A stretch of DNA of 64,000 bases from Thermoanaerobaculia bacterium (GCA_963664405.1 OY761158.1:4864001-4928000); one strand, 5' to 3'; shown: positions 1 through 64,000, counted from the stretch's first letter. Translations and numbers: made by a program. The notes: generated from the letters alone by a model not told the origin.

Positions 1-37
1 GTGGCGTCTCTCGCGATTCAGGACCTCTCTCGTTCAT
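1..37 (-). CDS. 5' end of a gene running off the left edge (MNERGPESRETP...)
   Basis: ATG at 37 on the minus strand preceded by AAGGAGAAGGC; too short to assign. Confidence 0.4.
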   Translation of the reverse strand, partial: MNERGPESRETP

Positions 38-197
38 GCCTTCTCCTTGTCGGGTTCACTTGGCAATACCAGCGTGCTTTTCTGATCATCTCATCTGCGC
101 CATTGGTGAAGATTTCTCGACTTTCTTCACCGCAACCCTTGACAGGTTTTTTCGACCCCTTCTCTACGAATCGAGCGAAGAGAAAGTGGAGATTCTA

Positions 198-714
198 GCC
201 GCCCAACGACGGCCTGACGGCTTGCAGCTCATGGCCGAAAGCGCCCTCGCGCACGAGCTCGACCGGGGCAGTTCGGGTGACCGGTATCAAGTTGTGATGC
301 ACGTTGACGAGAAGGTCCTGGCCGACTCCGAGGCTGGTGGCGTTTCGGTCCTCGAGGATGGGCAGCACGTTCCCGCGGGAACGTCTCAGCGACTCGCCTG
401 CGATGCCGGAAAGGTGGTCGTGCGCCATGCCCGCGATGGCACGGTTCTCGACGTCGGGCGCAGAACCCGTACGACTTCACACTGGGCCCAGGCGGAGAAA
501 CCAGCCTCGACAACCTCGCTCTGCTGTGTCGATGCCACCATCGATGGCGCAGGCGCCTCGGCCGCCGAAGTGGGCGGGGGAGCCGCTCGAGCTCCTCTTG
601 CACCAGCTCGAGGAACAGGGGATCAAGATCGACGATGACGGCGGCCTGCCCGATTGGGATGGAGAGTCTCTCGATCTCGCGTGGGCGGTCGATGCCCTGC
701 GATTGATCAATTGA
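198..714 (+). pseudogene. DUF222/HNH endonuclease (13E12-like) remnant
   Basis: QRRPDGL...RLACDA...VLDVGRRTRT; after a frameshift near 490, GETSLDNLALLCRCHH; in another frame WDGESLDLAWAVDAL. N-terminus and the CxxPGC segment are missing. Confidence 0.75.
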
Positions 715-911
715 AGCCAGATGGTCCTTCGGCCGCCACGGGTGCCACCCGTTTATTGGCCTGGTCTTCTCGGAGTCGCTACCTGCCTCTACCTTACAAA
801 CATTCAGGTGGCACCTGGCTCGCGAACAGAGGTAGCCCAGTCAGAGCGAAGACAAGCTCTGGGGCGGTGAGACGGTCCAAGTCGACGCGTCTGTGCCAAG
901 TTGGAACCCCG

Positions 912-1154
912 TCAGTGGCAATGGCTGTGCGCCTGCGACCAGATCTGACCGGGCGGGCAGATCGAGGCTTCCGCGTCTTCGCTCAGGCGGAACGACGAAG
1001 CGAGCGCCAGCGCCAGCACCACCACCACTGCCGCCACAATGAGCCATTGAACGTTGGACAGCCCTCCACTCTTCCGCACGCAACATGCTTTGAACTTCTT
1101 GCCACTACCGCAGGGGCAGGGCTCGTTGCGCCCGACTTTGTTTGTTGTGGCCAT
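912..1154 (-). CDS. Small SEC-C motif membrane protein
   Basis: [18 protein letters not shown], one TM helix, C-terminal [15 protein letters not shown]. Confidence 0.85.
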
Positions 1155-1601
1155 CGGCTCGAGGTCTCTGGATCTATCGCGAGAGCGCCGAGATCATATC
1201 GCCCGAGCAGCAGCGGTGGCTGATCGCAAGACCCATCCTTAACGCTATCCCACGTTTCGCTCCGCGGGAAGGAGTGTCGGTAGCCGAGCGCAACCGGGAG
1301 ACCTTGGCCTCGCCGGGCAACGCGCCATCCCGGCCGCTGCCGCTCGCGAAACGCGAGCCGGGGGCGAGCACCGTGAGGGGCGCACCGGCCTCTGTGAATC
1401 ACTTCGCAACCGAGCGCTTCGCCCTCCTCAAAGAAAACCTTTGGCGTCCTTCGCTGCACCTCAGGAGGGTTGGCCAACCCTACACGCGGTGATGCTATTG
1501 TCTACTGAGATTACGTAGAAGCGATTCGCGCAGCTTGATTCGGGCGGGCCTCCGGCACTGCTGCCGGTAGTAGGGGCTAACCACAATGGAGGGCGATCGT
1601 C

Positions 1602-1922
1602 ATGCCGAAGTTCCTGATAGAAGCTTCCTACTCAGCCGAGGGTGCGAAGGGACTGCTGGAAGAAGGAGGGAGTGGTCGTAGGGCGGCCATCGAACAGGCA
1701 ATGGAGGGCCTCGGAGGGCGCGTCGAGGCGCTTTACTTCGCCTTGGAGGGCTCCCGTGCCTACATGATCATGGAGGCACCGGATGCCGCCTCCGTTGCAG
1801 CGCTCAGTCTCGCAGCTAGTGCTGCCGGCGTGGCGACAGTCTCGACCGTTCCCCTCCTGACACCAGAGGAGATGGACGAAGCGTGCCAGAAGGCAGTCAA
1901 CTATCGTCCTCCAGGCGGCTAG
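1602..1922 (+). CDS. GYD domain protein
   Basis: MPKFLIEASYSAEGAKGL...LGGRVEALYFA...YRPPG; GGAGG RBS. Confidence 0.85.
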   Translation: MPKFLIEASYSAEGAKGLLEEGGSGRRAAIEQAMEGLGGRVEALYFALEGSRAYMIMEAPDAASVAALSLAASAAGVATVSTVPLLTPEEMDEACQKAVNYRPPGG

Positions 1923-1967
1923 CCGCGCACCGTTCGCCTCGACGGCGGAGAGACCGCGTCCTCGACG

Positions 1968-3122
1968 TTAGGCCGTGACGAAACCAAAGTTCTCGCGCTC
2001 GAGCGGTCGGCTGACCGGTTGCCGCATCAGCTCGAGGGCGCCGACCTCGCTGAGAAAGTCATCCAACCTGCGACGCGATCCGGGGTCGAGATCGTCGTAG
2101 AAGGTCTTGGTCTTCTGGTGCTCCCAAACCATGTTCGCGCGGATCGGCACTTTTAGCCGGACCCCGTAGACGGAAACCTCATGGCTGGCCAGAGAGCCAT
2201 TGCCGCGCATCGCCGGCACTCGCTCGCCTGGGCCGATCTCCGGATGTGCCTCCAGCCAGTCCGCCAGCGATGTGATCGTCTGACCAAGCTCGACGGCAAA
2301 ATCTTCGACGGCGTGCAGGAGGATCGCCTCGAGCGTCGCCGGTAGGGCATCGTCGCGGAACAGCGTTGTCGGGCAATCATGGAACTCGGGCGACGGGCCC
2401 GGTGACATCATCCGCTCGGTCCAGCGGAACAGGTTCGGCGCGATGCGTTTCATCAGGCTTGAGGGATAGGGATCGCGGGCCATGTGCCCATAAAACGGCC
2501 CCATGAAGGCGTAATCGGCCAGCGTCGGATGCCCGCCAAGCAGAAAGGGATGCTCTTCGAAATGTCGGTTGAGCAGGGTCATCAAGGTCTCGCAGGCTGC
2601 GTCGATCGCATCCATCGTCTCCGGCACCAAACCCATTATCGGCAGGTTGCCCTGAATGCGTTGTGCGATTTTCTTGCCGAAAGCGATCTGTTCTTCCTCG
2701 GGCCCCCTGGGACGGATGGTTCGGCCGAACTCGTGATGGATGAAGGCCAAGTTCTCTTCCAGAAACGACCAGCGGAAATGTAGGCCGGGGCGGATCAAAC
2801 TGTGGGAGGCGTAGACCGCCAGGAAGCGGGCGGCCCAACCGAGAACAGCGGTGTCCGGATAGGCCGGCGGCGTGGCAAAGCGCGGCTCCAGGTAATCGAT
2901 AATCTCGACAGTGTCCTGAATGATGGCGCCGTCCGGTGTCTCCAGGATGGGAATGACGTCATACCCCACAGTCACCCGTGCGCGCTCGCGATATCCGCGG
3001 TCGGCGTTCGGACGCTCCACATAGGGCACCCGCTTGGCCAGCAGATAGGCCCGGGCTTTGGCCGAGTAGTAGGAACATTCGGCTGCGTAGAGAATGTAGG
3101 GTGCGGTCATGGCGGGAGCCAT
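1968..3122 (-). CDS. Glutathione S-transferase family protein
   Basis: SYYSAKARAYL, IPILETPDG, QDT, FLLGGHPTLADYA; start coupled (TGATG) to the upstream stop. Confidence 0.85.
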   Translation of the reverse strand: MAPAMTAPYILYAAECSYYSAKARAYLLAKRVPYVERPNADRGYRERARVTVGYDVIPILETPDGAIIQDTVEIIDYLEPRFATPPAYPDTAVLGWAARFLAVYASHSLIRPGLHFRWSFLEENLAFIHHEFGRTIRPRGPEEEQIAFGKKIAQRIQGNLPIMGLVPETMDAIDAACETLMTLLNRHFEEHPFLLGGHPTLADYAFMGPFYGHMARDPYPSSLMKRIAPNLFRWTERMMSPGPSPEFHDCPTTLFRDDALPATLEAILLHAVEDFAVELGQTITSLADWLEAHPEIGPGERVPAMRGNGSLASHEVSVYGVRLKVPIRANMVWEHQKTKTFYDDLDPGSRRRLDDFLSEVGALELMRQPVSRPLERENFGFVTA

Positions 3123-3631
3123 CAGGCCGTCAGCTCTGTAGGCGTCAGCGCGTAGAGGACGGCGTGCTCCAGCACATCGGTTCGGAGGTGCGAGATCTCT
3201 GCGTATTCGGGTGAGCCGGCCATCGCGAGGAACTTGTCGACACTCGGGTACTCCACCAGGGCCACGATGTCCCACTCCTGCTCGCCGAGGAGCAATTCGC
3301 GGCACTGGCCGACGAAGATCAGTCGGGTTCCGGGGGCGTGCTGTTGCGACGGCCCGTCGAAAGCCTCGGCGTAGGGGGCGATCGACGCCCCTTCTTTGAG
3401 CTTCATCAGGTTGAGCATCACCACCGGCTTCTCGCCCAGCGCTTGGCGGAGCCGCTGCAGGCGCATCCCACGCTCCTGCTCGCTGACCCCGCCACCGGGT
3501 CGGGCCTCTTGCGCTCCAACCTCTTCGATGGCGACGAGCTGGCTGCTGAGTCCGAGGGCGAGTCCGGTGCCGAGACCACGGCTGACCAGGTCGCGGCGAG
3601 TCGATTGGGTCGAGGGGGTCGCTTCTTTCAT
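3122..3631 (-). CDS. DUF1330 protein with a Tat-like leader
   Basis: TRRDLV leader; PVVMLNL...WDIVALVEYPS...FLAM..SPEY. Confidence 0.75.
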   Translation of the reverse strand: MKEATPSTQSTRRDLVSRGLGTGLALGLSSQLVAIEEVGAQEARPGGGVSEQERGMRLQRLRQALGEKPVVMLNLMKLKEGASIAPYAEAFDGPSQQHAPGTRLIFVGQCRELLLGEQEWDIVALVEYPSVDKFLAMAGSPEYAEISHLRTDVLEHAVLYALTPTELTA

Positions 3632-3726
3632 TGGCTCAGAACCTCACTTTCTTCGCTGCAGGATCACTAGCCATGGCGCAGATAGAGAAACGCTCCCAGC
3701 TACCGAGCATCCAGGACGATGTTCAG

Positions 3727-3918
3727 CTAGCTCCTATCGGGCGTCTTGGCGGGCTCTCGCTCCTTCGCCAGGCCTCGAAGCGCTTCGTTGACCGCCTCGG
3801 ACGTGGGAAATACCTTGGCCACGTCGGGCGCTAACACGACGATTTTCTCGCCGCCGCTCGTCAACCGATCGGTGTATTTTCCCCGAATGCCCTTCGAAAA
3901 ATCGTACTCGTCACGCAT
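3727..3918 (-). CDS. Antitoxin partner of BrnT (BrnA-like)
   Basis: MRDEYDFSKGIRGKY...LAPDVAKVFPTSEAVNEALR, 2 nt downstream of brnT. Confidence 0.75.
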   Translation of the reverse strand: MRDEYDFSKGIRGKYTDRLTSGGEKIVVLAPDVAKVFPTSEAVNEALRGLAKEREPAKTPDRS

Positions 3919-3920
3919 AG

Positions 3921-4211
3921 TCAGAACTCTTCATACTGGCGGCGCTCTCGCCTCGTGGCCGTGCGCGCGCTTATCAGCCGTATTCTATCGCCTCGATCGG
4001 TATGGGCGACGACGAGCAACCGGTTGCGGTTCGAGAACCCCAGAAGTATCCGCCGTTCCTCTTGGTCGGAGTGCTCGGGATCAGGGATGGTCAAGGAGAG
4101 GCGGTCGCGGAAGCTGGACGTCGCCTCCTGGAACGCCACGCCGTGTTTCTGGAGGTTCTCGACCGCTTTCATCGTGTCCCACTCGAAAGCAACTCTCGGA
4201 CTCTTTCCCAC
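3921..4211 (-). CDS. brnT: BrnT family ribonuclease toxin
   Basis: FEWD..KA..N..KHGV.F.EA...F.D...HS..EER...LG...IRLISAR.AT..ER. Confidence 0.9.
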   Translation of the reverse strand: MGKSPRVAFEWDTMKAVENLQKHGVAFQEATSSFRDRLSLTIPDPEHSDQEERRILLGFSNRNRLLVVAHTDRGDRIRLISARTATRRERRQYEEF

Positions 4212-4373
4212 TGTCGCGTGACGCCTCCACCAATGGAGACGTGATCGCGAGTGGCAACCTTGCTGCGACCCCGATTTCGGGAGCTCCGGAGCTCGAGGGG
4301 GCTACGTAGTTCTTCTGTCTTCAGAAGAAGAGCTTCTCAGCATCGCCGGCATCCATCTGCGGGAGATCATGGG

Positions 4374-4618
4374 CTACTGTTTCATCGCCCTATTCTGGAG
4401 CGGTATCGTGTTCTCGATATAACCGAAGAGCAGGGTCAGAACGATCTGGTTGGTGAAGGTGAGGAGATCCCAGAAGGAGTCTCCCCACGACTCGAGAGCC
4501 GACTGGGCCGGGTAGCCGGCTACACCGATGGCGAGAGCGAAGGTGAGAAGCGAGAGTAGTGCCGCTACGACAAAAGCATCGGGAGCCCGCGCAGGAAAAG
4601 GCGTACGAGATACTGCAC
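4374..4618 (-). pseudogene. 5' remnant of an AtoE-like short-chain fatty acid transporter
   Basis: VQYLVRLFLR, frameshift, then PDAFVVAALLSLLTFALAIG...WGDSFWDLLTFTNQIVLTLLFGY and an early stop; not in the ORF track. Confidence 0.6.
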
Positions 4619-4659
4619 GGGAGAACCCTCAGTTGCTGTTGAAATCCTTCATCGCTGCT

Positions 4660-5070
4660 CTACTCGAGGACCGCGACACCAAGGTCGGGAAAGCGACGAT
4701 CGAAAGTGTAGATGCGAGGCGGTCCAATCTCACGAGCCTGCGCCCACTGCATTGCGTCGGCGAACGAGACGCGCCTCGAATCGCGACAAAGCGAGAGCGC
4801 TTCGAGGGCAACGGGCTTCGAGAGGGAGAGCAGCTTCAGATTGCGACGCCGAATCAACGCTTGCAGGGCGTCGACTGTCGAGGCCCGGGCGACGCCATAG
4901 ACCGAAGTCAGAACGTAGGCGACCTCGACCAGCACCAGCTCACTTACGATGCGAAGGTGCTCGCTCTCGATGATCTTTGCGGCCCGCTCCGCGAGGTGAG
5001 GGGGATCATCGGTGAGGTAGCGCACGACCACGCTGCTGTCGAGAAACGCAGCGCCCGATTCCTCACTCAT
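4660..5070 (-). CDS. vapC: PIN-domain VapC toxin
   Basis: FLDSSVVVRYL, E...VL, SFADA, IYTFDRRF acidic PIN residues. Confidence 0.9.
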   Translation of the reverse strand: MSEESGAAFLDSSVVVRYLTDDPPHLAERAAKIIESEHLRIVSELVLVEVAYVLTSVYGVARASTVDALQALIRRRNLKLLSLSKPVALEALSLCRDSRRVSFADAMQWAQAREIGPPRIYTFDRRFPDLGVAVLE

Positions 5071-5344
5071 CCTCAGACTCCTCAGCTTCCGCCACGACAC
5101 TCGCGTTTCTCCACGCCTCGTCGACCGCCTCTCCCCAGGCAGGTGCGTCCGGCCGCACCTTGACCCTCGTCTCGGCGGCAAGGGTCCCGCGCAGGGAGCG
5201 CTCGTGATCGGGCGGAAAGAAGCGAATCTCCACTCGATCCCCAACCGTCTGCTGAACTGCGAGATAGCCCGGCTCAATCCCAAGGCGGTCTCGAATCGAC
5301 TTTTCGATCACAACCTGTCCCTTAGTACCTACTTTCACACTCAT
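5063..5344 (-). CDS. AbrB/MazE/SpoVT-type antitoxin (VapB)
   Basis: VKVGTKGQVVIEKSIRDRLGIEPG; overlaps the vapC start. Confidence 0.85.
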   Translation of the reverse strand: MSVKVGTKGQVVIEKSIRDRLGIEPGYLAVQQTVGDRVEIRFFPPDHERSLRGTLAAETRVKVRPDAPAWGEAVDEAWRNASVVAEAEESEDE

Positions 5345-5361
5345 GTCGTATTACCAACCAC

Positions 5362-5371
5362 AAGTATACTT
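5362..5371. promoter_or_regulatory. Palindrome AAGTATACTT upstream of vapBC, putative operator/-10 region
   Basis: Perfect 10-bp palindrome in an AT-rich patch just upstream of the antitoxin start. Confidence 0.4.
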
Positions 5372-5475
5372 TTCCAATTGAAGTATGACAATTGCCCTCA
5401 GGTCAGTGACTCGCAGCTGGAGCGACCCGCTCATTCGCCTGCGGTCAAGCCTGCGATGAGACTACCCCTTGTTGC

Positions 5476-5799
5476 TCAGGTCGATCCCGTGCCAGAGATT
5501 GCTCGGCCTACTTCTTTCGTGGATCCGCCCAGCGTGAGCACCGAGCGCGCCAGCTGATCTAGCGTCGCCTGACCCTTCTCCAGCTTCGAAACCCTCCCCT
5601 GACTGGTCTTGAGGATCCTTGCGACGCGCTCCTGGGAGAGCTTCTTCTTTCTGCGCCTGGTCTTCAGCTCCTCTCCCAAGCGGATCTTCATGTCGATCAC
5701 GGCCACTTCCTCCGGGCTGAGGCCGAGCCACTCTTCGACGGTGGTCACTCGTCCATCCATGGCCTCGATTCGAGCGCTCTTCTTTGTACTAAGGGGCAT
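5476..5799 (-). CDS. XRE-family HTH antitoxin (HigA-like)
   Basis: LSQERVARILKTSQGRVSKLEKG, downstream of the toxin. Confidence 0.85.
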   Translation of the reverse strand: MPLSTKKSARIEAMDGRVTTVEEWLGLSPEEVAVIDMKIRLGEELKTRRRKKKLSQERVARILKTSQGRVSKLEKGQATLDQLARSVLTLGGSTKEVGRAISGTGST

Positions 5800-5814
5800 C
5801 GCTTACCTCTGCTG

Positions 5815-6147
5815 TCAATTCGCGTCGTACTTCCGTAACAGATTCTTGGCTCTGTCGATCAAGCGCTTTGGCGTTTTGCTCGTCTTCTTGCTGAACACGG
5901 CAACCACGAGAACGGCGTCAACGTCAGATCTGTAGATCACTCGCCACGTCTGACCAGCTTCGTTCACTCGCAGCTCGTGGCAGCCTCGACCGATCGCAGG
6001 CATCGGACGTGAGTGGGGCATCCCGATATTGACGCCTTGCTGAAGCTTTCGGATCAGAAAACCAATCTCGCGCCGCGCGTCAAGCGACACCGGCGGCGTC
6101 TTGATTTCTCCGGCCAGTATCACGAGGGCCTTGTCGGTCGCCCGCAC
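5815..6147 (-). CDS. RelE/HigB (Gp49-like) toxin
   Basis: IKTPP...AR.EIG...LQQG...MPHSRPMPAIG.GCHELR...WRVIY...FSKKT.KTP; GTG start inferred. Confidence 0.85.
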   Translation of the reverse strand: MRATDKALVILAGEIKTPPVSLDARREIGFLIRKLQQGVNIGMPHSRPMPAIGRGCHELRVNEAGQTWRVIYRSDVDAVLVVAVFSKKTSKTPKRLIDRAKNLLRKYDAN

Positions 6148-6160
6148 TCCATACTCGGAA

Positions 6161-6179
6161 ATAATACCAGATCTGGCAT
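6161..6179 (-). promoter_or_regulatory. HigBA-like promoter/operator
   Basis: Near-perfect palindrome ATACCAGATCTGGCAT (6164-6179) overlapping minus-strand TATTAT (6161-6166). Confidence 0.5.
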
Positions 6180-6344
6180 ATCCTGGAAAGCCCGATCGGG
6201 TATAGTTTCGATCTCTTCCGACCCTCTGTGTCTGTGCACCGCTGAGCGGTTCCTCCTCTACTGAAGGACGCAATTGAGGGGGATGGTTCAACGAAGAGGG
6301 TGGTAGGGTCAGTCGCCCATCGAACGCCCTTAGCGAGTGGAATT

Positions 6345-7508
6345 GTGAGCACCATCAGGCGCATTACCGTCCAGGCTTATACCTACGAGCTCGACGACTT
6401 CGGCCCGTCAATCGCTACGTATACAGCTGGGGTCAAACTGAAAGTAGGGAAGTTCGTCGTCACCATCGAGACCGACGACGGATTGAAAGGGAGCTATGCG
6501 CCGCACTTCGGGGCCACCGCGCAGGCGATGGCGCAGGTCCACGCGATGGCGCCAGGCTTGATCGGTCAGGACGCCGAGGAACGGGAGCGGATATTCGAAC
6601 GGCTGAAGATCGGTTTTCGGCATTTCGACAAGACGGGCATCTCGGCCTTGGATACCGCGCTGTGGGATCTTGCGGGTAAGAAGTACGGCGCATCGATCGC
6701 GCAACTCTTGGGCGGGTATCGGAAGAGCTTGCCGGTGTATGCGAGCACGACTCCAGGGCAGAAATCCCCCGGTGGGTTGGACAGCATCGACAAATACGCC
6801 GACTTCGCTGAAGCTTGCATGGAGCGCGGTATTCCCGCTTTCAAGATCCACGGCTTCTTCGACGGCAACGTGAAGAGCGAAATCGGCATCATGAAGGCGG
6901 TTCGCGATCGCGTCGGCGACGGGATGAAACTGATGACGGACCCGGCGTCTTCGCTGACATCTTTCCTGGATGCCGTGGAGGTCGGTCGGGCTTGCGATGA
7001 TCTCGGTTTCTTCTGGTACGAGGACCCCTATCGGGATGCGTCTTCGAGCGCTGTTGCCCACAAACGACTGCGTGACTTCATTCGCACGCCGATGTTGATT
7101 GCCGAGCACATTCGAGGATTCGAACAGAAAGCGGACTTCGTGCTGGCCGGCGGCACCGACATCATGCACATCGATCCCGAGTTGGATGGAGGCATCACCG
7201 GGACGATGAAGTTGGCGCATTTCTGCGACGCCATCGGGATGGAAGTGCAGCTCCATACCGCCGGTCCGATGCATCGCCACTGCATGGCCGCCATTGTGAA
7301 CACGCATTTCTACGAGCTCGGGCTGGTGAATCCAGATCGCGCATGGAACGGTCTTCAACCTCCCATTTATGCAGACGACTACGGCGATCGGATCGACACT
7401 GTCGACGCCAACGGATGTGTAACGGTTCCCACGGGCCCGGGACTTGGGGTGGAGTACGACTGGGACAAGGTCAACGCCTGGGAAACGGGACGGAGGGTTT
7501 TCGAGTGA
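6345..7508 (+). CDS. Mandelate racemase/muconate lactonizing (enolase superfamily) enzyme
   Basis: ALDTALWDLAGK, FKIH, LMTD, WYEDP, AEH, VPTGPGLGVE. Confidence 0.9.
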   Translation: MSTIRRITVQAYTYELDDFGPSIATYTAGVKLKVGKFVVTIETDDGLKGSYAPHFGATAQAMAQVHAMAPGLIGQDAEERERIFERLKIGFRHFDKTGISALDTALWDLAGKKYGASIAQLLGGYRKSLPVYASTTPGQKSPGGLDSIDKYADFAEACMERGIPAFKIHGFFDGNVKSEIGIMKAVRDRVGDGMKLMTDPASSLTSFLDAVEVGRACDDLGFFWYEDPYRDASSSAVAHKRLRDFIRTPMLIAEHIRGFEQKADFVLAGGTDIMHIDPELDGGITGTMKLAHFCDAIGMEVQLHTAGPMHRHCMAAIVNTHFYELGLVNPDRAWNGLQPPIYADDYGDRIDTVDANGCVTVPTGPGLGVEYDWDKVNAWETGRRVFE

Positions 7509-8983
7509 AGAAAAGAACTGTGTTGCTCGTCTGTCTGGCCGCACTCCTCGTCGGGTGCGCGGCCGAGCCGGAGCCGATCACCATCACTAACGGGCAAGGT
7601 GAGATGGCCGGCGAGGTGACCGCCGACAGTGTCATCCTGCAGTCGCGCCTGACCACCGAGAGGGTCATCGTCGATGGCGACGTACCTGGAGCGCCAGGTG
7701 TGGCGCGCTTCGAGCTGGCGACGTCGGAGGACTTCGCTCACGCCACCGAGTCGCCGTGGCTCGAGGCAACCGCCGAGCAGGACTTCATCGTCAAGACCGT
7801 CATGGACGGGTTGGCTCCGGGCACGCGGTACTACTACCGTCTCCGGTACGGACCGAGCCAGGGCAACACACGCCTCGGGGCATCCCGATCGTTCAGCACG
7901 CTGCCTGGCGCCGACGGCGTCACCGAGGTGAACTTCGTCGTGGTCACCGGCATGAACTACGCCCGGTTTCATGGCACCGATCCACGGGCCGGCTCGCCCG
8001 AAGACAAGGCGTTGGGCTACCCGGCGCTCGAAACGATTCTGGAGAAATCGCCGGAGTTCTTTGTCGGCACCGGCGACAACGTCTACTACGACGTGCCGCG
8101 CGAGGAGTTCGAGCGCACCCAGCCCTTCATGCGCCGGAAGTGGCACGAGCAGCTGGTGCAACCGCGCTTCATCGATCTATTCGCTCAGGTGCCTACCTAC
8201 TGGGAAAAGGACGACCACGACTATCGATACAACGACTCCGACAACATGATCGACAACGAGCCCGACCCCTCGCCCGAGCTGGGCGCCGCGACATTCCTGG
8301 AGCAGGTGCCGGTGGTCGACCCGGATGACTCGAGCCCGGTCACCTACCGCACGCATCGGGTGTCGCGGGATCTGCAGATCTGGCTCACCGAGGGCCGCGA
8401 CTACCGCAGCCCCAACATGGCCCCGCCCGGTCCGGACAAGACCCTGTGGGGCGCGGAGCAACTGGCCTGGCTGAAAGCGACCTTGCTCGATAGCGATGCC
8501 ACCTTCAAGATCCTGATCTCGCCAACGCCGATGATCGGGCCCGACGACGCCAACCAGGCGGGGCCACAGGCAAAAGGCCACGATCCGTTCAAGCGCGACA
8601 ATCACTCGAACCCCTACGGGTTTCAGCATGAGCGGGACGCGTTCTTCGATTGGCTTGAGCAGAACGAGTTCCTCGACAAGCACTTCTACATCGTTGTCGG
8701 CGACCGTCACTGGCAATACCACTCGATCCACCCGCGCGGCTTCGAGGAGTTCTCGACCGGCGCGCTGGTCGACGCCAACTCGCGGCTGGGCCGAAACCCC
8801 GGCGACCCGGAGTCGAACGACCCCGAAGCGCTGATCGAACAGCCCTTCTCGTCACCCGAGCCGACCGGCGGCTTTCTCGAGGTCACTGTGACGCCCGGAG
8901 TCGCGCCGAGCGCCGCGTTCCGCTGGTTCGATGAACGTGGCGTGCTGACCTACGAGACGGTCAGAATCGCCGACGGCGTTTGA
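7505..8983 (+). CDS. phoD: PhoD-like alkaline phosphatase D family lipoprotein
   Basis: Lipobox LVGC; GDNVYYD, DDHD, GRDYRS, WGAEQLAWLK, GDRH. Confidence 0.85.
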   Translation: MKKRTVLLVCLAALLVGCAAEPEPITITNGQGEMAGEVTADSVILQSRLTTERVIVDGDVPGAPGVARFELATSEDFAHATESPWLEATAEQDFIVKTVMDGLAPGTRYYYRLRYGPSQGNTRLGASRSFSTLPGADGVTEVNFVVVTGMNYARFHGTDPRAGSPEDKALGYPALETILEKSPEFFVGTGDNVYYDVPREEFERTQPFMRRKWHEQLVQPRFIDLFAQVPTYWEKDDHDYRYNDSDNMIDNEPDPSPELGAATFLEQVPVVDPDDSSPVTYRTHRVSRDLQIWLTEGRDYRSPNMAPPGPDKTLWGAEQLAWLKATLLDSDATFKILISPTPMIGPDDANQAGPQAKGHDPFKRDNHSNPYGFQHERDAFFDWLEQNEFLDKHFYIVVGDRHWQYHSIHPRGFEEFSTGALVDANSRLGRNPGDPESNDPEALIEQPFSSPEPTGGFLEVTVTPGVAPSAAFRWFDERGVLTYETVRIADGV

Positions 8984-9022
8984 GCTCGGCGAAGCCGTCA
9001 CGGGCCCAGATCGATCAGGCGA

Positions 9023-10012
9023 TCAACTGACGCGCGGCTTGTATTGGAGCAGCATCTGCAGCTCGCCGGCCTCTTTGATCGGGTCAATGAAAGACTCTTC
9101 GTAGGCGCCTTCCGGGTCGGCACGAACCATACGATCCAACAAGACGGCGTCATCGCCGACCAGGATCCGCCAGCGCTCCGCTCGGACGCCCTCGAGAATG
9201 ATCTCAGCCGCCTCTTTGGCGCTGAGCGGGGCGTCGGCAATGAAGTCCACCGCACGCTGGTGGGCCGCCTCTCGGATCTCTGCGTCGGTCATCTCTTCCG
9301 CTGCCTGGCCCTGCTGGCTCATGCGCCGCCGGGTTGTCGCGACATCCGCCGCGGACATCTCCAGCGGGTCGGCCTTGCCCATGAGTCGTCCGCTGTTGGT
9401 GACAAGGTAGGTTCCGACGTGGCCAGGCATCGCCACCGATACTTTGACGTGGGGCGCGTTGAGGCGAAGGTCGACGACCAACGCTTCGCTGAATCCCTTG
9501 ACCGCGAACTTCGCCGCGCAGTAGGCGGTTTGCGCTGTGCTCGGGCCGAGACACGCCCAGAAACCGTTGACACTACTGGTGTTGACGATGTGGCCCTCGG
9601 CGCTGCGCACCAGAAGCGGCATGAAGGCGCGAGTACAGTGGTAAACACCACCCCAGCAGATATTGAAGGTCCTGTCCCAATCGCCGCGGTCATCGAGGAG
9701 GAAGCTGCCGGCTCCGCCGATTCCGGCGTTGTTGAAGAGCAGGTTGATGTGATCGGTCCCGTGCTCACGAGCGACAGCGTCACGAAACGCCAGCACATCG
9801 CCTTCGACCGAGACGTCGCACTCGTGGGCCGTCACTCTGACTCCGGCGCGTTTGTGATCGGCGCACAGGGCGGTCGTTTCGGTCATGTTCTCGACCGATA
9901 CATCGCACATCGCTATGTTGCAACCCTCGGCAGCCAGGAGCCGCGCCAGCTCGCGCCCCATGCCGCTGCCGCCTCCGGTGACCACCGCCAGCTTGCCGCT
10001 GAAGTCCTTCAT
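9023..10012 (-). CDS. SDR family oxidoreductase
   Basis: TGGGSGMG, NNAG, YCAAK. Confidence 0.9.
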   Translation of the reverse strand: MKDFSGKLAVVTGGGSGMGRELARLLAAEGCNIAMCDVSVENMTETTALCADHKRAGVRVTAHECDVSVEGDVLAFRDAVAREHGTDHINLLFNNAGIGGAGSFLLDDRGDWDRTFNICWGGVYHCTRAFMPLLVRSAEGHIVNTSSVNGFWACLGPSTAQTAYCAAKFAVKGFSEALVVDLRLNAPHVKVSVAMPGHVGTYLVTNSGRLMGKADPLEMSAADVATTRRRMSQQGQAAEEMTDAEIREAAHQRAVDFIADAPLSAKEAAEIILEGVRAERWRILVGDDAVLLDRMVRADPEGAYEESFIDPIKEAGELQMLLQYKPRVS

Positions 10013-10144
10013 AGCCGCTCCTCTCGAAGATGTCGCTCTACTGTACCTGGGCAGCCGCGTGAGGGGGGCTCGCTGCCGGGGTCTTGGCATGACCGCGGGC
10101 GTGACATAACCTGCCCGTACCGAAGATCAGCCTAGGAGATCCCG

Positions 10145-10576
10145 ATGACGGAGTACATTCCCAGCCCCAGAGATTTTGTGCGCGAGCATGTCGAGCGCTA
10201 CGAGAGCAGCGCCGGTACCCAAGGCGTGAGCCTCCGCGATGGCGGGCCGCCCTGCATCATCGTCACCCATACCGGCAACAAGAGCGGAGCCATCCGCAAG
10301 ACCCCACTGATCCGGGTCAAGGTCGGTAACAGCTACGTCCTGGTCGCGTCGCTGGGTGGGGCCCCGACGAACCCGGTGTGGGTGCACAATCTGCGCGCCG
10401 ATCCCAAGGTCGAGCTTCGCGACGCGACAGAGGTGCAAACGATGCGGGCGCGTGAGGTCGAGGACGAGACCGAACGAGCGCGGCTCTGGGAAGCTGCGGT
10501 CGCGGCATTTCCGCTGTACGAGGAGTACCAAGCCAAGACCACGCGAGAAATCCCCGTTTTCGTTGCGGAGCCGTAG
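10145..10576 (+). CDS. Deazaflavin (F420)-dependent nitroreductase/quinone reductase (DDN family)
   Basis: TGNKSGAIRKTPL, VASLGGAPTNPVWVHNL, YEEYQAKTTREIPV. Confidence 0.88.
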   Translation: MTEYIPSPRDFVREHVERYESSAGTQGVSLRDGGPPCIIVTHTGNKSGAIRKTPLIRVKVGNSYVLVASLGGAPTNPVWVHNLRADPKVELRDATEVQTMRAREVEDETERARLWEAAVAAFPLYEEYQAKTTREIPVFVAEP

Positions 10577-11558
10577 TATTCGCATCGACTCCATCGTTGC
10601 GGTCGCCGCCGTCGCGGGTCTACTGGCCACAACCGATCTCGGCGCCGCGGGCTCTGACTCGGGCTCTCACCGGACGCCGTGGGGTGACCCCGATCTGCAG
10701 GGGATCTGGACCAACGCGACGCTCACGCCACTGGAGCGGCCGGCAGAGCTCGCGGGGAAGGAAGTTCTGACCGCGGAAGAGGCGGCCGAGCTCGAGCGGA
10801 CGACGGTCGAGCAACGCATCCGCTCCGACGGGACCTCGCCACCTGGCACGGTCGGCGGCTACAACCTGGTGTGGCGCGACGGGGGCACGAAAGTCGTGGC
10901 CGGGCGGCGCACTTCGCTCATCGTCGACCCGGCGGACGGGCGCATCCCCTGGCGGCCCGAGGCCGAGAGGGCATCGAAGAAGGAGTCCGCGCGCTACGGA
11001 GTGGGTCCCTACGACTCCTGGGTCGATCTCGACACTGGCGAGCGCTGCATCTCCGATGGCCTGCCGACGATGGTGCCGCTGCAGCCCTACAACATGAACT
11101 TCCAGATCTTTCAGGCGCCAGGGGTCGTTGCGATGCTGCACGAGATGTACCACGAGGTGCGCATCATCCCGGTCGACGGGCGGCCGCATCTACCCGAGAC
11201 CATCGACCAGTGGCTGGGCGATCCCCGCGGCCGTTGGGAGGGCGACACACTGGTCGTGGAGACGACGAACCTCGCCGACAAGCGCCACTACGTCTGGGCT
11301 CACCCGTGGCGAAAGGCACGCCCTAGCTACCGACTGGTCGAGCGCTTCACCCGGATCGACGAGGCGACGATCGACTACGAGTTCACGGTCGAGGATCCGC
11401 AGATGTTCACCCAACCTTGGACCGCGTCGGCACCGATGACCAACGACCAAGCCGCGCGCGGCGTCACCACCGGTGTGCTCTTTGAGTACGCCTGTCATGA
11501 GGGCAACTCGGCGGTGGCAAACATCCTCAGCGGTGCGCGGGCCCAAGAGCGCGACTGA
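10563..11558 (+). CDS. Secreted hypothetical protein (PDLxGxW...YACHEGN family)
   Basis: Signal peptide; PWGDPDLQGIW, ERC, GRWEGDTLVVET, EYACHEGN; TTG start inferred. Confidence 0.75.
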   Translation: MRSRSIRIDSIVAVAAVAGLLATTDLGAAGSDSGSHRTPWGDPDLQGIWTNATLTPLERPAELAGKEVLTAEEAAELERTTVEQRIRSDGTSPPGTVGGYNLVWRDGGTKVVAGRRTSLIVDPADGRIPWRPEAERASKKESARYGVGPYDSWVDLDTGERCISDGLPTMVPLQPYNMNFQIFQAPGVVAMLHEMYHEVRIIPVDGRPHLPETIDQWLGDPRGRWEGDTLVVETTNLADKRHYVWAHPWRKARPSYRLVERFTRIDEATIDYEFTVEDPQMFTQPWTASAPMTNDQAARGVTTGVLFEYACHEGNSAVANILSGARAQERD

Positions 11559-11566
11559 GTAGGGCC

Positions 11567-11977
11567 TTAGGAGGAGCCCTCTTTCGGCGGGAGCTCAGCG
11601 AATTGCGGCGCTCTGCCCCCGATGTGATCCCAGGGAGCCTTCGAGGCCACGAAGATATGCACGTCGATCTCTACTCCTGGATCACCGTCGATGCCGCCAA
11701 GTGCGACTCCATGCACTTCTCCCTGATGCGTTCCACACAGCGTCGTCCCACAACTACGACAGAAGCAGAGGCCCCATCCCGGACTGGACTCGAAGTGGGT
11801 GAGGTTCTCCTCGCCGCCGGTCCAGGAAAACGATTCGGGTACGACTTCGGCGTAGGCTGAACCGGCCCCACTGAACGCTTTCCGACAGCGAGAGCAATGG
11901 CAGCTTCTGCCGCTTCGAAGCGGCTTGGTGATGCGGTAGCGAACTCTGCCGCAGAAGCAGCCTCCTGTCTTAGGCAC
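11567..11977 (-). CDS. GFA (CENP-V) family Zn protein
   Basis: GGCFCG, CHCSRCRK, FCRSCGT. Confidence 0.9.
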   Translation of the reverse strand: MPKTGGCFCGRVRYRITKPLRSGRSCHCSRCRKAFSGAGSAYAEVVPESFSWTGGEENLTHFESSPGWGLCFCRSCGTTLCGTHQGEVHGVALGGIDGDPGVEIDVHIFVASKAPWDHIGGRAPQFAELPPKEGSS

Positions 11978-12029
11978 GTATCTTCCTCCGTCCTGGGTCT
12001 CTCGTCATTGCGCCCTCCCTGCGATGAGA

Positions 12030-12425
12030 CTACCGCGGCTTGGCGTCGGCGGCGTCGGGTAGGTCTGGGTCGAGGTGCAGCCAGCACACCTTCTCTTCGC
12101 GGCGGTCGTGAAAGCCCGCCGGGAAGGCAGCGGGATCGTCGAAGATCCCAAGTGTTATGTAGATCCGCTCGGGGCGTGGCTTGTAGCCGAAGCAGACACT
12201 CGACCCGCAGGTCGCGCAGAAGCCGCGCCAGGCCCGCTCGCTGGAGTCGTATCGCGCGGGCTCCCGGCTCCACTGGACCTTGCCGCTCTCGAAGGTCGCA
12301 AACGTCGCCACCACTGCGCCGATCGCCTTGCGACAGTTGTTGCAGTGGCAGTGGGTGACTCGACGCGGTGGCCCTTCGGCCTCGAACCGGGTTTTGCCGC
12401 ACAGGCAGCCTCCGGTGACGGTCAA
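12030..12425 (-). CDS. GFA (CENP-V) family Zn protein
   Basis: GGCLCG, CHCNNCRK, FCATCGS; TTG start overlaps the upstream TGA. Confidence 0.85.
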   Translation of the reverse strand: MTVTGGCLCGKTRFEAEGPPRRVTHCHCNNCRKAIGAVVATFATFESGKVQWSREPARYDSSERAWRGFCATCGSSVCFGYKPRPERIYITLGIFDDPAAFPAGFHDRREEKVCWLHLDPDLPDAADAKPR

Positions 12426-12852
12426 GGCTCGAGCTCGCTGATCAGGTTGGGGATCGCGCGGTCCAGGTTGCGGGCGTATATCGCCGCAAAGAGGCGACCA
12501 AACACGCCGGCGCCGAAGCCTTCGCCATCCAATACGAAGCCAATCTCCGACTCCTCGGGTCCGGTTCGCTTGAACTGGTGATCGTAATGGACGGTGAGCC
12601 ACAAGAATGGCCCCACCCACCTCCAGTTACTGCCTACGTTGAGCTCCTCCATTCGAAAGGTGGAGCGTATGCCGTTGGTCAGTCGCAGGGTGCCTTCCGA
12701 GTCGGACCCCAGGGGGCCAGGAGGGCGCAGAACGATGCTGCGGATGTGGCGAGAGCCCAACTCGGCCATTGCTCGACTCGTTCGAGATGTGCCCAGGCCC
12801 GCTCGACCGGCACTTTGACGGTGAAGCGGCGCTCCAGTAGCCGGACCAGCAT
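12422..12852 (-). pseudogene. SRPBCC/START-like protein, frameshifted
   Basis: VKVPVERAWAHLERVEQWPSWA, an extra CT (GCT-CT-CGC, near 12752), then RHIRSI...NLDRAIPNL; AGGAGAG RBS. Confidence 0.7.
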
Positions 12853-12860
12853 GCTCTCCT

Positions 12861-12956
12861 CTAGTCCAGGTCGCAGTGGCAGTGGGTGACTCGACGCGGC
12901 GACCCTTCCGCCTCGAACTGTGTCTTGCGGCACAGGCAGCCGCCGGTGACGATCAA
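12861..12956 (-). pseudogene. Truncated duplicate of the GFA 5' end (LIVTGGCLCRKTQFEAEGSPRRVTHCHCDLD*)
   Basis: 12873-12956 matches 12342-12425 at 75/84 nt (hand count). Confidence 0.85.
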
Positions 12957-13633
12957 TTTCGCCGTCCCATGATGCTCAAGATCCGCAGGAACAAATTGAT
13001 GACGTCCATATACAGAGAAGCCGCGCTATCGATGGCATTGTCCACCGTTTTCGGAATGGCGTTGGCACGGCCCCAGTCATAGCCGATGTAACCACAGAAA
13101 ATTGCGGCCACGACCCAGTCCAAGATTCCATGGCTCATCTTGAAGATGAAGACTTCGACCACCTGAACGATGATCACCACGATCAATGCGATGGTGAGCG
13201 CGCCGGCTATACGCTGAAAGAAAGCGGGGAAGAGCGTACCCAAGACCATCATGATGCCCGTCACCAGGCCGGTGACTCGAATGGCATCGCCTACGATCTC
13301 GGGGTTGTACTGGGCCACCATCATGTTGACGATGAACCCAAAGGGCACTACGACGAAGTTGTAGCCCGCAAAACTCACGGCAGGGTTGCTCGATTTGGTG
13401 AAGAGATACATGCCGAAGAAGCAGGACGCGAAGTAGCCAAGAATGAGGACCCAGCGATTGATCCCTGCGAGCGTGGACAGTGGAATGTTTCCGACCATCC
13501 ACCAGTTGACCGCAAAGCCCCAGCAAAGCGTGAGCCCGATGATCAGGTTGTAGACATTTTCCGAAATACGCTTGCCGGCGCTCTGCGATTCCGTTCGCGC
13601 AAAGACCCCACCCGCATCGGCTGTTTGTGACAT
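12953..13633 (-). CDS. Bax inhibitor-1/YccA (US12) family membrane protein
   Basis: About 7 TM; YIGYD, A.SLYMDVINLFLRIL. Confidence 0.88.
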   Translation of the reverse strand: MSQTADAGGVFARTESQSAGKRISENVYNLIIGLTLCWGFAVNWWMVGNIPLSTLAGINRWVLILGYFASCFFGMYLFTKSSNPAVSFAGYNFVVVPFGFIVNMMVAQYNPEIVGDAIRVTGLVTGIMMVLGTLFPAFFQRIAGALTIALIVVIIVQVVEVFIFKMSHGILDWVVAAIFCGYIGYDWGRANAIPKTVDNAIDSAASLYMDVINLFLRILSIMGRRN

Positions 13634-13741
13634 GTTTTCAATCCTCCAGGGCCGGCTGTCTGCTGGGTGCCAGCCACCCGATTGTACGCCTGTCTCGCTT
13701 GACTTCCCGGTCTACAATGAGGCCAACGGGGATCGAACCGT

Positions 13742-14644
13742 ATGGAGCTACTCGAGGCGCTCACCGAGCAGGTCACGTTCATCAACTCTACGGTGATCCC
13801 GTGGGTGCTGCGCCTGGTCATGCTGGGGCTCGGCCTGTCGCTGACTCTGGCGGACTTCAAGCGGGTGGTGGTTTTCCCGAAGGCGGCCCTGATCGGCCTC
13901 ACGGCTCAGTTGGTGGGCCTTCCGCTGACGGCGTTCGCCCTGGCCTGGCTGTTTGATCCGGCGCCTACGGTCGCGGTCGGGCTGGTGATCCTGGCGATCT
14001 GCCCGAGTGGGGTGACTTCCAACGCCTACACCTTCGCATCGCGGGGCGACGTTCCTCTATGCGTCACGCTGGCGGCTACAACGAGTGTGATCACGGTGTT
14101 CACGATTCCGTTCTTGACCTTCTTGGCGCTGCAGGTCTTCCTCGGCCAAGACCAGAGGCCGGACCTGCCCGTGCTCTTCATGCTGAAGGAGCTGATGCTG
14201 CTGACGCTCGTCCCGATCGCCCTCGGCATGGCCGTTCGCGCTAAATGGCCCGAGGTGGTGAAGAAGGTGGAGGAGCCGCTGCGACGGATGGTTCTCTACC
14301 TGCTCTTCCTCGTGCTCGGGCTCGGTGTGCTCTCCAGTTGGGAGATCCTGGTCAACGAGATCGCGGGAGTGGGGCTCCTGGTCATCACGATGAATCTCCT
14401 GACCATGGGGCTGGGCTACGGGTTGGCCAGATTCTTTGGCCTACCCGCGCCGCAGGTAGTGACGATCACTTTCGAGGTCGGGGTGCAGAACCTCGCCCTG
14501 GCTTTCGCGATCACGTTCAACATTCTGCAGAATCCCGACCTCGCTGTGGCGGCGCTGGTCTATGCGGCGATCATGCCGGCAACGGCGCTGCTCTTTGTTC
14601 GCTTTGGGAGGAGATTGATCGCAGCGGAAGGTGAGCCGGGGTAG
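13742..14644 (+). CDS. Bile acid:sodium symporter family transporter
   Basis: MLGLGLSLT..DF, CPSGVTSN, EVGVQN. Confidence 0.9.
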   Translation: MELLEALTEQVTFINSTVIPWVLRLVMLGLGLSLTLADFKRVVVFPKAALIGLTAQLVGLPLTAFALAWLFDPAPTVAVGLVILAICPSGVTSNAYTFASRGDVPLCVTLAATTSVITVFTIPFLTFLALQVFLGQDQRPDLPVLFMLKELMLLTLVPIALGMAVRAKWPEVVKKVEEPLRRMVLYLLFLVLGLGVLSSWEILVNEIAGVGLLVITMNLLTMGLGYGLARFFGLPAPQVVTITFEVGVQNLALAFAITFNILQNPDLAVAALVYAAIMPATALLFVRFGRRLIAAEGEPG

Positions 14645-14736
14645 CTGAGTCTTCACCCGTAGACCAGCCCTCCGCCACAGGCATCGGGCTAGAGCGTGGG
14701 ATAATGAACTATTGATTCAACAGAGGTTGGCTTAGG

Positions 14737-17427
14737 GTGATCGGTACCACACTTGCCCATTACGAAGTCCTCGAAGAGATTGGCCGGGGCGGGATGGGTG
14801 TCGTGTACAAGGCCCGCGACACACACCTGGACCGCTTTGTTGCGATCAAGGTGTTGCCCGCAGAGGCTGTTGTCAATCCCGAGAGGAAGCGAAGATTCGT
14901 TCAGGAAGCGAAATCAGCCTCCGCCCTGAACCACGCCAACATCGTCACGATCCACGACATCGCGGAAGAGAACGGCGTCGACTTCATCGCAATGGAGTAC
15001 GTGCCGGGCAAGACGCTGGACGAGTTGATCCCGCGCAAGGGCATGCGACTGAATGATGTCCTGAAGTACTCGGTTCAGATTGCGGATGCGCTGGCGACGG
15101 CCCACGAGGCCGGCATTGTTCACCGGGACATGAAACCGGGCAACATCATGGTGACCGAGAAGGGCGAGGTGAAAGTTCTCGACTTCGGGCTGGCGAAGTT
15201 GACCGAGATGGAACCGGCGGGCGCAGAAGCGCCGACCCAGACAATCAAGGGACCCAGCAGCAGCCCACACACGGAGGAAGGAACAATCCTCGGGACGGTT
15301 TGCTACATGTCGCCGGAGCAGGCCGAAGGTAAGAGTGTGGACGGGCGTTCAGACATCTTTAGCTTTGGCGCGGTGCTCTACGAGATGGTTGCCGGACAAC
15401 GAGCCTTTGCGGGAGATTCCAGGATGTCCACGTTGGCAGCGGTCATGAACAGTGACCCCAGACCGTTGCAGGAAGTGGTGGATACAGTTCCTCTTGAGCT
15501 GGAGAGGATCGTCAGTCGCTGCCTGCGGAAACAGCTGGACCGTCGCTTTCAGCACATGGACGACATCAAGATAGAACTGGAGGAACTGAAGGAGGAGTCG
15601 GAATCGGGAAGGTTGGCGACCGCGCCTGGGACCGCTGGACCAAGATCGAGGCGTGTATCCCCCTGGCTGTTGGTCGGCACGGCTGCCACGGTAGTCGCTG
15701 TGGTGATGGCGGGCTGGTTCTGGCAGCGCCGGGAGAGAGCCGTGGCGCCAGAAGCCGCGCTGAGCGCCCTTCCCATCACCAGCTACTCTGGCCAGGAAGA
15801 AGGGCCGACCTTCTCCCCAGACGGTCGCCAGGTGGCGTTCAGCTGGAACGGGGCCGACGGGAACAACTTTGACATCTATGTCAAGAGGGTCGAATCCGGC
15901 CAGCCGCTTCGCCTGACGAAAGATCCAGCAATGGATACCGACCCGGCCTGGTCGCCGGACGGCAGCTTCATCGCCTTCCGACGTATTCTGAGCTCAGGGA
16001 AGGTAGCGGTGTTGTTGGTACCCCCGTTGGGCGGGCCTGCGCGCACCGCGGGGGAGATCCTGAGTCCTAGTTTCTCCACAGGTCTCGCATGGCATCCTGA
16101 CGGTGAGCATCTTTGTGTCGTTGCCAGGGAGTCGCGTGGGGAGCGTTACGGCCTGTTCTTGCTGTCAACGGGCAGCGGCGAGATGCGAAGGCTCACTTCT
16201 CCCTCTCTGGAGTGGGACCGTGGCGAAGAGGGTCCTTCTTTTTCACCCGACGGTCGCACAATTGTCTTCACACGTCACGCCGGAAGGTTCAACGCCGAGT
16301 TGTTTCGGCTGGCTCTTTCAGAGGATCTTACGCCGGTCGGAGAACCAGAGCGACTGACATTCGAGAGCCTCACGATCAGCGACCCCACATGGACTCCGGA
16401 CGGGAGCGAGATCATGTTCTCGATGGGGGCGAACACAACGCCCAGCCTCTATAGAATGCGCCCCTCCCCCTCCGACAGGCCGAGCCGATTGCCATTAGTG
16501 GGAGAGGGAGGCGTGCATCCGGCGATCTCCGCCCCGGCACGTCGCCTGGCTTACACGCGGGTCGAATTCGACGCGGACATCTGGCGCATAGAAATCGGCG
16601 GTCCCGACGGCAAGACCGCACGTTCGGAAAGTCTGATCCACTCCAGCCGCTGGGACTCTTCGCCGCGATACTCGCCGGATGGGCAGAGAATCGCCTTCCG
16701 ATCAGACCGCTCCGGAAATGCAGAGATCTGGGTTTGTGACAGCGATGGGGCGAACGCGGTGCAAGTGACCTCCTTCGGTGGGCCGCATGCAGGAGGTCCG
16801 AACTGGTCTCCGGACGGCAAGTGGATTGTCTTTGTAGGACGGCCCGAAGGGCAGCAGGACCTTTACGTCATTAGTTCGGAGGGTGGAAGGCCACGACGCT
16901 TGACGTCGAGCTACGCCCTCGACGCCAACCCAGATTGGTCGCATGACGGCCAATGGATCTATTTCCGGTCCAACCGGACTGGCACCAACCAAGTGTGGAA
17001 GATCCCGGCCGAAGGCGGAGAAGCTGTGCGCGTGACGCACGAGACGGCGAGCCAACGGATCGGGACTTTGCTGCTGGAGTCGCCGGACGGCCGTTTCGTT
17101 TATTACGCGAGGATCGGGGAGCGAGGACTATCGGTTTGGCGCGTTCCAGTGAGCGGGGGAGAGGAGAGCCAGATCTTGGATTCGATCAGCTCGCGGAGCC
17201 ACTTTTTCCCGTCAGATCGAGGCGTCTATTATGTTGCGCCGGCCGATCCGGAAGATGGCTTCCCTGTGAGGTTTCTTGATCTCGCCAGCGGGAAGATCCG
17301 CGAGATCACCACACTGCCGAACAACCCGGGCTGGGCCATCTCCCCTTCGCCGGATGGCAAGTTTCTGCTGTATACGCGGACCGAGCAGGCGGGCTCAGAC
17401 CTGATGCTGGTGGAGAACTTCCAGTAG
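14737..17427 (+). CDS. Membrane Ser/Thr protein kinase with PD40/TolB-like beta-propeller repeats
   Basis: GRGGMG, VAIK, HRDMKPGN, DFG, YMSPEQ; TM; repeated P.(F/W)SPDG; ends SDLMLVENF. Confidence 0.93.
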   Translation: MIGTTLAHYEVLEEIGRGGMGVVYKARDTHLDRFVAIKVLPAEAVVNPERKRRFVQEAKSASALNHANIVTIHDIAEENGVDFIAMEYVPGKTLDELIPRKGMRLNDVLKYSVQIADALATAHEAGIVHRDMKPGNIMVTEKGEVKVLDFGLAKLTEMEPAGAEAPTQTIKGPSSSPHTEEGTILGTVCYMSPEQAEGKSVDGRSDIFSFGAVLYEMVAGQRAFAGDSRMSTLAAVMNSDPRPLQEVVDTVPLELERIVSRCLRKQLDRRFQHMDDIKIELEELKEESESGRLATAPGTAGPRSRRVSPWLLVGTAATVVAVVMAGWFWQRRERAVAPEAALSALPITSYSGQEEGPTFSPDGRQVAFSWNGADGNNFDIYVKRVESGQPLRLTKDPAMDTDPAWSPDGSFIAFRRILSSGKVAVLLVPPLGGPARTAGEILSPSFSTGLAWHPDGEHLCVVARESRGERYGLFLLSTGSGEMRRLTSPSLEWDRGEEGPSFSPDGRTIVFTRHAGRFNAELFRLALSEDLTPVGEPERLTFESLTISDPTWTPDGSEIMFSMGANTTPSLYRMRPSPSDRPSRLPLVGEGGVHPAISAPARRLAYTRVEFDADIWRIEIGGPDGKTARSESLIHSSRWDSSPRYSPDGQRIAFRSDRSGNAEIWVCDSDGANAVQVTSFGGPHAGGPNWSPDGKWIVFVGRPEGQQDLYVISSEGGRPRRLTSSYALDANPDWSHDGQWIYFRSNRTGTNQVWKIPAEGGEAVRVTHETASQRIGTLLLESPDGRFVYYARIGERGLSVWRVPVSGGEESQILDSISSRSHFFPSDRGVYYVAPADPEDGFPVRFLDLASGKIREITTLPNNPGWAISPSPDGKFLLYTRTEQAGSDLMLVENFQ

Positions 17428-17499
17428 GCGGAAGCTCGAGCTGCGGGACTCTTCCCCGTGTGTGCGTCGATGACGTAGCATGGGCACAGGGAGAAACAC

Positions 17500-18300
17500 G
17501 TGGGGAATCGCTTAGAAAACAAGGTCGCGGTGATCACCGGCGGCACCAGCGGCATAGGTGCTGCGACGGCGGAATTGTTCGTCGCCGAAGGCGCCAAGGT
17601 GGTTTTCAACGGACGCTCCGAAAAAAAAGGTGCGGCGCTGGCCGACCGACTGGGGGAGAGCGCCGTCTTCATCACCGGTGATGTAACGCGGGAGTCCGAC
17701 ATCAAAGCCGTCATCGAGAAGGCTGTCGACCGATTTGGGCGGCTCGACGTGCTGTTCAACAACGCCGGCGCGGGTTCTGCGGTGACCCTGGAAACCATCA
17801 CCCCTGGGCAGATCGACGAATCGGTGCATCTGTTACTGACCAGCACGATGCTTGGCGTCAAACATGCCATTGCCCCCATGAAAGCGGCCGGAGGCGGCGC
17901 CATCATCAACAACTCGAGCATCGCGGCCATCCGTCATAACCAGGGCAGCTTTCTCTATTCCGCCATCAAGGCAGCCGTGACCCACTACACGAAGATGGCC
18001 GGTGTTGCGCTGGGAGAGCACAGAATCCGGGTAAACGCCATCTCGCCCGGCGCCATCGCCACGCCGATATTCTGGGGAGGATCCGCGCGGGACAACACGA
18101 TGACGGCGGAGCACAGCGCCAAGAGCATGGCCAAGCTTCAGCGCGGCCTGGCCAAAGCCACCCCGATTCCGGATTCGGGCCTGGCGTCAGACATTGCCGA
18201 AGCTGCCTTGTATCTCGCCAGCGACGCGGGCCGCTTCGTCAACTGCCACGACCTGGTGGTCGACGGCGGCCGCACTTCTCTGTTCCGCGAAGGCGCCTGA
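17500..18300 (+). CDS. SDR family oxidoreductase
   Basis: TGGTSGIG, NNAG, YSAIK, VDGG. Confidence 0.9.
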   Translation: MGNRLENKVAVITGGTSGIGAATAELFVAEGAKVVFNGRSEKKGAALADRLGESAVFITGDVTRESDIKAVIEKAVDRFGRLDVLFNNAGAGSAVTLETITPGQIDESVHLLLTSTMLGVKHAIAPMKAAGGGAIINNSSIAAIRHNQGSFLYSAIKAAVTHYTKMAGVALGEHRIRVNAISPGAIATPIFWGGSARDNTMTAEHSAKSMAKLQRGLAKATPIPDSGLASDIAEAALYLASDAGRFVNCHDLVVDGGRTSLFREGA

Positions 18301-18318
18301 CACGATCGCGCGCAGCAC

Positions 18319-18966
18319 ATGAAGAGAACGTATCGCTTGTATGGGCAGGCCGGGAGCGGGTCGATGATTGTGGAGGCTGCGATTGCGCTCTGCGATGCCG
18401 AGGTCGAGATCATCGACGTTGAATGGGATGACCTGGGCTGGTCGAGCGCGGCCCTTGGCGAGCTCAATCCGCTAGGACAACTGCCGACACTCGTTCTTCC
18501 GGATGGTTCGGTCATGACCGAGAGCGCGGCGATGCTCATGCACCTCCACGACGCTTACCCGCAGGCACAACTGATCCCGACTGCCTCCGACCCCGAGCGG
18601 AATACTTTCTTGCGCTGGTTCGTGTTCCTCGTTGCGGCCGTGTATCCGACCTTTACCTATGGCGACGTGCCGAAGCGTTGGGTTGGCGGCGATGCAGAGG
18701 CCGGCGCGAGGCTCGAGGCCGGTACCGATGACCATCGGAAGGATCTCGATGCCCAGCTCGAAGAGGCCGCGGCGGGCCCGTGGTTTCTCGGCGACAGGTT
18801 TTGCGCGATCGATCTCTACCTGTGGGTGATGCGCTGGTGGCGCCCAGGCCCCGAGTGGTTTGCCGAGCACTGCCCCAAGCTCTCGGCCATTGGAGAGCGG
18901 GCGCTCACTCTGCCGGCCGTTACCTCTGTGCAAGGCCGAAACTTCCCCGACGGCGATACAGAGTGA
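18319..18966 (+). CDS. Glutathione S-transferase
   Basis: NPLGQLPTL...MTESAA; WFLGDRFCAID. Confidence 0.9.
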   Translation: MKRTYRLYGQAGSGSMIVEAAIALCDAEVEIIDVEWDDLGWSSAALGELNPLGQLPTLVLPDGSVMTESAAMLMHLHDAYPQAQLIPTASDPERNTFLRWFVFLVAAVYPTFTYGDVPKRWVGGDAEAGARLEAGTDDHRKDLDAQLEEAAAGPWFLGDRFCAIDLYLWVMRWWRPGPEWFAEHCPKLSAIGERALTLPAVTSVQGRNFPDGDTE

Positions 18967-18972
18967 TTCCGT

Positions 18973-20232
18973 TTATGGAACGGTCCAGTCTTTCATCAGG
19001 GGATGACGGGCCGGATCATAAAGCCAGGTGTCTGTGTTGGGCGCGGCGTTATAGGTGCTTGGACCCCGACCTTTCTGAAAGAAGAACTCGTCGGCGTAAT
19101 CGTAGATGGCGTTGAACTCTTCAGGACCCTGGTCGTGGCCTTCTTGCCCGTACCGGTTCTGTGCGTCGCGCCAGTGAAGACGGCACCATTCTTCGGCATC
19201 CATCCATCCGTAGATGAGCATTCCGGCGCGGATGCCAACCTCGTGGGCCAGGCCGTTGTTGATGCCGTCGCCGATGGAATTGAAGTTCAACAGCGGGCGA
19301 GGCGCGACCAGGGCTACCAGCGTCGGCGCGTCCCAGGGGAGCTTATTCTGCCGCTCTGCAAACCGGTAGTAACGTGGGTGATACCAATGCGGTTGCTTCT
19401 CTAGGAAATTCGCCGAATAGTCCATCGTGCCGCGAAACCCCTCGGGATCGCGCTGACGTGTGGAGCCCAACGTAAACGGGCCGCCCGTCGAAGGGGCCAT
19501 GATCGCAATTCGTTCATCGAAGATCCCGCCAGCCATCGCGGCCTGACCGCCCCGGGAATGGCCCGTCACGATGATCTTGTCCATGTCGACAACACCTATT
19601 TTGTCGAGCACGTCTATGACCGGCTGATAAGCCCAAGCCCAGGCGGCGATGGTGTAGAAGTCGTATTCGGGATAGAGACGGAAGATCCCGGCATGGCGGT
19701 CGGCGTTTGATCCGTCGTCCGGCGCAACCTCTGTCCGTTGGTATTCCACCAGCATGTATCCTCGCCGCACCCCCTCTTCCATGCTGTAGGTCGGCGAAGG
19801 ATGGCCATGTTCCGGGGCGTTGTTGATCAGAGTCGGGTACCGTTTCTCCTCTCCCGGGCGCCACAAGGTAAAGCTGAAGGACTGGGTCAGTGATCTCCTG
19901 GATATGGTTACGAGGTACCCCTGCTTGCGCCCCTGAATGGCGGAGTCGGGCGGGGTATAGCTCTCGTCGAGTGTCTGAGTGAAGGAGAGCTCTTCCCCGG
20001 TCGGTCGGGGAGGTACTCGGCCATACAGGTAATGCTCCAGCATGGCGCGCAGGTAAGCCCGATGCTGCGACCACTGACTCAGATCGGCAACCCGAGTGCC
20101 ATCCAGTTTCTCGAACGGATCGGGCAGACTCGGATTGTCGGGTAGCTCGGCCAGCGACGGAAAGTCATAGCTCTGGGCCGCCGCCGTCGCGGCAAGAATG
20201 CTTGCCGCGAGGAGAAACGAGAGTTTCTTCAT
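18973..20232 (-). CDS. Secreted CE15-like (glucuronoyl esterase-like) alpha/beta hydrolase
   Basis: Signal peptide; LPDPF, AAWAW, GHSRGG, LVAPRPL. Confidence 0.75.
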   Translation of the reverse strand: MKKLSFLLAASILAATAAAQSYDFPSLAELPDNPSLPDPFEKLDGTRVADLSQWSQHRAYLRAMLEHYLYGRVPPRPTGEELSFTQTLDESYTPPDSAIQGRKQGYLVTISRRSLTQSFSFTLWRPGEEKRYPTLINNAPEHGHPSPTYSMEEGVRRGYMLVEYQRTEVAPDDGSNADRHAGIFRLYPEYDFYTIAAWAWAYQPVIDVLDKIGVVDMDKIIVTGHSRGGQAAMAGGIFDERIAIMAPSTGGPFTLGSTRQRDPEGFRGTMDYSANFLEKQPHWYHPRYYRFAERQNKLPWDAPTLVALVAPRPLLNFNSIGDGINNGLAHEVGIRAGMLIYGWMDAEEWCRLHWRDAQNRYGQEGHDQGPEEFNAIYDYADEFFFQKGRGPSTYNAAPNTDTWLYDPARHPLMKDWTVP

Positions 20233-20313
20233 AATGTAGAAAGAACATCCTACTGCAGCCCCGGCGACGGAATTCGGATCTCGCCGTGGCGGCGCTGGTC
20301 GTGAGCCGGACCA

Positions 20314-20348
20314 TAATTGAGTATAATGGGCATCAAATTGCTCAATTA
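20314..20348 (+). promoter_or_regulatory. fic promoter: TATAAT flanked by an inverted repeat
   Basis: TAATTGAG (20314-21), TATAAT (20322-27), CTCAATTA (20341-48). Confidence 0.5.
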
Positions 20349-20376
20349 AACCGATCCACTACGCGATTTCTCCGAG

Positions 20377-21432
20377 ATGACAGGCTCACTTGCCCCTCAG
20401 CTCCTCGACTCACTCCAGTTCTCGGCACAGCAGCTGTCGACTCTCCGCCAGCTCGGCGAGTATCGAGGGAAGCAGGCGCTATTCGACCGGCAGAGGCCTG
20501 AAGTTCTCGAGAGCTTGAGAACAGTGGCGATCGTCGAGTCGAGCGAGTCTTCCAATCGACTCGAGGGCATCACTGTCCCTCGCGAGCGGCTCAAGAAGAT
20601 CGTCCTGCAAAGCACTCGTCCCACCGATCGCTCCGAACAGGAGATCGCGGGCTATCGCGACGCACTCAGCCTAATCCACGAGTCGTGGCAGGACATGCCC
20701 GTGTCCATCAACGTCCTCCTGCAGCTCCACTCGATGCTCTACCGCTACCAGGCCGCGGAGGGTGGCCGGTGGAAGATGGTGGACAACCAGATCGTCGAGC
20801 GCTCACCGGGTGGCGAGATCACTCGAGTTCGGTTCAAGACCGTAGGCGCGGCGCAGACGCCGCAAGCGACAGAAGAAGTTTTCGGCCACTACCGGCTTTC
20901 CGCGGATCAAGGCCGTTACGAGCCCCTGGTTCTGGTGCCCCTCCTCGTTTTGGACTTTCTGTGCATCCACCCGTTTACCGACGGCAATGGGCGGGTCGCT
21001 CGTCTGCTCACCGTATTGCTGCTCTACCAACACGGGTACCAGGTGGGTCGATTCATCAGTCTCGAGAGACTGTTCGAAGACTCGCGGGAGAGTTACTACG
21101 AGACTCTAGAAGCGAGCTCGGCGGGATGGCACGAAACGAAGCACGACGTGAACCCGTGGATGAACTACTTCTGGGGCGTTCTGCTCCGTGCCTACCGGGA
21201 GTTCGAAGAGCGCGTGGGCGAGGTCGGCGGGGGGAAAGGTGCGAAGGGGGAGCAGGTTCGCGCAGCCATCGCCAGAAGAGTCGTTCCCTTTCAGATCTCC
21301 GACCTGGAGCGCGACTGCCCCGGGGTCAGCCGAGAGATGATTCGTGTCGTTCTGGGCCAGTTGCGAGAGGAGGGGGCCGTCGCTCTCGAAGGTCGAGGCC
21401 GCGGCGCAAGGTGGCGCCCTCGGGCTCCTTGA
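20377..21432 (+). CDS. Fic family protein with N-terminal inhibitory motif and C-terminal wHTH
   Basis: HPFTDGNGRVAR; SNRLEG; C-terminal CPGVSREMIR...L..LR.EG...GRG.GARW. Confidence 0.9.
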   Translation: MTGSLAPQLLDSLQFSAQQLSTLRQLGEYRGKQALFDRQRPEVLESLRTVAIVESSESSNRLEGITVPRERLKKIVLQSTRPTDRSEQEIAGYRDALSLIHESWQDMPVSINVLLQLHSMLYRYQAAEGGRWKMVDNQIVERSPGGEITRVRFKTVGAAQTPQATEEVFGHYRLSADQGRYEPLVLVPLLVLDFLCIHPFTDGNGRVARLLTVLLLYQHGYQVGRFISLERLFEDSRESYYETLEASSAGWHETKHDVNPWMNYFWGVLLRAYREFEERVGEVGGGKGAKGEQVRAAIARRVVPFQISDLERDCPGVSREMIRVVLGQLREEGAVALEGRGRGARWRPRAP

Positions 21433-21556
21433 AGTCGGGCCCCCAGTCGGACTTTTCCCCTCTGCTAAGGCTAGAATGAGAGCCGTTCACTTTGTTTCTG
21501 AACAGCGCCCTGCGTCCGCTCGGACGCGACCAGAGAAGAGGATGGAGGTGTTCGAG

Positions 21557-22084
21557 ATGTCTTCTGGCTTTAGAATCTTGGCCTTGGCTTTTTCAATCTT
21601 GGCAGCGGGCGGCGCGCCTTCGCTCCTCGCAGCCGGTGCCGAAGTGGACTACGACGACTCGGTAGATTTTTCTGCCTACCGCACTTTTCGCTGGTTCGGA
21701 GACGGACGAGGAAACCGGCCGGACCGTAGCCGCGGGAAGATGTCGCCGCTGGTCGAGAAGGACATCCAGCAGGCCGTGGAGTCTGAGCTGCAGGCCAAGG
21801 GCCTGGAGCTAGTTGACTCGGGTCAGCCCGATCTGGGGGTCGTCTTCAGCACCGGCAGCCGCCGAGAAGCCGTGAACTACGGTTGGGGACCCAGGTATCG
21901 GGGGCCCCGCAAAGTCACGGTCTATCGGGAGGGTGAGTTGACGATCGATCTGATCGACGGGGACAAACGTGAGCTTGTGTGGCGAGGCTCGGTCTCCGCC
22001 ACTTTGAAGGAGAAACCAGAGAAACTGAAGAAGCAGATCGACAAGTCGGTTGCCAAGGTCTTCAAGAACTATCCGCCTCCATAG
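21557..22084 (+). CDS. DUF4136 secreted protein
   Basis: DYD..VDFSAYRTF, L..KG, YREGELTIDLID...LVWRG. Confidence 0.8.
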   Translation: MSSGFRILALAFSILAAGGAPSLLAAGAEVDYDDSVDFSAYRTFRWFGDGRGNRPDRSRGKMSPLVEKDIQQAVESELQAKGLELVDSGQPDLGVVFSTGSRREAVNYGWGPRYRGPRKVTVYREGELTIDLIDGDKRELVWRGSVSATLKEKPEKLKKQIDKSVAKVFKNYPPP

Positions 22085-22085
22085 A

Positions 22086-23102
22086 ATGAAGCTAGACAGC
22101 GTCGCAACCAGCGATCTTGCACAGATGCCGGCTCGAGCGCGCGCCTTGGAGGAGGCGGGCTACGACGGTTTGCTGACGGAGGAGAGCGGGCACGACCCTT
22201 TCTTGCCCCTGGTCCTCGCTGCCGAGCACACCGAGCGCATCGAGATCGGTACGGCGATTGCTGTCGCCTTCGCTCGCAACCCGATGTTGCTCGCCAACCT
22301 CGGACACGACCTCAACGCCTACGCGAAGGGCCGCATGGTTCTGGGGCTCGGCTCCCAGATCCGTCCGCACATCACCAAGCGCTTTTCGATGCCCTGGTCG
22401 AAGCCCGCAGCACGCATGCGGGAGATGATCCTCGCCACCCGCGCCATCTGGGATTGCTGGTATGGAGGCAAGCGCCTCGAATTTCGCGGCGAGTTCTACA
22501 GCCACACACTGATGACGCCTTTCTTCACTCCGACCAACACCGAGCACGGGCCACCGAAGGTCTTCTTGGCAGCCGTGGGGCCGTTGATGACCGAGGTGGC
22601 CGGCGAGGTGGCGGACGGCATCATCTGTCACGCCCTGACGAGCGAGAAGTTCGTACGAGAGGTCACCCTGCCGGCGGTCGAGCGCGGTCTCGCCAAGGCG
22701 GGCAAGCGGCGTGAGGATTTCGAGCTCATGTGCCCGGTCTTCATCGTCACCGGCGAGACCGAGGAGGAGATGGCGAGATCGCGCCAACAGGTCAAGCAGC
22801 AGATCGCTTTTTACGGCTCGACACCGGCCTACAGGCCGGTTCTCGATACCCATGGCTGGGGGGAGCTGCAGGGAGAGCTCAACGCCATGTCGAAGCGCGG
22901 ACTGTGGGTCGAGATGGGAGAGCTCATCGGCCCGGACGTGCTCGACGCCTTCACTGTGCAGGCAGAATCTCCGCAGGACATCGCTGCCGGTTTCGTCGGT
23001 CGCTTCGGTGACCTCATCGATCGCACCGCCGGCGCCTACATGCATCTGTCTCCGGAGCGCGAGCGGCAGCTCATCGATGCGTTTCGGAGCCTTTCCAAAT
23101 AG
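22086..23102 (+). CDS. LLM-class F420-dependent oxidoreductase (TIGR03617-like)
   Basis: HDPFLPL, IAVAFARNP, LGLGSQIRPHI, IAFYGSTPAY. Confidence 0.88.
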   Translation: MKLDSVATSDLAQMPARARALEEAGYDGLLTEESGHDPFLPLVLAAEHTERIEIGTAIAVAFARNPMLLANLGHDLNAYAKGRMVLGLGSQIRPHITKRFSMPWSKPAARMREMILATRAIWDCWYGGKRLEFRGEFYSHTLMTPFFTPTNTEHGPPKVFLAAVGPLMTEVAGEVADGIICHALTSEKFVREVTLPAVERGLAKAGKRREDFELMCPVFIVTGETEEEMARSRQQVKQQIAFYGSTPAYRPVLDTHGWGELQGELNAMSKRGLWVEMGELIGPDVLDAFTVQAESPQDIAAGFVGRFGDLIDRTAGAYMHLSPERERQLIDAFRSLSK

Positions 23103-23113
23103 GATGTGACGCT

Positions 23114-23971
23114 ATGAAATTCGAGACCATTCTCTGTGATGTGAAAGACGAGATCCTGACGATCACGTTGAATCGACCGGACCGGTTGAACGCGTGGAAC
23201 CACCAGATGCTCTACGATCTGATCGCCGCTTTCGATCATGCCGACGAGAACGACGAGGTCGGCGCCGTCGTCCTGACCGGCGCCGGTCGCGGCTTCTGTG
23301 CCGGTGCCGATCTCGCCGGCGGTGGGGGAAAGACCTTCAGCGGCACCGGGAATCAGGTGCACCTGGATGAGCTCGGTGACAGTGGCGGCGCGATGTCACG
23401 GCGGATCTTTCAGTCGCTGAAGCCCGTCATCGTCGCCTTCAATGGCCCCGCGGTGGGCGTCGGGCTCACCATGACCCTCGCCGCCGATATTCGCATCGCC
23501 GCACCGAACATCAAGATGGGGTTCGTGTTCGCGGCGCGAGGTATTATCCCCGAAGGATGCTCTTCGTATTTCCTGCCGCGGCTGGTCGGGATCAGCAAGG
23601 CACTGGAGTGGTGCATGTCGGCGCGCGTCTTTCGTTCGGAGGAAGCCCTCGAGGCGGGGCTCGTGCGAAGTATCCACGATCCCGAGGACTTGTTGCCCGC
23701 CGCCTACGAGCTCGCGCACGAGTTCACGGCGAGCTCGCGAGTCTCGAACGCCGTCTTGCGTCAGATGTTCTGGCGCATGCTCGGCGCTGACGATCCGATC
23801 GTCGCGCACAGACTGGACACCGAGGGCATGATCCAAATCGGCAAGTCTGCCGATGCGACCGAGGGCACTACTTCTTTTCTCGAGAAGCGTCCCGCGAAGT
23901 TTCCGGGCAAAGTCAGTGAGGATCTCCCTGAGTTCTTCCCCTGGTGGGAGGAGCCCAAGTTCCGGGAGTAG
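23114..23971 (+). CDS. Enoyl-CoA hydratase/isomerase (crotonase)
   Basis: LNRPDRLNA, FCAGADL, NGPAVGVG, FLEKRPA. Confidence 0.92.
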   Translation: MKFETILCDVKDEILTITLNRPDRLNAWNHQMLYDLIAAFDHADENDEVGAVVLTGAGRGFCAGADLAGGGGKTFSGTGNQVHLDELGDSGGAMSRRIFQSLKPVIVAFNGPAVGVGLTMTLAADIRIAAPNIKMGFVFAARGIIPEGCSSYFLPRLVGISKALEWCMSARVFRSEEALEAGLVRSIHDPEDLLPAAYELAHEFTASSRVSNAVLRQMFWRMLGADDPIVAHRLDTEGMIQIGKSADATEGTTSFLEKRPAKFPGKVSEDLPEFFPWWEEPKFRE

Positions 23972-23992
23972 CGAGGGGCTGTAGAGTCGGGA

Positions 23993-25102
23993 CTACACGA
24001 GATCGCTGTCCCCGATCATCAGGTGGAGGTGGGCGTTTTTTAGCCCGACGAAGGCCAGATCCTCGGCCGGCAGATCAACGGGCCGATAGAGAAAGCCACT
24101 CTTTCTGCGGGAGCTAGAGAAGCCCGCCCGAAGCAGAGAAGAGCGGTAGGGATGTCGCCGAGGCAGCCAGCAGGATATTGCGGCCGCACCGCCGGCTCGA
24201 GCCTCGGCGACGGCGGCAGTCAACAAGGCCCTCGCGACGTCACGGCGTCCGGGTAAGACGAGTAGATCCGCGATGTCCCATTTCGAGTCAGAGATGCGGA
24301 CCACCGAGTAGCCCAGGAGCTCTCCTTGCCGCTCGCAGACAGTGACTCCGAAGTGGCCGGCGCGGGGGTCGCAGTAGCGCCAATTGAGATACTCCCTGCT
24401 CTTTTCGACGATGAGATCGAATCCGCCCGCGACGCCCCGGAAGAAGTCGTCCACATGCTCCCCAAAGCGATCGATGTGAGTCAGAGCTCCTGGAGGCTTG
24501 GCGCTCCGGAGCCCGACAGATGCAACCAGGCCTTGCAGTGAAGCCAAGGCGGTCAGCAGCTCGAGGACCGGCAATCTGGAATCCTCGGGTTTGTGGTCCC
24601 GCTTCTGTGCGAAGTCTGCCGGATTGAGGATCCTCACCATGGTTCTGATCGCATTGGCGGGGAGCTGTGCGCCGGTGCGCCGGTTGACTCTCCGCATTGC
24701 CGGATGGACTCCGAGCTCGTCCAAGGCCAGGTCATGGGGTGGACGGTGGGGACCACTGATGTATGCCAACGCCTGCGTGTACACGCCCCGGCCCCGCTCC
24801 GACGGATGGACGGCGGCATCCGGGAAATGGAGCGCGAGAAGCGGCCGACCTCCGACCTGGATGCGACAAGAGCGGATGGTGCTTGCGTGGACCAGGCGGC
24901 CGTCGCGTCGCCCGACGAGAAAGGAGAGCTCTGAGGTAGGGCTCTCCGCTTTCCAGCGGAGCTGATCGACCAGCGGACACTCGGGGTCGCGGGCCGGCCA
25001 TTGCCCGAAGGCGGTGATGTAAAGATCGAGGATCTCGCGAAGGAGCGGGTCCGACGCCTCCGAGGTGTCGACAAACTTGAACTCTACGGCGGAGGCACCC
25101 AA
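23993..25102 (-). CDS. GNAT family N-acetyltransferase (tandem fold)
   Basis: VHPSERGRGVY; YLNWRY..P; C-terminal GDSD. Confidence 0.7.
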   Translation of the reverse strand: MGASAVEFKFVDTSEASDPLLREILDLYITAFGQWPARDPECPLVDQLRWKAESPTSELSFLVGRRDGRLVHASTIRSCRIQVGGRPLLALHFPDAAVHPSERGRGVYTQALAYISGPHRPPHDLALDELGVHPAMRRVNRRTGAQLPANAIRTMVRILNPADFAQKRDHKPEDSRLPVLELLTALASLQGLVASVGLRSAKPPGALTHIDRFGEHVDDFFRGVAGGFDLIVEKSREYLNWRYCDPRAGHFGVTVCERQGELLGYSVVRISDSKWDIADLLVLPGRRDVARALLTAAVAEARAGGAAAISCWLPRRHPYRSSLLRAGFSSSRRKSGFLYRPVDLPAEDLAFVGLKNAHLHLMIGDSDLV

Positions 25103-25114
25103 CTACGTCAAACC

Positions 25115-25501
25115 TCAGAGAAGGCTCACCTCTTCTGTGGCCTTGGTCACCACCAGAATGCGCTGATTGTTCTCCTCTCCGTCGGCGGGAAACAGGAAGA
25201 ACGCCAGCCGGTCGGCCGAGTAGCCGTTGGTGTAGCCGACCACAGTCTCGCCGTCTCTGAACCGCACCCGGATCTTCCTGCCGAGACCCGGCCGCTCCAC
25301 GTCGTGGCGAGGCTGGTATCCGGAGTCGCCGGCGAAGTCCTTTACGTAGTACACCGCCTTGAGCTCTTCGAGGCCCACCTCGGTAGGACTGTCAGAGTCA
25401 TCTTCCTGGAGATGAAAGATCGGCTTGTTCGGGAAGAGGTCACCGCTGAACCCCTTGCCGATGCGCCCGTTCGCGTAGTGGACCACGATTCTGGCTCTCA
25501 C
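25115..25501 (-). CDS. Hypothetical protein with two internal repeats (DUF6982-like)
   Basis: IVVHYANG..KG / IRVRFRDGE..VG; LKAVYYVKDF. Confidence 0.65.
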   Translation of the reverse strand: MRARIVVHYANGRIGKGFSGDLFPNKPIFHLQEDDSDSPTEVGLEELKAVYYVKDFAGDSGYQPRHDVERPGLGRKIRVRFRDGETVVGYTNGYSADRLAFFLFPADGEENNQRILVVTKATEEVSLL

Positions 25502-25534
25502 GACGACAGCGTATCGCAGGCTGCCAAGGTCCTC

Positions 25535-25960
25535 CTACTTGCGCTTGATGGTTTCCTCGGGGATGTTTTCTCTCGCCCGGGGCTGACGAACGTTCTGGAT
25601 GATGACGGTCTTACCCCGCTCGGTGATGATCGTGCCTAGAACCATTTCGTCTTTGCCGTTTCGCGCCGGCCATCCCAAGATGGTCACGGTTTCACCGACC
25701 TTGGCAATGTCGCGGCGATTGCCCATGTTGTCCCAGCGGCGTGGGTTCATGCTCTCGATCTTCCAAGTTTCCTTGGTGCCGTCGTCGTTTTCGACCTCGA
25801 GGACGAGTTGAATGTGGGGGGCGTTGAACGAGAACTTCGTCAGTACGCAGGTTCGCCGTATTTTGTTGTCGATGTCATACCCCGCGAAGGAGTGATGGGC
25901 CTGCGTTTGAACAGCAAAGAGTGCCGAGAGAATTGCGAGTATGATGAGGGATCGATTCAT
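25535..25960 (-). CDS. DUF6152-like secreted protein
   Basis: Signal peptide then HHSFAGYD...NAPH...WKIE. Confidence 0.75.
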   Translation of the reverse strand: MNRSLIILAILSALFAVQTQAHHSFAGYDIDNKIRRTCVLTKFSFNAPHIQLVLEVENDDGTKETWKIESMNPRRWDNMGNRRDIAKVGETVTILGWPARNGKDEMVLGTIITERGKTVIIQNVRQPRARENIPEETIKRK

Positions 25961-25994
25961 CGCCTTTGCAGTTTATGACGAGATCGGGGAGTGC

Positions 25995-27809
25995 ATGTCA
26001 AGAAGAGTCCACCCCCTCACCGCCCTGAGCGTCTGCGTGCTGGTGGCGATGAGCGCCCACGCCGCGGAGCGCAACGCCTTTTACGGAGATCTCCACGTCC
26101 ACACCCACTTTTCGTTCGACGCCTACTCCTTCGGCAACCGCAATTCGCCCGACGTCGCCTACCAGTATGCGCGTGGGGGGGCTATCCGACATCCCTCCGG
26201 CTACGTGATCCAGCTCGATCGCCCGCTCGATTTCTACGCGGTCACCGACCACGGCCTCTTTCTCGGCATGTTCATGGCGATGGAGGACCCCGCGCATCCG
26301 CTTCACCAGGATCCCGAGGCCCGTCGTTATATCGACTCTCATACCGGCACCCTGGTCACGGGACGGGGACCGGATCTCAGCGCCACCGTCAGCTATCTCC
26401 GGGACCATCCCGATCCGGGGGCCGCGCGCTCGGCATGGCACGAGATCATCGCGTCGGCCGAGCGCAACTACGAGCCGGGCACGCTCACGACCTTCATCGC
26501 CTACGAATACACCTCCTCTCACCCCGACGGCGGAAACCAGCATCGCAACGTGATCTTCCGCGGCTCGGAAGTGCCCGAGCTGCCCTTCTCGCGGATCGAC
26601 TCGGCCAACCCCGAGGATCTCTGGGCGTGGCTCGACGACATGCGTGCACAGGGTATCGAAGGCCTCGCCATTCCCCACAACTCGAACCAGAGCCTCGGCC
26701 GCAGGTTCGCGCGCCAGCAGGAGTCGGGCGAGCCCCTGGACGCCGAGTACGCCCGGCTGCGCATGCGCAACGAGCCCCTCCTCGAGGTGACCCAGATCAA
26801 GGGCACCTCGGAGACACACCCTCTGCTCTCCCCCAACGACGAGTGGGCCGACTTCGAGCTCCTGCCGCTGTCGACCGAGATGGAGCACCTGCGTGGCAGC
26901 TTCGCGCGCGACGCCTACCTCACCGGTCTCGAGTTCGAGGAGAAGGAGGGCTTCAACCCCTACAAGTTCGGGCTGGTCGCTGCGAGCGACGTCCACAACT
27001 CGGGCTCGGCGTTCGAGGAGTCGAAATACACCAGCAAGCTCGGGCTCCACGACGGGACGCCGGAGGGGCGGGGGTCGATTCCCCCGAACGGTGCCAAGAC
27101 GTGGGACGAGGACCACGTAGGAGTGCGCAGGAGTCTGCCCTACTTCGGCGCTTCCGGCCTGGCGGCGGTGTGGGCCGAGGAGAACACCCGCGAATCGATC
27201 TACGACGCCTTCCGCCGCAAGGAGACCTTCGCCACCACCGGGCCGCGCATCCGCCTGCGCTTCTTCGGCAGCTCCGGCTTTGACGACGAAGCCCTTCAGG
27301 ACGCCTTTCTGATCGCGAAGGCTTACGAGCACGGCGTGCCGATGGGCGCCGATCTCCCTGCTCGCGGAAGCGGTGTGCCGCAATTTCTGGTCTGGGCCGT
27401 GCAGGACCCCGAGTCCGCGAAGCTCCAGCGCGTGCAGGTGATCAAGGGCTGGATCGAAGACGGCCGGCCGCAGGAGCGCGTCTACGATGTCGCCTGCTCC
27501 GACGGTCTGGAGGTGGACGCGGAGAGCCATCGCTGTCCCGACAACGGCGCCGCGGTGAATCTCACCGACTGCAGCGTCAGCGCCGGCCTCGGTGCCACGC
27601 AGCTCAGAACACTCTGGACCGATCCCGACTTCGACCGCAGTCAACGCGCCTTCTATTACGTGCGGGCCTTGGAGAATCCGACCTGCCGCTGGTCCACATG
27701 GGATGCAATACGTGCAGGCACACCACCTCGACCAGATCTCGCGACCACGCTGCAAGAGCGTGCCTTCTCGTCTCCGATCTGGCTGATACCGGAGCGCACA
27801 GGGGAGTGA
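25995..27809 (+). CDS. DUF3604 (PHP-like) secreted protein
   Basis: YGDLHVHTHFSFDA, VTDH, HRNVIF, IPHNSN, QIKGTSETHP, QERAFSSPIW. Confidence 0.9.
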   Translation: MSRRVHPLTALSVCVLVAMSAHAAERNAFYGDLHVHTHFSFDAYSFGNRNSPDVAYQYARGGAIRHPSGYVIQLDRPLDFYAVTDHGLFLGMFMAMEDPAHPLHQDPEARRYIDSHTGTLVTGRGPDLSATVSYLRDHPDPGAARSAWHEIIASAERNYEPGTLTTFIAYEYTSSHPDGGNQHRNVIFRGSEVPELPFSRIDSANPEDLWAWLDDMRAQGIEGLAIPHNSNQSLGRRFARQQESGEPLDAEYARLRMRNEPLLEVTQIKGTSETHPLLSPNDEWADFELLPLSTEMEHLRGSFARDAYLTGLEFEEKEGFNPYKFGLVAASDVHNSGSAFEESKYTSKLGLHDGTPEGRGSIPPNGAKTWDEDHVGVRRSLPYFGASGLAAVWAEENTRESIYDAFRRKETFATTGPRIRLRFFGSSGFDDEALQDAFLIAKAYEHGVPMGADLPARGSGVPQFLVWAVQDPESAKLQRVQVIKGWIEDGRPQERVYDVACSDGLEVDAESHRCPDNGAAVNLTDCSVSAGLGATQLRTLWTDPDFDRSQRAFYYVRALENPTCRWSTWDAIRAGTPPRPDLATTLQERAFSSPIWLIPERTGE

Positions 27810-27814
27810 CTCGC

Positions 27815-28645
27815 ATGACCTATGAAACCATCGCGGTGAGACCACTCAATCCGACGATCGGAGCTGAAATCGACGGCGTCGATCTCGCGAAGCCGCTGGA
27901 CAGCGAAACCTTTCAGGAGATTCACGATGCCCTGATGCAGCATCAGGTGATCTTCTTTCGTGATCAGGCGATGACCCTGGACGAGCACAAGGCGTTTGGC
28001 CGGCGCTTCGGGGAGCTGCATATCCACCCCGCAGCCAAGAAGACGGAAGGTCATCCGGAGGTCCTGACCATTCATGCCGACGAGAGATCGAAGGTGGTCG
28101 CGGGCATGCGCTGGCACTCCGATGTGTCCTGCGACAACGAGCCGCCGATGGGCAGCATCCTCCATCTACACGAGATCCCCGAGTCGGGCGGCGACACTAT
28201 GTTCGCCTCGATGTACGCGGCCTATGACTCCTTGTCTGAGCCCGTTAAGGGGTTTATCGGCGGCCTCGAGGCCTGGCATGAATCCGCCCATGTGCACCGC
28301 GACCGCCTGGGCCACAAAGGAGAGCTGCGGGATGGCGAGAATTCCTATCCCGTATCTCTGCACCCGATTGTCCGCACCCACCCAGTGACCCAGCGCAAGA
28401 CCCTCTTCGTCAACGAGAATTTCACCACCCGCATCGATGGCCTCGAGCCCAAGGAGAGCGAGGCCATCCTGAAAATGCTCTACGACCACATCGACACGCC
28501 GGAATTCCACTGCCGCTTCACCTGGCGCGAGCGGTCCGTCGCCTTCTGGGACAACCGCTGTGCTCAGCACCGCGTGGTATGGGACTACTATCCCCAGGTT
28601 CGGCACGGCTACCGGGTCACGGTTGCAGGCGATAAACCGTTCTGA
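27815..28645 (+). CDS. tauD: TauD/TfdA alpha-ketoglutarate-dependent dioxygenase
   Basis: WHSD, GGDT, HPIVRTHP, WDNRCAQH. Confidence 0.88.
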   Translation: MTYETIAVRPLNPTIGAEIDGVDLAKPLDSETFQEIHDALMQHQVIFFRDQAMTLDEHKAFGRRFGELHIHPAAKKTEGHPEVLTIHADERSKVVAGMRWHSDVSCDNEPPMGSILHLHEIPESGGDTMFASMYAAYDSLSEPVKGFIGGLEAWHESAHVHRDRLGHKGELRDGENSYPVSLHPIVRTHPVTQRKTLFVNENFTTRIDGLEPKESEAILKMLYDHIDTPEFHCRFTWRERSVAFWDNRCAQHRVVWDYYPQVRHGYRVTVAGDKPF

Positions 28646-28679
28646 TCGATCAGGCCGGCGCAGGGGCGCTGTAGAAGTC

Positions 28680-30152
28680 CTACGCGTCGCAGGTGGGAAA
28701 GGCACCGAGCCCTTCAGTGGTGGCCTGGATCGCTCCCGGTGGGTTGCTCTGGCCATGCGGAGAGTCGGGAGCAGGCGTGAAGAAGGGCTCCTTGAGCCGA
28801 TTGAAAAACTGGCGCAGCGTGCCCGCCTGAAGATCGACGATGGTGACCTCCACCCGCACGTCGGTGAGACCGGCAATGAAGACCCAGAAATTGCGCAGCG
28901 GATTGCCCGAGGGGAAGCCGCAGGCGTCGACCATCTTGATCACGATCTCGATGTTCCCCACCTCGAAAAACTCGAACGAGACGGCGGAGTCGGTGAGCTT
29001 CGTAGCCCGGCCCCTCCCCGACTCGGTCGCAGTCGCGTAGTCGACGATGACGAGGAAACGGCCGATTAGGCACGCACTCTGCTCGCCGTCCTCGCAAGGC
29101 GCACCCCCGTCGTTGTCGTCGATACGGAGGGTAGCCACGCTCGGCTCCACCAGGACGGCGTCGCCGGTCGGGTTCTCGAGCTCCAGCCACACGGTCTCCG
29201 GGATCTCGCCCTCGGTGTCGTCCAAGAGCGGAATGTCGAAGCCCTTGAAGGCGGTGTCACCGTCGCCCCAGCTCAGGGTCCCGGCGACCTCTGTGTAGTC
29301 GGCGCCGGCGCCGGCGGTGCCCGCTGAAGTGGCGTAGTCCACCGAGATCGCTCCCTGCGAGCTACCGGTGCGGCCAACGACCGCCAACCCAAGGCCTTCT
29401 CCCTCGCCGACGCTGAACTGGGCGGAGCTGAAACGCACGAAGCTGGTGGAGCCAAGGTCATCTTCGACGATCGTCAGGGTGGCGCTCGCCGGACTACCGA
29501 GGCGGGCCCCTCCGGTGGGTGAAGAGAGGTTCAGCTTGACCGTCTCGTCGCCCTCTTCGACGCTGTCGTCGAGGATCGCAACGGTCGCCATCTTGGTGCC
29601 GCTGTCTCCGTCCGGCCACGACAGCGTGGTCGTCGTCTTGGTGTAGTCGCTACCGGCCGTGGCGGTGCCGTTCTGTGTCGCCAGCTGCACCGACACGGCG
29701 CCGTCGAAGCGGTCGACCCTCTCGACCGAGATCACCGCGTTTCCCCCGTTTTCGGGCTCGCTGAAGCTAAAGCTGGTGAACTCGAGGGCACCGCCATCGA
29801 TCAGCTCCTCGACGACAATAGTACCGATCATGCCGTCATCGAAGTGAGGCTCGCAGTGGTAGTCGATCGTGCCGGCTTCCTCGAAGGTCAGGGTGAAGCT
29901 CCAGGCAGCGGTCGAGGCGTCGCCGTCGCCGCCCTCGCCGTCGCAGCCGAGGGCACATCGGAAGCTACCGTCGTCGGCTACGACGTTGTGGAAACCGCCG
30001 GTGTTGGTCCAGGTCACCGAGTCACCGACTCGGATCTCCAGGAAATCGATACTGAAGAAGATGTCCTTGGCCTCGATCTCGAAGTTCGCGGCCTCTGCCG
30101 CACTCGCGATCAGCAGCATTGCACTCAGAACGAAAGTACGCTCGAGGTTCAT
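28680..30152 (-). CDS. Secreted cupredoxin + 2x Calx-beta + conserved C-terminal domain protein
   Basis: HNV...YHCEPH...M type-1 Cu site; two GTA.AG.DY...L.W.DGD repeats; C-terminal FF...N.E..IKM.DAC...FWVF. Confidence 0.85.
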   Translation of the reverse strand: MNLERTFVLSAMLLIASAAEAANFEIEAKDIFFSIDFLEIRVGDSVTWTNTGGFHNVVADDGSFRCALGCDGEGGDGDASTAAWSFTLTFEEAGTIDYHCEPHFDDGMIGTIVVEELIDGGALEFTSFSFSEPENGGNAVISVERVDRFDGAVSVQLATQNGTATAGSDYTKTTTTLSWPDGDSGTKMATVAILDDSVEEGDETVKLNLSSPTGGARLGSPASATLTIVEDDLGSTSFVRFSSAQFSVGEGEGLGLAVVGRTGSSQGAISVDYATSAGTAGAGADYTEVAGTLSWGDGDTAFKGFDIPLLDDTEGEIPETVWLELENPTGDAVLVEPSVATLRIDDNDGGAPCEDGEQSACLIGRFLVIVDYATATESGRGRATKLTDSAVSFEFFEVGNIEIVIKMVDACGFPSGNPLRNFWVFIAGLTDVRVEVTIVDLQAGTLRQFFNRLKEPFFTPAPDSPHGQSNPPGAIQATTEGLGAFPTCDA

Positions 30153-30231
30153 CCAGACCTCTCCACGATAGCCAGCCGGCCGCCGCACCGCGGACGCTAG
30201 CGTATCGCAGTACTCGGGGCCTCTGACGGGG

Positions 30232-30804
30232 CTACGGAGCTTCGTCTTCGTCTCTGCCGAGCTTGGCTCGCAGCGAGGAGAAGAGGAACCACGCTCCCAG
30301 CGCCATCAGGAACAAGGGCCAGAGGTTGAGGATCCAATCGATGTCGATGCCGAAGTAGCTCTCGAGCGCCGCCAGCAGGCCAACCAAGAGCAGGGCGCCG
30401 CCGGCGATGGAGCCGCCGTAGCCGTAGGCTGTGGGCCGCGGCTGGTCTGTGAGTCCGAGATCGGTAGTGACGCCGTAGTTGATCAGGTTCGCCTGACGCC
30501 AGGCGTCGAGGACGTTGAAGATCCAGATGAAGGCGACGACGAATCCCCACAGTTCGCCTCGATTAGCCGTCATGTGGATCGCGGTGGCGGCGAGGATGAA
30601 GAAAGTGACCCCACGCAGGTAGAGCCCGTTGTAGATATTGCCGGCGCCGGGGAAGAGGGAGAGGAAGCCTGCGAAGAGGGGGCGCTTGCGCATCGGAATC
30701 GGTTGCGGCGCCTCAGAAGCAGCGGAGTCAGGCTCCAGCGGCGGTTCTGGTGGAGGTGGCGGAGGAGCCGCTTCACTTGCGGGGCTATGGCTGTCGGGTT
30801 CCAT
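30232..30804 (-). CDS. Membrane protein (LiaF/DUF5668-like) in the ECF operon
   Basis: Pro-rich N-terminus, LSLFPGAGNIYNG, LWPLFLMALG. Confidence 0.65.
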   Translation of the reverse strand: MEPDSHSPASEAAPPPPPPEPPLEPDSAASEAPQPIPMRKRPLFAGFLSLFPGAGNIYNGLYLRGVTFFILAATAIHMTANRGELWGFVVAFIWIFNVLDAWRQANLINYGVTTDLGLTDQPRPTAYGYGGSIAGGALLLVGLLAALESYFGIDIDWILNLWPLFLMALGAWFLFSSLRAKLGRDEDEAP

Positions 30805-31384
30805 CGTTGTCTCCTTGGGCCGAGATCGGCTCGAGTACAGCCCCGAGCCCTTCGGCCATCTTTCTGCCTAGACGGCGTGCGCTCTGTTCCGTCTCCGAGA
30901 CCTCTGAGCGCACGGCGCCCAGCCAGCCTGAGACGACTCCGCCGCTGCGATCGAGGGCCTCGGTGGCCGCCGCCGCGGCCGCCGAGGCCGAAGCTGTCAT
31001 ATTGCTGAGGGTGGGGGCGAAAAGGTCGTAGGGATTGCCCCAAACGAGCCCGATCGCCAGAACCAGCACGTAGCTGGCTGCGACAGCGTAGAAAGGTGAT
31101 CCGATGAAGGCGGGAACCAAGCGAGGGCGTGGTGGGAAGATCGTTTGGAGCGATCCGGCGAGCCTCGCCGGCAGAGGCGTCTCTTTCTCCATCGGCACCA
31201 AGGCGCCGCGTGCGGAGATCGAGCGTAGCCGTCGACCGAGCTCGGGTGGCAGTGCCGGATCAGAGACCGCACTTCGCTCGATCAGGCTGAGGTACTCGTT
31301 GCAGCTCGAGCAGCGTGCTCGATGGCGCGACGTCGTACCGGGTCGCGCGTTGCGCAGATACAGACGGCAACCGAGACTCAGCAT
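30785..31384 (-). CDS. Zinc-binding (ZAS) anti-sigma factor
   Basis: HRARCSSC (HxxxCxxC) plus one TM, directly after the sigma gene. Confidence 0.75.
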   Translation of the reverse strand: MLSLGCRLYLRNARPGTTSRHRARCSSCNEYLSLIERSAVSDPALPPELGRRLRSISARGALVPMEKETPLPARLAGSLQTIFPPRPRLVPAFIGSPFYAVAASYVLVLAIGLVWGNPYDLFAPTLSNMTASASAAAAAATEALDRSGGVVSGWLGAVRSEVSETEQSARRLGRKMAEGLGAVLEPISAQGDNDGTRQP

Positions 31385-32007
31385 GTCGCCACCCGCAGAC
31401 TTCGCTCGGAGATCGCCTCTGTGGCGTCTTGTGTCCCCGTCGAGCTGTGTCTCTTTTGAAGACGCTCGATGAGCTCCAGCCGAGCCCTCCTGAGCCTCGA
31501 CTTGAGAGTGCCGACCCGCAGATCGAGGAGGGCAGCGATCTCGAGATAGGAGAGACCCTGTAGATCTCTCAGTGCAATGACGATCGCCTCCTCTTCTCTC
31601 ATCTCGCGCAGGGTGGCGTGCACTTGAGCCAGAAGCTCGCGTCGCTGGGCGTCGAGCTGGGGATCGTCTCCCGAAGGTGCCAGCTCGAGCGCGGCCTCGT
31701 TGATGAAAGTGGCTTCCCGCTCTCTTCGTGTCTGGCGATAGTGGTCGATGCAGAGATTGCGCGACAGCCTGAGGGTCCAGGCGAGCAGTGGAACGTCGCC
31801 GCGGTATTTGCTCAGGTTGCGAAACAGGCGCAGAAAGACATCCTGCGTCAGATCCTCGGCCTGCTCACGAGTGCTCGAGAAGTGGAGGGCGAGGCTGAAG
31901 ATCCTGCCCCCGTAGAGCTCGATGATCGCGTCCCAGGCTGCGGCCTTACCGGCGACTGCCTGCCGCGCGAGATCGAGGTCGGAGGATAGATCTCGGCTGC
32001 CCATCAA
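31378..32007 (-). CDS. ECF RNA polymerase sigma factor
   Basis: AEDLTQDVF, W..RLSRNLCIDHYR, GLSYLEIA...GTLKSRLRRAR. Confidence 0.93.
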   Translation of the reverse strand: MMGSRDLSSDLDLARQAVAGKAAAWDAIIELYGGRIFSLALHFSSTREQAEDLTQDVFLRLFRNLSKYRGDVPLLAWTLRLSRNLCIDHYRQTRREREATFINEAALELAPSGDDPQLDAQRRELLAQVHATLREMREEEAIVIALRDLQGLSYLEIAALLDLRVGTLKSRLRRARLELIERLQKRHSSTGTQDATEAISERSLRVATC

Positions 32008-32013
32008 TTAGAT

Positions 32014-32040
32014 AAGACGAGAATCCTCTAGAGGAAGTTC
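32014..32040 (-). promoter_or_regulatory. Putative autoregulatory ECF promoter
   Basis: GAACTT...CGTCTT with AAC-N17-CGT spacing just upstream of the sigma start. Confidence 0.65.
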
Positions 32041-32268
32041 TCAGTTTTGCTGCCGGAGCCCCAGAAATCCCTGGATCGGCGGCGGATCGCTCCGGTGTAG
32101 GTCGACGATCGCCGTCGTTGCGAGCTGACTGATGTTCAACCAGGGGTCGACCTGCGACCGGATGTCAATTGTACAATCCGACTCTGGCAGGGGGGGGGGC
32201 TAGCGATCGAACCCTGCTAGGATCGTGGTGCAGACAGCCACCTTCGCAGCCTCCAGGAGGGCCTGCTC

Positions 32269-33345
32269 ATGCGCATGATAACGATCCTCATCGTCGCAGC
32301 CTTCGTCCTCATCGGTCTGCCGGCATTCGCCGCGGATGGCGCAATCGAGCGCACGTCGTACGGCAAGCCCGATCTCTCCGGCACCTACGACGCCGGGACC
32401 GTCACTCCGGTCGATCGTCCCGCGCGGTTCGGGGACAACCTCTACCTCACTCCGGAACAGGCCGAGAAGATGGAGGAGGAACAGGCCTCCCTTTGGGCCA
32501 ACGCCGAGGCCGACAAGGGGGGTGGAGCTGATCGTGAGGCGCCGCCGGTGGGGGGCGACGGCGACAACCGCTTCGGCGGTGGCGGCGTCGGTGGCTACAA
32601 CATCTTCTGGATCGATCCGGGATCGGAGGCGGTCATGATCGACGGCAAGTTCCGCACCTCGATCATCTACGAGCCCAAGAACGGCCGTCGTCCTGCGATG
32701 ACGCCCAAGGCGATGATGAAGATGGCCAACAACTTCTCCTCCTTCATCCACAATAACGACGGCACCGCATCATGGCTCGAGAAGACCGGCCCGGGGCCCT
32801 TCGACGGCCCTGAGAGCCTCGCTCTGGCCGAGCGCTGTCTGCTGGGATTCAGCGGCGGTCCGCCGATGCTGCCGAGTCTTTACAACAACTACCTCAGCAT
32901 CACCCAGACTGAGAACTACGTCGTGATCCTCGCCGAGATGGTGCACGACGCCCGTATCGTCCGCATTCTCGGCGAGGGCCGCCCCTCCGAGCACGAGCCA
33001 CAAGGCCCACGCGAGTGGCTCGGCGACGCCATCGGCTACTGGGATGGCGACACCCTGGTTGTAGAGTCCAAGAACTTCCGCGGCGAGAGCGGTCTTCCCG
33101 GCGCTGACGAGAACCTCCACGTCACCGAGCGTTTTTCACGGACCCCGGAGGGGGATCTGCTCTACAACTTCCACGTCGAGGATCCGACCTCTTGGAACGC
33201 GCCCTGGAGCGGTGAATACTCCTGGCACGCGTCAGACGCGAGGGTCTACGAATACGCGTGCCACGAAGGCAATTACGCAATGGGCAACATCCTCAGGGGT
33301 GCCCGGCTGCTCGAGTCGGAATACGATCAGGGCGGCAGCGGCTAG
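32269..33345 (+). CDS. Secreted hypothetical protein (PDLxG...YACHEGN family), paralog of 10563-11558
   Basis: GKPDLSGTY, GGYN, ERC, GYWDGDTLVVE, EYACHEGN. Confidence 0.8.
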   Translation: MRMITILIVAAFVLIGLPAFAADGAIERTSYGKPDLSGTYDAGTVTPVDRPARFGDNLYLTPEQAEKMEEEQASLWANAEADKGGGADREAPPVGGDGDNRFGGGGVGGYNIFWIDPGSEAVMIDGKFRTSIIYEPKNGRRPAMTPKAMMKMANNFSSFIHNNDGTASWLEKTGPGPFDGPESLALAERCLLGFSGGPPMLPSLYNNYLSITQTENYVVILAEMVHDARIVRILGEGRPSEHEPQGPREWLGDAIGYWDGDTLVVESKNFRGESGLPGADENLHVTERFSRTPEGDLLYNFHVEDPTSWNAPWSGEYSWHASDARVYEYACHEGNYAMGNILRGARLLESEYDQGGSG

Positions 33346-33357
33346 TGGACCGGCCTC

Positions 33358-34095
33358 ATGATGGCTCCCCCTGGTCGATCCAGAGTTGCGAGCATCGCCC
33401 GACTCGTGGCGTTCGTCTCCGTCGTCGTGGCCTCGGTGGGCGTGCTCGGCGCCTTCCTTGGCTTGCTGCCGCCGCTCGCCGGCTTTGGTTTGTACTTCTT
33501 GGGCATGAGTCTTCTGCCGCTTGTCGGGGTCTTGCTCGGCCTCGCCGGCCTCTGGCGCACGCGTGGGGGCGTACGCGAGGGTCGCGATCGAGCCTGGATC
33601 GGACTGGGGGTGAGCGGGGCCCTGGTGCTCGTCTTCGTTCTGCTGGGATTGCCCGGCGCCGGGATGCCGCCGATTCACGACATCACGACCAGCCCCGACA
33701 GGCCACCCAGCTATCACGGGCCGGCTGCTGCCGAGCGCGACCTCAGCTATCCCCACGGCGGCGGCAACGTGGCAGAGCAGCAGCGCCTGGGCTATCCCGA
33801 TCTGGCTCCCATCGAGCTATCTGTTGCGGCGAACCAGGGCTACTCGAAGGCTCTCGAGGCCGCCCGGGAGATGGGTCTCGAGATCCTCCTCGAGGACGCG
33901 GCGGGGCTGCGATTGGAGGCCACCGACACCACCCGTCTCTTCCGCTTCGTCGATGACTTCGTTGTCGAAGTCGAGGAGGCCGGGGCCGGCTCGGTTGCCC
34001 ATGTGAGGTCGACCTCGCGGGTCGGGCAGAGCGACCTCGGTGCGAACGCCTTCCGCATTCGGCGTTTCGCCGAGATCCTTGCGCCCGGAGATTGA
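33358..34095 (+). CDS. DUF1499 membrane protein
   Basis: 3 TM; PPIHDITT, YPDLAP, FVDD, RSTSRVGQSDLGAN. Confidence 0.88.
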   Translation: MMAPPGRSRVASIARLVAFVSVVVASVGVLGAFLGLLPPLAGFGLYFLGMSLLPLVGVLLGLAGLWRTRGGVREGRDRAWIGLGVSGALVLVFVLLGLPGAGMPPIHDITTSPDRPPSYHGPAAAERDLSYPHGGGNVAEQQRLGYPDLAPIELSVAANQGYSKALEAAREMGLEILLEDAAGLRLEATDTTRLFRFVDDFVVEVEEAGAGSVAHVRSTSRVGQSDLGANAFRIRRFAEILAPGD

Positions 34096-34104
34096 CCGTA
34101 GCTC

Positions 34105-35193
34105 TTAAACTTTGAGGCCGCGGAACTTCTGTTCCAACCAGCCGAGTGTGATCCGGTTGAACTCCTCTGGCTTTTCCTGCTGGGTCCAGTGACCGCAGTC
34201 CTCGACCGTGTAGCGCTCGAATTCGGCGACGAAGTTGGCGATGTTGTCGCCGGAGGACGGGGGCAGGATGACGTCATTCTCGGCCCCGATGTAGAGGCAG
34301 GGGACGTCGATATCCCACTTGGTGTCGGCGCCGCCGCCGAGGCCGCCGGGCTTGAACGCGGCTCGATACCAGTTCAGCCCGCCGGTGAAGCCGGTGACCT
34401 CGAAGGTCTCGACGAAGTAGGCGAGCTCTTCCTCGGACAGGATGAGCCGGCCGGTGAAGTTCCCCGCCTCGAGCATGCCGAGGAGATCCACGCGTCTCTC
34501 GAGCGAGGTCTCTGGCAGCTGCGCAAACTCCTCGGCGTCCCAGAAGCCGCCGGTGCGCAACACCAGTTCGAACGATTTCCTTGTGTCTTTCGCGAGGGCG
34601 GCGTCAGCGATCCCCGGCGGTTGAAAGGTCATTACGTAGTAGCGCGGCGATTGGACAATCAGGGGGTTCGGGGTGCTCGGATGATCGGGGTGGGAGGCGG
34701 GCGTGTTGACGCCGATGACTCCCGCCACCCGATCTGGGTGCAATCTGGGCATCATCCACACCACAGCGCCGCCCCAATCGTGACCACAGAAGACGGCGCG
34801 CTGTAGGTCGAGCGCATCGAGCAGCCCCGCCATGTCGTCGCACAATTTAGGGACCGTGTACTCGGAGATCTCCTCGGGTCTGTCGGTGAGGCCGTAACCG
34901 CGCTGATCTGGCGCGATCGCCCGGTAGCCGGCAGCGGAAAACGCCTCGATCTGATGACGCCAAGAATAGGCGAGCTCAGGAAAGCCGTGGCAGAAGACGA
35001 TCGGGAATCCGGCGCCTTTCTCGTAGACCCCCATGCGGATGCCGTTGGTCTCGATGAAGCGTGGCTTCGGCATATTCGGTGCCGGTTTCACGTCGCCCTC
35101 GGCGGCGAGGGCTTGCCGACGGGGACCTCCGACGGCGGCTGCTCCTAGTGCGACTCCCGCGGTGTGTAGGAACTGTCTGCGTGTTGCTCTCAT
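34105..35193 (-). CDS. Tat-exported epoxide hydrolase-like alpha/beta hydrolase
   Basis: TRRQFL; HGFP, GHDWG, LNWYR, GHWTQQE. Confidence 0.88.
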   Translation of the reverse strand: MRATRRQFLHTAGVALGAAAVGGPRRQALAAEGDVKPAPNMPKPRFIETNGIRMGVYEKGAGFPIVFCHGFPELAYSWRHQIEAFSAAGYRAIAPDQRGYGLTDRPEEISEYTVPKLCDDMAGLLDALDLQRAVFCGHDWGGAVVWMMPRLHPDRVAGVIGVNTPASHPDHPSTPNPLIVQSPRYYVMTFQPPGIADAALAKDTRKSFELVLRTGGFWDAEEFAQLPETSLERRVDLLGMLEAGNFTGRLILSEEELAYFVETFEVTGFTGGLNWYRAAFKPGGLGGGADTKWDIDVPCLYIGAENDVILPPSSGDNIANFVAEFERYTVEDCGHWTQQEKPEEFNRITLGWLEQKFRGLKV

Positions 35194-35274
35194 CTCTGCC
35201 CCTCCCTCCGCTGCACTGTACCGCGTGGGACTGGGTGGCATGGCTCGATATGATGACTGTCTCAGGAGGTTCCC

Positions 35275-36486
35275 ATGCGTAATGTCGCTATCACCGGGAT
35301 GGGAGTGGTCTCCTCTCTCGGATTGGAGCTGGACGAGTTCACGTCGAAGCTCGATCGGGCGTTCGTGCAGGTCGAGGCCTCACCCGCCATGATCGAAGGG
35401 AGCGGGGTTCTGTGGGCCTCGATGGTGCAGGACTTCTCGCCCACCGATTGGATGTCGGAGCGGGTGGCCGCCGGAACCGATCCCTTTGCTCAGTACGCGA
35501 TTGCCGCGGCGGTGAAGGCGGTGGAGTCGGCCGGCGATCTGGAGATGGATCCGCTGCGCACCGCGGTGCTGGTGGGCACCAGTATGGCGGGGGTGGAGAC
35601 ACTGGTCGATTCGCAGCACGGCCTCGACACGGTGGGGGTCGAAGGGGTGTCGCGCAAGTTGCAGATCCAGGCTTGGCCGAACATGGCGGCGGGGCAGATC
35701 GCTTTGCACTATGCGCTGCACGGGCCGCTCCTGACGGTGTGCACCGCTTGCGCCTCGGCGGTGGATGCGATCGGGATGGCGGCTCGGATGGTCGAGAGCG
35801 GGGCGGTAGAGGTGGCGATCGCCGGAGGCTGTGACCGGGCGCGAAGCAAGGTGCTTGCGGCCTCGGCACAGCTCTACGGGATGGTGCAGTCGGAGTCCGA
35901 TCCGCTCAAGGTGTGCCGCCCCTTCGATCAAGATCGCGGCGGCATCATGTCGGGTGAGGGCGCCGGCATGGTGATTCTGGAGAATGCGGATCGGGCCAAG
36001 GCGCGCGGCGCGTCGATTCACGGCTACCTGCGGGGCTACGCCAACGTTTCGGACGGCTTTCATCCTTCTTCTCCCGATCCTTCGGGACAGTGGGAGCGCC
36101 GGGCGATGGAGCTCGCCCAGGAGGAGGCCTCCATCGCGCCCGAAGCAGTGGACGCGGTCCTGGCGCATGGCACCGGCACCCCGGTCGGCGACACCGCCGA
36201 GATCCGGGCGATCAACGATCTCTTCGGTCGCGCCGATCTGCCGGTGACCTCGATCAAGGGCCATCTGGGCCACACCGCCGGAGCTGCCGGCGTCATGAAC
36301 CTGCTAACGGCGCTCCACAGCCTCGAAGATGGGGTGGTCGTTCCCACCGCCGGCACCAAGAATCTCGACCCCGAGGTCAACTTCGAAGTGGTGCTCGACC
36401 GGGCCAGGCCCGCCTCTCTCGAAACGGTTCAGGTCAACGCCTTCGGCTTCGGAGGCCAGGACTCGTCGCTTGTCGTTTCGCGCTAG
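35275..36486 (+). CDS. fabF: Beta-ketoacyl-ACP synthase II-like
   Basis: TACAS, AHGTGT, KGHLGH, NAFGFGG. Confidence 0.85.
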   Translation: MRNVAITGMGVVSSLGLELDEFTSKLDRAFVQVEASPAMIEGSGVLWASMVQDFSPTDWMSERVAAGTDPFAQYAIAAAVKAVESAGDLEMDPLRTAVLVGTSMAGVETLVDSQHGLDTVGVEGVSRKLQIQAWPNMAAGQIALHYALHGPLLTVCTACASAVDAIGMAARMVESGAVEVAIAGGCDRARSKVLAASAQLYGMVQSESDPLKVCRPFDQDRGGIMSGEGAGMVILENADRAKARGASIHGYLRGYANVSDGFHPSSPDPSGQWERRAMELAQEEASIAPEAVDAVLAHGTGTPVGDTAEIRAINDLFGRADLPVTSIKGHLGHTAGAAGVMNLLTALHSLEDGVVVPTAGTKNLDPEVNFEVVLDRARPASLETVQVNAFGFGGQDSSLVVSR

Positions 36487-37088
36487 TCGATCAGGAGCCT
36501 GCGCAAGCCGGTCTCAACGATCCGTTGCGCCTTCTTGATCGAGCAATGCTGATGCTCCCGCAGCCTATTCCAGGATTGCCAGCTGCACAGTAGGTCCACA
36601 GCCGCCAGCCGCGTCCCGCGCTCACTTTCGTCACACGAATCGAGCAGATCCGAGAAAGCTGCCGAGACGCGACGGCGTCTGGCGGCGCGGTCGCTGCGAA
36701 GCTGTCGGTTCCTGGTTTCGCTTTTGCCGCGCCCACGCTCCCCCAGCCTCCGGATCGGCGAGATGAACTCATAGACGGAGGCGAGATGACTCGTGAACGC
36801 TGTAATGCGTGACTGCGCTTCGAGGGACTGCAAGGCAGGGGCGGGAAAACGCTCCTGGACCTGGGCTTGCACATAGCCGTGTGCAGCGGTACGCACGGAC
36901 TCCATGTCCTCGAAGAGGCGAAAGACGGTGCGGCGCGAAAGGCCGGCGCGCTCCGCCACTTCCGCGGCGGTAGGCCGGGCGCCGGTCTCGCGGACCAGTT
37001 CGACCATGGCTCGCACCAGTGCCTCCCGGTTCTTCCGGGTGCGCTCACGGCGACCGTCGACAGTTTCGGGCGGCGCGTTGATCGTCAT
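36483..37088 (-). CDS. TetR/AcrR family regulator
   Basis: PTAAEVAERAGLSRRTVFRLF. Confidence 0.9.
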   Translation of the reverse strand: MTINAPPETVDGRRERTRKNREALVRAMVELVRETGARPTAAEVAERAGLSRRTVFRLFEDMESVRTAAHGYVQAQVQERFPAPALQSLEAQSRITAFTSHLASVYEFISPIRRLGERGRGKSETRNRQLRSDRAARRRRVSAAFSDLLDSCDESERGTRLAAVDLLCSWQSWNRLREHQHCSIKKAQRIVETGLRRLLID

Positions 37089-37104
37089 GGATGGAGAATA
37101 TGTA

Positions 37105-37133
37105 TTGACACTATTAGTGTCAGATATTAGCCT
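37105..37133 (+). promoter_or_regulatory. Sigma70 promoter overlapped by a TetR operator palindrome
   Basis: TTGACA-N17-TAGCCT; perfect TGACACTA-T-TAGTGTCA at 37106-37122. Confidence 0.8.
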
Positions 37134-37183
37134 CGGACTGCACCCAACGCAACTGAGATCACCGTCTCACGAAGGAGAGGAAG

Positions 37184-38101
37184 ATGAATCACAGGGCATT
37201 ATGGACTATTGCGATGGCCGCTCTGGTACCGACGATGAGCGGCGCCGCGGATGTGTTCGACCGGGTCGAGCATCATCAGACCGACAATGACGGCGTCTCC
37301 CTTCATTACGTCACGCTGGGCGAGGGACCGGTGGTTCTCTTCGTTCACGGCTTTCCTGATTTCTGGTACAGCTGGCGCGAACAGATGGCGGCTCTCTCGG
37401 GCGACTTCAAGACTGTCGCCATGGACACCCGAGCCAACAACAAGAGCGGCAAACCCGACGGTGTCGAGAACTACACGATGCCTCACCTCCTGGCCGATGT
37501 CGAGGCGGTGATCAAGGATCTGGGCGTCGACTCGGTCACACTGGTCGGGCACGATTGGGGCGGTGCGATCTCGTGGCGCTTTGCGATGCACTATCCGCAG
37601 CTCGTCAACAAGTTGGTGATCCTCAACTTGACCCACCCGAGGGGCTACTCGACCGTGCGCCGCAACGCGACGCCGGCGCAGAAAGCGAACACCGAGTACA
37701 TTACTCGTTTTCAGACGCCTGGTTTCGAAGACAACCTCACACCCGAGGTTCTGACCGGCATTTCGGCGGGTAGTGTTTCGGCCGAGGTTCGGGAGCGCTA
37801 TTTAGCTGCGTTCTCGCGATCCTCGGTCAAAGGCATGCTCGACTACTACAGAGCGGCGTTCAGCAGCTTGGATGTGGAGCCGGGCGAGGGTGAAGAGATG
37901 CCGGCTCTCGCCATGCCGGTGTTGCAGTTCCATGGATTGAAAGACACGGCCGTCGACAAGGACGGGCTGCGCGACACCTGGAACTGGATCAACGAGGACT
38001 ACACTCTCGTCACCATCCCCAGCAGTAACCATTGGGTGCAACGAGAAGCCGCGGAGATGGTCAGCACCACGATGCTGTGGTGGTTGAAGAGTCGGCTGTG
38101 A
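37184..38101 (+). CDS. Secreted epoxide hydrolase-like alpha/beta hydrolase
   Basis: Signal peptide; HGFP, GHDWG, LDYYR, HWVQ. Confidence 0.88.
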   Translation: MNHRALWTIAMAALVPTMSGAADVFDRVEHHQTDNDGVSLHYVTLGEGPVVLFVHGFPDFWYSWREQMAALSGDFKTVAMDTRANNKSGKPDGVENYTMPHLLADVEAVIKDLGVDSVTLVGHDWGGAISWRFAMHYPQLVNKLVILNLTHPRGYSTVRRNATPAQKANTEYITRFQTPGFEDNLTPEVLTGISAGSVSAEVRERYLAAFSRSSVKGMLDYYRAAFSSLDVEPGEGEEMPALAMPVLQFHGLKDTAVDKDGLRDTWNWINEDYTLVTIPSSNHWVQREAAEMVSTTMLWWLKSRL

Positions 38102-38142
38102 CCGTTGTCGGGAGATGGTAGAGGACCGAGGCTTCGCGGCGC

Positions 38143-38187
38143 CATCCCGTGCTCTCTCCCAACGACGAGTGGGCTGACTTCGAGCTC
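38143..38187 (+). pseudogene. 45-bp relic of a DUF3604 gene (HPVLSPNDEWADFEL)
   Basis: 40/45 nt identical to 26817-26861. Confidence 0.75.
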
Positions 38188-38225
38188 GAGGCCCGCTCGC
38201 CGCCCACGGCGAGCCTCGAGATCGG

Positions 38226-38540
38226 CTATCCGTCGATCGAGACTTCGAAGGGGTAGGACGAGAACGAGTCTGCCTGGGGTGATCTCTCCACGGCGATTGG
38301 CAGGGTCTTGGGATCAACGCCGGGTGCATTGACCACCAGCTCCAACTCAGCCGCTGAATCCCAGACCAGGATCTCGAATCCGCCGTCCTTCTTGGTCGCC
38401 TCGGATGTGGTGATGACCTCGAGGCCGTCTCGGACCTCGACGACGGCGCCTTTGACGCCTTTGCCCTTCTTGTTCAAAACCGTTCCCAACAGAACAGCGC
38501 AAACCCCAAGCATGGCTATATTGAGTTTACTCGGCCTCAA
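38226..38540 (-). CDS. Carboxypeptidase-regulatory-like beta domain, possibly a fragment
   Basis: GTV..KKG.GVKGAVV...T..DGGF.I...L.V.APG. Confidence 0.45.
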   Translation of the reverse strand: MRPSKLNIAMLGVCAVLLGTVLNKKGKGVKGAVVEVRDGLEVITTSEATKKDGGFEILVWDSAAELELVVNAPGVDPKTLPIAVERSPQADSFSSYPFEVSIDG

Positions 38541-38618
38541 CCTGCTCTTCCACCTGGTCCGGGCATGACTCAGCGCGGAGGGCTACAATGCCAGCCAGCC
38601 GATCCCTGAGGAGGTGAC

Positions 38619-40160
38619 GTGAGCCGACCCTGTCTGGCCGCATGCGTGCTCGCGCTTGCGACCCTTGCCTGTTCCAGCCCGAACACCGGTACGCCACCAG
38701 CAGGGCCAGAATCGAGTGCAGAGGAGCGGCCGAACATCCTGTTCGTTTTCTACGATCAGTACCGCTCCGACATCATCGGCGCCTATGGCGGGGGAGCCAA
38801 CATCACGACACCGAACATCGATCGACTGGCCCACCAGGGGGCGCTGTTCACCAACGGGCTGTCAACGACGCCGGTGTGTACGCCCTACCGCGGCATGCTT
38901 TTGACCGGCCGCTACGCCACCCACACCGGAATGATGCTGAACTTCCTGGCCGCCAACACCACGACCACTGGCATCGCCGATGTCTTTCGCAACGCCGGCT
39001 ACCGCACGACGTTCATGGGGAAGTGGCACCTGGCGTCTGGCAGCCACAAGATGGCCTGGGTGGGTCAGGAGGAAGGCAGCTGGGATCATGCGAGGGCGTA
39101 TGTGACCGAGAACCCTGACTACAATTTCGTGCCTCCCGGTCCGGCCCGGCTCGGCTTCGAGGACTGGGCCGCGTACAACTTCCACGTCGACTTCCTTACC
39201 GCGCCGTACTATCGCGACGAGCCCGAGCAGCTGATCATGGACGGCTACGAGTCGGATGCTCTGACCGACATGGCCATCCGCTACATGGACGAAGCGCGAG
39301 GGGCCGAGGAGCCTTTCTTCGTCATGGTGGCGCCGCATCCGCCGCACCCTCCCTTCGACCGGGTGCCGGAGGGCTACCTCGAGCAGATTCCCGACACGCT
39401 GGTCTGGGACGAGAACGTGCCGGAGGACGGCCGCACCGGCGTCAACCTGGACGAAGGGCGCGCCTACTTTGCGATGGCCAAGAACGCCGATGACAACATG
39501 GGTCGCATCCTCGACTACCTGGATGAATCTGGGCTCGCCGACAACACGATTGTCGTGTTCACGTCGGACCACGGCGAGATGCTCGGCAGTCACGGCCGAC
39601 GCAACAAGATGGTGCCCTACGCCGAGGCCGTCCGGGTCCCGGTCATCGTCCGGTGGCCGGGGCGGATAGCCCCTGGCACGCGTACCGATACGCTGCAGAG
39701 CCCGCTCGATCACATGCCGACGCTGATCGCCTTGGCCGGCCTCGAGCCACCGCCGGATCTCGACGGCGTCGACCTGAGCGGCGAGCTCCTTGGCGGCGAC
39801 CCAGCGGAACGCGCCGCGGTCCTGATGAGCAACTACAGCGCGCACTGGGACTACTTCATGACCCACTCCCAGCCGGGCGCCAGGTGGCCGGAGTGGCGCG
39901 GCGTGAAGACCAAGCAGTACACCTACGCGCGCTGGATCGACGGCCAAGTCGAGATCTACGACGACCTGGCGGATCCGGACCAGCTGACCGATCTGAGTGA
40001 GGACCCACACCATGCGGGCGTCGTCGCCGAGCTCGAGGAGACGCTGCAGAGGCTGCTCGCCGAGGCGCACGACGAGTTCTTGCCGGGCAACGCCTATGTC
40101 GAGTGGGTCGATCGCGAGCGCCGCATTGTCCGGACCGGCCTCGGCCCCGTTGCGCGATGA
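38619..40160 (+). CDS. Sulfatase lipoprotein
   Basis: Lipobox LAC; PNILF..DQ, CTPYR.MLLTGRY, GKWH, SDHG. Confidence 0.92.
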   Translation: MSRPCLAACVLALATLACSSPNTGTPPAGPESSAEERPNILFVFYDQYRSDIIGAYGGGANITTPNIDRLAHQGALFTNGLSTTPVCTPYRGMLLTGRYATHTGMMLNFLAANTTTTGIADVFRNAGYRTTFMGKWHLASGSHKMAWVGQEEGSWDHARAYVTENPDYNFVPPGPARLGFEDWAAYNFHVDFLTAPYYRDEPEQLIMDGYESDALTDMAIRYMDEARGAEEPFFVMVAPHPPHPPFDRVPEGYLEQIPDTLVWDENVPEDGRTGVNLDEGRAYFAMAKNADDNMGRILDYLDESGLADNTIVVFTSDHGEMLGSHGRRNKMVPYAEAVRVPVIVRWPGRIAPGTRTDTLQSPLDHMPTLIALAGLEPPPDLDGVDLSGELLGGDPAERAAVLMSNYSAHWDYFMTHSQPGARWPEWRGVKTKQYTYARWIDGQVEIYDDLADPDQLTDLSEDPHHAGVVAELEETLQRLLAEAHDEFLPGNAYVEWVDRERRIVRTGLGPVAR

Positions 40161-41134
40161 GCCGATCTGGGCCGAGAGGTTCGCTTGCCCAGGGCCTGAT
40201 CGCCCTGGCTCTCCTTCCTCCTCTTCCCGCCCAGGGTGAAGAGCCATACTCGTCTCCCATCGTTTTCCAGCGCTTCGCCAATAGCGAAGCCAACCCGACG
40301 ATTCCCGGCTTCTACGGCGGCGCCGATATCTGGATCATGGAGGACGACGGAAGCCGTCTGCGGCGCATTCGCGCGGACTCGGAGCGGCACCTCGATCATC
40401 CTTCGTTGACCGAGGATCTGGAGTTCGTGATCTACGCCGAGTTCGAGCCTCACGCTCAGGGTCCCGACCATAAGGCTCGCCTCCTGGCCGAGCGCATCGG
40501 CGGGGAAGTCGACGGCAAACCGGACCGCCGCATCTCGCGGAACCTGCCGGGCTGTAGCGTGCATCACGCTGCGATCTCGCCGGTGACCCAGGAGCTCACC
40601 TACGGCCGCTTCTGCGAAGGGCAAGAGCTGACGCTGATCACTGAGATCAATTTCGAGATCCACAACGTCTCGCTGGAGGCCAACGGCCTCGCGGCGGTCA
40701 ACGGCGTCGGTATCGAGAACGGGGTGGTTTTTCAAGCCGAGGGCCCGCGAGAGAAGGGCGCCCGTCGCGCCGCGATCGCGATGGTGGGCTACGGCGGCGA
40801 TCTGCCGACCTATCGGGACCTCACCGATCGGCGCTTTCTCCACCGGCGGCCCGCGGTGTCACCGGACGGCCGCTGGCTGGCGTGGCAGTCGGACGACAGT
40901 GAAGAGGGCACCGACGATGTCTTCCTGGCCAAGATCGATGGATCCGAGCCTCGTCGTCTGACCCGCTCCGAAGCCAACGACGGCCACCCGTGGTTCTCGC
41001 GCGACGGTCGCTGGATCGTCTTCGAGTCCGACCGCAGCGGCAACTGGGAGATCTTCAAAATCGAGATCGAAAGCCGTGCAGTCGTCCAACTCACAGAGGA
41101 TCCGGACATGGTCAGTACCAGGCCACGCTATTGA
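40157..41134 (+). CDS. Secreted PD40/TolB-like repeat protein
   Basis: PAVSPDG, PWFSRDG..IVFESDRSGNWEI. Confidence 0.75.
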   Translation: MSRSGPRGSLAQGLIALALLPPLPAQGEEPYSSPIVFQRFANSEANPTIPGFYGGADIWIMEDDGSRLRRIRADSERHLDHPSLTEDLEFVIYAEFEPHAQGPDHKARLLAERIGGEVDGKPDRRISRNLPGCSVHHAAISPVTQELTYGRFCEGQELTLITEINFEIHNVSLEANGLAAVNGVGIENGVVFQAEGPREKGARRAAIAMVGYGGDLPTYRDLTDRRFLHRRPAVSPDGRWLAWQSDDSEEGTDDVFLAKIDGSEPRRLTRSEANDGHPWFSRDGRWIVFESDRSGNWEIFKIEIESRAVVQLTEDPDMVSTRPRY

Positions 41135-41154
41135 AGTTCGGTTACACTTTCGCC

Positions 41155-42078
41155 ATGCCCTCCCTGCACGCCCGAAGGAGAGGATGGCGGCTGCTCGTCG
41201 TCGCGGCTGGCTGTGTGAGTGTCGTTCTCACAACCGGGGCGGCGGGAGCGGGCGCACAGCGCGGCGACGATTCGGGTACCTCCCCGCTGCTCGTGGCAGA
41301 AAACGTGGTCTACAAGGAAGGTGGCGATCCGGTTCGCAACGCGCTCGACGTGTATGCCCCCTCGGGAGCCTCCGGCCTGCCGGTGCTCTTCTACGTGCAC
41401 GGCGGCGCGCTGCGGGCAGGAGACAAGAGAAACCTCCACGACAAGCCGCAGTTCTTTGCCGAGCGGGGCTTCGTCCTGGTGTCGCCGAACTATCGGCTGT
41501 CCCCGGAGGTCGTGCACCCGGCCCACATCGAGGACGTTGCCGCGGCGGTCGCCTGGGTGGTGGAGAATGTCCACGACTATGGCGGTGACCCGGAACGCCT
41601 GGTCTTTATGGGCCACTCCTCCGGTGCCCTGCTCGGCGGTCTGCTCACCACAGACGAGCACCGCCTGGGAGCCCACGACCTCTCTCTCGACACTTTGAAG
41701 GGCGCAGTTCTCCTCGACGGCCATACCTACAATCTGGCGGCAAGCATGGAGAGCTTCCACGGCAAGGAAGTGCCGAAAGAGCCGATCTCGAAATTCACCG
41801 AGCGACCGGAGGTCTGGCGCGACGCGACGGCGATGGAACACATCGCGAAGGGCAAGGGGATACCACCGATGCTCCTGGTGTCCGGCGGCATCCAGTTCCA
41901 GCACTGGCCGGTTGGGGAAGCAGCGGAGGAGTTCGCGGCAGCGTTGAGAGAGGCGGGCGCTGAGGCCGAAGTGTTCATGGCCGAGGGGAAGGACCATGGT
42001 GACGTCAATCGGGACGTGACCTCCGGCGACGAGATGAGCCGCGCGATCCTGGAGTTTCTCGTGAAGCGCGCCCGGTAG
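41155..42078 (+). CDS. Secreted carboxylesterase-like alpha/beta hydrolase
   Basis: LDVY, HGG, NYRLSP, GHSSG, DH. Confidence 0.85.
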   Translation: MPSLHARRRGWRLLVVAAGCVSVVLTTGAAGAGAQRGDDSGTSPLLVAENVVYKEGGDPVRNALDVYAPSGASGLPVLFYVHGGALRAGDKRNLHDKPQFFAERGFVLVSPNYRLSPEVVHPAHIEDVAAAVAWVVENVHDYGGDPERLVFMGHSSGALLGGLLTTDEHRLGAHDLSLDTLKGAVLLDGHTYNLAASMESFHGKEVPKEPISKFTERPEVWRDATAMEHIAKGKGIPPMLLVSGGIQFQHWPVGEAAEEFAAALREAGAEAEVFMAEGKDHGDVNRDVTSGDEMSRAILEFLVKRAR

Positions 42079-42092
42079 CGCTGATCAGCTTC

Positions 42093-42365
42093 CTAGATCG
42101 CCGCTACGATCGCATCTGCCATGGCCGCGGTGCTGGCCCGGCCGCCGAGGTCCTCGGTGACATTCTCTCCAGCGCGTAGGACCTGGGTGGTGGCGGCGAG
42201 GATGCGCTCGGCAGCCGCCTCTTCGCCGAGGTGGCGCAGTAGCTCGAGAGCTGGTGAGAGCAAGGGTAGAGGGTTGGCCGTTCCGGTACCTTCGAGGTGG
42301 GCTGCATCTCCGTGGACCGCTTCGTAGACACGAAACTCCTCGCCGATGTTGATGGCGAGGGCGCT
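42093..42365 (-). pseudogene. 3' remnant of an isocitrate/isopropylmalate dehydrogenase family gene
   Basis: AINIGEE..VYEAVHGDA..LEGTGTANP...LRHLGE...TEDLGG.AST..MADAI*; in-frame stop upstream and no start. Confidence 0.8.
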
Positions 42366-42433
42366 CGAGATGCAACGGCGCTTCTCCAGGAGATCCTATA
42401 GGTCAAAGCGTCGGGTGCTACGGTTGGCGGCTC

Positions 42434-42931
42434 GTGGGCTTCGTCATCCGAGACTACGCCTCGGCAGATTGGCCGGCCATCTGCCGAGTGCATGATCGAT
42501 CTCGGCCCGATGAGCTGCGCGGATCTTTCGATCCCCGCGCCTTCATTCCTCTGGCTGAAGATCCCGAAGGCGCGTACATCAAGGTCTGCGACATGTTCGT
42601 CGCCCAAGATGGGGATGAGGTCGTCGCCTTCGCCGGCATCGACGACCCCTACTTCGCCTGGCTGTATGTAGATCCCGCCCACTACCGCCGTGGGATCGGG
42701 CTTGCCCTGCTCAGACACTGTCTCGATCGGCTGAGCAAGGATGCCTGGACCCTCGCCTGCGGCAACAACACTGCCGCCCTCAGCCTGTACCTGGGTGAAG
42801 GCTTCGTCGTCGAGAAACGATTCATCGGAGACAACACCGGCTACAAGGGCCCCTCAGCCAGACTAGCGCTCGATCCAGCTAGGCGGGGCTGGACCAAGCC
42901 GAGGAAGAGCCAAACGCCCCGAGACTCCTAA
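42434..42931 (+). CDS. GNAT family N-acetyltransferase
   Basis: WLYVDPAHYRRGIG, N..A..LY...GF. Confidence 0.85.
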   Translation: MGFVIRDYASADWPAICRVHDRSRPDELRGSFDPRAFIPLAEDPEGAYIKVCDMFVAQDGDEVVAFAGIDDPYFAWLYVDPAHYRRGIGLALLRHCLDRLSKDAWTLACGNNTAALSLYLGEGFVVEKRFIGDNTGYKGPSARLALDPARRGWTKPRKSQTPRDS

Positions 42932-44613
42932 ATCGGCCTCTGCAGCTCTTGCTCGCGCAGCTCGCGACGCAGGATCTTGAGCACCGCGCTCTTGGGCAAC
43001 TCGTCACGAAACTCGATCTGGCGGGGGATCTTGTACGCCGCCAGCTCCTTGCGAGCATACTCGATGAGCTCTTCCGCCGTGGCCGTTTGCCCGTCCACGA
43101 GGACGACGAATGACTTGACCGTCTCGCCTCTCTTTTGGTCGGGAACTCCGATCGTTGCCGCCTCTAGGACGGCGGGATGGGCGATGAGTACGCTGTCTAC
43201 TTCGTCCGGATAGATGTTGTAGCCGCTGGCGATGATGAGGTCCTTCTTTCGTCCGACGATCGAGAAGAATCCATCTCCATCCACGATTGCCAGGTCCCCG
43301 GTGTGGAGCCATCCGTTCTTGATCACCTCGCTCGTCTCGTCCGGTCTCCTCCAGTAGCCTGCCATCACCTGGGGACCTTTGATCAGGAGCTCGCCCTCCT
43401 GGCCGGGAGGCATCTCGGTCGTGCCGTCCTCGAGGTCCACGACCTTGGCGTCGGTCTCAGGCAGGGGAACTCCTATGCCGCCGATTTTTCGCCTGCCGAG
43501 AAGCGGCGTGCAGTGGGTGACGGGCGACGCCTCGGTGAGTCCGTACCCCTCAACGACCTTGCTCTCGGTCAGCTTCTCGAAGGTCTCGAGAACGTCCACC
43601 GGCAAGGGAGCCGATCCGGAGACACATGTATTGAGAGTGGTGAGGTCCACTCTCTCGCAGTCGGGACAATTATTGATGGCGTTCAACTGTGCCGGCACCG
43701 CGGACATCATGGTGACCCGATGTTTGGCAATGTTCTTGACGAGTTGGGGAGTGTCGCGGGGGTTGGGCACCAGCACCATGGCCGCCGCGCCAAATACCGA
43801 GAGGTTGAGTGACACGGTCATCCCGAAGACGTGGAAAAAGGGCAAGCTCGCGAGCACCACTTCTCCGCCGCTGTCCACGCTCCCCATCCAAGAGCTGATC
43901 TGTTGAACGTTGAACGACAGGTTGCGGTGGGTGAGCATGGCCGCCTTGGCCACGCCTGTCGTTCCCCCGGTGTACTGCAGGATGGCGATGTCATCCATGC
44001 CGACCTCCACCTTCGGTGGGGCCGGGGGCGCACCCTCGATGAGTTGGCTCATCAAGTGGACTCCCTCGCCGGGCTCGACCTTCGCCATCAAGGGCGGGTC
44101 CGCTCTTTTGAGTTTGAGAGGAGCCAGCCAGTCGAGGGGAAACCGCAGGTAGTCCGGGATCGATGCGATGACGTAGTTCTTGACTGGAAGTCTGTTACGC
44201 ATCGCCTGGATGCGACTCGCATACAGATAGTCCGCCACCACGGCGAGGGAGCATTCGGCATCGTTCCACTGATGCTCGATCTCGCGCTCGACATAGAGCG
44301 GGTTCGTCATCACGACCTGTGCTCCGAGGGACAGGGTGGCGTAATAGGCGATCACCGTCTGAGGCAGATTCGGGAGTTGGATGGCGACCCGGGTGTCCGA
44401 CCCGACTCCGAGGCCGGCGAGAGCTGTGGCGAAACGGTCGACATGGTCCTTCAGCTGCCGGTAGGACAGCCGGCGATTCATGAAGATCAGGGCGGTGGCC
44501 TGGCCGTACTCGGTGGCGGAGCGCTCCAGGAAGCCCGGCACCGGAAGCTCCTCGAAATCGAGGCTCGCCGGGACCTCCTCGTCGTAGAATCGGTGCCAGA
44601 TCCGTTCTTCCAT
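42928..44613 (-). CDS. fadD: Long-chain fatty acid-CoA ligase
   Basis: YTGGTTGVAK, EGYGLTE, WLHTGD, LPKSAVLK. Confidence 0.9.
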   Translation of the reverse strand: MEERIWHRFYDEEVPASLDFEELPVPGFLERSATEYGQATALIFMNRRLSYRQLKDHVDRFATALAGLGVGSDTRVAIQLPNLPQTVIAYYATLSLGAQVVMTNPLYVEREIEHQWNDAECSLAVVADYLYASRIQAMRNRLPVKNYVIASIPDYLRFPLDWLAPLKLKRADPPLMAKVEPGEGVHLMSQLIEGAPPAPPKVEVGMDDIAILQYTGGTTGVAKAAMLTHRNLSFNVQQISSWMGSVDSGGEVVLASLPFFHVFGMTVSLNLSVFGAAAMVLVPNPRDTPQLVKNIAKHRVTMMSAVPAQLNAINNCPDCERVDLTTLNTCVSGSAPLPVDVLETFEKLTESKVVEGYGLTEASPVTHCTPLLGRRKIGGIGVPLPETDAKVVDLEDGTTEMPPGQEGELLIKGPQVMAGYWRRPDETSEVIKNGWLHTGDLAIVDGDGFFSIVGRKKDLIIASGYNIYPDEVDSVLIAHPAVLEAATIGVPDQKRGETVKSFVVLVDGQTATAEELIEYARKELAAYKIPRQIEFRDELPKSAVLKILRRELREQELQRPI

Positions 44614-44705
44614 TGTCGGCGCTCGTCGAGGCCGGTAGCCCACGACTCCAGTGGTAGGCTGACCTCGACAGAAGCCTACTACTTACCGACTATCGCTCAG
44701 TCTCC

Positions 44706-45881
44706 ATGGAGAACCGGCTGACGAAGGCAACCGAGACCGCCGCCGTGCGCGATGGGATGGCGGTAGCCCCTGCAACCAAGGACCCCAGCTTGGCCAAGCG
44801 GCGAGGGGTCCTTCGCGCCGCCGCCGGTTTCATGATTCCTTCTATTACGGGTATCCCTGTAATCGCAAGCGGACTGATTTCACTCACCTGGGCAGAATGG
44901 CTGTTGACCATGTCGACGGTGGTCCTAGCGTGGAGTCTCATGTGGTACATCCTTGTCCGGGGCTGGGACAAGCGGCTGCGCTTCGATCCTCAGTTCTTGC
45001 TCGTGCCGGCGGCCGCTAGCGCGATCCTCCTGTGCCTGTTCGTCTACGTGGCGCCCGAGGTTCGGTTGGTGGTGCTGCAGGGTTGGTTCATGGTGCTGCT
45101 GTTCGGCGCCGGTCTGTTTTCGCTCAAAGAGGTCGTGGCACTCAACACCTTCATGACGGCCGGCTACGTCGGCATCATCGGGGTTCTCATTGCTCGCGGT
45201 GAGCCGATCTCGTGGCCTTTCGAGATCTTCACCGTGATCTTCCCTTTCTTCCTCTTCAGCTTCTTCTGCGGCACCGTGCTCGAGCGCCTGCGTCGTGAAA
45301 GGGTTGAGAAGAAGGCGCTGCGGAGCCAGCTCTCTCATCTGGCACTCACCGACGGGCTCACCGGCCTGCCGAATCGCCGACACTTCGACGAGTACGTGCA
45401 ACGGCACTCCGCCCTCTGCCAGCGCTCGGGCGCCACCTATGCCGTGGGATTGATCGACCTCGACAACCTCAAGGAGATCAACGACAGTTTGGGCCACGTG
45501 GTCGGCGACCGCGTGCTTGTCGAGCTGGCAGAGATCGTCCGCAGCCATCTCCGGCAGAGTGATCTCGCGGCCCGCTGGGGTGGTGACGAGTTCGCGGTGC
45601 TGCTGACCGAGACCAATGCGGCGGCGGCAGGCGTAGCTCTCAGCGAGATCGTTCGCGAGGTCGCCAGCCGCTCTTTCTCAGCCAGCGGTCTTGGCCCCGG
45701 TCAGGTGACGGTCAGCATTGGGGTGACGGAGAGTCAGGGGGAAGAGTCTCTCCGGGACCTCCTGCGATGGGCCGACGAGGGGCTCTACACTGCCAAAGGA
45801 GACGGAGGGAACCGCGTCGAGGTGTACACACCCCCTCGCCTCTCCCAAGCTCAGACCGACGAGGACGTGGCACTCGGTTGA
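44706..45881 (+). CDS. Membrane diguanylate cyclase
   Basis: About 6 TM; DGLTGLPNRR, RQSD I-site, GGDEF. Confidence 0.92.
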   Translation: MENRLTKATETAAVRDGMAVAPATKDPSLAKRRGVLRAAAGFMIPSITGIPVIASGLISLTWAEWLLTMSTVVLAWSLMWYILVRGWDKRLRFDPQFLLVPAAASAILLCLFVYVAPEVRLVVLQGWFMVLLFGAGLFSLKEVVALNTFMTAGYVGIIGVLIARGEPISWPFEIFTVIFPFFLFSFFCGTVLERLRRERVEKKALRSQLSHLALTDGLTGLPNRRHFDEYVQRHSALCQRSGATYAVGLIDLDNLKEINDSLGHVVGDRVLVELAEIVRSHLRQSDLAARWGGDEFAVLLTETNAAAAGVALSEIVREVASRSFSASGLGPGQVTVSIGVTESQGEESLRDLLRWADEGLYTAKGDGGNRVEVYTPPRLSQAQTDEDVALG

Positions 45882-45920
45882 GGCCTCCCGCCAGCAGTAC
45901 CAGACCGGTCATTCGCAGGT

Positions 45921-46439
45921 TCACTTCGTTTCTCCCGGCAGACTCTCGATCCGATGCAGCCGCGATGTGCGACCGCCGTAGACCCATACCATCTCATCGC
46001 CTTCTAGGTGCCGCGTTACCATCACCGGACCGTCGAAGGGTCGCAGCTCGAGGCGGCCGTCGATGAACCTGGCAGCCACACTAATCTTTTTGCAGTTGGC
46101 TGCGGCAACGTCGTTGACTCCGTTCTCGAGGGTGTCGTCGGTACGCATGTCGTGAATGATCTTGCCGGCGGTGATCACCACACGGTTGCCGCATTGCTCG
46201 ACCCGCTCGATGTGACCCACGAGTCCCGACTCAGCCTTCCACAACCCGCGCAGATCCGCGGCGCCTTCGGCCAGGGGCTCGGTGCAGCTCGCTAGCACAG
46301 GCGGCGGGAACTCGGTCCAACCACAGCCAGGAGTGTTTGCGACAGGGATGTCATCGGCGGTGACGGAATCGTCGGCGGTGCCTGGGGCGCCGAAGAGCAT
46401 ACCGATTGCCACCAGACCGATCGTGAGCGCGCGAATCAT
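45921..46439 (-). CDS. Secreted hypothetical protein
   Basis: Signal peptide; CTEPL..GA.DLRGLW, HIERVEQCGNRVV. Confidence 0.7.
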   Translation of the reverse strand: MIRALTIGLVAIGMLFGAPGTADDSVTADDIPVANTPGCGWTEFPPPVLASCTEPLAEGAADLRGLWKAESGLVGHIERVEQCGNRVVITAGKIIHDMRTDDTLENGVNDVAAANCKKISVAARFIDGRLELRPFDGPVMVTRHLEGDEMVWVYGGRTSRLHRIESLPGETK

Positions 46440-46466
46440 GCTGTTGGCGGCACTATACCGTGGCTC

Positions 46467-46778
46467 TCAGCAAGCCCTTTGCGCACTTGGCCTAGCCCCG
46501 GAGAACGGACCTGCGGCCCGTTCTCCGGCCCATCCCCCCCTAAGAACTACTCGCCTGTCCGAATTCTCGGACACGCTCCTAGGCGCTCGCATGCCGCCGA
46601 GAGCCCGTGCGGGGAGCGTGACGACGGCTCCGAGGAAAGAGAACACTCCGCCGACAGCGATGCCGACCAGCCGGAACGGCAACAAAAGAAGCCAGACCAG
46701 TGGGTAGAGAACCAGAGCGAGCAGAGCGAGAGGCCAGCTGATGACAAGGAGTATGAGCCAGAGGAGGAACTTCGTCAT
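46467..46778 (-). CDS. Small membrane protein
   Basis: Very hydrophobic LYPLVWLLLLPFRL; GAGGAG RBS; GGAAC-N16-CGTA upstream. Confidence 0.65.
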   Translation of the reverse strand: MTKFLLWLILLVISWPLALLALVLYPLVWLLLLPFRLVGIAVGGVFSFLGAVVTLPARALGGMRAPRSVSENSDRRVVLRGGWAGERAAGPFSGARPSAQRAC

Positions 46779-46825
46779 CTCTCCTCTATATACGCACTCT
46801 CGGCGAAACGGTTCCGGACGCAGAG

Positions 46826-46909
46826 CTCTACGCTGCCAAGCGCAATGGAGGGAACCGCGTCGAGGTGTGCACTCTCCCGGCCACTGGCTCAGCGAGTTTC
46901 GGAGCCTGA
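46826..46909 (+). pseudogene. 3' relic of a GGDEF gene (LYAAKRNGGNRVEVCT...*)
   Basis: 46826-46873 matches 45783-45830 at 40/48 nt, including a 22-nt exact run. Confidence 0.75.
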
Positions 46910-47045
46910 TCTCGGTCTCCTCGAGCTCTCGTTCCCTAGCCCGAAGATGTAGCTCTCTCGCGAGGCGCTCGCGCTCGAGGTCTGTCTGCGCGGCACTCTA
47001 CTGGTGTGGACTTGATCGAACCCTCGACTCAAAGGAGGCGGAGTG

Positions 47046-47372
47046 ATGACGACTGGGTGGACCATGGCGAAATTCGGCACAGTTCCACTTACGGTCAACA
47101 ATGCCAACTGCTACGCCGGGAACTTGGTGATGCACCCGACGCTCGTCTTCAACGCCACGGTGTACCACACCACCATGCAGGGCGTTCCCGCCACCTGGGT
47201 CGTAAGCTTCTACCTGACCTGCTACTACAGTACTCCCACCGGGACGTCTTCTGGGATCCTGTGCGGCGCGAACAGCACGACGGACGGCCTGCCGGTGGAG
47301 CTCATGGAGTTCTCGGTCCAGAGCGACGACGCAGAGACAGAGAAGAGGGCAGAAGGGGCGGGGGAGTCCTAG
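47046..47372 (+). CDS. Hypothetical protein with a C-terminal LPVELxxF motif
   Basis: AGGAGG RBS; ...DGLPVELMEFSV. Confidence 0.55.
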   Translation: MTTGWTMAKFGTVPLTVNNANCYAGNLVMHPTLVFNATVYHTTMQGVPATWVVSFYLTCYYSTPTGTSSGILCGANSTTDGLPVELMEFSVQSDDAETEKRAEGAGES

Positions 47373-48214
47373 TCGGCTGTGAAGGGGTGGTCGGCCCGCC
47401 AAGCCTTGGCGGCATCCCCGAGCGTCGAGAAGACCCCGACGCCGGTGGCCTGAAGGCGATCGATAAGAGTCTCGAGCATCAGCATGCGGTGGCCGCGGCC
47501 GATCACCTGTGGATGCATGGTGAGGATGAAGACTCCGCTGCCGATGCGGCGTAGATACTCGAATTCCTGCAACCAGATCGAGAGTACCCGCTCTGGGTCC
47601 GCGAGCCCTGGGTTGACGCCACGCCGGCTGAAGGTGTGCTCGAAGAAGGGGTGGTCGTCGAGGTGCCAGGCGAAAGGCATCTGGACGAGCTCGATCTTCG
47701 CTCCGAATTTGTAGGGGCCGTCGGGAGGCGCCTCGTCACCGACCCGGCAGTAATAGGGAGAGAAATCGTCGGCCATCATGCTGCTGTCGTAGAGGAACTC
47801 GTGCTCGGAAAGGAGGGACAGAGAGTTGGTGCTGGCGCTGCCGGAAGGACAGCGATAGCCGATCGGCACGACCCCTGCGATCGTCTTCAGACAGTCGATG
47901 CCACGTAGGAGAATGCGTTCTTCGTCTTCCCGCTCGAGCTTTGCCGGGTTTTCGTGGCAGTAGCCGTGGTGGCCGATCTCGTGTCCCTCGGCGACGATGC
48001 GGCGGGTCTCCTCGGGGAAGGCTTCGGCAGTGTGCCCGGGCACGAACCACGTGCTTGGAATGTTCTTGTCCCGGAGAAGGTCGAGGATGCGAGTGGCACC
48101 GACCCGCCCGAACTCGCCGCGAGAGAGGGCATTGGGCGACTTGGTGCGGTAGATCGCGATCCAGGACGACATCGCGTCGAAGTCGAAGCTGAGGCAGATG
48201 CGTATCGCGGCCAT
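47369..48214 (-). CDS. Polysaccharide deacetylase (PuuE/CE4-like)
   Basis: LSFDFD, HEIGHHGYCH, GYRCP, YDSS, TMHPQVIGR. Confidence 0.88.
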   Translation of the reverse strand: MAAIRICLSFDFDAMSSWIAIYRTKSPNALSRGEFGRVGATRILDLLRDKNIPSTWFVPGHTAEAFPEETRRIVAEGHEIGHHGYCHENPAKLEREDEERILLRGIDCLKTIAGVVPIGYRCPSGSASTNSLSLLSEHEFLYDSSMMADDFSPYYCRVGDEAPPDGPYKFGAKIELVQMPFAWHLDDHPFFEHTFSRRGVNPGLADPERVLSIWLQEFEYLRRIGSGVFILTMHPQVIGRGHRMLMLETLIDRLQATGVGVFSTLGDAAKAWRADHPFTAD

Positions 48215-48242
48215 GGCGCTAGACTCCTCTTGGGGAGGGCTC

Positions 48243-49298
48243 ATGATGAACATCCATGTTGTCAGAATCGGTACGGCGCTCGCCTTCGTTGCAAGCTTCA
48301 GCGCCGCCAGCGTGTTCGCGCAGGCGCCGCCGGCACGGGACTTCGATGCTGAGATCCGAGACGCCGTGCAATCGGCCAAGACCGCCGCCGGATTCGAGTT
48401 TCTCGGCACCCTGAGCCGGCTCTGCCTGTTGCCGCAGAGCCGCGCAGCCAATACCACCGACAGTCTGCCGCCCTGGGTCGCCGACCCCACCCTCATTCCG
48501 CCCCGCGAGGAGTGGTACGCGGACTCGGCGCGGGTCTTCGACAACCTCTACTTCGTGGGCGGCAAGATCCACACTTCGTGGGCGCTGGTGACCAGCGAGG
48601 GGATCATCATCATCGACACGATCTTTCCCTTCAACTCCGAGGAGCTGATTGTCGGTGGCCTGGTGCGGCAGGGGCTCGACCCGAACGACATCAAATACGT
48701 CATCATCTCCCACGCGCACGGTGACCACATCGGCGGCGCCAAGATGCTGCAGGATCGCTTCGACGCCCGCGTCGTCATGGGCGGACTCGACTGGGATCTG
48801 GTCGAGACCTACCCCAACCGCTATAAGACGATGGCGCCGAGCCGCGACATCGTTGCCGGCGACGGCATGGAGATCACCCTCGGCGAGACGACCGTGACCC
48901 TGTGGGAGACTCCTGGCCACACTCCGGGGACGCTGTCCTACACCTTTAGCGTGCTCGACAACGGCCGGCCGGTGAGCGTCGCCTATTCGGGTGGCACCGC
49001 GTTCAACTTCGAGAACATCACGCCGGATCCGGGCATCCGCAACTTCCAGACCTATATCGAGTCGCAGCAGCACATCGCCGCCCAGGCGGCGGCCACCGGC
49101 GCAACCGTCATCCTGTCGAACCACACCGAGTTCGACGGCGCGGTGATGAGGAACCGAATGCTCGCCGGGCGTGGAGACGGCCCGCACCCCTACGAGCTCG
49201 GAACGGAATGGGTCCGGCGCTACTTCGAGGTCATGCAGAGCTGCGCCAGGGCCGCGCAGCTGAGGCTGGAGCAGCAGCTTGCAGAGAGGTCTCAGTGA
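48243..49298 (+). CDS. Secreted MBL-fold hydrolase (subclass B3-like)
   Basis: VFDNLYFVG, HAHGDH, GHTPG, SNH. Confidence 0.85.
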   Translation: MMNIHVVRIGTALAFVASFSAASVFAQAPPARDFDAEIRDAVQSAKTAAGFEFLGTLSRLCLLPQSRAANTTDSLPPWVADPTLIPPREEWYADSARVFDNLYFVGGKIHTSWALVTSEGIIIIDTIFPFNSEELIVGGLVRQGLDPNDIKYVIISHAHGDHIGGAKMLQDRFDARVVMGGLDWDLVETYPNRYKTMAPSRDIVAGDGMEITLGETTVTLWETPGHTPGTLSYTFSVLDNGRPVSVAYSGGTAFNFENITPDPGIRNFQTYIESQQHIAAQAAATGATVILSNHTEFDGAVMRNRMLAGRGDGPHPYELGTEWVRRYFEVMQSCARAAQLRLEQQLAERSQ

Positions 49299-49352
49299 TG
49301 GGCTCCGCGAAAGCCAGGGCTGCGAGGGCTGAGCGCAGATGGGTCGAAGTGC

Positions 49353-49714
49353 TCAAGGCTTGGCCACTTTGTCAGCCATTCGGGAAGTGACCCAGTCCAG
49401 GATCACGCGATTGTAGTCCTCTCCCTTCCGGGACGAATCTCCGCCGAACTTCGCAACATCGAAGCGTGTCGGTGAGTGCCGGTCGCACTTGGAGTCTGGA
49501 AGCGCCGGGCCCGGCATGTGCGCGCGAGAGAGCGGTAGAACTCGTAGTGCCACTCGTCGGCGGACTCGGACTCGATCAGCTGGATCCGCTCCGTGGTGAA
49601 AGGCGGCGCCCCCGCATCTTCCTGGGCGCCAGCCGGGGTCAGCCCCATCAGCAGAAGGAGGCCTCCTGCAGTTGCGATTCGCAGGGCAGGGCTCGCGACT
49701 TCAGGCATTGCCAT
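49353..49714 (-). pseudogene. Probable internally deleted secreted protein
   Basis: Good signal peptide plus WHYEFYR, then a frame switch to a short C-terminal-looking segment. Confidence 0.4.
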
Positions 49715-49814
49715 GTTGCACCGCGCTTTCCGGATTTGGTGAGAGTTGGAGATCGATTCTAACCCGGAGCCAGGGGGAAAGTCGGCTCAGGCTCGCGGAC
49801 GGAGCGGATTGTTT

Positions 49815-49842
49815 GTAACTTCCTCTGTCGCTTTCTCGTTCT
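49815..49842 (+). promoter_or_regulatory. ECF-type promoter matching the sigma autoregulatory promoter
   Basis: AACTTCCTCT-N6-TTCTCGT at 49817-49839, the same pattern as 32017-32039 (minus strand). Confidence 0.65.
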
Positions 49843-49859
49843 ACTTAGAAAGGAGAGCT

Positions 49860-51224
49860 ATGCCCAGTCCGGAACCGCGGATGCATCGTCGATCGGTCTT
49901 CTGGAATCTTCTGCTGATCGCTTCTTTCGTCGCCGCCAGTGTTTCGCTGCTGACCACCGGCCTGGGGCTTGGACGATATCTGCCCTCACTGCTGGCCTGG
50001 CCGCTGGCGCTGGCGGTTCAGATGGGCCTTTTCGGGCTCGCCTGGCTGATCGCGGTCGGGCAGGTGCGGCTGCGCGCGCTGGTGATCGCGCTCTACTGCC
50101 TGACGATGCCCTTCTCGGTGGTCTTCTCCTACGTCATGCTGCAGAGCGAGTTCACTTCTCAGATCCGACCCGAAGAAGCACAGCGCGAGCTCTTTGACGA
50201 TCTGCGTCAACGCTCCGCCGCGGTGTCGAAGGAGATCGACCGCAGCCTCGCCGAGAGCGACGAGATCCGTCTGCGCCTCGCCTCGTGGCTGGCGATGGAG
50301 AAGGACGACGGGTGGACGACTTCGACCTGTGACGAGAACGACCACTGCTACCTCGCCGCAGTCTGCGAGCGCACCCAGCGGAAGATCGACAACTGGGAGC
50401 AGACGACCGGTCTGCAATATCGGCAGGGCCCGGGCGAGGCGTTGATCTACGGCGCTCTCGCGACCGAGGGGCAGGCGATCGAGCAGGTGGCGACGAATCT
50501 TCGCGACGCCCGTGAGAGCTGGCTCGCCAAGGGTGAAGACCTCTTCGAGGCCGGCCTCGATAACCGGGAGCGTTTGCGGCGCTTCGATCTCGCCTTGGCA
50601 GGTCTTCCCAGCCACGACCTCGAAGCGGTGCGATGCGAGGCCCTGGCGCTACCGACGTCGCCGCCCTACGAGAGATTCGCGCGCGACGATGCCCTCTCGG
50701 AAGAGAGGCCGGTCTACGCCTTCGAGGATCTGGTCCGGATCTTTGATCTCTCCTACAGCTTCACTCGTTCGGACTATCCGACGGTGTTCGCTTTCTTCCT
50801 GGCTGTGTTTATCGATCTCTTCGTGCTCCTTGTCGCGATCGGCGCTGCCGTCTTGGAGCACGCCGAGCCGGAAGGCGGACCGAGCTATCCGATGGTCCAG
50901 CCGGTGCCGCCGGAGTGGGGAGAGGCTCTGCACCGTGACATCACGTCGTGGATCGACGGCGCTCTGCTGCATGCCCGTGAGGGCGCGGGCGACCGTCGGG
51001 CTTTTCTTCTCGGAGTGGTCGACGCGCTGCGTTTCGATCGCGGCAAGAAGGCCCTGCTGGTGCCGAAGGATGTCCGCGAGAGCCGCTTCGGTTTTCTGAT
51101 GGCGAGCTCGCGGGCGGCGACCCCCGCCGAGATCAAGGGTGACGAGGGTACCGAGGTGACCTTTGTGCTCGAAGACTGGGTCTATCCCGCGCTCGCCCGC
51201 TACCTCACGAGCGAGTCTGCCTAG
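49860..51224 (+). CDS. Multi-pass membrane protein (3 TM, Cys-containing external domain, 1 TM)
   Basis: AGGAG RBS; hydropathy pattern; function unknown. Confidence 0.75.
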   Translation: MPSPEPRMHRRSVFWNLLLIASFVAASVSLLTTGLGLGRYLPSLLAWPLALAVQMGLFGLAWLIAVGQVRLRALVIALYCLTMPFSVVFSYVMLQSEFTSQIRPEEAQRELFDDLRQRSAAVSKEIDRSLAESDEIRLRLASWLAMEKDDGWTTSTCDENDHCYLAAVCERTQRKIDNWEQTTGLQYRQGPGEALIYGALATEGQAIEQVATNLRDARESWLAKGEDLFEAGLDNRERLRRFDLALAGLPSHDLEAVRCEALALPTSPPYERFARDDALSEERPVYAFEDLVRIFDLSYSFTRSDYPTVFAFFLAVFIDLFVLLVAIGAAVLEHAEPEGGPSYPMVQPVPPEWGEALHRDITSWIDGALLHAREGAGDRRAFLLGVVDALRFDRGKKALLVPKDVRESRFGFLMASSRAATPAEIKGDEGTEVTFVLEDWVYPALARYLTSESA

Positions 51225-51535
51225 CCGCCTCATCAGCCCCTTCTTCGTTGGTGGTCGCGTACGCCACGAAGGGCGCAACAACGGCGCCGGTAATGGCGAG
51301 GGTCAGAACGAGCCAGGCGAGAAGGCGGAGGCGCTCCGAGCCGCCTGCTGAGAGGGTCATGATGGTGCCGGATATGACGCCGGTTGACGCCGCCGTGCCC
51401 ATTGAGATGCTGCCGACGGAGACCGTCCCGAGAGCGATGCCACCCAGGGCCACAAGTAGCCCCATCGTGATGCCTGCGATCGAGATCAGGCCTGCTCCGA
51501 TCCCGGCGATCGTAATACCGCCGACGGCGAAGCCC
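51205..51535 (-). pseudogene. 3' remnant of a Gly-rich membrane protein
   Basis: GFAVGGITIAGIGAGLISIAGITMGLLVALGGIALG...; no plausible 5' end. Confidence 0.45.
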
Positions 51536-51539
51536 GGAC

Positions 51540-52097
51540 GAGCTCGCCGGCAAGATCGCGCTGATCGATCGTGGCGGCTGCGCGTTCACCGACAAGGTGG
51601 CGAACGCCCAGGCAGCGGGTGCCGTCGGCGCCATCATCGTAAACAACGCCGGCAACACAGTGTTCGACATGGCCGGCGACAATCCGGAGATCGTCATTCC
51701 GTCGGTGATGGTGGGTAGCCGAGATGGAAATCGCATTCGTCAGGAAGCCTGTGGCGAGAGCGCGGCCTATTTCTTGGGTGATCGCTTTCAGGTCACCGCA
51801 GCCTGGCGCGCCGCCAACGGGACCTCCGGCGAAGGCCAGGCTGTGGAGCTCACCGACCAGTCCGGCTACTTCTACTTCTTCAACGAGGAGAACATCGAGA
51901 TCACGATCAAGATGCTCGATGCCTGCGAGATTGGGAGCTTCAACAGCTTCTGGTTCTTCGGTGCGGCGATGACCGACGTCGAGGTGGCCCTGACGGTGGT
52001 CGACACCCAGAGCGGCCTGACCAAGACCTACTCGAACGAGCTCAAGACGCCCTTCGATCCGATCTTGGACACGTCGGCCTTCGCGACCTGTCCCTAG
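51540..52097 (+). pseudogene. 3' remnant: PA domain plus conserved C-terminal domain
   Basis: LAGKIALIDRGGCAFTDKVANAQAAGAVGAIIVNN; in-frame TAA at 51513; no signal peptide or peptidase domain. Confidence 0.75.
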
Positions 52098-52272
52098 ACC
52101 AGCGTTTCCAAAGTTCGCGCACATATCTCGGCCCCTTCTGCTCGCTGGCGGCGTTGGCTAGGCGCCCCCCCGCTCCTCGACATATTGCCCAATATGCTTG
52201 CGTCGGCGCGCCTTGCCAGCAAACAGAATGACCTCGAGCTTATGTACACGAACTTTGGAAACGCTGGTCTAG
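52094..52272. mobile_element. MITE-like non-autonomous element with CTAG ends
   Basis: 24-bp perfect terminal inverted repeat CTAGACCAGCGTTTCCAAAGTTCG (30/32 when extended); no transposase. Confidence 0.8.
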
Positions 52273-52351
52273 GTAGCTCGGCCGATCCAAACCGGGTACG
52301 CGCCCGTCTCGTGAAAGAGGCGGGTGCGGCCCTGCCGGACTTCGTCAGTCG

Positions 52352-52450
52352 CTATTCGGCTGCGATCCGATAGAGGTGGCCTCGGGTGCGGACGAAGATG
52401 TCGTCGCCGGCGATCGCCGGGGTGGCGAGCAGATCGAGGTCCAACGATGA
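52352..52450 (-). pseudogene. 3' remnant of a PQQ-like beta-propeller gene
   Basis: LLATPAIAGDDIFVRTRGHLYRI*. Confidence 0.55.
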
Positions 52451-52550
52451 ATGGCCCGTAGTCGTGGCAGCCACGCTAAAATAGCGGGGTCGAGACCCAG
52501 AACGCTGCGGAATGATCGGGGAGCACTTCTTGTTCGAAAGAGCAGCTACC

Positions 52551-53183
52551 ATGCAACGACGTTGCCAACAGGCCCTTGTGGCGGCGCTGCTCACGGCCGT
52601 CCTCGGCTCCGTCCTGACCGGTTGTGCGAGCTCGACCACGCCGGGCGCTCCGTCGCCCAGCCCGGCCGCAGTGTCTCCACCTTCTCCGCCTACAGCGTCT
52701 CCACCGTCCCCTCCGAGCGGCGGTACTTCGCCCTCGACGGGTTCGGCCAAAGCGAAGGCGGGTCGGGCGCCCTCACCTTCGGGTGCTTCGACCGCGGATG
52801 AGCGCGTGGCGTCTCTCGACGGTGAGCTACGGGCATCGCTGGATGAGTTCGACGAGAAGCTGTTGAAAGACCAGAAGGTGCAGGCCGAGCAGCGTGAGGC
52901 CGCCGCCGCTGGAGCAGGGCTAGGGGGTAGCGGCTTCGAGGCGGGTTCCACCGCGGCCGGAGCCGGCGGTGCGGCCGGACTTTCTTCGGCGCCCGAGCTC
53001 GACGGGGCTACCCGCGAAGCGCGCACTCCCGAGAATGTCGGTGATGGTCATGACGACGACGTGGTCGCTCGCCAGCTCAGGGAGGCCGCCCAGCGCGAAC
53101 AGAACCCGGGACTCCGAGAGAAGATCTGGGAAGAATATCGACAGTACAAGGCGGCTACCACGAAGTCGCGCAAAGAAGCCTGA
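52551..53183 (+). CDS. Lipoprotein (operon gene 1)
   Basis: Lipobox LTGC, P/S-rich linker, LDGELRASLDEFD, DDDVVARQLREAA..E..P.LREKIWEEYRQYK. Confidence 0.8.
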   Translation: MQRRCQQALVAALLTAVLGSVLTGCASSTTPGAPSPSPAAVSPPSPPTASPPSPPSGGTSPSTGSAKAKAGRAPSPSGASTADERVASLDGELRASLDEFDEKLLKDQKVQAEQREAAAAGAGLGGSGFEAGSTAAGAGGAAGLSSAPELDGATREARTPENVGDGHDDDVVARQLREAAQREQNPGLREKIWEEYRQYKAATTKSRKEA

Positions 53184-53194
53184 GTACCTTCGTT

Positions 53195-54415
53195 ATGCGT
53201 CGACAGCGTCTCGCTCTTCTTTCCGCTCTTCTTCTCGTGGCCAGCGCCGCCTGGGGAGCCGCCGACAAGGACCTCTTCGTCGAGGCGATACAGGCCTCTT
53301 TCGAGGTGCCTGAAGATCAGCTTCTCGACGTGGGTGTTCGCATCCTTTCGCCGGGTCTTCCCGAGGACGACCCGGGGGCCAAGGAAGACAAGGGTGTTTT
53401 CGAGGATCTCCGAAAATCCGAGTCCCGCTTCATTCCCTTCCACCTCGCCGATACTTTGCAGTCGACCGGGCATTGGGGAGCGGTTCGGGTCATTCCTGAC
53501 GGACTTCGCAGCGTTGACGTCCTGATCAGCGGCGAGATCCTTGCCTCGAACGGCCGTGAGCTTCTCGTTCGCCTACGCGCCGAGGACGCGACGGGCCGAA
53601 AGTGGTTCGAGCGCAAATATCAAGACATCGCTTCGTCCGCGGACTACCGCGACGATGCGGCGGCGGGCGGCGAGCCTCATCAGACCCTCTACAACCAGTT
53701 CGCCAATGACCTCCTCGTCGCCCGCGGCGGGATCAAGCCGGATCAGCTCCGGGAGATCCACACCGTGTCGCGGCTGCGTTTCGCCGCCGACCTGGCGCCG
53801 GACCCTTTCGCCGGATATCTCGAGATCAACAGGAAGGGGCGCGTAAAGGTTGTTCACGTGCCCGCCCAGGACGATCCGATGATGGCTCGCGTCGACGAGA
53901 TTCGAGAGCGCGATCACATGCTGGTGGATGCACTCAACGAGTACTACGCAACCTTCTACTCGCAGATGGACCGCCCCTACGATGAATGGCGCTCGTTCAG
54001 CTACGACGAGGAAATGACCATGCGAAAGCTCCGTCACCAGGCACGGATGCAGAAGCTGATCGGACTGGCGGCGATTCTTGGCGCCGCTGTTGCGCCAGGC
54101 AACAGCACGGCCGCTTCGGCTGGGCGAACCACCGCCGCTGTTGTGGGCTCCATGGTCCTGAGTAATGGCATGTCGACGAGCCCCGAGGTGAAGATGCACA
54201 TCGAGGCGATCCGCGAGCTGGCGGGCTCGTTCGACCAGGAGATGACACCCCTTCTCGTCGAAGTCGACGGCCAGACACTGAAGCTCTCGGGCTCGGCCGA
54301 GTCTCAGTTCGAGGAATGGCGCGAGCTGCTGCGAAAGCTGTTCGCCGCCGAAACCGGAGTCGAAGTCGATGCGAACACCGGGGAGCCGATCGCTGGAACC
54401 AGTGACGGAGTCTGA
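53195..54415 (+). CDS. Secreted hypothetical protein (operon gene 2)
   Basis: Signal peptide AWG-A; alpha/beta N-domain; Gly/Ala-rich hydrophobic hairpin near the C-terminus. Confidence 0.8.
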   Translation: MRRQRLALLSALLLVASAAWGAADKDLFVEAIQASFEVPEDQLLDVGVRILSPGLPEDDPGAKEDKGVFEDLRKSESRFIPFHLADTLQSTGHWGAVRVIPDGLRSVDVLISGEILASNGRELLVRLRAEDATGRKWFERKYQDIASSADYRDDAAAGGEPHQTLYNQFANDLLVARGGIKPDQLREIHTVSRLRFAADLAPDPFAGYLEINRKGRVKVVHVPAQDDPMMARVDEIRERDHMLVDALNEYYATFYSQMDRPYDEWRSFSYDEEMTMRKLRHQARMQKLIGLAAILGAAVAPGNSTAASAGRTTAAVVGSMVLSNGMSTSPEVKMHIEAIRELAGSFDQEMTPLLVEVDGQTLKLSGSAESQFEEWRELLRKLFAAETGVEVDANTGEPIAGTSDGV

Positions 54416-56300
54416 GCCCGGCGAGCTGAGAGTCGGCGGCGTTCTCGGCGAGCGCTTCAGGCTGGTGCGGCGTCTCGGCTCGAGCGTCATGGCCGAGGTC
54501 TGGGTCGTCGCGGACACGGCCGGCGATCGCGAGCTGGTGGCAAAGATCGTCGGACCTGGATCCGCCGCGGGGAGCCTCGAGCTTCTCGAACGGGAACATC
54601 GGTTGCAAAGTAGGTTCGACCATCCCCATGTGCTCGCTGTCGAGGGCTTCCAGCCCAGCTCCCAGTACACGATTCTGACCTTCCTCTACCTCGAAGGTGG
54701 CGATCTCAGGAGCCTCCGCGGCGCGGAGCCGCAACGTGTCGTAGAGCGCGTGCTGCCGATCGTTGAAGCGTTGGAGGTACTCCACGCCGGCGGAGTCATT
54801 CATCGCGACCTCAAGCCGGAGAACATTCTCCTCGACGCGGCCGGCACCCCCTACCTCTCGGACTTCGGAATCGCGGGTGAGGTCACGCCGGCTGAGGGCG
54901 AGCGAGAGATTCGAGCGGGTGGCTCCCGCGCCTACGCCAGCCCGCAGCAGCTCGCCGGCGAGCCCTCTCTCCCGAGCGACGATCTCTTTGCTCTCGGAGC
55001 CCTCCTCTACGAGCTCCTTTCAGGCGAGCTGCCCTTCGGTTCCGGCTCTTTCGACGAGCGCTCGCAGGAGCTCGATCCGCTTCCCGGAGCGGCGCGGGCG
55101 CTGCACCCTCTGGTCGCTTCACTGCTGTCACCTGCTCGGATGAATCGACCGGTGTCGGCGACCGTCGTCGCCGAGGAGCTTCGTCTCTACCTGGAAAGTG
55201 TGCCGGCGGCTGCCGCGAAACCGGCGGCCGCGCAGCCGGCGGCCCCGTTTCCGGTGAGTCGTGTTCGGCCGACTGGAGGACGAGGGAAGCGAGGGCTCGT
55301 CGGGGCAGCCCTTGTTCTTCTCGTTGGAGCTACCGCGGTCGTCTTTCTGGTGCTCCCGGATTGGGCGGCACGGAGACCAGAGCCAACATTGAGCGCGGCT
55401 TCATCCGCGCCAGGGGTAGCCGCCGGGGATACCGGGATCTCGGCCGCTTCCGAGCCAGCGACGGCGGTCGAGGAGATCGCTGCGCAAGAACCTCCGTCGG
55501 CTCCGCGCGAGGCCTCCGCGGTCCCGGCATCTCCGCGTCCCCGAGACACGCGCTGGATCGAGCCGCCGTCGCGTGTCGAGCGCGGAGCGCCACCCGCCGA
55601 TCCCTTTAGAGATGCCATGTCTGAAGGGCACGAGGCACTCTCGGCGGAGGAGTGGGGTCGCGCCAAAGCAGCGTTCGAAAGTGCTCGATCGCTCGACAGA
55701 AGCTCTTCCGCCGCCGCGGACGGGCTGCGCCGGGCGCAAGCAGGCGCTCAGGAGGAAGAGCTTCAGGTGTTGTCGCAGAGGGCCCTCGAAGCCGAGCGCG
55801 GGGAGGAGTGGCGAGCAGCCGCGGCAGCCTATGAGGCGGCGCTGGCGCTCGATCCGTCGGTTCGCTTTGCGCAGGAAGGTCGACGGCGATCGATGAGAAG
55901 AGCAGAGGTCGACGACGCTTTCCGCCTCTACCTGGAACGACCCGACCGTCTCGCGGAGCCGGCCGTGGCGGCGGAGGCGAGTGCCACGCTCGACGAGGCC
56001 GACAACATCGAAGCCCTCGTCGGCACTCGGCTCGCCGGACAGCGCGAGGATCTGCGAGAGGCCCTTCTCAGCGCAAGTCACCCGGTGGTGGTGACGCTGC
56101 TTTCGGATCAGGAGACCGAAGTCACGGTGTATCGAGTCGGCACCCTCGGTAGCTTTGACACTCATACCCTCGAGCTGCGGCCCGGGAACTACACCGTCGT
56201 CGGAATGCGGCGCGGGTATCGCGATGTCCGTCACCGGCTCGTGGTCTCGGCGGAGGGGCCCCCACCGCCCTTACAAGTACGATGTGAGGAGAGACTGTGA
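54402..56300 (+). CDS. Membrane Ser/Thr kinase with TPR-like external region and C-terminal PEGA-like domain (gene 3)
   Basis: VAK, HRDLKPEN, DFG, YASPQQ; TM; LELRPGNYTVVG.R.GYRDVR. Confidence 0.88.
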   Translation: MTESEPGELRVGGVLGERFRLVRRLGSSVMAEVWVVADTAGDRELVAKIVGPGSAAGSLELLEREHRLQSRFDHPHVLAVEGFQPSSQYTILTFLYLEGGDLRSLRGAEPQRVVERVLPIVEALEVLHAGGVIHRDLKPENILLDAAGTPYLSDFGIAGEVTPAEGEREIRAGGSRAYASPQQLAGEPSLPSDDLFALGALLYELLSGELPFGSGSFDERSQELDPLPGAARALHPLVASLLSPARMNRPVSATVVAEELRLYLESVPAAAAKPAAAQPAAPFPVSRVRPTGGRGKRGLVGAALVLLVGATAVVFLVLPDWAARRPEPTLSAASSAPGVAAGDTGISAASEPATAVEEIAAQEPPSAPREASAVPASPRPRDTRWIEPPSRVERGAPPADPFRDAMSEGHEALSAEEWGRAKAAFESARSLDRSSSAAADGLRRAQAGAQEEELQVLSQRALEAERGEEWRAAAAAYEAALALDPSVRFAQEGRRRSMRRAEVDDAFRLYLERPDRLAEPAVAAEASATLDEADNIEALVGTRLAGQREDLREALLSASHPVVVTLLSDQETEVTVYRVGTLGSFDTHTLELRPGNYTVVGMRRGYRDVRHRLVVSAEGPPPPLQVRCEERL

Positions 56301-58441
56301 GCGAGAAGCGCCCTGGCACCGAGCCGCCGCGGCTGGTCGACTCTCCGGAGGTGCACCCTCACAGCGAGCCCGCGTCTCCCATTGAGGTGGCGGCTGCTAT
56401 CGAGCCGGCGACTCCCATTGAGCCGGTGGCATTCAAGCCTAAGCGGCTCGAGGCCGGGTCGGGGCGCAGAGTGTTGCCGACCGCACCTCAGGCCGGGATA
56501 CTGGCTCTCGTGCTTCTCCTGGCACTGGTTGCCTTTGTCTTCTTCACCGCGGTGCCGGTCGAGATCGTGGTCTCTCCCGAGCCCGAGCGCCTGGCGCTGT
56601 CGGGTACCCTGCCCCTGCCGTCGGTCGGTGGCCGGCGTCTCGTGCGCACCGGTCTGCAGGTGATCGAAGCCGAGAAGGCCGGCTATCAGAAGCTCGAACA
56701 GAGCTTCGATGTGGGTCGTGGGAGCGGCCAGTCTTTCCGTTTCGAGCTCGAGAAGCTCGGTGGTGTTCTCGATCTCGAGCTGCAGCCCGCCGACGCTCAG
56801 GTCGAGATCGATGGGGCCGCGATCACTAACCTCGGCGACATTCAGCTGACGCCGGGGGAGCATCGGATCCGAGTCTCTGCCGAGAGGTATCGCGACTTTG
56901 ACCAGAGCGTGAGTATCGAGGGTCTGGGAACGACGACGCCTCTCGCCGTGACACTGGAACCGGCGTGGGCGAGCCTCTCCTTCACCAGCACTCCATCGAG
57001 CGAGTTGCTGCTCGACGGTCGCTCGCTGGGTCGTACTCCGACGACGGTCGAGATCCTCGAGGGTACGCACGATGTCGAGATGCGGGCCTCGCGCTTTCGG
57101 ACTGAGCGGCGTCGGATCGAGGTACGAGCCGGTGAAGATCGGTCGCTTCCGGAGGTGATTCTCGAGCCTGCCGTGGCCCGTCTTCGGGTGGAGAGCGTAC
57201 CGCCGGGTGCCACGGTTCTGATCGACGGCGAGTTCCGTGGCGAAGCGCCGCTGGATGTGGAAGTGGCTCCCGAGAGGGTCCACCAGGTGACGACTTCACT
57301 CGCCGGCTTTGCGCCCGTGCGAAGGGAGGTTTCGGTCGGGGCCGGGGAGGAGCACGACTTGCGCTTGGAGCTGAGCGCGGAGCTCGGTGAGATCCGCCTC
57401 GCAGTCGAGCCCGCCGACGCGACCCTGTGGATCGACGGAGAGGCCTACGGCCCGGCGACGGGTACGCTGCGTCTCCCGGTCGTACCCCTGGCCATCGCCG
57501 TGCGCAAGGACGGCTATGAGACCTACCGCACGACGCTCATCCCGACTCCCGGTATCGAGCAGGTGCTGCAGCTAAGTCTCACCAGCATCGCTGAGATCCG
57601 CGCTGCCGAGACCCCGCCCCGAGTCGAGAGTCCGTTGGGCCAGGACCTGGTGCTCATCGGCACCGGGCGGCTGACTCTAGGAGCGTCTCGACGCGAGCCG
57701 GGTCGGCGCTCCAATGAGACTCTGCACACCGTGGAGCTGACTCGGCCTTTCTATATCTCTGCGCACGAGGTCACCAACGAGGAGTTTCGCGAGTTTCGCG
57801 AAGAGCATCGCTCCGGCGCCGCCGGCGAAGTCAATCTGGAAGGTGACAACAAGCCCGTTGTACGGGTGACTTGGGAGGACGCTATCTTCTATTGCAACTG
57901 GCTGAGCGAGCGCGAGGGATTGCCTGCGGCCTATGAGCGCCGCGACGGAAGGTGGGTGGGCTCTTCGCCGATGACTACCGGCTATCGCCTGCCGAGCGAA
58001 TCGGAGTGGGCCTGGGTAGCGCGTTACCCCGACGCTAAGGACGCGCTCAAGTACCCGTGGGGCGCCAGCATGCCGATTCAGCCGAAATCCGGCAACTACG
58101 CCGATCGATCGACGGGCGCTCTGGTGTCGGGCTCGCGCAGCGGTTACAACGATGGCTTCCCGGCGACCTCGCCGGTGGGTAAGTTTCCGCCGAATCCGTT
58201 GGGTATCTACGACCTCGGTGGCAACGTCGCCGAGTGGGTTCATGATGCCTACTTCATCTACCCTTCCGGCGCCGAAGAGGTTCTGACCGATCCGCTTGGG
58301 CTTGAGGGGGGCGAGCTTCACACGATTCGAGGCTCGAGCTGGATGCACTACAGCGTTTCCGATCTTCGGCTGGCTCACCGCGACTACGGTAGAGACGGTC
58401 GGCCGGATCTCGGTTTCCGCATCGCGAGATACGCTCGTTAG
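56297..58441 (+). CDS. TM + about 5 PEGA repeats + FGE-sulfatase (SUMF1) fold (gene 4)
   Basis: S.P.GA.V.IDG repeats; HEVTNEEF, PVVRVTW.DA..YCNWLS, YRLPSESEW, DLGGNVAEW, GFRIAR. Confidence 0.9.
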   Translation: MSEKRPGTEPPRLVDSPEVHPHSEPASPIEVAAAIEPATPIEPVAFKPKRLEAGSGRRVLPTAPQAGILALVLLLALVAFVFFTAVPVEIVVSPEPERLALSGTLPLPSVGGRRLVRTGLQVIEAEKAGYQKLEQSFDVGRGSGQSFRFELEKLGGVLDLELQPADAQVEIDGAAITNLGDIQLTPGEHRIRVSAERYRDFDQSVSIEGLGTTTPLAVTLEPAWASLSFTSTPSSELLLDGRSLGRTPTTVEILEGTHDVEMRASRFRTERRRIEVRAGEDRSLPEVILEPAVARLRVESVPPGATVLIDGEFRGEAPLDVEVAPERVHQVTTSLAGFAPVRREVSVGAGEEHDLRLELSAELGEIRLAVEPADATLWIDGEAYGPATGTLRLPVVPLAIAVRKDGYETYRTTLIPTPGIEQVLQLSLTSIAEIRAAETPPRVESPLGQDLVLIGTGRLTLGASRREPGRRSNETLHTVELTRPFYISAHEVTNEEFREFREEHRSGAAGEVNLEGDNKPVVRVTWEDAIFYCNWLSEREGLPAAYERRDGRWVGSSPMTTGYRLPSESEWAWVARYPDAKDALKYPWGASMPIQPKSGNYADRSTGALVSGSRSGYNDGFPATSPVGKFPPNPLGIYDLGGNVAEWVHDAYFIYPSGAEEVLTDPLGLEGGELHTIRGSSWMHYSVSDLRLAHRDYGRDGRPDLGFRIARYAR

Positions 58442-58456
58442 AAGGGAGATAGCGAT

Positions 58457-58681
58457 ATGAAGATCAAACTCGTTCTGGTGCTGTTGGTGCTGCTGGCTCC
58501 TCTGCCTCCTCACTCGTCGTCTCAGGAGCCTGCGGAGCCGCCACCGGTGTCTGCACCGCAGACGGTGTCCGGGCCCACGCCGCCTTTGGATGCCGCTGAG
58601 GAGGAGGCCCTACTCGACGAGTTCGTTCCCAGTGAGCAGGTCTCCTTCGACAAGACCATTTCCTTTCCGGTCGACATCTGA
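58457..58681 (+). CDS. Small secreted peptide ending FPVDI (gene 5)
   Basis: Signal peptide, Pro-rich spacer, EFVPSEQVSFDKTISFPVDI; GGGAG RBS. Confidence 0.7.
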   Translation: MKIKLVLVLLVLLAPLPPHSSSQEPAEPPPVSAPQTVSGPTPPLDAAEEEALLDEFVPSEQVSFDKTISFPVDI

Positions 58682-58693
58682 GGTTTGTCTTAA

Positions 58694-59500
58694 ATGCCTG
58701 CAATGCGGCGCACCGGATCGTCCGAGTTCTTGTACCAGCTGGTGACCTTGTTTCTGGCCGTCATCGTGGTTCATGCGCTCTACGTGCTCGTCGTACGACC
58801 CCAGGCCGCCGCTGTGCTTGCCGAGCAGCATGCACAGATGCAGGTGGACCCGACCTATGTCCAGGAGCGGTCGGCGATGGTGGTCATCCGCGATTTCGAG
58901 CAGGAGGCATGCCTGATCTTGTTTCTGTGGGCGATGGCGATCATGGGGTACAAGGGAGTGCAGACGATCCGTGAGCGCCGATTCCTCGACCTGGATCTGG
59001 TCGGTATCGGCGACGGCACGCGTATTCTTGCCGAGGACGCGCGCCAGTATGCGCGTCAGATCCAGGCCTTGCCGATGGCTCAGCAGATGGCGCTGTTGCC
59101 ACGCTCGGTGCTGACGGCGCTCCTGCGTTTTTCTTCCACCGGCAACATCCAAGATGTGTCGACGACGGCTCACGCGCTTTGTGAAGCGGAGGCCGACCGT
59201 CTCGACTCCGAGTTGTCGATGGTGCGCTACATTGCGTGGGCGATCCCATCGATCGGGTTCATCGGCACAGTGCGGGGAATCGGCGACGCCCTCGGGCAGG
59301 CACATCAGGCGGTCGAAGGCGACATCGCCGGCGTCACCCAGAGTCTTGGCGTAGCTTTCAACTCGACCTTCATCGCTCTGCTCCTGTCCATCGTTCTGAT
59401 GTTCCTGCTTCATCAGCTGCAGCTCAACCAGGAGCGGCTGGTGCGCGAGAGCGAGACCTATCTCGACCAGGGCTTGATCCAGAACCTGCAGGCCTCTTGA
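58694..59500 (+). CDS. MotA/TolQ/ExbB proton channel family protein (gene 6)
   Basis: AIPSIGFIGTVRGI and LGVAFNSTFIAL helices; two additional N-terminal hydrophobic segments. Confidence 0.9.
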   Translation: MPAMRRTGSSEFLYQLVTLFLAVIVVHALYVLVVRPQAAAVLAEQHAQMQVDPTYVQERSAMVVIRDFEQEACLILFLWAMAIMGYKGVQTIRERRFLDLDLVGIGDGTRILAEDARQYARQIQALPMAQQMALLPRSVLTALLRFSSTGNIQDVSTTAHALCEAEADRLDSELSMVRYIAWAIPSIGFIGTVRGIGDALGQAHQAVEGDIAGVTQSLGVAFNSTFIALLLSIVLMFLLHQLQLNQERLVRESETYLDQGLIQNLQAS

Positions 59501-59503
59501 TCG

Positions 59504-60892
59504 ATGAGTATTGCGATCGAGATCAACGACGCCGGCCTTTGCGCCGCGGCGGCGTCCAAGGGACTGCTCGATCTCCACAGCCCAGGGATCGCGCTTCTCG
59601 ACGGGGCGACGTTGAGGGTCGGTACTGTTGCCGCTGAGAGCGCGCGTCTGCGTCCTACTCATGTCCACGACCGTTTCTGGGCCGAGCTTGGTCACGAGCC
59701 ACTGTCGCGCCCCTTCCCCCGCGAGTGGAGCGCCGCCGACCTTGCCCACGCCCACCTCGCGGACTTCAGAGCCGGGCTCGGCGAGAGTGTCGACGATGGC
59801 GTGGTTCTTGTGCTGCCCGGATCTTTCTCAGCGCAGAGTGCCGCCCTCCTTCTCGGTATCGCACGAGCGGCGGGGCTACCTGTCGACGGTCTGGTCGATT
59901 CCGCGGTTGCCGCGCTGGCGCGGGGCCGCTCTGCGGGCTCCGGCCCCGTGCTCCATGTCGATTTGGAGCTCCACCGGGCGGTGGTGACGAGCCTCGTCCT
60001 CAGCGGCGGTGTCGTCAGGGAGCGGGTCGAATTGTTGGAGGGTCTGGGTCTGCGAGCCTGGCGCGACGCGGTTGCCCGGAGGATCGCCGAGCTCTTCGTT
60101 CGCGAGACGCGCTTCGACCCCTTGCACTCGGCCGAGAGTGAGCAGGCCCTGCATCTGCTTCTGCCGGCGGTTCTCGACGGCCTCACCAAGAGTGGCGCCA
60201 CCGATGTCGTCCTCCCCGCCGTCGGAGGAGAGCGGCGGCTACGAGTGACTCGAGAAGAGATAAGCCAGGCGCTCGAGCCCCTCACCCACGAGCTGGCGAC
60301 CGCCGTGTCGGTGCGCTTGGCCTCTCTCGGCAGCTCGGCATTGGCTGTTTCGCATCGAGTGGCCGCCCTACCGGGTGTCACCGGCCGCTTCGAGGAGGCG
60401 TCGACAGCGGTCGCAACCCGGCTGCCGGTTGGCGCGGCCGTTCTCGGTGCGGTCGAGCGCGCTGACGAGATCCGGTCGGGAAACGACGCCTTGCCCCTGG
60501 TAGTGCGCCTCGGATCGCAATCGAGCATGACGGCGTCGGACTCGCAAGGGGTTGGTGCGAGCGAGGGCCGTCGCGGGGCGACCCACGCTTTGATCGATGG
60601 AGTAGCCCATTCTCTTCTCAACGCGCCTCTGGCTGTGGGCGTCTCGGTTCCCTCGACGCTCCGCGGTGTGGATCTCGAAGGGGAGGTCGCGGGCATCTCG
60701 CGTCACCACTGCACTCTGGAGTACCTCGAAGGTCGCGCTACGGTGACCGACTGCAGCACCTGGGGAACCTTCTTGAACGACCAGAAGATCGATGCGCCGA
60801 CGGAGGTCCATGCCGGCGATCGAGTTCGCCTAGGGTCTCCAGGGGTGGAGATTCGGATGATTGCCTTGGCGGAGGAAGATGGCTCGGCGTAG
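59504..60892 (+). CDS. Degenerate Hsp70/actin-fold + C-terminal FHA protein (gene 7)
   Basis: VLVLPGSF...ARAAGLPV.GLVD.AVAA; LHVDLELH; ISRHHC...D.STWGTFLN...GDRVRLG. Confidence 0.7.
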   Translation: MSIAIEINDAGLCAAAASKGLLDLHSPGIALLDGATLRVGTVAAESARLRPTHVHDRFWAELGHEPLSRPFPREWSAADLAHAHLADFRAGLGESVDDGVVLVLPGSFSAQSAALLLGIARAAGLPVDGLVDSAVAALARGRSAGSGPVLHVDLELHRAVVTSLVLSGGVVRERVELLEGLGLRAWRDAVARRIAELFVRETRFDPLHSAESEQALHLLLPAVLDGLTKSGATDVVLPAVGGERRLRVTREEISQALEPLTHELATAVSVRLASLGSSALAVSHRVAALPGVTGRFEEASTAVATRLPVGAAVLGAVERADEIRSGNDALPLVVRLGSQSSMTASDSQGVGASEGRRGATHALIDGVAHSLLNAPLAVGVSVPSTLRGVDLEGEVAGISRHHCTLEYLEGRATVTDCSTWGTFLNDQKIDAPTEVHAGDRVRLGSPGVEIRMIALAEEDGSA

Positions 60893-61970
60893 GCTCAGCG
60901 TTTTCTCGCTGTCGTTCCTCGACGCCATTACCTGCGGCTTCGGGGCGGTGATCCTCTTCTTCATGATCATCAACGGCTCGGTCGGCGTGCGCGCCGGGCG
61001 TCTCACCTACGACCTGCGAGCCGAGGTCGACCGGCTCGAGAAGGAGGTGCTCGAGGGGCACGAGAATCTCGTCGACGTACGCAACTCCAAGCGGCGGCAG
61101 GATCGCGAGCTGGTCCAAACCCAGGGACTCTCGCGCCGAGTCCTCTACGACCTGACCCGAGTCGAGCAGGAGCTCGCTGCCTCCGACAAAGACACTCTGG
61201 CGACGCGGGAGCACTTCAACCGGCTCAAGAGCGACATTCAGGCGGCCGAAGAGGCGAATCGGCGGCTTTCGGCCCTCTCTCCATCCGATTCGGTGCCCGG
61301 CGACCGAGTGCGAGCTTTTCTGGGTGAAGGGGATCGCCAGTACCTCACCGGGTTGAATCTGGGTGGCAATCGCATCCTCATCTTGGTCGACGCCTCCGCC
61401 AGCATGCTGGGTGAGAGGTTGGTCAACGTCTTGCGGCGGCGCAATCTCGATCCACGCGTTCGGCGCCAGGCTCGCAAATGGCAACAGGCGGTGGCTACGG
61501 TCGAGTGGCTGCTGACGCAGCTGCCCGAAGGTAGCGAGTTTCAGGTCTACTCGTTCAATACCGCGGCCGGGCCGGTGTTGGCTTCTAGTGGCGGCGGCTG
61601 GCTGCGGGCCGACGATCGATCCAGCCTCGACGGCTTGGTTACCGAGCTCAAGAGGTTGGTCCCCGACGGTGGTACGAGTCTTCACGCCGCCTTCTCGGCG
61701 GTAGCGCAAATGAAGCCGCGCCCCGACAATCTCATTCTGCTCACCGACGGCTTGCCGACCCAGGGCGAGAAAGTGGCGAAGGGAGGGACGGTCAGCGGCC
61801 GGCAGCGAATGAGGTTCTTCAACCGAGCTGTCGACGAGCTACCCAGGTCGATGCCGGTGAACACCATTCTCTTCCCGATGGAGGGCGATCCGCTGGCCTC
61901 GAGCGCCTATTGGCAGCTGGCGGCGGCGACACGAGGGTCCTATCTGACGCCGACGAGGGACTGGCCTTGA
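60879..61970 (+). CDS. ExbD/TolR-like TM + coiled coil + vWA protein (gene 8)
   Basis: FSLSFLDAITCGFGAVILFFMI; DASASM, GGT, LTDG. Confidence 0.85.
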   Translation: MARRRLSVFSLSFLDAITCGFGAVILFFMIINGSVGVRAGRLTYDLRAEVDRLEKEVLEGHENLVDVRNSKRRQDRELVQTQGLSRRVLYDLTRVEQELAASDKDTLATREHFNRLKSDIQAAEEANRRLSALSPSDSVPGDRVRAFLGEGDRQYLTGLNLGGNRILILVDASASMLGERLVNVLRRRNLDPRVRRQARKWQQAVATVEWLLTQLPEGSEFQVYSFNTAAGPVLASSGGGWLRADDRSSLDGLVTELKRLVPDGGTSLHAAFSAVAQMKPRPDNLILLTDGLPTQGEKVAKGGTVSGRQRMRFFNRAVDELPRSMPVNTILFPMEGDPLASSAYWQLAAATRGSYLTPTRDWP

Positions 61971-62974
61971 AGAAGCGCCGCCGCGAAGCCGACCCGTTCT
62001 CGCTGTCGTTTCTCGACGCCATCTGCTGCGGCTTCGGTGCGATCATCATGCTCCTCGTGCTGACCAAGATCGGCGAGCCGGCGGCGATCGAGCAGGCGAG
62101 TGAAGATCTTCACGGGCTGGTGGCGCGTCTTGAAGAGGAGCTATTCGAGATCCGTGGTGAGACCCGCATCCTCAATCGGGATCTGGTGAGCAAAGAAGAG
62201 CAGATCTCCAAGGAGCGCGAGCGCATCGCCCGTCTCGAAGGCGACCTCAGCGAGATCCGCGGCGAGTTCGCGGCCAGCCGGGAGCTCAGCGAAGTCAGTG
62301 ACATCGTCGAAGGAGCGCTGGTGGCGGCGCAACAGGAGCTCAGCGAGGAGATGGAGCGTCTGCTCGGCCGCGATTTCCGCAGAGCCGAGACCGATACGAC
62401 GATCGGGGGCATTCCGGTCGACAGCGAGTACATCATCTTCATTGTCGATACCTCCGGCAGCATGCGTACCTTTGCGTGGCCGGCGATGATGGCCCGGATG
62501 GAAGAGATTCTCGAGGTCTATCCCGCGGTCAAGGGGATCCAGCTGATGAACGACATGGGCCAGTACCTGTTCACTTCCTACGCGGGGAAGTGGATTCCCG
62601 ACACGCCTGGGCGCAGGCGCATCCTTCTTCGGGAGCTGCGCAACTGGGCCGTGTTCTCGAACTCCAGCCCGGTCGAGGGCATCCAGCGGGCGATTCGCAC
62701 CTACGCCAACGGCCGCGACAAGATCTCGCTCTACGTGCTGGGAGACGAGTTCAGCGGCGGGTCCATCGACTCGGTCGTACGCGCGGTCGATCGCCTCAAT
62801 CGGGTGGACGCACGGGGTGAGCGCTTGGTTCGTATCCACGCTATCGGCTTTCCTGTCATGTTCGGGAATGTCGGAGTCAGCGCCAATACCGGGGTCCGCT
62901 TCGCCACCCTGATGCGGGTTCTATGCGAACGAAACGGCGGCTCGTTCGTCGGTTCGCGTAGCTTGATCCCGTGA
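61967..62974 (+). CDS. ExbD/TolR-like TM + coiled coil + vWA protein (gene 9)
   Basis: FSLSFLDAICCGFGAIIMLLVL; DTSGSM, LGDE; TTG start overlaps the upstream TGA. Confidence 0.85.
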   Translation: MKKRRREADPFSLSFLDAICCGFGAIIMLLVLTKIGEPAAIEQASEDLHGLVARLEEELFEIRGETRILNRDLVSKEEQISKERERIARLEGDLSEIRGEFAASRELSEVSDIVEGALVAAQQELSEEMERLLGRDFRRAETDTTIGGIPVDSEYIIFIVDTSGSMRTFAWPAMMARMEEILEVYPAVKGIQLMNDMGQYLFTSYAGKWIPDTPGRRRILLRELRNWAVFSNSSPVEGIQRAIRTYANGRDKISLYVLGDEFSGGSIDSVVRAVDRLNRVDARGERLVRIHAIGFPVMFGNVGVSANTGVRFATLMRVLCERNGGSFVGSRSLIP

Positions 62975-63203
62975 CCAGATGGATGGCATCGAAACACCGC
63001 CTACGATCCGCGTGGCCACGCGGTAGCGAGAGTATCTCCGCCCCCCTCTCGCCGTGATACTTTCTGGCGCCGGTTCTCTTGCTGCACAGCTCAGAGTGGG
63101 ACGTGAGCGGGTAGGGCTGGGGTCGAGCTCAGCGCCGGATACGCAGGCCTTCAAGAGCTGTGACGCTTCGGCGCCGTAACGGGTGAGCCGGCCACTGGCG
63201 GCG

Positions 63204-64000
63204 ATGCGACACCTCTATGTTTCGGGACCTGGACGGCACGCTTCTCGGCAGCGACTGCACGCTCTCCAGTCGTTCGCGACGCTTGCTCAACCAGACCCTC
63301 GACCAAGGTGCGCTGATCACGGTCGCGAGTGCACGGAGCATCCATTCGCTGAAGCCTCTGCTGCCCGGGCTGCGCCTGAGGCTCCCGGTCATCGAGTTCA
63401 ATGGCGCCTTCATCAGCGATTTCGAGACAGGTCGCCATGAAGTCGTGCATGGGCTCGAGCCGAGCGTCGCTGAGAAGGCGTTCGAGTTTCTGGCAGCCGA
63501 GACGGTCGTGCCAATGGTGAGTAGCTACGACGGAGAAAGGGACTCGGTCTACTATGGCGACCCTCCCAACGACGGAACGAGCACCTATCTGAACGGTCGC
63601 TTCGAGGCTGGGGATCCTCGGATGCAGCCGGCAGGCGACCCCGGACGACATCTCGACGAACAAGTCGTTTGTCTCACGGTGATTGACCATCGCGAGCGCC
63701 TGGAGAGCTTGGTCCCGAGAATCAGGGAGCGCTTCCGAGGCCAGGTTCAGATGCACTGTTTCCCGGATCTCTATCAACCGCCGTGGTGGTGGCTCACCCT
63801 CCACTCGCCGCGGGCGACCAAGGCGGCTGCGATCTCCGACCTGTTGAAGAGATGCAGCCTCGAGGCCGCCGCGCTGGTGGCGTTCGGCGATCAGAGCAAC
63901 GACCTCAGCATGTTCGAGATCGCCGGGCTCAGCGTGGCGGTCGAGAACGCGATCGACGAGGTGAAGGCTCGGGCGCACCACGTCATCGGGTCCAACGACG
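63204..64000 (+). pseudogene. Cof-type HAD-IIB hydrolase with a +1 frameshift, truncated by the window edge
   Basis: MRHLYVS, an extra G near 63225, then DLDGTLL...VASARS...FGDQSNDLSMF...VAVENA. Confidence 0.75.

Follow-up and report, generated by a model that had tools for sequence, protein, structure and literature searches.

The two vWA proteins encoded at the end of a conserved nine-gene envelope operon probably act together, as a heterodimer, as the B-subunit (shaft) in the pore of a TolQ/ExbB-like pentamer, a proton-driven Asp/Thr arrangement with the vWA heads placed in the periplasm. This reading of the pair is not new, since the same class of proteins, called "TPH-vWA", was proposed by computation in 2025 (PMC12204202). 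The nine-gene operon, for its part, was not found described in a full-text literature search. The genes and residues on which the argument is built are listed below, with positions counted in the window, that is the whole stretch of 64,000 nucleotides that was analysed. A1, A2 and A3 designate the alignments of vWA1 (71 rows), of the motor protein and of vWA2 (63 rows), respectively.

58694..59500, + strand: TolQ/ExbB/MotA-family channel protein (the motor protein), 268 aa, proposed pentameric A-subunit (PF01618, 1.2e-13)
59267-59269, + strand: T192 of the motor protein, invariant in A2
59360-59368, + strand: N223-S224-T225 of the motor protein, invariant in A2
60879..61970, + strand: vWA1, 363 aa, from ORF and sequence (VWA_3 3.2e-07, VWA_2 1.1e-06)
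60921..60923, + strand: Asp15 codon in the vWA1 membrane helix, proposed proton-binding residue from the alignment
61389..61403, + strand: predicted MIDAS motif D171-A-S-A-S175 (DASAS) of vWA1, from the alignment
61967..62974, + strand: vWA2, 335 aa, vWA1 paralogue with the same layout, from sequence
62015..62017, + strand: Asp17 codon in the vWA2 membrane helix, invariant in A3
62447..62461, + strand: predicted MIDAS motif D161-T-S-G-S165 (DTSGS) of vWA2, from the alignment

vWA1 begins with MARRRLSVFSLSFLDAITCGFGA from the ATG at 60879. The N-terminal sequence of vWA2 is MKKRRREADPFSLSFLDAICCGFGA, read from a TTG at 61967 that shares bases with the stop codon of vWA1 (TTGA), and the vWA2 orthologues start 9-12 residues ahead of FSLSFLD. 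Both proteins begin with a basic N-terminus, which is followed by a single membrane helix bearing the Asp, a helical stalk of about 100 residues and a vWA head. A single hydrophobic segment is detected in each of them by hydropathy, and this segment is helical from residue 8 in the AlphaFold2 model. In the model of vWA1 (pLDDT 89.9), the transmembrane helix (about 8-32) and the stalk (to residue 132) form a single helix spanning residues 8-132, which is followed by a disordered linker (133-164) and by the vWA head (165-363). The relatives of vWA1 number more than 6472, and the best 120 listed are all 362-368 aa long. Overall, vWA1 and vWA2 are 28% identical (BLASTP 2e-13); their profiles, A1 and A3, are aligned by hhalign over 257 columns with a probability of 99.9% (E 7e-34), and 14 of the 15 positions of the stretch FSLSFLDAI(T/C)CGFGA are the same in the two proteins. 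The preliminary description had claimed a basic start and a near-identical membrane-helix start in both proteins, a long helix leading to a vWA fold, the motifs DASAS (residues 171-175) and DTSGS (residues 161-165), and the motifs GTV (T192) and NST (223-225) in the MotA/ExbB-family gene. All of these are present where it had placed them, and the long helix and the fold are borne out by the AlphaFold2 model of vWA1 and by the Foldseek matches of its head.

By fold and by motif, the two heads are vWA domains with a predicted DxSxS metal site. In Foldseek, the head is matched with vWA domains (about 2e-7). In the MIDAS of vWA1, S173, D290 and T294 are invariant while D171 and S175 are conserved in at least 90%. 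The corresponding site of vWA2 has D161, S163, S165 and D260 invariant in A3, with a Ser in the region of the usual Thr. Although Pfam alone misses the domain of vWA2 (VWA_2 E 0.071), its paralogy with vWA1 identifies this head as a vWA domain as well. An assignment to the BatA/BatB aerotolerance type was rejected: BatB (3ibs) matches the head only, and neither MoxR nor DUF58 occurs among the nine operon proteins.

Structure prediction supports the association of vWA1 and vWA2 in a parallel, in-register heterodimer, an arrangement that the model cannot tell from homodimers of the two paralogues. The ipSAE of the predicted pair is 0.69 (0.68-0.71 between runs), as compared with 0.00 for the best control; 58 of 80 solved complexes attain this mark, as do 2 of 110 mismatched pairs. 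The pLDDT of the partners is at least 71 and the contacts agree to at least 69% between runs. These contacts run in parallel from the membrane to the heads: helix 17-31 is paired with 19-30, heptad-spaced positions of 39-99 with those of 41-104, and head with head. The confident contacts begin at residues 17 and 19, and Asp15 and Asp17 lie outside of them. As to topology, the positive-inside rule, which is a heuristic, supports an N-terminus inside and vWA heads outside the cytoplasm. Lys and Arg are more abundant before the helix than after it in all 74 vWA2 sequences, and in 52 of 80 vWA1 sequences, 20 others being equal and 8 lower. A cytoplasmic location of the vWA domains, which the preliminary description had named as a point against its own proposal, is thus disfavoured by the predicted charge balance.

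The conservation of the membrane-helix Asp among homologues had been set beforehand as a test that could refute the B-subunit proposal. Asp15 is an Asp in all 96 aligned vWA1 representatives that have the N-terminus (the representative alignment has 108 rows, 12 of them gapped in this region) and is invariant in the 71 rows of A1. In all 63 rows of A3, D17 is invariant together with S14, F15, L16, C21, F23, G24 and A25. A motif of the FSLSFLD type is present in 76 of the 77 vWA2 orthologous ORFs, the sole exception being a truncated ORF call. Since it is invariant across phyla, this motif and its Asp are far beyond chance. The membrane helices are moreover the best-conserved parts of both proteins, with a mean majority-residue share of 0.84 for vWA1 and 0.91 for vWA2. 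In the same loci, the last two helices of the motor protein score 0.94 and 0.88; the plain membrane anchors of two further operon products, a PEGA/FGE protein and a kinase, score 0.47 and 0.48. On the side of the motor protein, the AlphaFold2 model (pLDDT 90.2) has ExbB, TolQ, ZorA and MotA as its top Foldseek matches, and T192 and T225 align with Thr145 and Thr178 of the solved E. coli TolQ.

As the preliminary description had noted, no canonical exbD, tolR or motB is found nearby: an ExbD HMM built for this analysis has no match in the 64-kb window, and MotB_plug has none anywhere in the genome (97% complete). The genome contains three MotA_ExbB genes and three ExbD genes. All three ExbD genes adjoin the other two motors, and the motor gene at 58694-59500 is the only one of the three that lacks an adjacent exbD. 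The same HMM detects no ExbD within about 10 kb in 79 of 80 related loci; in the remaining one, the match is on the opposite strand and at the distant end of the locus. The comparison of the helix with ExbD and MotB_plug profiles, which had been proposed from the outset, gave only weak matches, in the correct register. Against 33 ExbD sequences, hhalign places Asp on Asp within 7 columns around this residue, with a probability of 3% and a score of 16.2 that is reached by 4 of 150 column shuffles. Against 20 MotB N-termini, Asp is again placed on Asp, with a probability of 6.6% and a score of 16.7 (2 of 150 shuffles). Such comparisons have little power, as ExbD aligned with MotB itself, used as a control, yields a probability of only 10.9%. 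Within residues 1-50, Pfam finds no family at a cut-off as loose as E 10. The vWA proteins were not placed in the ExbD/TolR family (PF02472), to which they have no match up to E 10 and from which they depart by a periplasmic part made of a coiled coil and a vWA domain. They were not placed with MotB either, having no Pfam match to MotB_plug (PF13677) and no OmpA-like domain. Their helices carry a CGFGA motif after the Asp, and ExbD and MotB have no such motif.

The genomic linkage between the vWA pair and the motor gene is very tight. vWA2 directly follows vWA1 in 80 of 80 related loci, and the motor gene is found directly upstream of the pair in 78 of them. One of the two remaining loci ends at a contig edge; for the other, a motor orthologue (E 2.9e-125) is carried by a different contig of its genome. 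Within the phylum, orthologues of vWA2 and of the motor protein occur in the same 5 of 201 sampled genomes, on the same contigs and 2.5-3.5 kb apart, and neither of the 2 genomes of the same family carries either of them; ExbD was found in 41/41 in the genome sampling of the phylum. The vWA pair is therefore encoded with an A-subunit and co-occurs with it without any other B-subunit.

We consider it unlikely that the vWA proteins are instead membrane-anchored periplasmic adhesins or scaffolds, bound outside the pentamer in the manner of TolA or TonB or acting only in the same pathway, while the motor borrows an ExbD or TolR encoded elsewhere or runs without a B-subunit. The lack of significant sequence homology between the helix and ExbD or MotB would fit such a view, and so would the three ExbD genes of the genome, which could in principle act in trans; a side-of-motor binding is moreover proposed, in the part of PMC12204202 dealing with vWA proteins, for a first vWA family. 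Each of these ExbD genes, however, already adjoins another ExbB/TolQ gene, and nearly all the related loci are devoid of a neighbouring ExbD. The helices of vWA1 and vWA2 contain neither His nor an SHLS-type motif, their Asp is invariant, and they are conserved on a par with the last two helices of the motor, unlike the plain anchors of the operon.

Taking the pair as a B-subunit, we infer the insertion of the helices into the pentamer, the proton coupling, the transmission of force and the ligand as follows. The Asp-bearing N-terminal helices of vWA1 and vWA2 would lie side by side in the pore of the pentamer encoded at 58694-59500 and, being in the pore, the pair would fill the part of ExbD, TolR or MotB in 5:2 proton-driven motors. 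Protons passing by way of Asp15/Asp17 and Thr192/Thr225 would rotate the dimer against the pentamer or exert a pull on it. The coiled-coil stalk, roughly 10-15 nm long, would pass this movement to the two metal-dependent vWA heads in the periplasm, and these would hold a partner that is probably encoded elsewhere in the nine-gene operon. The other six genes of the operon are the following:

52512..53183, + strand: probable lipoprotein, first gene of the conserved cluster, from sequence and hydropathy (in 63 of 80 loci)
53195..54415, + strand: secreted protein, 406 aa, with a signal-peptide-like start (in 66 of 80 loci)
54369..56300, + strand: membrane Ser/Thr protein kinase, 643 aa (Pkinase 1.4e-29)
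56297..58441, + strand: periplasmic protein of 714 aa anchored in the membrane, bearing four PEGA repeats and, at its C-terminus, an FGE-sulfatase-fold domain
58457..58681, + strand: small secreted acidic protein, 74 aa, with a signal-peptide-like start and a conserved C-terminal tail ending in FPVDI
59504..60892, + strand: cytoplasmic protein of 462 aa that ends in an FHA domain (FHA 3.1e-12) and has no transmembrane segment

The genes upstream of this cluster (PA domain, metallo-beta-lactamase, deacetylase) are unrelated to it. The ORF of the probable lipoprotein opens at 52512, its likely start is the ATG at 52551, and its lipobox reads LTGC; no Pfam family is found in the 406-aa secreted protein. 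The kinase, present in 68 of 80 loci, has a cytoplasmic kinase domain, one transmembrane helix (310-328) and a periplasmic C-terminal part. The PEGA/FGE protein, encoded in 73 of 80 loci, has a transmembrane helix at 68-86, PEGA matches in 4 stretches (4.2e-39) and an FGE-sulfatase match at 9.8e-42. Its match to the GldK/PorK model (1.1e-27) is to be taken as a fold-level likeness only, since it scores 97 bits for a cut-off of 350. An ORF with the same terminal motif as the small acidic protein lies just upstream of the motor gene in 67 of 73 loci. The FHA protein is an optional member, present in 59 of 80 loci and missing from those of the Desulfuromonadales type; no family was found for its residues 1-360 in the protein atlas.

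More speculatively, the nine genes might together encode an undescribed, phosphorylation-tuned and proton-driven machine spanning the periplasm and built along the lines of the PorLM-PorKN core of type IX secretion, a possibility that we hold as tentative and rather doubtful. In such a machine, the heterodimeric coiled-coil shaft would be turned by the TolQ-like pentamer, and its two MIDAS heads would hold on to another product of the operon. The strongest candidates for this partner would be the small secreted acidic protein, gripped by its invariant C-terminal tail (..FPxDI-COOH), or the PEGA/FGE-fold protein. What the machine moves or remodels would lie at the wall or at the outer membrane. 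If true, it would represent a new output class for 5:2 motors.

The distribution of the operon raises a different idea, which appears quite improbable: that of a Zorya-like system for conflict or defence against phages, in which envelope damage would be sensed by the MotA-like channel with its envelope-spanning partners and reported via the kinase and the FHA protein. The operon is indeed patchily distributed (the 5 of 201 phylum genomes and 0 of 2 in the family mentioned above) and yet its proteins are about 50% identical to relatives in other phyla, a pattern suggestive of horizontal spread. Conflict systems repeatedly feature kinase, FHA, vWA and FGE-type domains, according to the part of PMC7159879 that deals with them, and the motor protein has a weak ZorA match (E 0.0017). 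Besides this match, PADLOC nevertheless returns only generic kinase-domain matches, and 6 of the 9 proteins have no match at all; the genes on either side are ordinary, the base composition is not unusual, and neither the order of the genes nor the length of the proteins varies from phylum to phylum, unlike in typical fast-changing defence loci. This idea bears in any case on the purpose of the machine and is compatible with vWA1 and vWA2 acting as its B-subunit. Finally, it is most improbable that there is no motor at all and that the TolQ-like protein, together with the Asp helices, acts as a gated ion channel or as a sensor whose state is relayed by the kinase and the FHA protein, the heads serving as ligand receptors. 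The operon does include both signalling proteins, and the vWA metal sites are intact as is typical of ligand receptors, but the kinase is absent from 12 of 80 loci and the FHA protein from 21 of 80 while the motor and the vWA pair stay, so that the signalling layer is dispensable, and Thr and Asp are conserved here in the arrangement of the energy-transducing family.

The B-subunit reading of vWA1 and vWA2 can be compared with several known systems. The closest is the TPH-vWA class found beside tolQ-like genes, as presented in section 8 of 'Origin and Evolution of Bacterial Periplasmic Force Transducers' (PMC12204202, Mol Biol Evol 2025). The part of that article devoted to this class describes helix-tethered vWA proteins forming heterologous pairs, tightly linked to a tolQ-like gene in a cluster without tolR or exbD. 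Their trans-pore helix has a conserved Asp and no SHLS motif, and AF3 models place the Asp pair inside the Thr ring for the family that fits the description of vWA1 and vWA2. The pairing, the gene linkage, the lack of tolR and exbD, the conserved Asp and the absence of SHLS are all seen for vWA1 and vWA2 as well, a match drawn between descriptions and not between sequences. The article names Proteobacteria and Verrucomicrobia, uses seed proteins from Idiomarina and does not contain the word stem 'Acidobacteri'; its taxa overlap with those of the related loci, which include Gammaproteobacteria and Kiritimatiellae. It makes no mention of the kinase, of sulfatase/FGE, PEGA or FHA domains (the letters FHA occur in it once, in FhaC), or of operon partners.

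[quoted passage not shown] It differs in that a coiled coil and a vWA head take the place of the ExbD domain (PF02472) in the partner, and no third protein resembling TonB or TolA is evident. The ExbD or TolR partner is a homodimer, whereas two different partner genes are found here. One TolQ/MotA-like protein with two different B-type partners is also the composition of AglR-AglQ-AglS, the gliding motor of Myxococcus xanthus, which drives an envelope-spanning machine. The likeness therefore resides in one motor combined with two B-type partners, and the difference in the partners themselves, AglQ and AglS being ordinary TolR/ExbD-family proteins and those described here vWA proteins.

In type IX secretion and gliding, PorL-PorM and GldL-GldM, with the PorK/GldK ring, associate a MotA-like channel, a dimeric single-helix partner spanning the periplasm and a protein of FGE-sulfatase fold. 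A MotA-like channel, a single-helix partner and an FGE-fold protein are likewise encoded in the operon analysed here. The FGE protein is, however, anchored in the inner membrane by a helix, unlike the outer-membrane lipoprotein PorK/GldK, and the stalk is a coiled coil bearing a vWA head in place of the PorM domains. The last comparison is with ZorA-ZorB. Membership in Zorya was rejected, since the PADLOC ZorA match concerns the motor protein only and no ZorB, ZorC or ZorD is found among its partners. ZorA-ZorB and the proposed complex are nonetheless both MotA-family complexes, of 5:2 design, beyond the flagellar, Ton and Tol systems, and the structural matches of the motor protein include ZorAB (8vvn_D); the long stalk is carried here by the B-type partner and not by the A-subunit.

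The + strand of the window carries nine genes in head-to-tail order (52512-62974), the last two of which encode the neighbouring vWA proteins that the preliminary description proposed as the missing B-subunits (ExbD/TolR/MotB) of a motor:

gene 1 (+), probable lipoprotein with the lipobox LTGC
gene 2 (+), secreted protein of 406 aa, without known family
gene 3 (+), membrane Ser/Thr kinase (Pkinase 1.4e-29)
gene 4, 56297-58441 (+), membrane-anchored PEGA/FGE protein with four PEGA repeats and an FGE-sulfatase-fold domain (9.8e-42)
gene 5, 58457-58681 (+), secreted acidic protein of 74 aa
gene 6, 58694-59500 (+), MotA/ExbB/TolQ-family motor protein of 268 aa (PF01618, 1.2e-13)
gene 7, 59504-60892 (+), cytoplasmic FHA protein of 462 aa with a C-terminal FHA domain (3.1e-12)
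gene 8, 60879-61970 (+), vWA1
gene 9, 61967-62974 (+), vWA2

The genes found 5' of this operon (PA domain, metallo-beta-lactamase and deacetylase) have no relation to it, and the HAD hydrolase gene on its 3' side is equally unrelated and is not kept in related loci. A promoter and terminator scan returned no promoter-like site and 8 terminator-like sites against 7.0 expected. The first ~360 residues of the FHA protein correspond to no named family, the protein atlas leading to unnamed clusters only. In this genome, the PEGA/FGE protein begins on the cytoplasmic side with a proline-rich segment of only ~67 residues.

vWA1 starts at the ATG at 60879, its first 14 bases being shared with the 3' end of the FHA gene; the most likely start of vWA2 is the TTG at 61967, within the TTGA that contains the vWA1 stop, and vWA2 orthologues begin 9-12 residues ahead of the conserved motif. 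With these two starts, the numbering given earlier for the helix aspartates, Asp15 in vWA1 and Asp17 in vWA2, holds. The near-identical helix start FSLSFLDAI(T/C)CGFGA is the same at 14 of 15 positions in the two proteins, and both MIDAS motifs are found in sequence, DASAS in vWA1 and DTSGS in vWA2. The identity between vWA1 and vWA2 is just 28% (BLASTP 2e-13); judged from a profile comparison over 257 columns (probability 99.9%, E 7e-34), they are clear paralogues. The succession of a long helix and a vWA head is reproduced for vWA1 by an AlphaFold2 model (71-row alignment, pLDDT 89.9), which divides the protein as follows:

residues 8-132, uninterrupted helix
residues 133-164, linker of low confidence
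residues 165-363, compact domain

Residues 165-363 match the solved vWA domains of Cav alpha2-delta, CLCA1, 4fx5 and BatB (E ~2e-7, probability 1.00). The corresponding domain of vWA2 is missed by Pfam alone (VWA_2 E 0.071) and is assigned on the basis of the paralogy with vWA1. Three proteins of 677-703 aa, a size close to that of vWA1 and vWA2 summed, open with the same Asp-bearing helix; vWA Pfam domains are found in two of them and other domains in none. These are probably read-through or merged gene calls, since a true vWA1-vWA2 fusion would conflict with the membrane topology. The search of longer proteins carrying the helix revealed no other type of head domain on it.

The vWA1 family is large, with at least 6472 relatives at E 0.001 among 8000 scored candidates, and among cluster representatives 1462 proteins were retrieved at E <=0.001 and 320 at <=1e-30. 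The best 120 relatives all measure 362-368 aa, a constancy which suggests that the length of the stalk matters. When the window's vWA1 is aligned with 107 representatives measuring 330-400 aa, the position of Asp15 holds an aspartate in all 96 rows that include the N-terminus, the 12 further rows being gapped there; F13 is as invariant, and C19, G20, G22, A23 and L26 are nearly so. Asp17 of vWA2 is likewise conserved, together with S14, F15, L16, C21, F23, G24 and A25, all invariant in 63 rows. The residues that serve as MIDAS ligands are conserved in vWA1 and vWA2 alike. Segment conservation was compared across the same related loci, which provides an internal control. The membrane helices are the best-conserved parts of vWA1 and vWA2 (majority-residue share 0.84 and 0.91) and are comparable in this respect to the two final helices of the motor (0.94 and 0.88), whereas shares of only 0.47 and 0.48 were obtained for the segments that anchor the PEGA/FGE protein and the kinase in the membrane. 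The vWA helices are therefore not plain anchors.

The association of the vWA pair with the motor gene can be followed in 80 related loci of other phyla (Desulfuromonadales, Gammaproteobacteria, Myxococcales, Kiritimatiellae, Bacteroidota and Rhodospirillaceae), searched by tblastn with the window proteins. vWA2 is directly 3' of vWA1 in every one of them and the motor gene is upstream of the pair in 78. Also present are the genes of the PEGA/FGE protein (73 of the 80), the kinase (68), the 406-aa protein (66), the lipoprotein (63) and the FHA protein (59); the 21 loci devoid of the last are mainly of the Desulfuromonadales type. One of the two motor-less loci is broken off by a contig end. In a Kiritimatiellae MAG (locus L014), the vWA pair is found alone at 4950-7030, with no other operon gene nearby and a cation-efflux gene upstream. 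The same genome carries a motor orthologue on another contig (E 2.9e-125), so the operon is split there. Within the Acidobacteriota, 5 of 201 sampled genomes (one of the counted genomes, G024, being unpublished and used in these tallies alone) carry a vWA2 orthologue and the same 5 carry a motor orthologue, at analyst-chosen cut-offs of E <=1e-20 and <=1e-40 respectively and with related genomes not being independent. In these five the two genes share a contig and are separated by 2.5-3.5 kb.

The canonical B-subunits were accounted for at the level of the whole genome, a single 6.78-Mb contig estimated as 97% complete, in which three MotA_ExbB and three ExbD matches were detected. An ExbB-type gene at 3.51 Mb (3.510-3.512 Mb) is adjoined by two ExbD genes, whose tandem products have a variant helix start (..ASMADIAFLLII..), and a second ordinary ExbB/TolQ-ExbD cluster at 6.754-6.756 Mb contains one. 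The third MotA_ExbB gene, that of the window, has no ExbD gene adjoining, and the motor is without a canonical B-subunit gene nearby, as had been claimed. No match to MotB_plug was found in the genome. An HMM derived from 33 ExbD proteins of the phylum, which recovers the genome's own ExbD genes, detected nothing in the 64-kb window; among the 80 related loci it found ExbD genes in only one, on the opposite strand and at the far end of the locus. ExbD itself was found in 41 of 41 sampled genomes.

A direct relationship of the helix with the known B-subunit families was sought by profile comparison. Against the 33 ExbD sequences, the N-terminal profile of vWA1 gave an hhalign probability of 3% and a score of 16.2, reached by 4 of 150 column shuffles, with SFLDAIT placed over PLVDVML, Asp on Asp. 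Against 20 MotB N-termini the values were 6.6% and 16.7, reached by 2 of 150 shuffles, again with Asp on Asp. The control comparison of ExbD with MotB, both accepted B-subunit families, also aligns Asp on Asp and also scores low (10.9%, score 22.4), and the comparison consequently has limited power for a helix of this length, its values weighing neither for nor against common descent. Residues 1-50 of vWA1 and vWA2 matched nothing in Pfam, even at E 10. By family definition the two proteins are not ExbD, TolR or MotB, since they are without the periplasmic domains of those families.

The motor protein itself contains the GTV and NST motifs pointed out in the preliminary description. T192 (in GTVRGIG) and N223-S224-T225 do not vary in any of 64 aligned rows. 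The motor profile had no match among PDB sequences at E 0.01; at E 10 the sole match is a weak one, TolQ 8odt_A (E 0.017), whose alignment sets T192 on Thr145 and T225 on Thr178 of TolQ, the two pore threonines of the TolQ family. In a Foldseek search with the AlphaFold2 model (pLDDT 90.2), nearly all of the first 49 listed matches are ExbB, TolQ, ZorA or MotA chains, with a best E of 1.6e-3 and TM-scores up to 0.59/0.70 (A. baumannii TolQ).

The location of the vWA heads is indicated by the positive-inside rule, which predicts a cytoplasmic N-terminus and an extracytoplasmic stalk and head. Lysines and arginines are more numerous before the helix than after it in 74 of 74 vWA2 sequences, and in 52 of 80 for vWA1 (equal in 20, fewer in 8). 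The signal peptides and the lipobox of the neighbouring products fit a periplasmic site of action.

The proposed heterodimer is supported by a model of the complex, which favours the binding of vWA1 to vWA2; the two being paralogues, homodimers may fit as well. Three runs gave an ipSAE of 0.69 (0.68-0.71), the best control giving 0.00. Of 80 solved complexes, 58 attain the 0.69 mark, as do 2 of 110 mismatched pairs, a comparison that is approximate, own alignments having been used. The partner pLDDT is at least 71 and at least 69% of the contacts are common to the runs. The contacts predicted with confidence run parallel and in register, joining helix 17-31 to 19-30, then heptad-spaced positions 39-99 to 41-104, and finally the heads together, and the two-residue offset agrees with Asp15/Asp17. 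These two residues are not among the named contacts, which would fit an outward orientation, although a residue left unnamed is simply uncertain. The observation itself is confirmed, and the overall interpretation of the vWA pair as B-subunits is supported by the invariant Asp, by the lack of an ExbD gene for the motor and by the linkage to the motor gene. The best-supported mechanism, and a probable one, is a motor of the 5:2 type whose inner component would be the vWA1-vWA2 dimer.

In 67 of 73 loci, the tail ..P[ST]E......[FY]P.[DN]I-COOH closes an ORF located immediately 5' of the motor gene, and this end motif, found in 74 of the 3786 + strand ORFs of the related loci, is almost confined to the small acidic protein, which is poorly conserved (loci L002-L080) apart from its last ~20 residues. 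This small protein is a constant component of the operon and, as a candidate ligand, might be bound by the MIDAS heads of the vWA pair or by the PEGA/FGE protein. Some lineages dispense with the kinase and the FHA protein, which for this reason are a regulatory layer outside the core.

The system is absent from both sampled genomes of the window's own family, and the operon proteins share ~50% identity with their counterparts in Proteobacteria and other phyla. Taken with the patchy presence in 5 of 201 genomes, this identity across phyla suggests an accessory module spread horizontally. Such a module could also serve as a conflict or defence system, a purpose that the patchy spread allows and that is ranked low, PADLOC giving nothing beyond generic matches to kinases and a weak one to ZorA.

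Flagella, nutrient import, the upkeep of the outer membrane, gliding, type IX secretion and a phage defence system are all powered by motors of the MotA/ExbB/TolQ family, and new kinds of partner of such motors have each revealed a new route of energy delivery to the cell envelope. A shaft with integrin-like, metal-dependent heads on a stalk of fixed length would link the proton gradient mechanically and directly to a bound ligand.

The B-subunit hypothesis is already in print (2025) as a computational prediction. Section 8 of PMC12204202 describes a second vWA family in tight co-occurrence with tolQ homologues and without tolR/exbD, mostly in heterologous pairs and with a conserved Asp in the trans-pore helix, which AF3 models put, as an Asp pair, within the Thr ring of the pentamer. 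No experiment is cited there for this second family, and for the first vWA family the same paper states that no deletion phenotypes have been reported yet. Its text does not mention kinase, sulfatase, PEGA or Acidobacteri, and its lone match to "FHA" is FhaC. No description of the nine-gene operon was found in the part of the literature covered by full-text searches. The window locus thus brings no new principle past the 2025 prediction; it is a further member, in another phylum, of a vWA class found in Acidobacteriota, Proteobacteria, Desulfuromonadales, Myxococcales, Kiritimatiellae and Bacteroidota. It also shows the vWA pair to lie last in a conserved operon of nine genes, among whose other products are candidate ligands and regulators. 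One of these partners recalls another motor-driven system: the PEGA/FGE protein matches PorK/GldK of type IX secretion at 1.1e-27, yet with 97 bits against a cut-off of 350, a similarity of design and not of membership.
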